From IMG/VR virus record IMGVR_UViG_3300017785_003930, positions 1 to 31,012 of that record: a DNA stretch of 31,012 nt; one strand, 5' to 3'. Source of the DNA: a virus. Lineage: Duplodnaviria; Caudoviricetes. The notes under the pieces were generated by a model. It was not told where the DNA came from. It saw only the letters and a list, made by a program, of their open reading frames with translations, and did not search any database. A program made the translations under genes and the position numbers. This document shows positions 1 to 31,012 of the stretch, piece after piece (the first letter of the stretch is position 1; each line of letters begins with the position of its first letter).

Positions 1-3000
1 CTGCTCTGGAGTGACGGGTGAGATGGAGAAGCGAATGTCTGGCGTTGCCTCGTTGAACCGCTGAGACAGCGGGATGACTTCGCCGGACTCGTCACGGGTC
101 ACGGGGTCGGCTGATTTGATTTGTGATGGCTCCGGGACAATCCAGACGGGGCCGAGATTGCCGTCGTTTTCAATGAATACCGAATCAATGCCGTCTTGCT
201 CAATCTTGGCTCGGAACGCTAATCCAGCCTCTCTTTTTGTCAGTAACCCCAAAGCCATCGCAGACGATGCGGCTAAATCCGGCCTGTCTTTAATATCGAC
301 ATCCTTGCCGTATGTTTTGTGCGTCTGCTTTTGGATTCTTTCCAATTGCTTAGCCGTCCATTTGACGCTTTGAAATCCAGCTTCTTTTATTGCTTTTTCT
401 GAATCAGAACCGGGATTTGATCCATGCTTAAATGATACTGGATTTTGAGCTTTGAGATAGAATGAACGATTAACACCTTTTTCACCCCTCGCTCTAGCAA
501 CGTCGCCAACAGCAAACCTCTCGGCAGATTCACGCTTTTCTGCAAAAAAGCTGCCAAGGAAAGAGTTCATTTCGCCGCCGATAAATTCTGGGCGAAGTGT
601 AGAAAACTCATTCGCGGATGTGCCGCCGTGCCATACCGGCCCCACGTTATACCCCGCCATCTTCGCCGCCTCATCCACCATGGCCTGAGCCTTCGCCATG
701 TCGCCGCTTTCGACTGCCGCGAGATACTCGGCGTCTTGTGCGGGAGTGATGGGTGAGATGCTGAACGTCTGAATGTCCGGCTGATATGGCTTGTAAATAA
801 CATGCTTCTTAATCGGGTGATCCAAAATTACCTTTCTGTCAGTTGCCAACCCGATTCTCTCAAGGACTGCAATTTGAGATCTGTTAAGGGTGTGATCGCC
901 ATAAGTCACGTAAATGGCATCATTCGCACGAGTTAATCTCGCCCACCCTTTACTGTAAGCCTTTTCGTAATCGTCTGGAGTCTTGATCTTTACGTCCGTC
1001 AAGATTGATTCGATAACATCAGCGTGACCGTAAGTCTGCTGAACCTTTTCGAGCCTTCCTCCGCTGGAAAGCCATCCGCCGTGATACCCAATGATTGAGA
1101 ATGCTACTCGATCATCATCAGACATCTTAATGGGGTTTGTTGCCGAGATGCTGAACGGCATATTCCCAGCGTCCATAATCTCCCGCGCTTCCTTCACGGC
1201 ATGCATCTCCATTTGCTTCACCTCGTCAATGCCAAGCACTTTGTTAACAAATGCATCCCAGTCCTCGCCAATCTTGCCCTCATCGCGGGCTTTAGAGATT
1301 GCATCAACCGTGCCGAATACGGCTTTCAAGTAAGCGGTGAACGCCTTGATTGCAGCCAGAATGCTCTTCAGCGCGCTAACCTGCTCTTGAGTATTCGCGC
1401 CCATCACAGACGCCTCAATGGCGCGGGAGATTGATCCAGGCTTCATGCCTGTTGCGCGGCCTTGGCGGTCACGTCCAAGCACGTCACGAACGACCATTTC
1501 AGAGACGGTTTCACGAAGCATCGTGTCGTTGCCTTTACCGCTTGCTAGTGTCCGCACGTTGTCGATAAATTGAAGCTCTTGCGCGTCCGTTGTCTGAATG
1601 CCATCGAATGCTGGCAGCAATGCATTAAAAGCCGTGCGCGTTTCCTGCTCCGAAAAGGTGCCGTTCGCCATTCCTAAGCGCCAGGTTGATTCGATGTTCT
1701 CATGCAAGAACGTAATGACTTGCGGCTGTGATTCCGCCTGCGATTTGTAAAGGTTGATGATACGAGTCACGCCCTTCGCGCCATCGGCTACGCGCATAGG
1801 AAAGACATCGTTAGAGCCGTTGACGTGAGCAAAGATTTCTCTCGTATCGCTTTTGATGCCAGCGACTTCAGCCTCTGCTCGCAAAGTTTCGACGGCTTTT
1901 GCGTTAAAAGCACGCGTAGCAATCACGGCCCCGCTCGTATCACGGCGAACGCCAAACACGCCAGCATTTCCGCCTTTGACATCCTCACCCGTGAACACGG
2001 TTTCAGCCTGCTTTCCGGTGGCGTAATAACCATCGATGACACTTACCAAAGCGTCAGCCTCTTGCTGGCTTCCGACTTGGCGAAGGTCCACGGCGATTTG
2101 ACGCGCTGCCTCTGCGGACTCGACGGGAATAATCGTGCCCTCGCCCGTCGTTACTTGCCAGCCTGTAGGCGTGCGGGTTACGCTTGCGGTGTAGTCGGGT
2201 GAGGTTGTCAGCAACTCGGATGCATTGACCTGCTCTTTTTGCAAAGCCTTCAATCGTTCGGATGCTTGAAGCCTCTGCTGAGCCGTCGCTTTAACCTGCG
2301 ACACGTTCGCTCCTTTGGTGTTGATCTTTGCCCAATCTATCCGCATTGCGTTTTCCGCCTCGCCCCATTTTCCGGCGTTGGCTAGCTCGCTGATTCTGGC
2401 GGCAGATTCAGGCGAATACTGAGCAGCAATCAGCATGTCGGTAGAGCGCGCCATTTGACGGCCTGCGCGGAAGTCGGAAAGCTGCCCAGTTCCAGCGCCA
2501 ACGATGGCGAGAGGAAGAATGGTTGAAATCAAATCTGGCACCTTTTCTGCGAAGTCGCTGAAAAATACATTCCAGTCGGACCCAGGCAGATCCTTGCTTA
2601 GAGCTTTAGAAATGCTTTGAACCGCAAGCGGCGTGACTCCTTGCGCGAACTCTTCGCCAACTTCCGTTGCTGTGCCTATCGCCGCCCGTGCTGTAAACAT
2701 GGCGAGCGCGCCCGTAGTGCTGAAAATAGGCTGAGTGAATGCACGCTTTAGATTTGGGAGCTTGCCGAATAAGAAGCGGTCGGATGCAATTTCGGTGATA
2801 GCCTGAATTGGCGCTGAGATTGTGGCAATCTCGTTTGCATCATCGCGGCTCATAGTCGGATTGCTCCGACGAATCTCGTTGTAAGTCGAACGCTGGAAAC
2901 TACCGAGTGTGACAGCGGCTCCAACGTAAGGGACGAATGAGCCGATTGTCATTGGTATATTTTGAACTGCACCGCTGATATTCATTCCAGCAAACTCGAC

Positions 3001-3906
3001 GGCCTTTAGCTTTGCAAGGTTTCCAATCGAAATTTCGCGGACATCATCGCGCAAATCCATGTAATCGCCAAGCGTTGAAGATGCCGCCACGACTTCGCCG
3101 CTTTGAGTATCGGTTAGGAATGGATTGTTTGCCGCTGATGCCTCAATGTCGGACATGGCCACGCCAAGAACTGAGCTTGCTGCTGAATCCAAATAGTTGC
3201 CCAAATAACGATCAAACTCTTTTGCTAGCCGTTGAACTGACGACGCGTCACCGAGATCACTGCCAGCCGCTTGATTTGAGATTGCCTCAAGAACGTAAAG
3301 ACGGTTCTCTTTTGGAACCTTGATAAGCTCTGCGGCCATAGCGCCCCAGTCCATACCTTCGGGAGCGGTGTCGATATTGCGCGCCATTTCCGTTACGGTT
3401 TTGATGGTGCTGCGGTATGGCGCAACCTTTGCGGCCATCTCGTCATGTGCAGCACGAGCAAGGCCAATGTAATTCGTCATTCTGCCAGGAATCATGTTTC
3501 CCGACTCTTTGACTTCCAGTTCTCGAAACTTGCCAAGCCACGACTCACCGCGAGCAGCCGCCATGCGTGCGGCGTTTGCCACTTTGTCTTGAGCTTGGTA
3601 ATCGGTGGCGATCATGCCAAACATGTCATTGTCAGAGACATTTGATGCCGCTTGATTCTTGAAATACCCGCGAGCGATACCATCCTTGACGCCTTGCCAT
3701 TCTGGAGACGCTGGATTGACACGACGCCCTAAAGCAGTTCCAGCCCACCCAGCAACGGCGGAAGATGCCAGGAAGGATTCTTTATCTTCAATAACTCCGC
3801 CAAAAGCGTTGTCATCCAGCAAGGCTTTAGCACCTCCAAACTCTTGATCTAAAAATGCAGATCGTAAACGGCGTGAGCGTTCCAGTGAGATTTCTTCGGG
3901 CGTCAT
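1..3906 (-). CDS. Large polyvalent / internal virion (DNA ejection) protein, C-terminally truncated by the window edge (>1300 aa); has an ART-PolyVal-like domain and a degenerate zincin motif
   Basis: Absent from the ORF track because there is no stop in the window. ATG at 3906 overlaps the upstream TGA (ATGA). I translated 1-2700 and the N-terminus by hand and found no stop. Motifs: GYNVGPVWHGG..EF..GSFFA..FYLKAQNP..QIKSADPVTRDESGEVIPLSQRFNEATPDIRFS, FLHENIES, EVGEEFAQG. Position after the internal virion genes fits. Confidence 0.85.
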   Translation of the reverse strand, partial: MTPEEISLERSRRLRSAFLDQEFGGAKALLDDNAFGGVIEDKESFLASSAVAGWAGTALGRRVNPASPEWQGVKDGIARGYFKNQAASNVSDNDMFGMIATDYQAQDKVANAARMAAARGESWLGKFRELEVKESGNMIPGRMTNYIGLARAAHDEMAAKVAPYRSTIKTVTEMARNIDTAPEGMDWGAMAAELIKVPKENRLYVLEAISNQAAGSDLGDASSVQRLAKEFDRYLGNYLDSAASSVLGVAMSDIEASAANNPFLTDTQSGEVVAASSTLGDYMDLRDDVREISIGNLAKLKAVEFAGMNISGAVQNIPMTIGSFVPYVGAAVTLGSFQRSTYNEIRRSNPTMSRDDANEIATISAPIQAITEIASDRFLFGKLPNLKRAFTQPIFSTTGALAMFTARAAIGTATEVGEEFAQGVTPLAVQSISKALSKDLPGSDWNVFFSDFAEKVPDLISTILPLAIVGAGTGQLSDFRAGRQMARSTDMLIAAQYSPESAARISELANAGKWGEAENAMRIDWAKINTKGANVSQVKATAQQRLQASERLKALQKEQVNASELLTTSPDYTASVTRTPTGWQVTTGEGTIIPVESAEAARQIAVDLRQVGSQQEADALVSVIDGYYATGKQAETVFTGEDVKGGNAGVFGVRRDTSGAVIATRAFNAKAVETLRAEAEVAGIKSDTREIFAHVNGSNDVFPMRVADGAKGVTRIINLYKSQAESQPQVITFLHENIESTWRLGMANGTFSEQETRTAFNALLPAFDGIQTTDAQELQFIDNVRTLASGKGNDTMLRETVSEMVVRDVLGRDRQGRATGMKPGSISRAIEASVMGANTQEQVSALKSILAAIKAFTAYLKAVFGTVDAISKARDEGKIGEDWDAFVNKVLGIDEVKQMEMHAVKEAREIMDAGNMPFSISATNPIKMSDDDRVAFSIIGYHGGWLSSGGRLEKVQQTYGHADVIESILTDVKIKTPDDYEKAYSKGWARLTRANDAIYVTYGDHTLNRSQIAVLERIGLATDRKVILDHPIKKHVIYKPYQPDIQTFSISPITPAQDAEYLAAVESGDMAKAQAMVDEAAKMAGYNVGPVWHGGTSANEFSTLRPEFIGGEMNSFLGSFFAEKRESAERFAVGDVARARGEKGVNRSFYLKAQNPVSFKHGSNPGSDSEKAIKEAGFQSVKWTAKQLERIQKQTHKTYGKDVDIKDRPDLAASSAMALGLLTKREAGLAFRAKIEQDGIDSVFIENDGNLGPVWIVPEPSQIKSADPVTRDESGEVIPLSQRFNEATPDIRFSISPVTPEQ

Positions 3907-5444
3907 GGTTTTAATTCTTGGCGTGGCTGGTTGATGGATGGCAGCACTTGCGGCGTTTCGTTGAACATGTCGAAGTAGTTTGCCACCTCGTCAGCTACCG
4001 GCATCGTCAGAACATTTTGCGAAGCTTTCCGCGCTTTCTCCGGCGTTGGATCGGTGCCGATTTGAGCACGAAAAAGCTTTTTCTTTTCGGTGGCCTCTGA
4101 CTGAAACTTGCGAAACTCGGCCTCTTTGCCCGTCTTGATTGATCCGTCTTTTTCAAGCAGCGCATCCATTTTGGGTTTATAAAGCTTGGCAATGTAATCG
4201 TCATTGTCGGCAATCTCCATGCTCGCAATGTTTCCTTTTTCGCCGCCTTTCTTGCCGCCCCACGACATAGCAAGATCCGAGGCCATGTAAGGAACGGCCT
4301 GCTTGTATGCGTCCAATTCAGCGGAGATTCTGAGCATTTCCAGCCTGTCAGGATCTTTATCCATGTCATACTTGCCGATACGGGATTCAAGCTCCAAGCG
4401 CTTTGATGCCGCCTGCGCCTCTGTTAGTGGGGCCGTGACGGTTCCAGCCTGCCGAAGCTCAGCCTGTTTTGCGTCTGACAAATTCCACTGAAACTTGAAA
4501 TCCTTAGCGCTTCCGCCATTCGTCACGAAGTCGGCAAAACTTGAAACTTCGCGCTGTTGAAAGTCTCGGAGAACGCCGTCAGCGTATGACTCGGCCTTGA
4601 TTTTTTCATCTGGCGTAAGTTCTGGAAACGTGTCGGCTTTGATTTTTGCCTTGGCAATGATGGGGTCAAGTTCTGCCATTTTTCGGATTGTTCCCATGGC
4701 CTCAGTCCTTTTTGCCTCGTCTAAATATTCGCTAAACTCCTGAGGCTTTAAGACCCCTTGTTTGTCGGCTGTCATGACGGCGTCAAGCATTGCGGCCCCG
4801 TCGTAATCATCACGCGCCATTCTAAGCTTAGACTGGAAGTCCTCGGCGTGATACTTCTTCTCAGAGTTATTAATTTGAAGCGTTATTGCTTGTTGCTCTT
4901 CCAGCGATGATGGAATGGCTTTGTTTAAATCGTTGGCAGCTTGTCGAACTGTGGAAAAATCGCCCGTTTGTTGAGCGATGGTTAAAGCGTTTTGAACCGA
5001 TAGCGCGGCGTTTCTGCCAGCCTGCTTAAACGCCCCCGCCTGCACGTTAATCGTTCCATTCGTTGACCACTCCGAGAAACGATTCGTTAGCTGTGCCCGT
5101 GCGTTTGGAGTCAGTGGCATCGCGCCAATCTCGCTTTGCAGCTTGGTTTCAAGCTCTTTCCACTTCGGCAACCATTGCGTTTCATCCTGCCCTTCTGGCG
5201 ATTGCTGAAACGTGGCAAACTCCTTCTGCGCCTCGTTCATCCGAAGGCTTGCCGTCGTGAGATTGGTCACGTCGTTCGCACGCCTAGACATCTCTTGAAT
5301 GTCCATCGCCACGCCTGCGACATCGCCAACGGCTTTGCCAATGCTGGCATTTGTGACGGCTGGTAGATTTGCCACTGTTGCGCGTGGCGCTTGGTTGGCG
5401 CGCTGGAGTTGCGCGGGGCTGTTGAGAATTGGAATGCGTGCCAT
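3903..5444 (-). CDS. Internal virion protein (T7 gp15-like position)
   Basis: 513 aa, helical and Ala/Gln-rich, MARIP start; synteny between the gp14-like gene and the large ejection protein. Confidence 0.65.
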   Translation of the reverse strand: MARIPILNSPAQLQRANQAPRATVANLPAVTNASIGKAVGDVAGVAMDIQEMSRRANDVTNLTTASLRMNEAQKEFATFQQSPEGQDETQWLPKWKELETKLQSEIGAMPLTPNARAQLTNRFSEWSTNGTINVQAGAFKQAGRNAALSVQNALTIAQQTGDFSTVRQAANDLNKAIPSSLEEQQAITLQINNSEKKYHAEDFQSKLRMARDDYDGAAMLDAVMTADKQGVLKPQEFSEYLDEAKRTEAMGTIRKMAELDPIIAKAKIKADTFPELTPDEKIKAESYADGVLRDFQQREVSSFADFVTNGGSAKDFKFQWNLSDAKQAELRQAGTVTAPLTEAQAASKRLELESRIGKYDMDKDPDRLEMLRISAELDAYKQAVPYMASDLAMSWGGKKGGEKGNIASMEIADNDDYIAKLYKPKMDALLEKDGSIKTGKEAEFRKFQSEATEKKKLFRAQIGTDPTPEKARKASQNVLTMPVADEVANYFDMFNETPQVLPSINQPRQELKP

Positions 5445-5447
5445 AAT

Positions 5448-6050
5448 TTAAGGTGCCCTTTGCGGACGTGTTGACCAAGCTTGATAACCCTGCCCAGCAG
5501 CCGAGGCCAGACCAGAAATAGCCGCGCCTGTAGCATCTCGACGCATTCCAGCAGCTTGAGCGCTTCCCATCTGCATGGCTGCGGAACTTTGGTTACGGCG
5601 CTGAAATGCTAGGTCACTTTGCGCCATCTGGTTTACTCTTTGCTGGTCTGCTAGCTCTGTCTGCTGCTTTGCCCAAGTGTCAGCCTCAAGCGCTAGACTT
5701 GAGCCGGTACCAAGGAGTGAGCCACTGCCCGCCATAGATGCCAACTGAGAAGCGCGAAATCGGCGTTGCTCTTGAACTGCGCGGCGTTGATTCTCCTCGT
5801 TCTCCATTGCCTGCCTGCGTTGCTCTTCTCCAATGGAATCGCGGAGGGCTTTTGATTGCGCCTCGGTATTAATCTCTGTCTGCCGCGCTTGAGTTTGCGC
5901 GGAGTCGTATTGCAGATAGCTGCCAGCGAGAGACGCGCCAATAAGCAAGAACGTTGAAACAACCTCATTGCACGGTGGACGTGTGGCGGAGTAGCCGCGC
6001 ATAGGGCCACCTTCAATAAGCGGCAGATAGTCTAGATGTTCAGAGCGCAT
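5448..6050 (-). CDS. Internal virion protein (T7 gp14-like)
   Basis: Hydrophobic segment (FLLIGASLAG), Gln/Ala coiled coil, 'ASMAGSG..GTGSSL' motif, Gly/Ala-rich C-terminus; synteny. Confidence 0.7.
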   Translation of the reverse strand: MRSEHLDYLPLIEGGPMRGYSATRPPCNEVVSTFLLIGASLAGSYLQYDSAQTQARQTEINTEAQSKALRDSIGEEQRRQAMENEENQRRAVQEQRRFRASQLASMAGSGSLLGTGSSLALEADTWAKQQTELADQQRVNQMAQSDLAFQRRNQSSAAMQMGSAQAAGMRRDATGAAISGLASAAGQGYQAWSTRPQRAP

Positions 6051-6450
6051 AAATGACTTGGAGGCTTGGCCTGTCCGCTATGTGCCAGCCATCCTTTTTG
6101 ACGAGGCGGGCCAGTTCAGGGCGGCAGAAATTACGAACGAATTTATACTCTATCGGCTTTCCATTGCAATCTCTCAAATTTGAGAGAAAGGCCTTTGATG
6201 TCCGCCAAATCAGCGCCCACGCTTTTAGACTGGCTTTTAGTGACGAGTTTGGACGGCTCCAGAGGTTATCCATGAACACAAAAGGGCAGTCAAAGACGAG
6301 GTAAACAAAGCACACCATCAGCGGCCCGTTGTTGTCCTCAACTAGAAACCCGTTAGGGCTGAGTAGCTGCGGAATAATCGCCATGTCGCGAGCTTTAGCC
6401 CATGCTGCCACCGTGTCAAAATCTGCGGGAGTGTATGCGCGGATGGTCAA
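6040..6450 (-). CDS. GNAT-fold protein (T7 gp13-like position)
   Basis: Likely TTG start at 6450 giving MTIRAYTPADFDTVAAW..., a typical GNAT N-terminus; C-terminal 'LVKKDGW' motif; follows tail tubular B. Confidence 0.6.
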   Translation of the reverse strand: MTIRAYTPADFDTVAAWAKARDMAIIPQLLSPNGFLVEDNNGPLMVCFVYLVFDCPFVFMDNLWSRPNSSLKASLKAWALIWRTSKAFLSNLRDCNGKPIEYKFVRNFCRPELARLVKKDGWHIADRPSLQVIYAL

Positions 6451-6473
6451 TGCCTTTTGGGTTCTTCTTCTAG

Positions 6474-6953
6474 TTAGTTTCTTTTTGCATAATCCATGAT
6501 TGCTTGGAGAGCTGAATTCCAAGCTGATTCAAGCTGCATCGGGCTTAAATTTGCGTAAATAGATGCATTCTTCATTGTGTGATAAAGCCACCTGTTCATG
6601 GCCTCTCTCATCTCGTGGGTTGTCCCAAGCCCATCCTTAAAGGCCTGCTTTGTTTTTTCGCTGGCGATTTTACGGCCAATATTAATCCCCAGCTCGCAAA
6701 CTAAATCCTCCCAGACGTTTTCATGGTGCTCGTTGAGCATGTGATTACTCACCGCCATCTGAAAGGCGATCCGAGTTGTTCGGCCATCATTGTCGATGTA
6801 AACGCCCCCGAGCCGTTTAATCTCTCGGTCATTCAGGCTGCACTGATCTTTTAGCTTCCGAATCTCAGCCGATTGGCTGGCAAGTTTGCGTTGCAATTTT
6901 TGCCGAATTTCCTTCTTTTTGGTGAGCGTGTCCATAGTGATGTCTTGAACCAT
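6474..6953 (-). CDS. Hypothetical protein, moron-like insertion in the tail module
   Basis: 159 aa ORF interrupting the usual tail B-GNAT adjacency; Lys-rich coiled-coil N-terminus. Confidence 0.55.
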   Translation of the reverse strand: MVQDITMDTLTKKKEIRQKLQRKLASQSAEIRKLKDQCSLNDREIKRLGGVYIDNDGRTTRIAFQMAVSNHMLNEHHENVWEDLVCELGINIGRKIASEKTKQAFKDGLGTTHEMREAMNRWLYHTMKNASIYANLSPMQLESAWNSALQAIMDYAKRN

Positions 6954-6972
6954 GGATCAAGCGCCAAACAAA

Positions 6973-9744
6973 TCAAGCGCCAGAAATCCCATCAACCTCG
7001 ACATCTGCCAGCAGCGCCAGCACATTAAGCGGCCAAGGATGCCGTGAGGCAATCGTCACGTCCGCGCAATTATCCCAATCTCCGCCCATTTGTTGCACCT
7101 TAGTTTGACCCGACTTAACGATGATCGAACTCGCACCCGTTGAGTAATTGCGAAGCTGGACGGTTGACAGCGGAAACTCGTTAATGCCGTCGTATTGAAT
7201 CGCCGTGCCGTTGCTGAAATCGGCCTGCAAAAAGTCGCCTGTTTGAGTGGCGCGGGAAAAGACGTTGCCATATTTCGACTGAAACAGGCGGAAGGCCACA
7301 CGAACAACTTTCCATCTATTCAGCTGAGCCGTGCCCGTCTGAGTGGCGATCTCAAAGCGGTTAGGCATCGCAAAGGCTGAGTAAGCCACGCCGACGATGT
7401 AGGAACCTGCGCTGTAGTTTCCAGCCACAACGGCATTTCCATTGGATACAGTGACTTCCAGTGGGCTTCCATCCGTGTTAAGAATCGTCTCGTTGTCGGT
7501 GAACTTGGTAAACACAACCTTCTCGCCGTTCAAATGACTGCCGACTGCAAACGTTGTGTTTCCGGCGCTGTGCGTGCCTGTGAGCAGCTGCCATGAGTCA
7601 CAGAAACAAGCAGGGCCAAGCGTTCCCGTTGTGTTGTAGTTTGGACTATAGGAGGTCAATGCCGCGAGCATCGCCGTTCCGTGAATCGACTCCAAGGAAA
7701 AAGCGCCCGCATCGTTGTCGAAGAGCATAATCAGCGAGTCTCCAGGCGTCGCCGCGCCAGATCCATTGTCGCTGAACACCGCGCAAATTCCTTCAATCTC
7801 ACGACTACCGCTGCCGAAATTATGAGATGACCATGCCGTTACATTATTCTCTCGGTCATAAGTGAAGCTTGAAAGCTCGCCGCCACGATGGACGAGCCAC
7901 ACAGTTGGATCTGGCGATTGAGTGCAGATGATGTCGGTGATGCCGCCTGATAACCCGGGGACATGTTCAGCCAGCAGCGACATTTCCGGCGCTGAATAAC
8001 CGTCACGCTCGAAAACGTAGGCGAACTCACGGAGGCGGTTATCACGGGTAAGCCATAACAAACCATCGCCGGAAATCACAGGCTGAAGTGGGCCTGAACC
8101 GTAATGACTCCAGCGCCTGAGCCGCTTACTTTGCGGAGTCAACGCAACGTCTGAATCGCCGCTGTCAATAGTCCATTCTTCGCTCGATGTGCCGATTACC
8201 AGCGTGCGCTTGAAACTACACAACCATTGGATTTCGTTCGACTGAGTCGCGGCCAAAGTTTCATCAAGCGCCGAGGTATCAAGCGAGCCAGTGAGGAACG
8301 TGTAAAATTCGTCTGTTTGACTGCCCCAGATGCGCGTGGGTTCCGTTGTTGTCGCTGCGAAAAATAAACGATTGTCATGATACGCGCACGTTTTTGGATA
8401 GCCGCGAGAAGCCGAAAACGCACCTTTGCGCCACACCGGAAAGGTGAAGCCGATAGCTTCATTAGGAATAAGTGAATTTACCGCCAACTTTGGAACTCCG
8501 CGAACTTGAGTTGTGGATACGTAGCTCTCAATCCTGAATGGAATATCGAGCACGCTATTTGCAGGCTCGATGGCCATTACTCCTGTATTTGAAGAGCCTG
8601 TTCTAATAACAACCATGCGATACCACCCGCCAGTATTTGGCGCGTTAGCCGTGTAACTAATCGTGCCGCTTTGAGTGGTGCTAACATACCACTCTCTGAT
8701 GGTGGTAAAATTGATTCGATCCAGCGATTCCTGAAGCTGGATCGTTGATAAAAGTGGCGCGTTTCCAGATGACCATTCCGTGCGGGCGAGATACGCGCCT
8801 TGAATGAATACCGACGCGCTTGTTGTCGTCCCTGTGGCTGCAAGAATACTTTCGGATGCCACTCGGCCAGTCGTGCCAGGTGAAAGAAGCCAAATGCTAT
8901 TGACATCGTCAGTTGTGAACGTGGCAGCGCTGGCAATTAGCCGGTAATCCGTGATTGTGATGAGCACCCATTGAGCGCCAACTCCAGGGCGGTTTGCGGT
9001 TGATGCCGTGTTCGCTGTAATGCAAAAATAATTGCTGCCGAAGTATTCGACAATATTGCCAGCAACGTAAGCCTGATCTACGTTCCAAGATGCTTTGTAG
9101 CTGGCTTTATCCCACTTTGCGACGGTGAAAGCGGCGTCTGTATTTGCCGTTTTACAACGGTAAAGATCATTCAGGTATAGAACGAAAGCGCCCACGGCAT
9201 AGCTTGTGTTTGCTACCCAGTCGTTAGCGTCGTATTCAATCAGCATCGTCACCGCATCCTTTGGCGGATCTAGCGCAGGCGCGAACTGAAAAGGAACGTC
9301 GATAAAGCTCCATGTCCCATCATTGGCGCGGATGACTTGCTTCGGGTGCTGGGTGCCGACTGTTATCGTCGTGATGTCGTTAAGAGTCACCCAATGCAGT
9401 ACCCTAATCTCCGCCTCCGTGTATGTCGTCGTCAGTGTCGATACAAGCGTAAAGGTGGTTCCCTCGTAAGACCAAACGTTGATCTTGTTAATGTGGAGCG
9501 CAAGAATGAAATTTGTGCCGACTGCACGCTTGATGCCAATGGTGCGAATGCATCCAGTCACGTCAGAGCCGGAAGTGCCGAACCTAGTTCCAGGACGCTT
9601 GAATATGCCGCCATACGAGCGAGGCAGGAAGTTTTCGAGCACACGGAACCCCGTGCCGTATTTCTCAGAGTCCGTGCGGCCATCCATGATTGGCGTCATT
9701 AGCCCACCATTCATAACCGCCCTGATAGTTTGGAATTGTGCCAT
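6973..9744 (-). CDS. Tail tubular protein B / nozzle (T7 gp12-like) with two CBM5/12-like repeats
   Basis: 923 aa; 'ENFLPRSYGGIFKRPGTRF', 'GYPKTCAYHDNRLFFA', 'LVIGTSSEEW', 'YDRENNVTAWSSH' are typical nozzle motifs. Confidence 0.88.
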   Translation of the reverse strand: MAQFQTIRAVMNGGLMTPIMDGRTDSEKYGTGFRVLENFLPRSYGGIFKRPGTRFGTSGSDVTGCIRTIGIKRAVGTNFILALHINKINVWSYEGTTFTLVSTLTTTYTEAEIRVLHWVTLNDITTITVGTQHPKQVIRANDGTWSFIDVPFQFAPALDPPKDAVTMLIEYDANDWVANTSYAVGAFVLYLNDLYRCKTANTDAAFTVAKWDKASYKASWNVDQAYVAGNIVEYFGSNYFCITANTASTANRPGVGAQWVLITITDYRLIASAATFTTDDVNSIWLLSPGTTGRVASESILAATGTTTSASVFIQGAYLARTEWSSGNAPLLSTIQLQESLDRINFTTIREWYVSTTQSGTISYTANAPNTGGWYRMVVIRTGSSNTGVMAIEPANSVLDIPFRIESYVSTTQVRGVPKLAVNSLIPNEAIGFTFPVWRKGAFSASRGYPKTCAYHDNRLFFAATTTEPTRIWGSQTDEFYTFLTGSLDTSALDETLAATQSNEIQWLCSFKRTLVIGTSSEEWTIDSGDSDVALTPQSKRLRRWSHYGSGPLQPVISGDGLLWLTRDNRLREFAYVFERDGYSAPEMSLLAEHVPGLSGGITDIICTQSPDPTVWLVHRGGELSSFTYDRENNVTAWSSHNFGSGSREIEGICAVFSDNGSGAATPGDSLIMLFDNDAGAFSLESIHGTAMLAALTSYSPNYNTTGTLGPACFCDSWQLLTGTHSAGNTTFAVGSHLNGEKVVFTKFTDNETILNTDGSPLEVTVSNGNAVVAGNYSAGSYIVGVAYSAFAMPNRFEIATQTGTAQLNRWKVVRVAFRLFQSKYGNVFSRATQTGDFLQADFSNGTAIQYDGINEFPLSTVQLRNYSTGASSIIVKSGQTKVQQMGGDWDNCADVTIASRHPWPLNVLALLADVEVDGISGA

Positions 9745-10595
9745 TAGAAACGACCTCCGCGACGTGCGTCAATAAGATGTGAATCCTCGAACGGTGGAAT
9801 TCTTCGCCCGTTGCCCGTGTTTGAATCGCGGGCCTTTTTTGGAGGAACGATGAATTTCTCGTAAAACTGCCGCATTTCCGTAGCCTTGCCAGTGGCACCC
9901 GAGGTGTCTGAAGCAATGTATGAGGCAAGCAGGTAAGAGAACGCGGTGACAAAATCAGACGGGTATTTTGTGACATCGGTAACGCGTGCGATGTATTTTA
10001 AATTGATCGTCTCCGACTCACAGAGAATCAGGCCCTCCTCAAAAAGAAAACTGTTGCCGTCATCCTCATTTTGTCCGCCGTCTGCGTTGATCGACAAGGG
10101 GCGAAGGCAATCAGCCGGCGGAGTGTGCGCAAAGGAATAGGCAAATTGAGGGATTTCCACGACTTTACCCGTGCCACTTGTGTAAGTGCCAGCAAAGACG
10201 GAGCCATCCAACGTGAAATGATTTCCATTAACGGTGACATACCATTGACCATTGGCGGCGGTGACGCCTCCAACGTCTTTAACGTAAACCCTATCTCCCG
10301 TGCTGTAGCCGTGGCCGGCATGAGTAATCCTAATTAAACCGCCGTCGTCAGTCACTGCCGAGCCTGTAAGTGTGTGATATGTGACTGTCTGGTGCTTGCG
10401 TTTGGTGGCAAAGTTCCACGGGTGGGCCGTTAGAGCTTCATCCAGCGCGGTATAAACTGCGGGCGAACCATCTGGATTATACCATTTCCTGACGCTCTTG
10501 GCCTGCTGAGTAACGTCAGCGGTTAATGACGTTAACGCAGTGCCGCCAAGATGGGAGATTGCAAGTGAGGCGATTTCGGTAGCGGTGGCGGCCAT
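9744..10595 (-). CDS. Tail tubular protein A / adaptor (T7 gp11-like) with an inserted FCCH-like beta domain
   Basis: 'EIASLAISHLG', 'HPWNFATKR', 'PADCLR', 'LKYIARVTD..Y..DFVTAFSYLLAS' adaptor motifs; synteny. Confidence 0.85.
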   Translation of the reverse strand: MAATATEIASLAISHLGGTALTSLTADVTQQAKSVRKWYNPDGSPAVYTALDEALTAHPWNFATKRKHQTVTYHTLTGSAVTDDGGLIRITHAGHGYSTGDRVYVKDVGGVTAANGQWYVTVNGNHFTLDGSVFAGTYTSGTGKVVEIPQFAYSFAHTPPADCLRPLSINADGGQNEDDGNSFLFEEGLILCESETINLKYIARVTDVTKYPSDFVTAFSYLLASYIASDTSGATGKATEMRQFYEKFIVPPKKARDSNTGNGRRIPPFEDSHLIDARRGGRF

Positions 10596-10606
10596 GATGG
10601 ATATGC

Positions 10607-10640
10607 AAAAGGCGGAGAAGGTTTACAAGCCCTCTCCGCC
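10607..10640 (-). terminator. Rho-independent terminator after the cement gene
   Basis: Minus strand GGCGGAGAGGG-CTTGTAAA-CCTTCTCCGCC-TTTT. Confidence 0.75.
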
Positions 10641-10656
10641 CCTTGAATTTTAAGGG

Positions 10657-11124
10657 TTAGTTCCAGTCGATGTATTCGATTTCGAAATACAAGACCACGG
10701 AGGCAGTGACGGAGCTTGCGGAGGCAATAGTCACAATGACTGCGGTGTTGTCGGTGGTGGTCGTATAAGCCAAGTCGCCAGCGGTGCCAGCAACCGTAGA
10801 GCCAAAACCAACAGTGCCACCAGCGGAAAGCACGATGCCATCAGCAAAAACATCGGGATTAGCGGAAGTGCCAATATCCAGCGTCAGCGTGGTGCCAGGG
10901 TCAACACAGCTTACAGCGGAGCCAGCACGCGAGACTGAAGCGCCCAAAGGAAGGTAGCAAAGGTTGAACGTGTCGTTTCCAGCTTCTGATCCAGTGGTGG
11001 TGTAAGTGGCGCGAAGTTTCTTCACAGTGCCGCCCACGCTTTTAGTGCGTGAAGGACGTTCGGAGCCATCGAGAAGAGCGGCAGCTTGCGCTGTAAAAAG
11101 AGAGGTGTCAGTAAGTGCGGCCAT
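10657..11124 (-). CDS. Capsid decoration / cement protein (Bbp16-like position)
   Basis: 155 aa, Thr/Ala/Gly-rich beta protein directly after the major capsid gene; 'LPLGA', 'TLTLDIG' motifs. Confidence 0.7.
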   Translation of the reverse strand: MAALTDTSLFTAQAAALLDGSERPSRTKSVGGTVKKLRATYTTTGSEAGNDTFNLCYLPLGASVSRAGSAVSCVDPGTTLTLDIGTSANPDVFADGIVLSAGGTVGFGSTVAGTAGDLAYTTTTDNTAVIVTIASASSVTASVVLYFEIEYIDWN

Positions 11125-11152
11125 AAAGGTAGAGTCTTGAAGTTTAGGTTGA

Positions 11153-11182
11153 GAAAAGGGCGGCTTTCAGACCGCCCTTTTC
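11153..11182 (-). terminator. Hairpin/terminator between capsid and cement genes
   Basis: Minus strand GAAAAGGGCGGTCT-GAAA-GCCGCCCTTTTC. Confidence 0.7.
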
Positions 11183-11190
11183 AATTCAGG

Positions 11191-12087
11191 TTATGGGGTT
11201 TCGTCGGCGTAGATGCGAACAACCTTAGCGTTCTCCGTGCGAACCGCGCCCATCATGGCGATGGAGCGAATTTGGAGAGCATGGCGGCGAGTTGGAAGCG
11301 GGTCCATTTTGGTGGAAACGCCTTGGAGGGAGAACTTAATTGCCGACTTGTGGAAGGCAAAGCAAGAACGAACGTCCGCGATGGTTGCAACGGTGCCGAC
11401 TGGCAAGCGCTGGGAGTCGATGAACTTGAAGCCGAGGAATGATCCAGGCTGGCCGTCAACAAGAGCTTTGACCGTGTTGTAGTCGATGCTTGTTAGCTCA
11501 GTAGTGCGGAGAAGGTCGTTGACCTGCTGAGCACCGTAAACGAGGTAACGATCAGAAGGCGGCACCTCGGCCACATCCATGAGATACTTGGCGCGGCGAA
11601 GCTTGGCGATTGTCAGGCCAGAGCTTGCACTGCCGCTTTCCGCGTAGGTGGAGGCGATAGACTGAGACGATGGGAACGCGTCAGCAGTCGTTCCTTCTTC
11701 GCCAATGTAACGAGTGGCATCGAGAGCAGAGATGATGACATCATCTTGCGTGCGATTCAGCGCTGTGGCATGTGATTGCACAGCGTCCGAAGTTGGCAGC
11801 ACGATGGAGCCAAGAAAATGATCGTCCCACTCATCGAAGACGGTAGCGAGTTCCCAAGGGTTTTGGGTCATCCAATACTTGGAAGCGTCAAACTCACCAT
11901 CTGGAGTATCGCCTTTACGGGTGATGATCTTCGAGAATGCGCGAGCGGCTGCAAGATTGAACCACTTCTTTTTACCAGTGAAGTCAGCACGGGTAACAGC
12001 AGTAGCGAGGCGGGCGTCCCTTTGCTGGAGCGCCATGTCGAAGTTTTTTTGAAACTCCGTTGGATAAAATGTGTCGATGTCAGCCAT
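11191..12087 (-). CDS. Major capsid protein
   Basis: 298 aa; 'LQQRDARL', 'ALNRTQDDVII', 'TSIDYNTVKALVDG..FLGFKFI', 'MGAVR' match podophage capsid proteins; flanked by scaffold and cement genes. Confidence 0.9.
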   Translation of the reverse strand: MADIDTFYPTEFQKNFDMALQQRDARLATAVTRADFTGKKKWFNLAAARAFSKIITRKGDTPDGEFDASKYWMTQNPWELATVFDEWDDHFLGSIVLPTSDAVQSHATALNRTQDDVIISALDATRYIGEEGTTADAFPSSQSIASTYAESGSASSGLTIAKLRRAKYLMDVAEVPPSDRYLVYGAQQVNDLLRTTELTSIDYNTVKALVDGQPGSFLGFKFIDSQRLPVGTVATIADVRSCFAFHKSAIKFSLQGVSTKMDPLPTRRHALQIRSIAMMGAVRTENAKVVRIYADETP

Positions 12088-12159
12088 AATGGGCGGAAGA
12101 TTGGAGGAATTGAGGATTTGCCAATTCGATGAATCGGCGGTGGAAGTTCATGCTTCTCG

Positions 12160-12228
12160 GTGTCCCAGGTTCTCTGCGGTGCAGGCCTCGTTATGCCGTG
12201 TCTGGCATTGTCCTTACGGGTGCCAACG
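12160..12228 (-). ncRNA. Structured capsid leader: two stem-CC-hairpin-GA(C/G)AA-stem modules
   Basis: TGGCA-CC-CGTAAG-GACAA-TGCCA (12203-12225) and AGG-CC-TGCACCGCA-GAGAA-CCT (12167-12188). Confidence 0.5.
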
Positions 12229-12234
12229 TTTCCA

Positions 12235-12254
12235 GATTCTCACAAATGAGAATC
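12235..12254. promoter_or_regulatory. Palindromic operator GATTCTCA-caaa-TGAGAATC between the capsid gene and the divergent XRE gene
   Basis: Perfect 8 bp inverted repeat; the TCTCA-N4-TGAGA core recurs at 6172, 16885 and 25650. Confidence 0.7.
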
Positions 12255-12346
12255 GACGCAAGTTCTTTTTTCTCAAAAAAAAGAATCAAACTTTAAAGCG
12301 CTGCTATTATGCATTGAATCGCCTGCGCCATCGGCTTTATTGAGTC

Positions 12347-12709
12347 ATGACCCAAAAGCAAAAAGACATCATCGCATTAGCAAAGAAGCAGCTGGCTCAG
12401 GCAAAGGATGCGCTTGCGGAGGCCAAGAAGTCAGCTCCAGAAGGCAGCTTTTCCGCGCATCTCAAGAAATACAGAAAAACCACAGGCATGACCCTTGAAG
12501 AGTTCTTCAATGCATCAGGACTTTATGGATCTGTGACGTGCCGCCTTGAATGTGGCGGTGCTGATAATGCTGGTCTTTTGACTTTGACCAGATACGCCCA
12601 TGCGTGCGGCGTGCCGTTATCAAAAATATTCAGAGAGTGGGAGGATTCACAATCAGGCCTGACGATTGACAAATTAAATGAAAGCAAGCGCATCATGGGC
12701 GTATCATAA
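12347..12709 (+). CDS. XRE-family helix-turn-helix regulator
   Basis: 'LKKYRKTTGMTLEEFFNASGL..SVTCRLECG....L.TL.RYA.ACGV.LSKIF' matches the cro/CI HTH pattern; the only convincing plus-strand gene. Confidence 0.85.
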   Translation: MTQKQKDIIALAKKQLAQAKDALAEAKKSAPEGSFSAHLKKYRKTTGMTLEEFFNASGLYGSVTCRLECGGADNAGLLTLTRYAHACGVPLSKIFREWEDSQSGLTIDKLNESKRIMGVS

Positions 12710-12736
12710 ACACCAAAGGCGGTGATAAAAACACAG

Positions 12737-12766
12737 AAAAACCCGCCTCCCTTTCGAAAGACGGGT
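12737..12766 (-). terminator. Terminator after the scaffold gene
   Basis: Minus strand ACCCGTCTTTC-GAAA-GGGAGGCGGGT-TTTT. Confidence 0.75.
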
Positions 12767-12773
12767 AAATTAA

Positions 12774-12821
12774 GGCTTTGAGGTAATCGAACCCTCTGAG
12801 CACCCTCGCCAGAGGTAAGCC
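12774..12821 (-). ncRNA. Mini tRNA-like element (acceptor-like stem, small hairpin, TTCGATT T-loop)
   Basis: GGCTT-A-CCTC TGGC GAGG-GTGCTCA-GAGGG TTCGATT ACCTC-A-AAGCC. Confidence 0.4.
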
Positions 12822-12832
12822 GTTTGAAATCG

Positions 12833-13675
12833 TTAAGCCCTGCTAGCGAGATAAAACTGCTGCATTTGCCTCGCGGCTTCCTCTTGCTTAGCAGGTCCAA
12901 GCTTGCCTTGGTAAGCATCCGAGATGCGTAATTTATCCATGCGCTCCTCATAGGTAGCCTGTGAAGATTCAGCGCCGATGAGTTTCGTATCCTCGCCAAT
13001 GAGCTTATCGACAGCCAGCGCGGCCTTGATGAACTCGGCATTGTTCGCCAGCTCGCTTGTGTTGATGTCGATCCCAAGCGCAATAGCTCCACGGGCTGCA
13101 CGTTGCCAGTTGTTGGGAGCTTGGTCTTTCCACTCGGCATTCAATCCGTCAATCATGTCATCACGCTGAGCCTTTTGAGCCTCGGCAGATTTAGCCATCA
13201 TTCCGCCGACGTTCTCGTTGTTAAGCGCGATCAGCTCCTGCAATGCCTCAGGCGGCACGCTGTATTTGTGAGCAATGGTCGCGGCTTTCGTTGCAAGTTC
13301 AGCATTCCACTCGACACCTTCCGGCAGATTGTCGGGAGCTTTCAGGCCGTAGCCTTCCGGCTTGTCGGGAGCGCCTGTGATCTTGCGAAGCTCGGACTGA
13401 TAAGCGGCGATTTCTTCCGGCTTAGCACCTTCGCCAGGCTTTTTGACTTCGCGCTTGGAGCTGAATGCTTTTTCAAGTGAGATGTAGGAAGCACCGAGCT
13501 GATCGAGCTTTGGCTCACCTTTGGCTTCATCCCAAAACTTGGCGGGAATGTAATCGGGCCGAGGGTTAAGACTCGGCGTAGGCGGTGGCGCTGGAGTCGG
13601 ATCGACTGGCGCTGGATTGGCTTGACTTGCCAGAATTGAAGGCTCTGGCGTTGGTGTTTCGATGGTGTCGCTCAT
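12833..13675 (-). CDS. Capsid assembly scaffolding protein
   Basis: Pro-rich N-terminus, 'RPDYIPAKFWD', 'GAPDKPEGYGL', 'LNAEWKD'; lies between portal and capsid. Confidence 0.8.
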   Translation of the reverse strand: MSDTIETPTPEPSILASQANPAPVDPTPAPPPTPSLNPRPDYIPAKFWDEAKGEPKLDQLGASYISLEKAFSSKREVKKPGEGAKPEEIAAYQSELRKITGAPDKPEGYGLKAPDNLPEGVEWNAELATKAATIAHKYSVPPEALQELIALNNENVGGMMAKSAEAQKAQRDDMIDGLNAEWKDQAPNNWQRAARGAIALGIDINTSELANNAEFIKAALAVDKLIGEDTKLIGAESSQATYEERMDKLRISDAYQGKLGPAKQEEAARQMQQFYLASRA

Positions 13676-13941
13676 GTGTAATCTGGTTTAATGTCTCCTT
13701 GCTCGTATGGGTAAACGCTCCAAGTAAGTGATTTAAACCGACCTAAGACGCGAGATTTGGCGCAAATGTAAGTGTTGCAAATGTTCATCCAGCTCAGGAA
13801 ATACAACGGCGAAGGTCCATATTTCACTAGTTTGCAATGCGCTTTGAAGGCTCCAATAAAATCACGCGCAACCTTCCATGCTGTATAAAACAGCGGCCAA
13901 TCCTCAAACTTTAAAGTCTGTCTAATGGTGTGATTTTTCAT
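13672..13941 (-). CDS. Hypothetical protein (moron-like)
   Basis: ATG at 13941 overlaps the upstream stop and its stop overlaps the scaffold start (translational coupling). Confidence 0.55.
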   Translation of the reverse strand: MKNHTIRQTLKFEDWPLFYTAWKVARDFIGAFKAHCKLVKYGPSPLYFLSWMNICNTYICAKSRVLGRFKSLTWSVYPYEQGDIKPDYT

Positions 13942-14333
13942 TTTCCGTTTAATTTCAGCCATTCGCTATAGCCGTGCTGGCCGTAGGTGTTCACAAAGCA
14001 CTGTTGAAACAGTTTTGGATTCTCCTCATAAGTGCAGTCAAAGCCGGATGTGTCGAAAGTGATGCCTGAGCCCGCAACATCACTAACGGGCTCAGGCTCC
14101 GAAACGCTGGGAAATACAACAAAACCAGCGTCGGAAATTGGATCAACCGCCGAGGAATTTTCGTCAGTTGGAAGCTCTTCGACGACATCAAAATCAAGTT
14201 CAATGCCAGCGGTTTTTTTAATTTGGCTGATAATTCGAGGGCCCTGCTTCTTTAACAGGTATGCCTTGTTGCCGACGATGCTGCCAATCTTCTGGGAGTC
14301 TCGGTAAATGATAGTGTCTTCGATTGTGATCAT
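13938..14333 (-). CDS. Hypothetical protein
   Basis: ATG at 14333 overlaps the stop of the upstream gene (ATGA). Confidence 0.65.
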   Translation of the reverse strand: MITIEDTIIYRDSQKIGSIVGNKAYLLKKQGPRIISQIKKTAGIELDFDVVEELPTDENSSAVDPISDAGFVVFPSVSEPEPVSDVAGSGITFDTSGFDCTYEENPKLFQQCFVNTYGQHGYSEWLKLNGK

Positions 14334-14617
14334 ATCTCTTGCTCCTTCGGTTCTTGTTTCTCTTCGTGTTGGTGGATAAAGCAATCCAGCAGCCAGCGAA
14401 CGGCAGCTTTAGATCCATCGACGCCAGCAGCCTTGATGGCATCACCACTGTTTGTTGGTAAAAACACGGTGCCAAGCACTCCGCCGCAGTCCATGTTCAT
14501 GCGCCGGAATACGAGCTGGAAATCGTCATTGTTGAACAGACGAGCGGCTGCAAGGTTGACAGTCCGGCGCTCGCGTTCGTTTAGCGGCTGGAGGAGTTCG
14601 GGGATGGTCGGAGTCAT
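14330..14617 (-). CDS. Small head-module protein (Bbp19-like position)
   Basis: 'RLFNNDDFQLVF..M...C' and 'DGSKAAVRWL' resemble the small gene that follows the portal in BPP-1-like phages. Confidence 0.55.
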   Translation of the reverse strand: MTPTIPELLQPLNERERRTVNLAAARLFNNDDFQLVFRRMNMDCGGVLGTVFLPTNSGDAIKAAGVDGSKAAVRWLLDCFIHQHEEKQEPKEQEI

Positions 14618-14826
14618 TTCGATTTTTGTTGGAGCAGTTCACGCATGAGCCGATTCTGTTCAGCCATCTCTTTTACAAGATCCTGCTGAGCTTCCGCCCT
14701 TGCCTCTGCTGGAAATAGAAATGGACTTAGTTTTTGTGATTCATGTGCATTAAATGCGGCTAGAATCAGGCAGATTACCACGATGGCAATGCAAACAAAG
14801 ATTTCAATAAGTGTGAACGCTTTCAT
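14614..14826 (-). CDS. Small membrane protein with a prepilin-type N-terminal cleavage/methylation motif
   Basis: MKA-FTLIE-IFVCIAIVVICLILAA matches the class III signal peptide pattern (G/A|FTLIE plus hydrophobic helix). Confidence 0.7.
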   Translation of the reverse strand: MKAFTLIEIFVCIAIVVICLILAAFNAHESQKLSPFLFPAEARAEAQQDLVKEMAEQNRLMRELLQQKSK

Positions 14827-14854
14827 TTGTGATGTTCTGTGATGTCGGGTTGAA

Positions 14855-16543
14855 TTACCCGCCTACTAATTCCCTAGCTTTCTCGACTCCGCCAGCGTTT
14901 TTTACAGCTCCGGTTATTTCGCTTGCCATCATCGCGGCCTGCTGAGCTTGCGCGGCCTGTGCCTGCGCTTGCATTGCCTGTTCAAATTGTTCGCGTGGAA
15001 TCATAAGTTTCGGGTCACAGCCTTTAAGCCTGCTACGCTCCGAGAAATAATAATGCCAGTCGATCATCTGCGCGGCAGCTGGATATATTGGAGCGACGGC
15101 CATGATAGATTGAACCTGATCGTCAGCGCCTCGTTGAGTCAATGCACGCAAAGCCAGCGCCAGGCGATTTGTCATTGTCACCGTAGGATTCGGCACCTGA
15201 ATCAAGCTCGGCCCGATCTCGACAATAGCCTCTTCAGGCGGTGGCGGGAGCATCCCATTCTCTGCCCAGCCCTCGAAGCAGCGAATAACGTGAGGGCTGA
15301 TTGACTCGGTAGTATCACGATCAAAAGCAGGCGAAATAGCCTCAAGTTTTTCGCCCGCTAGCTGCGACGCCTCGAAAGCCGTCATCTCGCGGTTCATCGC
15401 CGCGTTTTGGGCGAACATTTGAAACATGTCGAGGTGACAGACGCGCTTAATGATGTCTTGGCGCATCTTCATTCTCTCCATGGCGTTAGCAAGATTGCCA
15501 GTTACAGGAAGAGCAAAAAATGCATCTGCGCCGACGCCAGCGGGATAATAATTCGCAGCGCGAGCGGATGTTTTCAGCGCTCCTTCGTAGGTATCTGGAA
15601 TCATGTATGGAGGAAACGCTTCCTTCTCAGAATGCACATCCACCATTTTTGCCATGAAATTGAGCTGCCGAGACTCAGGCAGTAGCGAGAATCCAGGGCC
15701 GAATCCCCATTCGGTTTCAACTTGCAAAGCGTCCCATTTGAGAAACCTGCCCACTGTAAACGGGAACGAGTCAAAGCCACCTTCCTGCACGATTTTGCAT
15801 GAGGTCTTTTCGACGTAGGCACTCAGGAAAGCTTTACGCTTGCCGACTGCATACCCTACGCCATCGCCTCGATCCTTTGCTGGACGAGGTTCCACGACAT
15901 GAAGGAAAGTGAACTTATCGCCATTGTCATTTGTCAACGCCTCGGTGACGACTTTCGGCAGATTCTCGCGGCCAAACTGGCCCTCTGCCTGCCCTGCGGT
16001 GAGTTCAAACTCACGAATCAAACCCTCGGCGCGGCCCATCCAGTCCGTCCAGAAAACGTACGTGCCTACGCGGATCTTCTCGAAACGAGTCTGGCGTTCG
16101 GGTGTCACCTGTGAGAACAGGCAGTCAGTCCCAAAGCCCCACTTGTCGAATAGACTTTCATGCCGTTCAGCGTAAAAATTGGAGTTTGCAACATACTCAG
16201 CGCCAAGCATTGAGCACTCACGAAGCCAGTTCTTCACAGGCTCAGAGTTGCGGTGTTGAAGCGTAGGCGTGAACTCAAACCATGGCTGGCTTTTGTCTGT
16301 CGTCCATGTCATGTAGCCAGCGACGGCACGCTCTAACGAATCCTTGGCGGTGATGTCGTAAAGGTGGGCGTCGCGTTGATTATTCGGCGTGTAATCTTTT
16401 TGAGTGACGCCAGCCTTACGAGGGAAGACATGTTCCGCGATCTCCTGCCACATCGTCTCCCAAACGGCGCGCTCGTTTTTAAGCCGATTATTCTTTTTGA
16501 TCCAGGCTTTTGTTTGTTCGGTGCCCTCGTTGTAATCGCTCAT
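14855..16543 (-). CDS. Portal (head-tail connector) protein
   Basis: 562 aa; 'WETMWQEIAEHVFP', 'QPWF', 'SNFY...FGT', 'MTAFEA' motifs of T7 gp8/Bbp21-type portals. Confidence 0.92.
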   Translation of the reverse strand: MSDYNEGTEQTKAWIKKNNRLKNERAVWETMWQEIAEHVFPRKAGVTQKDYTPNNQRDAHLYDITAKDSLERAVAGYMTWTTDKSQPWFEFTPTLQHRNSEPVKNWLRECSMLGAEYVANSNFYAERHESLFDKWGFGTDCLFSQVTPERQTRFEKIRVGTYVFWTDWMGRAEGLIREFELTAGQAEGQFGRENLPKVVTEALTNDNGDKFTFLHVVEPRPAKDRGDGVGYAVGKRKAFLSAYVEKTSCKIVQEGGFDSFPFTVGRFLKWDALQVETEWGFGPGFSLLPESRQLNFMAKMVDVHSEKEAFPPYMIPDTYEGALKTSARAANYYPAGVGADAFFALPVTGNLANAMERMKMRQDIIKRVCHLDMFQMFAQNAAMNREMTAFEASQLAGEKLEAISPAFDRDTTESISPHVIRCFEGWAENGMLPPPPEEAIVEIGPSLIQVPNPTVTMTNRLALALRALTQRGADDQVQSIMAVAPIYPAAAQMIDWHYYFSERSRLKGCDPKLMIPREQFEQAMQAQAQAAQAQQAAMMASEITGAVKNAGGVEKARELVGG

Positions 16544-16547
16544 GAGG

Positions 16548-16871
16548 TTATTTCATTTTGCCAGCCATGCCTGCGCCTTTAATGGCCTCGTATGCCGCCT
16601 GTTTAAAGATTGAACCACCTCTGGCTGGTATCGCTGGCTTTGGTCGTTTGGCATCGTTGACCATTACGCCTTCACCTCCGACGCCGAGCCTGCCCATTGC
16701 GCCAAGTGCAGTCGATGGAGCTAACGGATTAGCCGGATTCATCGTTGACCTGAGTCCCTGCCGACGGTTTGCGGCGGTGTAAGCTTGGCTTCCGTCCATC
16801 GCGTCTGCACGCACTGGCGCGGGGCCGCGTGGCACTGGCTGAGGCTTTTGTTCTTTTGGCTTTCCTCCCAT
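16548..16871 (-). CDS. Small basic protein upstream of the portal (putative virion protein)
   Basis: MGGKPK start, Pro-rich, 'RRQGLRST' motif typical at this position. Confidence 0.65.
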   Translation of the reverse strand: MGGKPKEQKPQPVPRGPAPVRADAMDGSQAYTAANRRQGLRSTMNPANPLAPSTALGAMGRLGVGGEGVMVNDAKRPKPAIPARGGSIFKQAAYEAIKGAGMAGKMK

Positions 16872-16882
16872 AATGGGCGGAT

Positions 16883-16925
16883 TCTCTCACTTTTGAGAGA
16901 CAAGGCAATATCAATTTTGAGAATC
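16883..16925. promoter_or_regulatory. Tandem operator sites / probable promoter of the portal operon
   Basis: TCTCTCA-cttt-TGAGAGA (16883-16900) and TATCA-attt-TGAGAATC (16909-16925). Confidence 0.6.
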
Positions 16926-17107
16926 GCAAGAAATAGCGGTGCCCATTGCTCGTCACTTTAGGGAGTGTTAACAGCACTCTTTAGACGCGGACACTAAATA
17001 TTAGCTCGCCGTTGATCCTCAGAAGCCCCTTTTTCAATGGGCTAATCGCAGAGAAGAAAATCAACGGCGAGCACTGTCTTGGTGGACATTTTATTTCTAG
17101 CAAAAAT

Positions 17108-17446
17108 TTACGCCATGTAAACCTGATGTTCAGGATGTTTCCGCAAGTCCTGGTATGGCAACCAATGAACATCTCCGCCATTCTTGCGGCAAAAGCCAAG
17201 CCATTTCCGCGTCTCCTTGCGTGGATCAATCTCTAAAAACTCCGCCATGTTGCCCACGGCAAGGGTTACAAACACGGCCTCTTCTTGGCAATCCTCGCCA
17301 AATTCCCTCACGGCATCCACGGCCAGAATCAAGCAGTCAGGCGACGAGTAAATGTAACTCGACTCGTCCAGGTGTTCCAGAAGCGTCTTTGTGAAGTCCA
17401 GGCCGAGTTCAGCGGCAACGATGGCGGCTTGTTTTTGTGGTGTCAT
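17108..17446 (-). CDS. Hypothetical protein downstream of terL
   Basis: ATG at 17446 immediately follows the terL stop. Confidence 0.65.
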   Translation of the reverse strand: MTPQKQAAIVAAELGLDFTKTLLEHLDESSYIYSSPDCLILAVDAVREFGEDCQEEAVFVTLAVGNMAEFLEIDPRKETRKWLGFCRKNGGDVHWLPYQDLRKHPEHQVYMA

Positions 17447-17447
17447 T

Positions 17448-18770
17448 TCAATAACCTCCCGTTTCTTGTTGAGCGTTTCTGTTCCTTCGTGGCGATTCTG
17501 GCCCATTATAGCCGGGAATCAAGCCGAGCCTATCAGCCTCCGCCATCGTTCGGACGGCATCGGCAACGTGAGATGCCCAAGTGTGAAGCGGCACATTACG
17601 AACAATTCCAGAGCTTGAGTCAGGCGCGGACTCGTAAGCTTTGAGCGCTTTGACGCCACGCTCGCAGCATGGAAGTCGAAACTCAAACGTTGGAAACAAA
17701 CCCATAACGTAGTCGATGCCCATCCAGACATCGGGGATCACGGGCACAATTTGAATGTTCTTGAATCCTGCCGTGATGGCGTCGGCCTCAAATGTCACGC
17801 CGTTTCGCTGTGTCTGGCGTGCATCATGAGGCATGAAGTGTTTTCCGTATTTGTAGCCCTTCGCGTTCATGTGGGCATAGCGCGAAAGAATCGTGTCATC
17901 AGCTCCAACGGGGCCGATGTCCACGTCAATCCAGCGCCAACCACCAAAGGGCACACGTTGACCATACCATACGGCAGTATTACGAGGCCCGCCGAGATCC
18001 CAGAATGTATGAACTGGCGCACGTCCATCTATCGGGAAAGGTCCGATTCTGCCCTCAGCTGCCGCTTTTGTCATGTATCGGCCATAAATAGCGTTCTCGT
18101 TGGCAATATTGAAATCACAGTAAAATTCCTGCCGTATCAGCGGCTCAGACATGCCGGATCGTCTTTCCTCGTCAATCTGTGCAAGCGTGATAGCGCCAGT
18201 GTCCTCAACGCTGAGCACCTGGGAAAACCATGACTCGTTCACCGCCGCCATCTTGAGCATGTCAAGGAAATGGTTCTCACCTCGCGGCGTTCCGTTGAAC
18301 CACGCAAAGCCGCCGTTCTCCGCCAGAATCGGGCGCGTGTAATCCCACGCGAGCGGGTTTTGATTCTGGAACTCGGAGAACACGACGCCGTAATAGTTTC
18401 CGCCGACAACGTCCAGGTTATCGGTGCCCAAGATTTGAATCGTTGAGCCGTTGATAAGCTCAATTCGCATATCAGTCTGATTCGGAGGCTTGGCTAGCAG
18501 CTCTTTCGGGATGTGGTCAATCACGCGCATTCCGTTGGTGACATCCACATTCAACCAAAGAGCCTTGCGCCCGAGAGCTGCCGTCGGGAAATAATAGGCG
18601 TAGTTTGCCTTCGTTTGAATGGCGCGTTCAATAAGTTTGTTAAAGCACAACTTATCTTTTCCTGCCCGTCGATGAAACACGAGAACAACACGCTTTACCT
18701 CATCCATCGCTCGCCAGGCCTTGAGCTGGTAATCCCTTGGCGTGAAGCGGTGAGGGAGCTCAATGGTCAC
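17448..18770 (-). CDS. terL: Terminase large subunit
   Basis: Q motif PRDYQ, Walker A HRRAGKD, Walker B VVFSE, GTPRG, nuclease motifs WDLG and SHVADA. Confidence 0.95.
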   Translation of the reverse strand: MTIELPHRFTPRDYQLKAWRAMDEVKRVVLVFHRRAGKDKLCFNKLIERAIQTKANYAYYFPTAALGRKALWLNVDVTNGMRVIDHIPKELLAKPPNQTDMRIELINGSTIQILGTDNLDVVGGNYYGVVFSEFQNQNPLAWDYTRPILAENGGFAWFNGTPRGENHFLDMLKMAAVNESWFSQVLSVEDTGAITLAQIDEERRSGMSEPLIRQEFYCDFNIANENAIYGRYMTKAAAEGRIGPFPIDGRAPVHTFWDLGGPRNTAVWYGQRVPFGGWRWIDVDIGPVGADDTILSRYAHMNAKGYKYGKHFMPHDARQTQRNGVTFEADAITAGFKNIQIVPVIPDVWMGIDYVMGLFPTFEFRLPCCERGVKALKAYESAPDSSSGIVRNVPLHTWASHVADAVRTMAEADRLGLIPGYNGPESPRRNRNAQQETGGY

Positions 18771-18900
18771 TAGCTCTAGCCTCCTGCTTGCGGTGCTTGT
18801 GCATTCGGTTGCCTAGGCAAGCGGGACAGCTGCCATGATTCCGGCAGGAGCGATCAAAACGCCTACCCTTGCGGTAGGGCTGCTTTATTGTGCGGCTCAT
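18760..18900 (-). CDS. 46 aa basic Cys/His peptide between terS and terL
   Basis: Hand translation MSRTIKQPYRKGRRFDRSCRNHGSCPACLGNRMHKHRKQEARASDH; overlaps the terS stop and the terL start. Confidence 0.7.
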   Translation of the reverse strand: MSRTIKQPYRKGRRFDRSCRNHGSCPACLGNRMHKHRKQEARASDH

Positions 18901-19295
18901 AACTTCCTGATCACAATTTCAGTAACGCCAGAATGCTCAACCTTCTCGGGCGCGTAATGTCCCGCACCTTTGCCAATCTCGCGAAGTGCTCCTGTGGCAG
19001 CTGAAAAGTCGGCGACTTCCTCGGCGCTCGCGGCAATTCTAGCGAGGCGTTCAAGCCATTTGTCCTTGGACATGTCGAACTTCTTTTCGGCTTTTACTGC
19101 AATTTTGTTGCGAAGTTCCTCGATCCTTGTTGCAACCTTGTTGTCATTAGCAAGTTTTGATGCGGCTGGATCAATCGACAAGGCGGGGCCGCTTGGATCA
19201 CTGGCAACGTGTTCACGATAAGCCTGGGCAGCTGGCATGTTTAGCGCCACAGCCTGAGCAAACTTTTCGTGTTTTGGGTTCTTCAGCGCTGGCAT
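18897..19295 (-). CDS. terS: Terminase small subunit
   Basis: 'LKNPKHEKFAQAVA...AQAYR...ASKL....KV..RIEEL', C-terminal 'KVEHSG'; upstream of terL. Confidence 0.85.
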   Translation of the reverse strand: MPALKNPKHEKFAQAVALNMPAAQAYREHVASDPSGPALSIDPAASKLANDNKVATRIEELRNKIAVKAEKKFDMSKDKWLERLARIAASAEEVADFSAATGALREIGKGAGHYAPEKVEHSGVTEIVIRKL

Positions 19296-19447
19296 TTTGA
19301 TTTTTCCTTTTCAATTATCTTTTCCAGCATTTTATTCACGTAAGCATTCCATGCGTCCGCAAACTCTTTGCTAAAAGCTTCATTATTAGCATAAATCTGC
19401 TCGACAACACTCAAAGGAATATCGGTTGATTGATTCAGCGCTGGCAT
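19283..19447 (-). CDS. Small hypothetical protein sharing its first codons with terS
   Basis: Starts MPALN; terS starts MPALK. Confidence 0.5.
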   Translation of the reverse strand: MPALNQSTDIPLSVVEQIYANNEAFSKEFADAWNAYVNKMLEKIIEKEKSKCQR

Positions 19448-19725
19448 AATTCGTAGAGGTTGCACACTGCAATTTGTTGCCTCGGCTCAAGTTGGTCGTA
19501 TTTAGCATCGGACACCGAGTTGGCGAATAATGGGCAATGCCTCACATCTTCCCACCACTCGTAAACGCTAGGATTGCCGCCATTTTGAATCCTTTTCAAG
19601 AATTCATTGGTTAAAGCCTGATAAAGCCAAACCGGCGTCTCTTTGTGCTGCAAAATATCACTCAACTCTGGGCGAGTGAGTTGAGAAAGCTTTTTTTCAG
19701 AATCAAGAAATTGCAATGATGTCAT
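19435..19725 (-). CDS. Hypothetical protein
   Basis: ATG near 19725 preceded by GAGG, downstream of a strong promoter. Confidence 0.6.
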   Translation of the reverse strand: MTSLQFLDSEKKLSQLTRPELSDILQHKETPVWLYQALTNEFLKRIQNGGNPSVYEWWEDVRHCPLFANSVSDAKYDQLEPRQQIAVCNLYELCQR

Positions 19726-19759
19726 ATTCGATAATCCCTCAATTAATCCGTTTTTCAAG

Positions 19760-19789
19760 ATTTTACTTACTTTATGAAAATTGTGTCAA
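19760..19789 (-). promoter_or_regulatory. Sigma70-type promoter facing the packaging genes
   Basis: TTGACA-N18-TAAAAT. Confidence 0.65.
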
Positions 19790-19815
19790 GCTTATTTGGC
19801 GGAATGTAGATTTTC

Positions 19816-19868
19816 AACGAACGGATAGGCAATATCATCAATTTTGTTTCTGCGCCAGATTGTTCGGC
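19816..19868 (+). repeat. Degenerate attC-like site 0
   Basis: AACGAAC-ggata-GGC...GCC-agatt-GTTCGGC; inner arms decayed. Confidence 0.35.
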
Positions 19869-20095
19869 CAATCTTCGTCAGTCTCTCGCCCTGGCGCACA
19901 CAGGCGGCAGTAGCTCTTTTGTGACCGAGGCTCAGTCTTGAGCACGTCTCGCTGCTCACCGCAGTATTGGCAGACTCCCGGCCCATGCGTCTCCGTAGGC
20001 ACTGGCGGCTCATTGGAGCCGAGCACGGACAACGGCAAAAGGCCGAACAAGCAGGATGCAGACAACCGCTCTGGGGCGTTGGGCGTGTTATTCAT
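19838..20095 (-). CDS. Cassette-like small protein with two CxxC pairs (zinc ribbon)
   Basis: CQYC...CRLC; starts inside attC-like site 1. Confidence 0.6.
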   Translation of the reverse strand: MNNTPNAPERLSASCLFGLLPLSVLGSNEPPVPTETHGPGVCQYCGEQRDVLKTEPRSQKSYCRLCAPGRETDEDWPNNLAQKQN

Positions 20096-20133
20096 GGTCT
20101 TGGGTTCGCGGTGTCTGATCCTGGTCGTTCGCT
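20042..20133 (+). repeat. attC-like site 1
   Basis: GCCGAAC-aagc-AGGAT[g]CAGACA[a]CCGC...GCGG TGTCTG ATCCT-ggtc-GTTCGCT; two extrahelical bases 6 nt apart. Confidence 0.8.
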
Positions 20134-20447
20134 GGAAGAGTAGCGTTTCGGCGGATGCAGGCGACGAACTCCTGAAACAACTCTGACTGCTGAGTCACCC
20201 ACTCAGGTTGGAGGCACTCGATACTGCCAGCAATGGCGTGCAACCGCCGCTCCATATCATTTGCATGAGCAATCATTGCCACCCCTAGCTTGTTGTCGTT
20301 TCCGCGAAAACGAGCACGGATGGCATTCGTTGCGGGTGTATGCCCCAACAGCGAACCAGCCGCTGCACCCAAGCCATCCTCTGGCTGGACTGTAGCGGCT
20401 CCATCATCGACCATTTGCCCGGTCACAGGCGTTCCATTTGCATTCAT
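20088..20447 (-). CDS. Cassette-like hypothetical protein
   Basis: Starts in site 2 and stops in site 1. Confidence 0.65.
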   Translation of the reverse strand: MNANGTPVTGQMVDDGAATVQPEDGLGAAAGSLLGHTPATNAIRARFRGNDNKLGVAMIAHANDMERRLHAIAGSIECLQPEWVTQQSELFQEFVACIRRNATLPANDQDQTPRTQDHE

Positions 20448-20489
20448 AGGCTATTCTTTGTCGTTGGCTGGGTGAGCTTGTCGTTCGAC
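20350..20489 (+). repeat. attC-like site 2
   Basis: AGCGAAC-cagcc-GCT[g]CACCCA[a]GCCA...TGGC TGGGTG AGC-ttgtc-GTTCGAC. Confidence 0.8.
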
Positions 20490-20713
20490 AAACGAGACTT
20501 CACTGCTTCCACGATCTGGCGCGGAGAAACACCGTCACCAATCAATCCAACTTCATCGCGGATTTCTTGGAGTGCGCGGAGCAGTGCCAGCTTCTCGGCT
20601 TCGTCCATTGTCTCGCACAGTTTCTCCCGCTCTTTTAGTCGCGCGTTCTCACATTGCAGTTTCTTGACCTCATCGAAGAGGCTCACATTGATTTCGTCTT
20701 GGGTCATACTCAT
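20444..20713 (-). CDS. Cassette-like coiled-coil hypothetical protein
   Basis: Likely start MSMTQDE just after site 3; the ORF-track extension to 20968 reads through an attC-like site and overlaps another gene. Confidence 0.6.
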   Translation of the reverse strand: MSMTQDEINVSLFDEVKKLQCENARLKEREKLCETMDEAEKLALLRALQEIRDEVGLIGDGVSPRQIVEAVKSRLSNDKLTQPTTKNSL

Positions 20714-20716
20714 AAT

Positions 20717-20815
20717 GTCGAACAAGGTTGCTGCTCCCAACTTCGGGAGCGGTGGTGTCGTGGGTGATAGGGTTAGTCTTTCGCTCTCCCTTCGTGGGAG
20801 AGCACAGTGTTCGCG
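20717..20815 (+). repeat. attC-like site 3
   Basis: GTCGAAC-aaggtt-GCT[g]CTCCCA[a]C...G TGGGAG AGC-acagt-GTTCGCG. Confidence 0.75.
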
Positions 20816-21030
20816 GAAAGAGGTTCTCCGCATCTTGTGCAGTGCGCGTTGTGAAGTTGTGGCCTCCATGCTTTTCTTGGTGTGGCGTAGCTCATGCGCA
20901 TCTGCATCGGAATCCAATGGCGGAACGATTTGCACCCGCATGGCTTTCCGTGCCAAATCCGCGAACAAGACGCTGCATTGAACGCCGAGGAGCGTCCTTC
21001 TTGAAGCGGAGATTTAGAGTCGGCGTCCAT
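20773..21030 (-). CDS. Cassette-like small Cys-containing protein
   Basis: MDADSK...ASCSR..CGC...CTRCG..SANTVL; starts in site 4 and stops in site 3. Confidence 0.55.
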   Translation of the reverse strand: MDADSKSPLQEGRSSAFNAASCSRIWHGKPCGCKSFRHWIPMQMRMSYATPRKAWRPQLHNAHCTRCGEPLSANTVLSHEGRAKD

Positions 21031-21047
21031 AAGCTTATGCGTTAGCC
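20960..21047 (+). repeat. attC-like site 4
   Basis: CGCGAAC-aagac-GCT[g]CATTGA[a]CGCCG...CGGCG TCCATA AGC-ttatgc-GTTAGCC. Confidence 0.75.
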
Positions 21048-21230
21048 ATGACAATAATTCACAACTTTCCCGCTTTCGTCTCGGTATCGAGCGTAAGCCC
21101 GTGTCTCACTGCATGAGTCGTCGTTCTCCTCCCACACTCCCAGTTTGGCTTGCAGGTTGTGCATTGCTGCCACGTATTGTTCACACGCGGTTTCCGCTGC
21201 TGGTTTGTCGTTGTATATAATGTCGTCCAT
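21042..21230 (-). CDS. Cassette-like hypothetical protein
   Basis: 62 aa; fills the space between sites 4 and 5; its TAA lies within the R' box. Confidence 0.6.
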   Translation of the reverse strand: MDDIIYNDKPAAETACEQYVAAMHNLQAKLGVWEENDDSCSETRAYARYRDESGKVVNYCHG

Positions 21231-21240
21231 AATTTAAGAA

Positions 21241-21327
21241 GGCTAACAAGACGCGCCATCCAACGGCGCGGGCATCTCTGGTTGTTTCGGTTGTCCTGCG
21301 CCGCCGTGGATGCGCTCTGCGTTCTCC
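21241..21327 (+). repeat. attC-like site 5
   Basis: GGCTAAC-aagac-GCG[c]CATCCA[a]CGGCG...CGCCG TGGATG CGC-tctgc-GTTCTCC; classical C/A extrahelical pair. Confidence 0.8.
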
Positions 21328-21585
21328 TTATCTGCGGGTGGCCTCCATTTGGCGGCGGCATGTTTCAACGCCACACCACCACAACAGAGAGCCGTTCTGC
21401 ACGATGCTGCCGATGCTTCCTTTGCCGTCGTCAATGTCCACTGTCCAGCCGTAGCTGGTTTCCCGTGCCGTGGCTTTCATCTTTGGTTCCAGCGTCTCGG
21501 CAGCGGCAAGAGCTTGAAGTTCTGACGGGAAGCCTTTCGGCATGTTTGGTGCTTGGGAGAAGTCAAGTTTTTCGTATGTCTTCAT
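21328..21585 (-). CDS. Cassette-like hypothetical protein
   Basis: Likely start MKTYEKLDF; lies between sites 5 and 6. Confidence 0.55.
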   Translation of the reverse strand: MKTYEKLDFSQAPNMPKGFPSELQALAAAETLEPKMKATARETSYGWTVDIDDGKGSIGSIVQNGSLLWWCGVETCRRQMEATRR

Positions 21586-21608
21586 AATGGAGTCTAGGGT
21601 AAATCGAA

Positions 21609-21701
21609 GGAGAACAAGCGGGATGCAGGCAACGGCTCGAAGGGCATCTGTCGTGGAATCAAAGTCATTCGCTCGCCGTCGCCTGATCCGCGACGTTCGC
21701 A
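21609..21701 (+). repeat. attC-like site 6
   Basis: GGAGAAC-aagcg-GGAT[g]CAGGCAACGGC...GCCGTCGCCTG ATCC-gcgac-GTTCGCA. Confidence 0.8.
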
Positions 21702-21937
21702 TCAGGAATCAGCCCGTGTTTGCGAAACGTCCCAATGTCGTCAGGATGAGCCTTTGACCAATCTCCGCCTTGCCGAAACAGGCTATTTGATTCAGTCCCC
21801 GATACGCCGTCCGCAAAGTTCTCTTTGAGCAGCACCGCCACTGCGCAGAAGTAGCCGCGCTCCCAATCATGCGAACGCTTTGCTGCACTCAACGGAGTGG
21901 GCTTTTTTGTCGTAGCGGTAGATTTTCGTTTGGCCAT
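21665..21937 (-). CDS. Cassette-like hypothetical protein
   Basis: 90 aa, 'WERGYFCAVAVLL'; starts in site 7 and stops in site 6. Confidence 0.7.
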   Translation of the reverse strand: MAKRKSTATTKKPTPLSAAKRSHDWERGYFCAVAVLLKENFADGVSGTESNSLFRQGGDWSKAHPDDIGTFRKHGLIPDANVADQATASE

Positions 21938-21998
21938 ATTCTATTCCTTTGGTTGAGTTTTTTCGCCGCCCACTCCGTAAGTGAGCAAGGCGTTCGGC
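21870..21998 (+). repeat. attC-like site 7
   Basis: TGCGAAC-gcttt-GCT[g]CACTCA[a]CGGAGTGGGC...GCCCACTCCG TAAGTG AGC-aaggc-GTTCGGC. Confidence 0.8.
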
Positions 21999-22282
21999 AG
22001 AATTGGGGACATCCAGAACGCGGGAGGATAATGCCAATCGTGATAGCGGTCGTCTTGCTGGTTGTAGATCGACCACTCGCACTCGTCTTCCCATCGAGTC
22101 ACCATACCTTTGAGCCAAGTTGCCCATTCAGGCGACCACATCAAAACATCGACTTGATCGCCAATCTGTCCGGGCAGCTTATCCGCCGTTTTAACCCAAG
22201 CCGAACAAGCCGCGTCAGGACAACCGTTACCAGCGCATGCAGGCAATGGCTCGGAGGTGGTCTGTTGTGTTTTCATAGTCAT
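21941..22282 (-). CDS. DUF551-like protein (cassette-like)
   Basis: 'WVKTADKLP...VDVLMW...W....FWMSP'; ATG at 22282 overlaps the upstream TGA inside site 8. Confidence 0.65.
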   Translation of the reverse strand: MTMKTQQTTSEPLPACAGNGCPDAACSAWVKTADKLPGQIGDQVDVLMWSPEWATWLKGMVTRWEDECEWSIYNQQDDRYHDWHYPPAFWMSPILPNALLTYGVGGEKTQPKE

Positions 22283-22315
22283 TTGCTCGCCGTCGCCTGA
22301 TTTTCGATGTTCTCC
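22200..22315 (+). repeat. attC-like site 8 (compound, two left arms)
   Basis: GCCGAAC-aagcc.. followed by an inner ATGCAGGCAATGGC...GCCGTCGCCTGAT-tttcgat-GTTCTCC that is nearly identical to site 6. Confidence 0.7.
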
Positions 22316-22515
22316 GCCTTCCGTTTCGGACGCTTGGCGGACTTCAGCGCGGCGAGGGCTAGCGACTGGATTTGCGCGTGTGGAGTGTTGACGCCCTGCT
22401 CCCACTTGCGGAGAGTCGATGCACTGCGACCGATGGCAATAGCCGCCTGACTCTGGGAGAGTACGGCGGCGTTGCGGGCGGCTTGGAGTTGAGCGGCGAA
22501 GGTCATGCTAGCCAT
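22279..22515 (-). CDS. XRE/cro-like HTH protein
   Basis: 'LQAARNAAVLSQSQAAIAIGRSASTLRKWEQGVNTP'. Confidence 0.88.
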   Translation of the reverse strand: MASMTFAAQLQAARNAAVLSQSQAAIAIGRSASTLRKWEQGVNTPHAQIQSLALAALKSAKRPKRKAENIENQATASK

Positions 22516-22532
22516 TTTTCAACCTATGCTCA

Positions 22533-22862
22533 TCAAACGATTTCGCAAGCAGACCATCCAACGATGTCACCTATGTTATTGTGCTGAGCCTTTTCCATGA
22601 GGATTACGCGAGCGCTCGCGAGTAGCCCGCCTGTCCCATCTGAGGTTGTTTCCGCAACCTCTAGGTTGATGCGTAACCACTCGCTCAGATATACACGGCG
22701 GATTCTGTCTCCGACCTTGTGACCGAACCCCTTTTTCCAAGGGGAAGATGTGCGACCTCCATCTATCGGCGGATGATAGAGCGTTCCACGATTGAGTGTG
22801 TCGCAATTAATTTTGGTTATGTCGTTTATTTTCATGAGGTAGTGTGTTGACGTGATCTTCAT
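22533..22862 (-). CDS. Hypothetical protein
   Basis: ORF directly downstream of a promoter/operator; start could be 22862 or about 22835. Confidence 0.6.
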   Translation of the reverse strand: MKITSTHYLMKINDITKINCDTLNRGTLYHPPIDGGRTSSPWKKGFGHKVGDRIRRVYLSEWLRINLEVAETTSDGTGGLLASARVILMEKAQHNNIGDIVGWSACEIV

Positions 22863-22874
22863 TGATCACACTGC

Positions 22875-22905
22875 ATATTATATCCGATTCGGATACAGTC
22901 AACAA
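22875..22905 (-). promoter_or_regulatory. Promoter with palindromic operator TATCCGA-A-TCGGATA
   Basis: Minus strand TTGTTGACTG-TATCCGAATCGGA-TATAATAT; AT-rich UP-like tract upstream. Confidence 0.7.
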
Positions 22906-22972
22906 GAGATTGCATTTATTTTCATTTTTCTTTGCAATCCCCGTTTTATCAGCCTCCAACGTGGGTATCGGC

Positions 22973-23032
22973 GGAGAACAATACGCTTCTGATTAACTCG
23001 CTCCGCTCGTGTCAGAGCTGAGATCGTTTTGC
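22973..23032 (+). repeat. attC-like site 9 (short)
   Basis: GGAGAAC-aatac-GCT[t]CTGAT...GTCAG AGC-tgagatc-GTTTTGC. Confidence 0.6.
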
Positions 23033-23289
23033 GTATGAATTTTGGCGCGAAGTTCCTCGGTGTATTTCTTGTGGTCGCACCGTCCAGCGGCCTTCCAAAG
23101 TTCCATCGCTTGGGCCTCGGTGACTTTCATCACGGTATGATCCGGCAGTTGGAGTTCTTTGCAGTGGGCCGGAGTTACGTCGAAATCGCAAGCATTGATG
23201 ATGCCGCACACATCGCATCGGCGAACCAAAGCATAACAAGTCGTGGCTGGAGCAATTGCTACCAGCGGGGATGTCGGTTTTGTATTCAT
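22993..23289 (-). CDS. Cassette-like Cys-rich hypothetical protein
   Basis: Likely start MNTKPTS inside half-site 10; CDVC motif; stops in site 9. Confidence 0.6.
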   Translation of the reverse strand: MNTKPTSPLVAIAPATTCYALVRRCDVCGIINACDFDVTPAHCKELQLPDHTVMKVTEAQAMELWKAAGRCDHKKYTEELRAKIHTQNDLSSDTSGAS

Positions 23290-23312
23290 TATCTTGGGGC
23301 GCTGGTAGTCAT
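23231..23312 (+). repeat. Partial attC-like site 10 (left arm plus terminal stem)
   Basis: GCATAAC-aagtc.. and a CTACCAGCG/CGCTGGTAG stem; no right arm where the dnaB 3' end begins. Confidence 0.45.
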
Positions 23313-24721
23313 TCTGCAATCTCCTTTAAAGTAAACCTTGGACCATCGAAATAACAAAGAATTTTATCGCCTGCCGCAAAGCCTCGCGCAAGCTCGACAA
23401 TGATATAACGTCGATCACGAATGATTTCAGGCTCCTTTTTTTCCTTGCTGAAGCTACTTTTTTTCTCCGGTGCCGTGTAAACATGCGCGACTTTTAGCCA
23501 TGCCTCGCAATCCATCGCTAGAGATTTGGACTCTCGGACATCGCCGTCTGAGTTCTCCTGGGCAACGGCAATAATGGCGACGTTGTATTTCTTCGTAGCG
23601 TCGCAAAGGCTCAGCGAAACGTGCGCAAGTTCCTGCTCTCTGTTGCCGCATTTCTGCCGAGTGCGTAGCTTGCCGACAAGATCGACAACGAAAAGCTTAA
23701 AACCCGCTTGAGCTTCAACGCGGATTTGAGCCACGATATCCTCAACGTAGCGGCCTGCGCTGGTATCAATCTTGTAAGTTTTCCCAGCGTCAGAGCGTAA
23801 TTTCTTCACCGCGACCTGATACGCCTCTTGTTCCTCGCGGCTTTTGAAGCCGTGGCGATCAATTCCGCCCAGCGAAACGCTGGATTCAGCAGCAATCAGC
23901 CTGCCTGTGTATTGCACGCGTCCTAGCTCGTTCGTGAAAACCACTGTAGGAAAACCTCGGCGCGCTGCGTGAATGGAAAGATTACCAGTCAGAACGCTCT
24001 TGCCGCTCTTCGTGGGACCGGTGACAAGCCAGTATTCATTTAGCCCCATTCCGCCACAGCCGCTATCAAGCGACGGGATGCCAGTTGGAATGAGGGGCGT
24101 CAACCCTGAGTCTATGCGGTCTTGAGTCTGACACATTGCCTCAATATGCTCGTTCAGGCACTCGCTGAGGGTGGCGGTAGTGCTGGCATCATCAGAAGCG
24201 CCAGAAACGAACGTCTGAACGGTGGCAATCGCTGTGTTAATCGTCGTATCAATGTCAATATCTGCCTCGGTGCCGTGCAGCTGGAGCTGTCGGAGAGCCA
24301 GCGCGTGACCGTGAATGGCGCGGCGTTGCTTGTGGAGATCGACTAGCGACTTAGCATAAATCGCTGCATGAGACGGAGACGGGATGAAGCAGAAAAGCTC
24401 AGTGATCACCGAGGGCCCGCCGCATTTTTCAAGTTTGCCTTGGTCACGTAGCCGATTGGTAAGGAATACGGCGTCGATAGGCACATCCTTATCATCCATC
24501 GTCAGAATCTCGCTGTAAATGGTCCTCAGTCCCTCATGGTAAAAGCACTCAGGCGATACTTTGGCGCGGATTGTGGAAAGCTTTTCAGGGGCGTTGAAGA
24601 TTGCAGATATGACGCCTTTCTCTGAGTCTTCCGACCATGGAAGGGATTGATTCAGGATTGCTAGGCAGTCCTCGGCATTCATCTGCTCGTTGCGTTTGCG
24701 TCCGTAGGGTGATTCGTTCAT
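23309..24721 (-). CDS. dnaB: Replicative DNA helicase, DnaB family
   Basis: N-terminal 'LPWSEDSEKGVISAI', 'IPTGIPSLD', Walker A GPTKSGKS, 'VVD', 'NREQELAHVS..L'. Confidence 0.92.
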   Translation of the reverse strand: MNESPYGRKRNEQMNAEDCLAILNQSLPWSEDSEKGVISAIFNAPEKLSTIRAKVSPECFYHEGLRTIYSEILTMDDKDVPIDAVFLTNRLRDQGKLEKCGGPSVITELFCFIPSPSHAAIYAKSLVDLHKQRRAIHGHALALRQLQLHGTEADIDIDTTINTAIATVQTFVSGASDDASTTATLSECLNEHIEAMCQTQDRIDSGLTPLIPTGIPSLDSGCGGMGLNEYWLVTGPTKSGKSVLTGNLSIHAARRGFPTVVFTNELGRVQYTGRLIAAESSVSLGGIDRHGFKSREEQEAYQVAVKKLRSDAGKTYKIDTSAGRYVEDIVAQIRVEAQAGFKLFVVDLVGKLRTRQKCGNREQELAHVSLSLCDATKKYNVAIIAVAQENSDGDVRESKSLAMDCEAWLKVAHVYTAPEKKSSFSKEKKEPEIIRDRRYIIVELARGFAAGDKILCYFDGPRFTLKEIAE

Positions 24722-25473
24722 TGTTCGCTGTCTTTGAAGGTTTGGATTCGGTCAATTTTTGCGCAGACGAGGGCTAGGCTTCCGCAGTCTTTAATCATTG
24801 CAGGTGCGTATTTGTCTCTGGCTTTGTCCTGGATGTAAATCAGGTAATCTCTCCAGTCTTCCGGCGTCATGTTCGGTTTGCGTTTGAGTAGCGTCTTGAG
24901 CTGTGCGTTATCGGCGGCGTTTGGCCTGTCGTATTCGATCCCCTTGGATTCGATGTATTCCCGAAAGATCGAAACGAATTCCTCGCGTCTTGGGTCTAGC
25001 GGTTCTGGTTTTGGTTTCTTGGTTTTGGGTGTTTCCGAATCCAGTTTGAGCACATCGTCAACGGGAGAAGGCGGAGCCGATTCCGTTAATAATATATTGG
25101 AGATAGAAGACGGAGACGGAGAGCTATCGTTTGCTATGGTGTTTGCTAATGGCAAAACGATGGGTGTGCTATGGCTCTGCCATCGCTTTTTGGCTCCATT
25201 TTCGCCAGCTTTTTTCTTCGCCTCTCTGTAATCGTGCTGTTTAATGCGCTCAGACTCAAGCCTTTCATTCATGCCGCCTGGAAACTTTGACAACACTTCT
25301 GGCGTTACGCTGGTTCCGGCAATGCGAGATAATTTATTTCGGCAACTCGGAATTTTTCCCTTCGTCCACTGGAAGCAAAGTAAGCGAATATATGCTCCGA
25401 CTTCCTTTGCGGAAAGGTCACAAGTGCCCCCGATAAAGTCGTCTGGGTAGAATTGAAAGGCGGGCGGTTTCAT
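24718..25473 (-). CDS. Replication initiator-like protein, DUF1376/YdaU-type N-terminus
   Basis: 'PAFQFYPDDFIGGT..LSAKEVGAYIRLLCFQW..G..P', 'GAKKRW'; coupled to dnaB. Confidence 0.85.
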   Translation of the reverse strand: MKPPAFQFYPDDFIGGTCDLSAKEVGAYIRLLCFQWTKGKIPSCRNKLSRIAGTSVTPEVLSKFPGGMNERLESERIKQHDYREAKKKAGENGAKKRWQSHSTPIVLPLANTIANDSSPSPSSISNILLTESAPPSPVDDVLKLDSETPKTKKPKPEPLDPRREEFVSIFREYIESKGIEYDRPNAADNAQLKTLLKRKPNMTPEDWRDYLIYIQDKARDKYAPAMIKDCGSLALVCAKIDRIQTFKDSEQ

Positions 25474-25571
25474 GACAATAAAAATCCCTCAACACTGCCG
25501 CCGAGTTGGAACGCGCCCAATGAAAAAGCGCCTCGACGGCAGGATTGAAGGATTAATGTTTGAATGCTCAT
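25470..25571 (-). CDS. 33 aa leader ORF translationally coupled to the initiator gene
   Basis: MSIQTLILQSCRRGAFSLGAFQLGGSVEGFLLS; its TGA overlaps the initiator ATG (ATGA). Confidence 0.55.
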   Translation of the reverse strand: MSIQTLILQSCRRGAFSLGAFQLGGSVEGFLLS

Positions 25572-25610
25572 TGTGTATTTGCTGGAGGGTTCCAATCCTC
25601 GGTTCAGCGC
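25478..25610 (-). ncRNA. C4-antisense-like structured leader RNA
   Basis: Hairpin GAGG-ATTGGAAC-CCTC followed by a long stem with a GTTCCAA bulge and a TTCATTG loop complementary to upstream targets; ends in a U-tract. Confidence 0.65.
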
Positions 25611-25614
25611 TTTT

Positions 25615-25663
25615 GTTTTACTCTCTACCCGTTACCTTGTCCATAACATTCTCACATTTGAGA
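25615..25663 (-). promoter_or_regulatory. Promoter TGGACA-N17-TAAAAC with a TCTCA-N4-TGAGA site just upstream of the -35
   Basis: Spacing counted by hand; operator at 25650-25663. Confidence 0.55.
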
Positions 25664-25664
25664 G

Positions 25665-25919
25665 TCATGATTTAGCCTCCCACCGTGAACATGCCGCCCA
25701 CTTGAGGCGAATGTCTGTTCCTGGTCCGCCCGTGGCATAAACAAGACGACATTTGTGATACGTCTTAGCTAATCTGACGGCGTAGGAGTGGCGGCAGGTT
25801 TTGCAGGTCTCGCCTTTCGGCCCTTAGCCAATCGGCGCGGCGTTGCCTTTAGGCTGCCCTTTCTTGGCCTTGTGCGGCCTCATGGGTTCATCCCAGTTGA
25901 ATAGTGATGGATCATTCAT
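25665..25919 (-). pseudogene. Cys-rich small phage protein with an internal TAA
   Basis: ..GNAAPIG*GPKGETCKTCRH..KC..TGGPGTDIRLKWAACSRWE; in-frame stop at 25824-25826. Confidence 0.65.
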
Positions 25920-26095
25920 GATTTAAACTCCAGGTTGTGACTTTTCGCCCATCTCGTCATCTTTTCGACGCTGTAGCCAACTCGCTTTTCAGCTGCGGCT
26001 TTGGTGCAGTTGGAATGCCGGAGGTGATGCCAGCGTTTAATCAGGCGCTTAACCTCGTCTTTCGGCAGGGATTTGATGATGTTTCGGGTGATCAT
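25916..26095 (-). CDS. 59 aa putative HTH protein
   Basis: Hand translation includes 'TKAAAEKRVGYSVEKMTRWAK'; ATGA coupling at its stop. Confidence 0.55.
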   Translation of the reverse strand: MITRNIIKSLPKDEVKRLIKRWHHLRHSNCTKAAAEKRVGYSVEKMTRWAKSHNLEFKS

Positions 26096-26284
26096 GAGTT
26101 TACGGGGACGATGTAAGTTATTTTTTTATTAGTGCCAATTCCTCTGCGGATTAATCCAGGTCGTGCATGGTGTTAGCGCTGGATTGCTAATCTCATCCGC
26201 ATACCGGAACCGCCAGCCGCAAGGCTTTCGTCGATGTTTTCAGGATTGTGGTATGGGCGTAGTGTGATGTTTTGAGTTTTTATA

Positions 26285-26653
26285 TCACCATGGGATTTCT
26301 TCGTCTGTCTGAGGTTCCTGTGCTTGCTGTTGCGTTTGCCGAGTGGTGCGTTGCTGTGGATCTTGACGCCCTTCATTCGTCCACTCCTTGCCATTGCCAA
26401 GAATCGGCATCCTATCGGCCCGGCTTTCGCGTTCATCCTTGGTTTGTGGCTCAACGATAAAGTGAGTGTTGCCGTAATTATCCTCGCCGTTCTTGTTGCT
26501 GACAGCCTCAAGATTCAAGTAAACCTTGCCGTTTTGATGCGGCTTAGCGCGTGATTTAGCGACCCGAATAACGACACACTCCTCGCCTTTGATGGTTGCT
26601 TTGCAGGCTCCCTGGAGTTGGAGCAGGTTGATTGAGATATTTAGTTTCTTCAT
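26285..26653 (-). CDS. Putative single-stranded DNA-binding protein
   Basis: Beta-rich core (NGKVYLNL, YGNTHFI, PILGNGK), Gln-rich linker and acidic tail DEEIPW; lies in the recombination module. Confidence 0.65.
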   Translation of the reverse strand: MKKLNISINLLQLQGACKATIKGEECVVIRVAKSRAKPHQNGKVYLNLEAVSNKNGEDNYGNTHFIVEPQTKDERESRADRMPILGNGKEWTNEGRQDPQQRTTRQTQQQAQEPQTDEEIPW

Positions 26654-27015
26654 TATTTAAGATATTTAATAATTTCTTCCTTTGCGACATCAAAGCCGCG
26701 ACAGACCACGACTTTATAGCCGTTCTCTGACAACCTGCGATGCCATTCTTTCTGCGCTTCCGAGACAACACCGCCAGTTATGCACTTCATTTCGATAAAC
26801 ATTCCTGAATATCCGCCGCGAGGAATCGCAAGGAACAGGTCAGGAACGCCAGCTTTGAGGCCTTCAGACTTCAGTTTGCCTGCCTGCGCTTTTGAAACGT
26901 GCGCCCCGTTAGGCACCGAGAAAAGCGCGGCAAGCTCGTGAATTGTTTTACTTTGGATCGTGGCCCACGCTACAAGGGCGCGCTGCTCGATGTGTTCGGA
27001 GTAGTTGGAAGTCAT
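26653..27015 (-). CDS. VRR-NUC domain nuclease
   Basis: 'EHIEQ', 'FSVPNG', 'KSEGLKAGVPDL', 'FIEMK', 'SEAQKEW'; likely start MTSNY. Confidence 0.9.
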   Translation of the reverse strand: MTSNYSEHIEQRALVAWATIQSKTIHELAALFSVPNGAHVSKAQAGKLKSEGLKAGVPDLFLAIPRGGYSGMFIEMKCITGGVVSEAQKEWHRRLSENGYKVVVCRGFDVAKEEIIKYLK

Positions 27016-27019
27016 AGCA

Positions 27020-28282
27020 TTACTCCAACTGTCCAACCTTGACGATTTCCAGCGATCCCTTGCCAGTCTCAACGCAGCCCGTTAAGACCTCGTCACTCAG
27101 TTTATCCAGCGCCTTGCCTTTTTTCTGAGTTGCGTCCCTCAGCAGCTCCTTAACCGATCCGAGGCCAATCGAGCATTCAGCCGTAAAAGCATCCGCCGTG
27201 ACACCGTGAGCAGCGCAAGATGCAAAGACTTTGCCCACGTCCGAGATTGAACGACGGCCCTTTTTCTCCCGTGTCGTATAGCCTGGGATCTCGCCAGCTT
27301 CCACACGCGCCTTAAAACTTGCCTCTATTGCGTGAGCATAGCGCTTGACCATCGCTAGCCCGTTGTATGCCGCAATATGCTGCTCAGGACTCAACTCGTT
27401 AGCACGCGCCCACATTGCAGCCGCTTGGGTTGCGCCATCCATTCCGGCAATCGTCATAGGGTCGATGCGCTCAATCTCCTGCAACTGGGCATCTCGAAAC
27501 GTCTGACAACCAAAACGAGCCGCGCAATGATTGCACCAATCGCCTGCCTTGCGATCATCAAGCGTTGACTTGAGCTCAGCGGCTAACGTTCGATCAAGCC
27601 AATCTTTAGCCTCAAGAAATGAGAAAAAATGATAATCCGCCTTAGTTGGCTTACCTTTCCAAGGTTGAATAATCGCCACCCGCAAAGTGTGGAGATCATG
27701 TTTAATAAAGGCAAGCACCGCGAGGCTTGCTAATTGCGGATTCTCAAGAGCGTGCGGATGCCTGCCGTGCAGCGCCTTAAAGTCGATTAATAAGCCATTA
27801 TTCGCAATGCCAACGCCATCGCAATTGTGGCAATTCATCGCTTCTCCATCATACATAATAGCTCCAGAGCCTTGGCATTGCTGGCACCTTCTATTCTGAA
27901 TATAGAGAGCATCAAACTGACCCGTAAATACAACGTTAGCTAGCAAATTAGGGCGGGCTACAACAACGCGTCCGTGATCTGTCAAAGCATAACGAATCTC
28001 TCTAAACTCGGTCGGATTTTCACCATCGCCTTGCCACTCAGCCAACAGCTTTTTTTCCTGTTCATCGCACATTTCCGCAGTCTTAACCGCATCGAATGGC
28101 GATTCATCTTCGTTCGCTTCACCTGCAAGAATGTCGTGAACTTGGTTGCCCTTGCCAGCGTCCTTCGTGTCGCTGTAGTCCTTCGCGTGCCGCTCCATTT
28201 TATGGGACGGCGGACAGTTAAAGATTCGATACATCTTGGAGCCGCTAGGCACGTCTGGAAATGGGTTATTGTAAGTGCTCAT
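27020..28282 (-). CDS. PD-(D/E)XK exonuclease (Cas4-like / DUF2800-type) with an inserted zinc finger
   Basis: 'SGS....NCPPS', 'GNQVH', 'GQFD', 'LIDFK', 'NPQL', 'IIQP', 'GDWCNHCAARFGC'; likely start MSTYNN. Confidence 0.8.
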   Translation of the reverse strand: MSTYNNPFPDVPSGSKMYRIFNCPPSHKMERHAKDYSDTKDAGKGNQVHDILAGEANEDESPFDAVKTAEMCDEQEKKLLAEWQGDGENPTEFREIRYALTDHGRVVVARPNLLANVVFTGQFDALYIQNRRCQQCQGSGAIMYDGEAMNCHNCDGVGIANNGLLIDFKALHGRHPHALENPQLASLAVLAFIKHDLHTLRVAIIQPWKGKPTKADYHFFSFLEAKDWLDRTLAAELKSTLDDRKAGDWCNHCAARFGCQTFRDAQLQEIERIDPMTIAGMDGATQAAAMWARANELSPEQHIAAYNGLAMVKRYAHAIEASFKARVEAGEIPGYTTREKKGRRSISDVGKVFASCAAHGVTADAFTAECSIGLGSVKELLRDATQKKGKALDKLSDEVLTGCVETGKGSLEIVKVGQLE

Positions 28283-28509
28283 TGGTTGAAATCCTCCATT
28301 TCTTCCTCTGGAATGATGATATATTCCCTCTCGTTGAAAGGGTGCGTGAGTTTGGCTTTTTCGATGCCATCTTGAGCCTCGTCTTCGGATTTGAATCGAA
28401 TGGCTAAATCTGGCGTGTAGTAGCGTGTTGGGTTGCTTTCGTAACCCGCAAGCCAGCACATACCGCCCTGCGTGTCGGGCAGTCCAACAACGTATTTTTT
28501 TTTGCTCAT
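28279..28509 (-). CDS. Hypothetical protein
   Basis: 76 aa, ATGA-coupled on both sides. Confidence 0.65.
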   Translation of the reverse strand: MSKKKYVVGLPDTQGGMCWLAGYESNPTRYYTPDLAIRFKSEDEAQDGIEKAKLTHPFNEREYIIIPEEEMEDFNQ

Positions 28510-28763
28510 GCTGTGAGTTTGTTGTGAAGTTTCATTGCGATCCAGTGCCAGACCGAAACTTGATTTGTTATGAAGTGCGGGCAGTCGTGATCATTTGTCC
28601 ATTTGCCATCATGAAGGAAAAAACTGCCTTCAAATTTAATCAGCCAAAGCTCAAAAGAAACAGTCGCCTCATCCTCGTCAATCGTGACGCTAACAGGAAC
28701 ATCCCAATCAAGCATGGCTACGCGGAAGGTATCGCGGAGTTCGTTAATTTGATCTAAGGTCAT
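28506..28763 (-). CDS. Hypothetical protein
   Basis: 85 aa ORF in the operon. Confidence 0.6.
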   Translation of the reverse strand: MTLDQINELRDTFRVAMLDWDVPVSVTIDEDEATVSFELWLIKFEGSFFLHDGKWTNDHDCPHFITNQVSVWHWIAMKLHNKLTA

Positions 28764-28773
28764 TGCGCTGATA

Positions 28774-29685
28774 TTATTTCACTCCTTTCAAAATTTGAAC
28801 AATCGCGTCGAGGTGCGTGAGTGCTGCCGTGATGACATCGCTTGGAGCCTCAGTTATTACGACGTATTCAGGATCGGCCAAGCCTTGGTCGGCTAAGACT
28901 CCGTAAACGTCAGGCCATGTCACGGTGGCTGCGGCTAAGCGTCCACGCAGCGTCTCGGATAGTGAGGCGTCACCAGCCAAGGAAAAAGATTCCGACTCCG
29001 CATTAACCTGCTGGCGCACAACCTCAACAGGCGCGGAGTCGGTCGCTGGCGACGTTGCCAGAGATTTGTATGGTGGAGGCTGCGGGCATTCCTCCGGCTT
29101 TGGAGCAGCCTCCCTGAAAAGCTTGGATTGAGCGGCGTTCGGTGTTACGTCGCGAGCCATGCCGATACGCTCAGCCTCATCTTCATCAGTGATGCCGCTG
29201 AAACCAAACGCCACGCGAGCGCATTGAATGGTTGCTTTGTGGCGCAACATTCGATGTTCCATTTTCCATGGGTCGGTATTACGGCGGCACTCAGACAGAT
29301 ACTCGGTGACGCTTGTCGCATGTTTGCGATCTTTGCGGTAAATCATAGCCGTGCATGAAATAAGCTTGCCGTCAGACTCGCAGAACTCAAACTCGATGCC
29401 ATCGAATTGAGGATGGTCATTCATCATACGCAGCCAGCCGTCAATGGAGACGACCGGAACAATGCCGCCGCCTTTAGCAGGGAAGGCGTAGATTTCCTTC
29501 GTAAGGGGATTCAGACCGTATTCATTGGCGACAATGACAAGGCTCATAAGCTCGTCATCAGAGGCGCCCTTGAACACGGTATTCTTCAGCGTGCTAAGAA
29601 GCTTGGCGGGATCAACGTTAAATTTGCCCGCCATGGTGGCAAGCGCGGATGGTTTGGCGGTGGTGGTGGTGAGTTGTGATGACAT
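28774..29685 (-). CDS. bet: Single-strand annealing recombinase, RecT/Bet family
   Basis: 'ANEYGLNPLTKEIYAFP..GGIVPVVSIDGW...NDHPQFDG', 'RMLRHKATIQCARVAFGFSGI.DEDEAERI'. Confidence 0.93.
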   Translation of the reverse strand: MSSQLTTTTAKPSALATMAGKFNVDPAKLLSTLKNTVFKGASDDELMSLVIVANEYGLNPLTKEIYAFPAKGGGIVPVVSIDGWLRMMNDHPQFDGIEFEFCESDGKLISCTAMIYRKDRKHATSVTEYLSECRRNTDPWKMEHRMLRHKATIQCARVAFGFSGITDEDEAERIGMARDVTPNAAQSKLFREAAPKPEECPQPPPYKSLATSPATDSAPVEVVRQQVNAESESFSLAGDASLSETLRGRLAAATVTWPDVYGVLADQGLADPEYVVITEAPSDVITAALTHLDAIVQILKGVK

Positions 29686-29696
29686 GGTATGTGATG

Positions 29697-29864
29697 TTAG
29701 CTGAATGAAAGGCAGATAATGAGAAGCCCCAGCAGGATGCCGCCTGCGATGGCTGAAAGGATGATTTGAACTTGAGCGCGCTTGGCGTCACGTTGTGCGG
29801 CTAAGCGGCGCATTCGCGGCGTTGTGTCGCGGCTGGTCCATATCTTTTGTTGTTCGTAGCTCAT
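29697..29864 (-). CDS. 55 aa membrane peptide
   Basis: Hand translation MSYEQQKIW...QIILSAIAGGILLGLLIICLSFS. Confidence 0.6.
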   Translation of the reverse strand: MSYEQQKIWTSRDTTPRMRRLAAQRDAKRAQVQIILSAIAGGILLGLLIICLSFS

Positions 29865-29929
29865 GATGCGAAGATGAAAAACAGGATGTGGAAAAGGATG
29901 ATGAGAAGAACGGCGCTTTCAGTTTTCAT
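29861..29929 (-). CDS. 22 aa hydrophobic peptide
   Basis: MKTESAVLLIILFHILFFIFAS; overlaps both neighbours and fills the gap. Confidence 0.45.
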   Translation of the reverse strand: MKTESAVLLIILFHILFFIFAS

Positions 29930-30251
29930 CGGTGTTGAGATATTTGACCGCGCAGAATACAACTTCCAGCGGTGTGCTTACGGAGATCTTAACCTCGTAT
30001 GTCTCGGCCTCGTTCATGAGAACTAAACCGGATCGGTGGCCGTATTTGGTAAGGCCGATGTCGCGGGTTGCTGTGATGTAGCAATCGCCTTTCTTGAAGG
30101 TAATCGGCTTACCGTCCATGATGCCGATTTCGTTGATTTCGTGCAGCTCGTAGTCCATCTTGATTATCCAGTCTAGCGAGCTGGCAAACCATCGGCGATG
30201 GCTGTAATTGAGATGCACGAGCCAGGGCTTGAATAAATCGAGGTCAATCAT
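29919..30251 (-). CDS. Hypothetical protein
   Basis: 110 aa, ATGA-coupled to the RHH gene. Confidence 0.65.
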   Translation of the reverse strand: MIDLDLFKPWLVHLNYSHRRWFASSLDWIIKMDYELHEINEIGIMDGKPITFKKGDCYITATRDIGLTKYGHRSGLVLMNEAETYEVKISVSTPLEVVFCAVKYLNTDEN

Positions 30252-30427
30252 ACTCGCTCCCCCTTTCTAAAACGCTTTGGAGCTGGAGATTTACGCTTGA
30301 GCAATGCAGCCAAGCCTAATTTGATAAACGACTCAGCCAAAAACTGAATCGACTGCTTTTCTTGTGCCGCGCTGACGCGCAGCTGCGAATGAATAGACTC
30401 GCTGATTTTTAATGTCTTAGTTTCCAT
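30248..30427 (-). CDS. Ribbon-helix-helix regulator (Arc/CopG-like)
   Basis: METKTLKISESIHSQLRVSAAQEKQSIQFLAESFIKLGL; first gene after an AT-rich promoter-like region. Confidence 0.75.
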   Translation of the reverse strand: METKTLKISESIHSQLRVSAAQEKQSIQFLAESFIKLGLAALLKRKSPAPKRFRKGERV

Positions 30428-30506
30428 GATGTTGTCGTAATGACGCAACATCTAAACACAAAGTGTAAAACTCTACAAGTGGAAAATAAAATTATTTTTA
30501 TCCACG

Positions 30507-30665
30507 TTAAACCAACCTCTGAATATCCTGCCTGTTGCTTTCCATTTTGGCGCGTTTCGATTCCTCATGAAGCGCCGCCTTATCGCACGCAAAAAATAGC
30601 GCAATCACGCCCAGCAATCCCACGGCGATAAAAGCAAAAATGACGCCTATAATTGTAGTGATCAT
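30507..30665 (-). CDS. Small membrane protein
   Basis: MITTIIGVIFAFIAVGLLGVIALFFAC plus a charged tail. Confidence 0.55.
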   Translation of the reverse strand: MITTIIGVIFAFIAVGLLGVIALFFACDKAALHEESKRAKMESNRQDIQRLV

Positions 30666-30675
30666 GTCAAAAAAG

Positions 30676-30740
30676 TGGCGCAGGTCCGGGCATTGCATCC
30701 GGTGGAGGCTGTCGGGTTATAAGTCCGCTCCTTACCCTGC
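30676..30740 (-). ncRNA. 65 nt tRNA-like RNA lacking a D-arm, with encoded CCA and a UAU anticodon-like loop
   Basis: GCAGG...CCTGC-G-CCA acceptor; CGG-A-CTTATAA-C-CCG; T-arm CCGG-A-TGCAATG-C-CCGG. Confidence 0.5.
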
Positions 30741-30746
30741 ATTTAG

Positions 30747-30920
30747 TTACACCCCCGTTTTATCACCGTCCTTAGCTGCGATCAAGCCAAGACTAACAGC
30801 CAGCGCCGTTACTTGGTGAGCGACATTCGCATACTGAGGAGCGACGACGGGAACGATAACGGACGCGAGGCCGAGGAATCCGGCGAGTGAGGTTTTCCAG
30901 TTTTTGAATAGGTTTTTCAT
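30747..30920 (-). CDS. Putative holin (57 aa, two hydrophobic segments)
   Basis: Hand translation MKNLFKNWKTSLAGFLGLASVIVPVVAPQYANVAHQVTALAVSLGLIAAKDGDKTGV; NWKT..G...GLI.AKD pattern. Confidence 0.7.
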   Translation of the reverse strand: MKNLFKNWKTSLAGFLGLASVIVPVVAPQYANVAHQVTALAVSLGLIAAKDGDKTGV

Positions 30921-31012
30921 GGCTTTATTTTTCTTTGCTCTTTGTTAGACTCGATTGAATAGGTTTTTCATGGCTTTATTTTTCTTTGCTCTTTGTTAGA
31001 CTCGATTGAATA
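30904..31012. repeat. Exact 51 bp tandem repeat (about 2.1 copies) at the window end
   Basis: The unit TTGAATAGGTTTTTCATGG...GACTCGA starts at 30904 and 30955; a third, truncated copy starts at 31006. Confidence 0.9.

Follow-up and report, generated by a model that had tools for sequence, protein, structure and literature searches.

An inverted integron-type cassette array without an integrase in a lake phage, with genes predicted to be read in frame through the crossover points

A lake phage carries, between its DnaB gene and its small terminase gene, an array of ten cassettes which is read here, with a probability of about 0.8, as an integron-type array without an integrase, for whose bottom-strand genes in-frame translation across the crossover point G|TT is predicted, and whose cassettes, likely exchanged by a host IntI, would still find a stop codon in the next hairpin. 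As translation of the genes would continue past the swap point and into the next hairpin without a change of frame, the units are likely exchangeable without breaking any gene. Integron cassettes are viewed as a bacterial device, in which the attC site lies behind a promoterless gene. The window analysed is the whole stretch of 31,012 nucleotides of the record IMGVR_UViG_3300017785_003930.

Layout and polarity of the array

Nine of the array sites are attC-type hairpins; the R box at 19862 stands alone, and 23231 is half a site. All are listed together with the flanking genes.

18897..19295, minus strand: small terminase, downstream flank of the array; PHROG 51, E 7.6e-12
19838..19868, no strand assigned: array end with a single R box, GTTCGGC (G at 19862), resembling attI/attG; fixed phage DNA giving the last gene its tail and stop
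20042..20133, plus (top) strand: attC; unpaired G and A; L-box 14/14; bottom-strand hairpin -16.2 kcal/mol
20350..20489, plus: attC, 140 nt; L-box 13/14
20717..20815, plus: attC, 99 nt, loop without ATG; L-box 11/14 and chain match
20960..21047, plus: attC, 88 nt; AAC GCA TAA, then ATG 4 nt on; detector and chain
21241..21327, plus: attC, 87 nt, unpaired C and A; L-box 14/14
21609..21701, plus: attC, 93 nt; loop ATGA opens a 24-codon leader; detector and chain
21870..21998, plus: attC, 129 nt; L-box 13/14; -26.6 kcal/mol
22200..22315, plus: attC chimera that has two left arms and retains the reading frame; 76-nt repeat with 21623-21698; weak fold
22973..23032, plus: short attC, 60 nt, weak hairpin; chain match; under detector threshold
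23231..23283, plus: half or degenerate attC, consisting of R'' and a left arm with the TTCYA motif; R'' matches 23026 at 6/7; poor fold
23309..24721, minus: DnaB-like helicase, upstream flank of the array; PHROG 19, E 1.8e-52

The nine hairpins are imperfect, closed by R'' and R' and 60-140 nt long (23231 is doubtful in this respect and 19862 fails); they show L''/L' pairing and two unpaired bases, with L-box scores of 11-14 of 14 in seven sites. A first hairpin scan on folding energy alone was unspecific, and an L-box detector was used instead, which found seven of the window sites and no false site in 347,446 shuffled bases; 22200 and 22973 score under its threshold and were placed by eye and by the chain test. 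By this test, which compares R'' of site k+1 with R' of site k, the two boxes are exact reverse complements in nine of ten cassettes, and the last cassette reaches complementarity at 6/7 bases; the R'' partner of the R' at 22309, for instance, reads GGAGAAC (22973-22979). Site 23231 was rejected as a full attC because of its poor fold and the lack of a convincing R'.

The two unpaired bases, mostly G and A and about 6 nt apart, sit on the 5' arm of the plus strand, which makes the plus strand the top strand and places the genes on the bottom strand, confirming the antisense arrangement claimed in the first-pass annotation. The same detector assigns the published TJE1 sites to the strand stated in the supplement of that paper (PMC9892861). 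The units are thus integron gene cassettes in being bounded by G|TT, with R'' complementary to the preceding R', and the array is a CALIN, with nine co-oriented attC sites and no intI nearby. The canonical layout, a top-strand gene that reaches no further than the start of its own attC, was not found in the window, where the genes lie on the bottom strand and overlap hairpins at both ends; likewise, this phage has no intI beside an attI. No Rfam match was obtained within 19500-23500, and no match to the array was found among cultured phages.

No hairpin partner was found for 19862 (best L-box score 7/14), which marks it as an end site rather than the R' of an attC. It is a lone conserved R box, without the TAA that is found a few bases before the GTT at several other array ends. 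In the relative L006, the last gene is different and likeness begins at the AAC, the tail reading NIVEQKQN-stop there and NNLAQKQN-stop here.

Cassette genes and the reading frame at R'

19838..20095, minus: cassette 1 gene, 85 aa; starts at an ATG within the attC 20042 loop; Asn codon at 19862; coding score weak
20088..20447, minus: cassette 2 gene, 119 aa; ATGA-overlap start in attC 20350; Asn at 20127
20444..20713, minus: cassette 3 gene, 89 aa; ATG directly past R''; Asn at 20483; coding score +23
20773..21030, minus: cassette 4 gene, 85 aa, with an MDAD...AASCS leader; Asn codon at 20809 in a less certain frame
21042..21230, minus: cassette 5 gene, 62 aa; stops at the TAA of its own R' box
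21328..21585, minus: cassette 6 gene, 85 aa; stop 4 nt before R'
21665..21937, minus: cassette 7 gene, 90 aa; loop ATG as start; Asn codon at 21695
21941..22282, minus: cassette 8 gene, 111-113 aa; Asn codon at 21992; possibly DUF551-like
22279..22515, minus: HTH gene, second ORF of the two-gene cassette 9; Pfam HTH_31, E 3.3e-8; Asn at 22309
22533..22835, minus: first gene of cassette 9, 100 aa, no assigned function; coding score +16.7
22875..22902, minus: promoter-like site in cassette 9 over a short palindrome; consensus match 9/12
22993..23319, minus: cassette 10 gene, with ATG 23319 or 23289 as start at the DnaB end; Asn codon at 23026

Pfam and PHROG searches of the cassette genes named the HTH gene alone, besides one match below the cut-off; the cassette 1 gene had no match in either collection, and the cassette 8 gene had none in Pfam and an Atlas lead to DUF551 at 0.88. 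For the cassette 2 gene, no relatives besides one identical copy were found in viral contigs. Cassette 9 spans 717 bp and two ORFs, the second of which owns the ENIE tail; its palindrome is a possible operator for the HTH protein.

Frames were derived from ORF calls and a dicodon model, which resolves the frame well in seven of ten cassettes and poorly in three. Its scores are +1.7 for 19862-20042 versus +3.1 for a short top-strand stretch, -11.1 for 20809-20960 versus +0.9 for another open bottom-strand frame, and +12.0 for 23026-23231 versus +11.0 for the top strand. All eight GTT positions that the first-pass annotation had read as in-frame Asn codons are correct, each AAC on the minus strand being an Asn codon of the named ORF, and the two remaining genes stop at R' (21041, TAA of CTAAC) or 4 nt ahead of it (21321). 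The predicted tails read WPNNLAQKQN across 19862, ANDQDQTPRTQDHE across 20127, SNDKLTQPTTKNSL across 20483, ANTVLSHEGRAKD across 20809, ANVADQATASE across 21695, PNALLTYGVGGEKTQPKE across 21992, ENIENQATASK across 22309 and QNDLSSDTSGAS across 23026. The frame of the ANTV tail is less sure, as the dicodon model favours the other open frame. A tblastn match of the cassette 4 gene to L071 and L034 was rejected as proof of its frame because it covers the common leader only; in both, this leader also opens a long unrelated ORF.

Eight of ten genes in a single frame would be expected by chance at about 0.003 (hand binomial, p = 1/3), and the larger sample decides. There, the bias is near-absolute: 77 of 78 read-through families in viral contigs share the frame (p 1e-35), spread over the 51 classes into which 111 right arms fall, and 96/100 read-through genes use the Asn frame. 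Where a gene uses one of the other two frames, it almost always terminates within its own DNA, at a TAA or TGA in the R' box; 14/92 families stop within their own R' box. A frame-0 stop lies inside 139/141 viral attC sites, versus 80 and 62 for the other frames and a mean of 87 (maximum 100) in shuffled sites; all nine window hairpins hold one, versus four and three in the other frames, and those at 20960 and 21241 keep theirs though the present upstream gene ends sooner. Termination after any swap, as proposed earlier, is therefore backed by the sequences.

Translational coupling, which the same proposal had included, holds in part. The stop overlaps the ATG (ATGA) in 43/141 viral sites and lies 4 nt ahead of it in 28, and an ATG is found close to the frame-0 stop in about half of the viral hairpins, but 26/141 sites have no ATG from which the frame is open through R''. 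In the window, the hairpins at 20717, 21241 and 22973 lack an ATG for the next gene, and the loop ATG in 21609 opens nothing beyond its 24-codon leader. That loop start codons are kept single-stranded in the mRNA was not supported by RNA folds, in which coupled ATGs were not preferentially unpaired (36/100, background 0.42). The notion of a fixed frame stands at R' but does not extend to the start-side arm, where the cases at R'' are spread over the three frames as 57, 31 and 17. Similarly, tail and stop are generally borrowed from the neighbour, with the exceptions of 19862, whose tail is fixed phage DNA, and of the self-stopping families.

Breakpoints, exchange and competing explanations

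IntI acting in trans, from either the host or another phage infecting the same cell, would excise and insert the units via the folded bottom strand. Transcription would come from the DnaB side and from a promoter in cassette 9, which would put the attI-like end at the far end of the transcript. Ribosomes would pass the Asn codon and translate the right arm of the neighbour into a short, dispensable tail, then terminate and in many cases reinitiate at the next ATG. The frame would be a self-reinforcing standard kept by selection, since a gene in another frame would often find no stop in the hairpin and continue into the gene that follows.

Homologues break where this mechanism predicts. As the first-pass annotation had anticipated, protein similarity stops at the Asn and the tails beyond it are unrelated: in the cassette 8 family, the Asn is kept in 19/20 members with tails of 1-89 residues, in the cassette 7 family it is invariant in 5/5 members with different tails, and the cassette 4 homologue P0021 (82% identical) is similar up to the Asn and then differs. 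Likewise, DNA likeness of common cassettes stops at G|TT. In other contexts, variants of cassette 5 with about 90% likeness start exactly at 21041 and stop at 21323-21324, with foreign DNA beyond, and at attC 20717 a relative diverges at the spacer, 4 nt before the GTT. Among pairs sharing a gene start, the right arm is also at least 80% alike in 22 of 30, which derive from a handful of families, versus 2.2% of 13,113 unrelated pairs, and sequence comparison indicates that the whole hairpin travels with the gene that starts in or after it.

Exchange by the RecT and exonuclease of the phage via short repeat homologies, with selection keeping crossovers in frame and no present part for IntI, is improbable. 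The phage does encode a RecT/Bet protein and an exonuclease and has no tyrosine recombinase (PF00589 matched nothing in this 80% complete record or in the complete relative G006); in addition, site 22200 is chimeric, the homologue P0002 lacking its extra piece, and left arms vary among homologues. Since the same gene body is found behind unrelated left arms as well, a second exchange route exists. However, pairs with the same gene end and different neighbours lose identity at the AAC in 4/4 cases, and the sequences beyond this breakpoint are 30-43% identical, so that no homology would be available for recombination. Furthermore, the unpaired bases and the R-box pairing, which are the features read by IntI, are kept despite the diversity of right arms.

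Slightly less probable still is a frozen relic, in which past IntI insertions with fitting frames survived and the hairpins now merely end and start genes. Several runs show the same array wherever they cover it, as does a second contig, and sites 22200, 22973 and 23231 are damaged or weak. No clean cassette-skipping joint was found among the joints listed for four runs; a joint from 22280 to 20469, seen in three runs, was rejected as an array rearrangement, as about 20 nt per side are covered in the depth table, and is read as another hairpin made of similar arms. Against a relic stand the exact R''/R' pairing in nine of ten cassettes, the frame-0 stops retained at 20960 and 21241, and (near-)identical gene ends beside different neighbours, as in L048 and L055 (100% over 60 nt). 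A relative with a 93% identical terminase even carries wholly different cassettes in the same slot. Most of 26 terminase loci are without a site at detector threshold, several of them being short or missing the region, which makes this no proof of absence.

A misread polarity, with a lineage enzyme cutting the other R box and start and stop codons drifted into the hairpins of normally oriented genes, is largely refuted: R boxes are symmetric, so that a site cannot be oriented by the chain test on its own, PMC9892861 gives lower recombination rates for top strands, and left arms change between distant homologues, but in close pairs the break falls at the AAC behind the gene and the hairpin remains with the following gene, bacterial sites found by the same pattern have the same unpaired bases with top-strand genes, and the viral intI lies on the side predicted by plus polarity.

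For the integron-type reading, an integrase is at hand outside this phage. In the viral contig L038, an IntI gene sits beside an inverted array, whose last gene ends Asn-Ile-stop just before intI. An HMM search gave IntI above cut-off in 3/5 and 2/5 genomes carrying this attC type, unlike simple peptide patterns, which found none in the genome loci; three of the five genomes with the closest sites, which are incomplete genomes, had no IntI above cut-off. The genome sites closest to attC 21609 are in Verrucomicrobiaceae, and the hosts are likely Verrucomicrobiota, judging by attC likeness only.

Relation to known integron systems and significance

Phage attC arrays have already been published. 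Qi et al. 2023 (PMC9892861), in the part of the paper available, describe CALINs in phage genomes, i.e., attC clusters without an integrase, of which five of six tested sites recombined with IntI1, and propose access to a host integrase. The present array resembles these in its attC clusters and absent integrase; antisense genes, translation through attC and a frame rule, all present or predicted here, are not described in that part. Checked here, the TJE1 array is canonical, with three sites of top strand plus and genes on plus, and the examined genes of P12002L end before its sites, which the present detector does not call. The inverted, frame-locked layout was not found in the literature searched.

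The hairpins closely resemble those of sedentary integrons of Verrucomicrobiota and related phyla, with unpaired G and A six bases apart, a median length of 93 vs 96 nt, some nearly identical arms, and IntI in several of the genomes. These integrons differ in polarity, as the same DNA pattern finds genes on the top strand in 81/90 genome cases and on the bottom strand in 121/129 viral ones, and they show no excess of frame-0 stops (52/127) and an ATGA overlap in 3/127 sites versus 43/141 viral ones.

Coding across a recombination point has a precedent in class 1 integrons, where, according to the accessible part of PMC8876359, ORF-11 in attI1 crosses it and couples translation to the next cassette; ORF-11 is a top-strand platform leader, whereas here cargo genes on the bottom strand are concerned at nearly every attC. 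Translation of a cassette also sets downstream expression and matters for the whole array, as stated in the accessible part of bioRxiv 2024.03.26.586746. Secondary attG sites, lone GWT or GTT without a hairpin, can receive cassettes according to the part of bioRxiv 2022.09.11.507474 at hand, and by analogy the 19862 end may have taken cassettes in an attG-like manner; unlike the attG sites of that part, it is conserved as an array end in a relative and gives an in-frame tail and stop. The inverted integron-integrase group of Treponema (PMC4889954, available part) has a likewise unusual relative orientation, with intI flipped relative to attC, whereas here the cargo genes are flipped.

Taken together, the same attC sites serve phages in opposite polarity and under a near-absolute frame rule that is absent from bacterial arrays of that type, which suggests a role of IntI in shaping the accessory genomes of phages and a separation of viral from host cassette pools by polarity. 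This arrangement explains a class of odd protein ends in phage annotations, namely variable tails after the Asn and CS, LFG and LV leaders. A handle on cassette origin is provided by one gene family that is found both lacking attC and following several unrelated hairpins; cassette 8 is so far the only one with known distant relatives that have no attC, and the 45% identical relative L227, which has no attC, lacks both leader and tail. If true, hairpin gain at R'' would be a visible route from ordinary phage genes to cassettes. With somewhat better than even odds, phages may run their own integron cassette pool on a common coding standard, in which the flipped attC both terminates one protein and begins its successor, the Asn codon serves as universal plug, a borrowed or carried IntI shuffles accessory genes in essential operons, and gene bodies also gain hairpins at R''.

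Anatomy and polarity of the cassette array

The window, an entire viral record with a length of 31,012 bases and an estimated completeness of 80%, is present in freshwater metagenomes. Its gene content includes head and tail proteins of the podovirus type along with terminases, a DnaB helicase, an exonuclease and a RecT/Bet protein. Neither this 80% complete record nor the complete relative G006, which shares 93% terminase identity with the window phage, yielded a tyrosine recombinase. The array is flanked by the genes for DnaB and the small terminase, and the array region and both flanking genes are encoded on the minus strand. Amid the minus-strand head genes lies a single plus-strand ORF (12347-12709) that weakly matches transcriptional regulators, and the contig end carries an exact 51-nt tandem duplication (30904-31005), which may be an assembly artefact.

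Flanking genes of the array and attC sites placed by eye
18897-19295, minus strand, small terminase, one flank of the array
22200-22315, plus strand, attC site placed by eye
22973-23032, plus strand, attC site placed by eye
23309-24721, minus strand, DnaB helicase, other flank of the array

The attC detector used here, which combines AAC...GTT boxes with L-box pairing containing two unpaired bases, identified seven plus-strand sites between 20042 and 21998; elsewhere in the window no candidate reached a score of 12, and 347,446 bases of shuffled sequence gave no site. Neighbouring sites form a chain: in nine of the ten cassettes, the R'' box is exactly the reverse complement of the R' box before it, and in the last one six of seven positions match. 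The unpaired bases are located on the 5' arm of the plus strand, which identifies plus as the top strand; for the published sites of phage TJE1, the detector assigns the same strand as the original paper. All eleven ORFs of the array are encoded on the attC bottom strand. In sequence tests, the array contains attC sites and cassettes and qualifies as a CALIN, an attC cluster without integrase; the canonical integron gene layout is lacking.

The first-pass annotation had described bottom-strand genes that read the AAC of the R box in frame as Asn at eight boxes and stop at or just before the box at the other two. This description holds with some changes. Three of the frames are poorly resolved by the dicodon model. 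The frame of cassette 4 is based on a conserved loop ATG and on the homologue P0021, which is similar up to the Asn. One of the eight boxes, the GTT at 19862, does have the in-frame Asn but lacks a hairpin partner. The related locus L006 carries other cassettes, and its likeness to the window begins at the AAC of this end, where the last genes terminate in NIVEQKQN* in L006 versus NNLAQKQN* in the window; by this comparison, 19862 represents the array end. Position 23231 amounts to half a site at most. Just beyond the array end lies a strong promoter-like site (19760-19789; 11/12), which is directed at the terminase genes and is conserved in L006. In L006, an attC right arm directly follows DnaB (8615-8640), and a four-codon ORF (M-K-L-N-D-stop) overlaps the DnaB stop; since it reads the AAC in frame, the platform also follows the frame rule.

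The site at 22200-22315 is chimeric, consisting of a 21609-type right arm, loop and left arm followed by a second left arm, with the frame kept; the homologue P0002 lacks the extra piece. The cassette at 22309-23026 contains two genes, one encoding an HTH protein, and a promoter-like site that spans a palindrome; it may act as a self-regulated internal promoter for downstream cassettes. Similar palindromes are found near array ends in L035, L046, L048 and L085. Hairpin 20717 carries ATC where related loops carry ATG (20711-20713 and 20760-20770); a bottom-strand frame that begins in cassette 4 stays open across this hairpin and continues into gene 3, which makes a fused product possible.

The frame rule and the placement of stops

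A search pattern for this attC type returned 75 stretches in viral contigs, which together with further loci gave 159 distinct sites, including seven copies of sites from the window; 157 were callable. At 142 of these, the best-scoring incoming gene is on the bottom strand and at 15 on the top strand, eight of which belong to a single mixed array, L065. The same pattern found 122 stretches in genomes, with Verrucomicrobiota as the largest group among the 80 listed; in this control, 115 of 151 genes are on the top strand (81 of 90 among confident ones).

Among viral genes reading through R', the AAC is in frame in 96 of 100 (84 of 85 confident calls). Protein similarity groups the 126 confident genes reaching R' into 92 families: the read-through is in frame 0 in 77 families and in frame 1 in one, and the remaining 14 end within the R box on TAA or TGA. 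The proposed frame bias is thus borne out in this larger sample (77 of 78 read-through families, p = 1e-35). The right arms into which the read-through genes run belong to 51 sequence classes, so the rule does not go back to a single inherited hairpin. All 34 array ends listed, some of which are weak attC sites, are open in frame 0 up to the AAC.

Hairpins contain the first frame-0 stop at 139 of 141 viral sites (80 and 62 for the other frames) and at 52 of 127 sites in the genome control; with shuffled interiors the means were 87, with 100 as the highest value over 200 shuffles, and 66. Window hairpins contain the stop in nine of nine cases in frame 0 versus four and three in the other frames, even where the present upstream gene needs none. 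The stop overlaps the next ATG (ATGA) at 43 viral sites and at three genome sites, and precedes it by 4 nt at 28 viral sites; 26 viral sites lack an ATG with an open frame through R''. The frame at R'' is skewed (57, 31, 17) rather than fixed, which fits a left-side arm that travels with its gene. RNA folds revealed no preference of start codons for the unpaired state.

Breakpoints and alternative explanations

Six locus pairs share a gene end, and in all four pairs whose neighbours differ, the identity breaks off precisely at the AAC. Among 30 pairs with a common gene start and different upstream genes, which were drawn from few families, the right arm is also common at 80% or more in 22, compared with 2.2% of unrelated pairs. 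Among contigs around 90% alike to cassette 5, the likeness begins at 21041 in three records and breaks off at 21323-21324 in others, where foreign DNA takes over. The expectation that homologue similarity ends at the Asn was confirmed: the conserved FW..P..PN of the cassette 8 family is followed by divergent sequence (Asn in 19 of 20, tails of 1 to 89 residues), the DNA likeness of cassette 8 to L237 and L238 stops two bases past the AAC, and in the cassette 7 family divergent tails follow the Asn in five of five. In a 45% identical cassette 8 relative, whose locus lacks attC, the start is short and the protein stops three residues beyond the final conserved Pro; leader and tail therefore look like hairpin additions.

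The array is probably not a frozen relic, although it is unchanged across the sequencing runs compared and no clean excision joint was found among the joints listed in those runs. A relic does not explain the exact R-box pairing or the identical gene ends next to different neighbours. Exchange by RecT alone does not account for breakpoints at GTT without homology beyond. That the polarity was misread is very unlikely, given the breakpoints and the bacterial control.

Proposed mobilization, likely host and biological meaning

On the sequence level, anatomy, polarity, boundaries, frame rule and stop placement of these cassettes are established; the units would be moved by IntI acting in trans. 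IntI recognises folded attC bottom strands, which sets cassette orientation (bioRxiv 2022.09.11.507474), and recombination with IntI1 has been shown for attC sites from phages (PMC9892861). IntI above the cut-off is present in 3/5 and 2/5 genomes carrying this attC type. Among the sites listed, those closest to four window hairpins are mostly from Verrucomicrobiota records, and this phylum is the likely host group. The viral contig L038 (1920-6888) has an integron integrase of its own (TIGR02249, 290 bits), which runs in the same direction as an inverted array of nine sites; the last gene of this array terminates in Asn-Ile-stop at an attI-like site, 8 nt ahead of the intI start.

As the cassette is cut within the last codons of its gene, a read-through gene needs a stop from whichever hairpin comes next. 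One common frame would make all parts compatible and would be self-reinforcing, since a gene in another frame would overrun the hairpin in about half of all swaps. One gene body behind unrelated left arms and the in-frame chimera at 22200 imply a second, rarer exchange route, which could be top-strand recombination or phage RecT.

In L065 (770-7000; 17 detected sites), top-strand bacterial-looking genes are mixed with bottom-strand phage-type genes, and both strands are often open across hairpins; this locus is a possible meeting point of two cassette pools. Several inverted cassettes in the other phages L033, L035, L041, L044, L065 and L071 resemble DNA methyltransferase or Mom-like genes in their motifs, which suggests counter-defence cargo.

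CALINs in phages have already been published; the parts of that work considered here (PMC9892861) describe no inverted, frame-locked layout, and the TJE1 array is canonical, unlike that of the window. Coupling across a crossover is known from ORF-11 at attI1 (PMC8876359). Searches of titles and abstract starts in the open-access literature yielded no paper on inverted, frame-locked phage cassettes. Taken together, strong comparative support argues that the inverted, frame-locked array represents a real, widespread and new variant of the integron cassette system.
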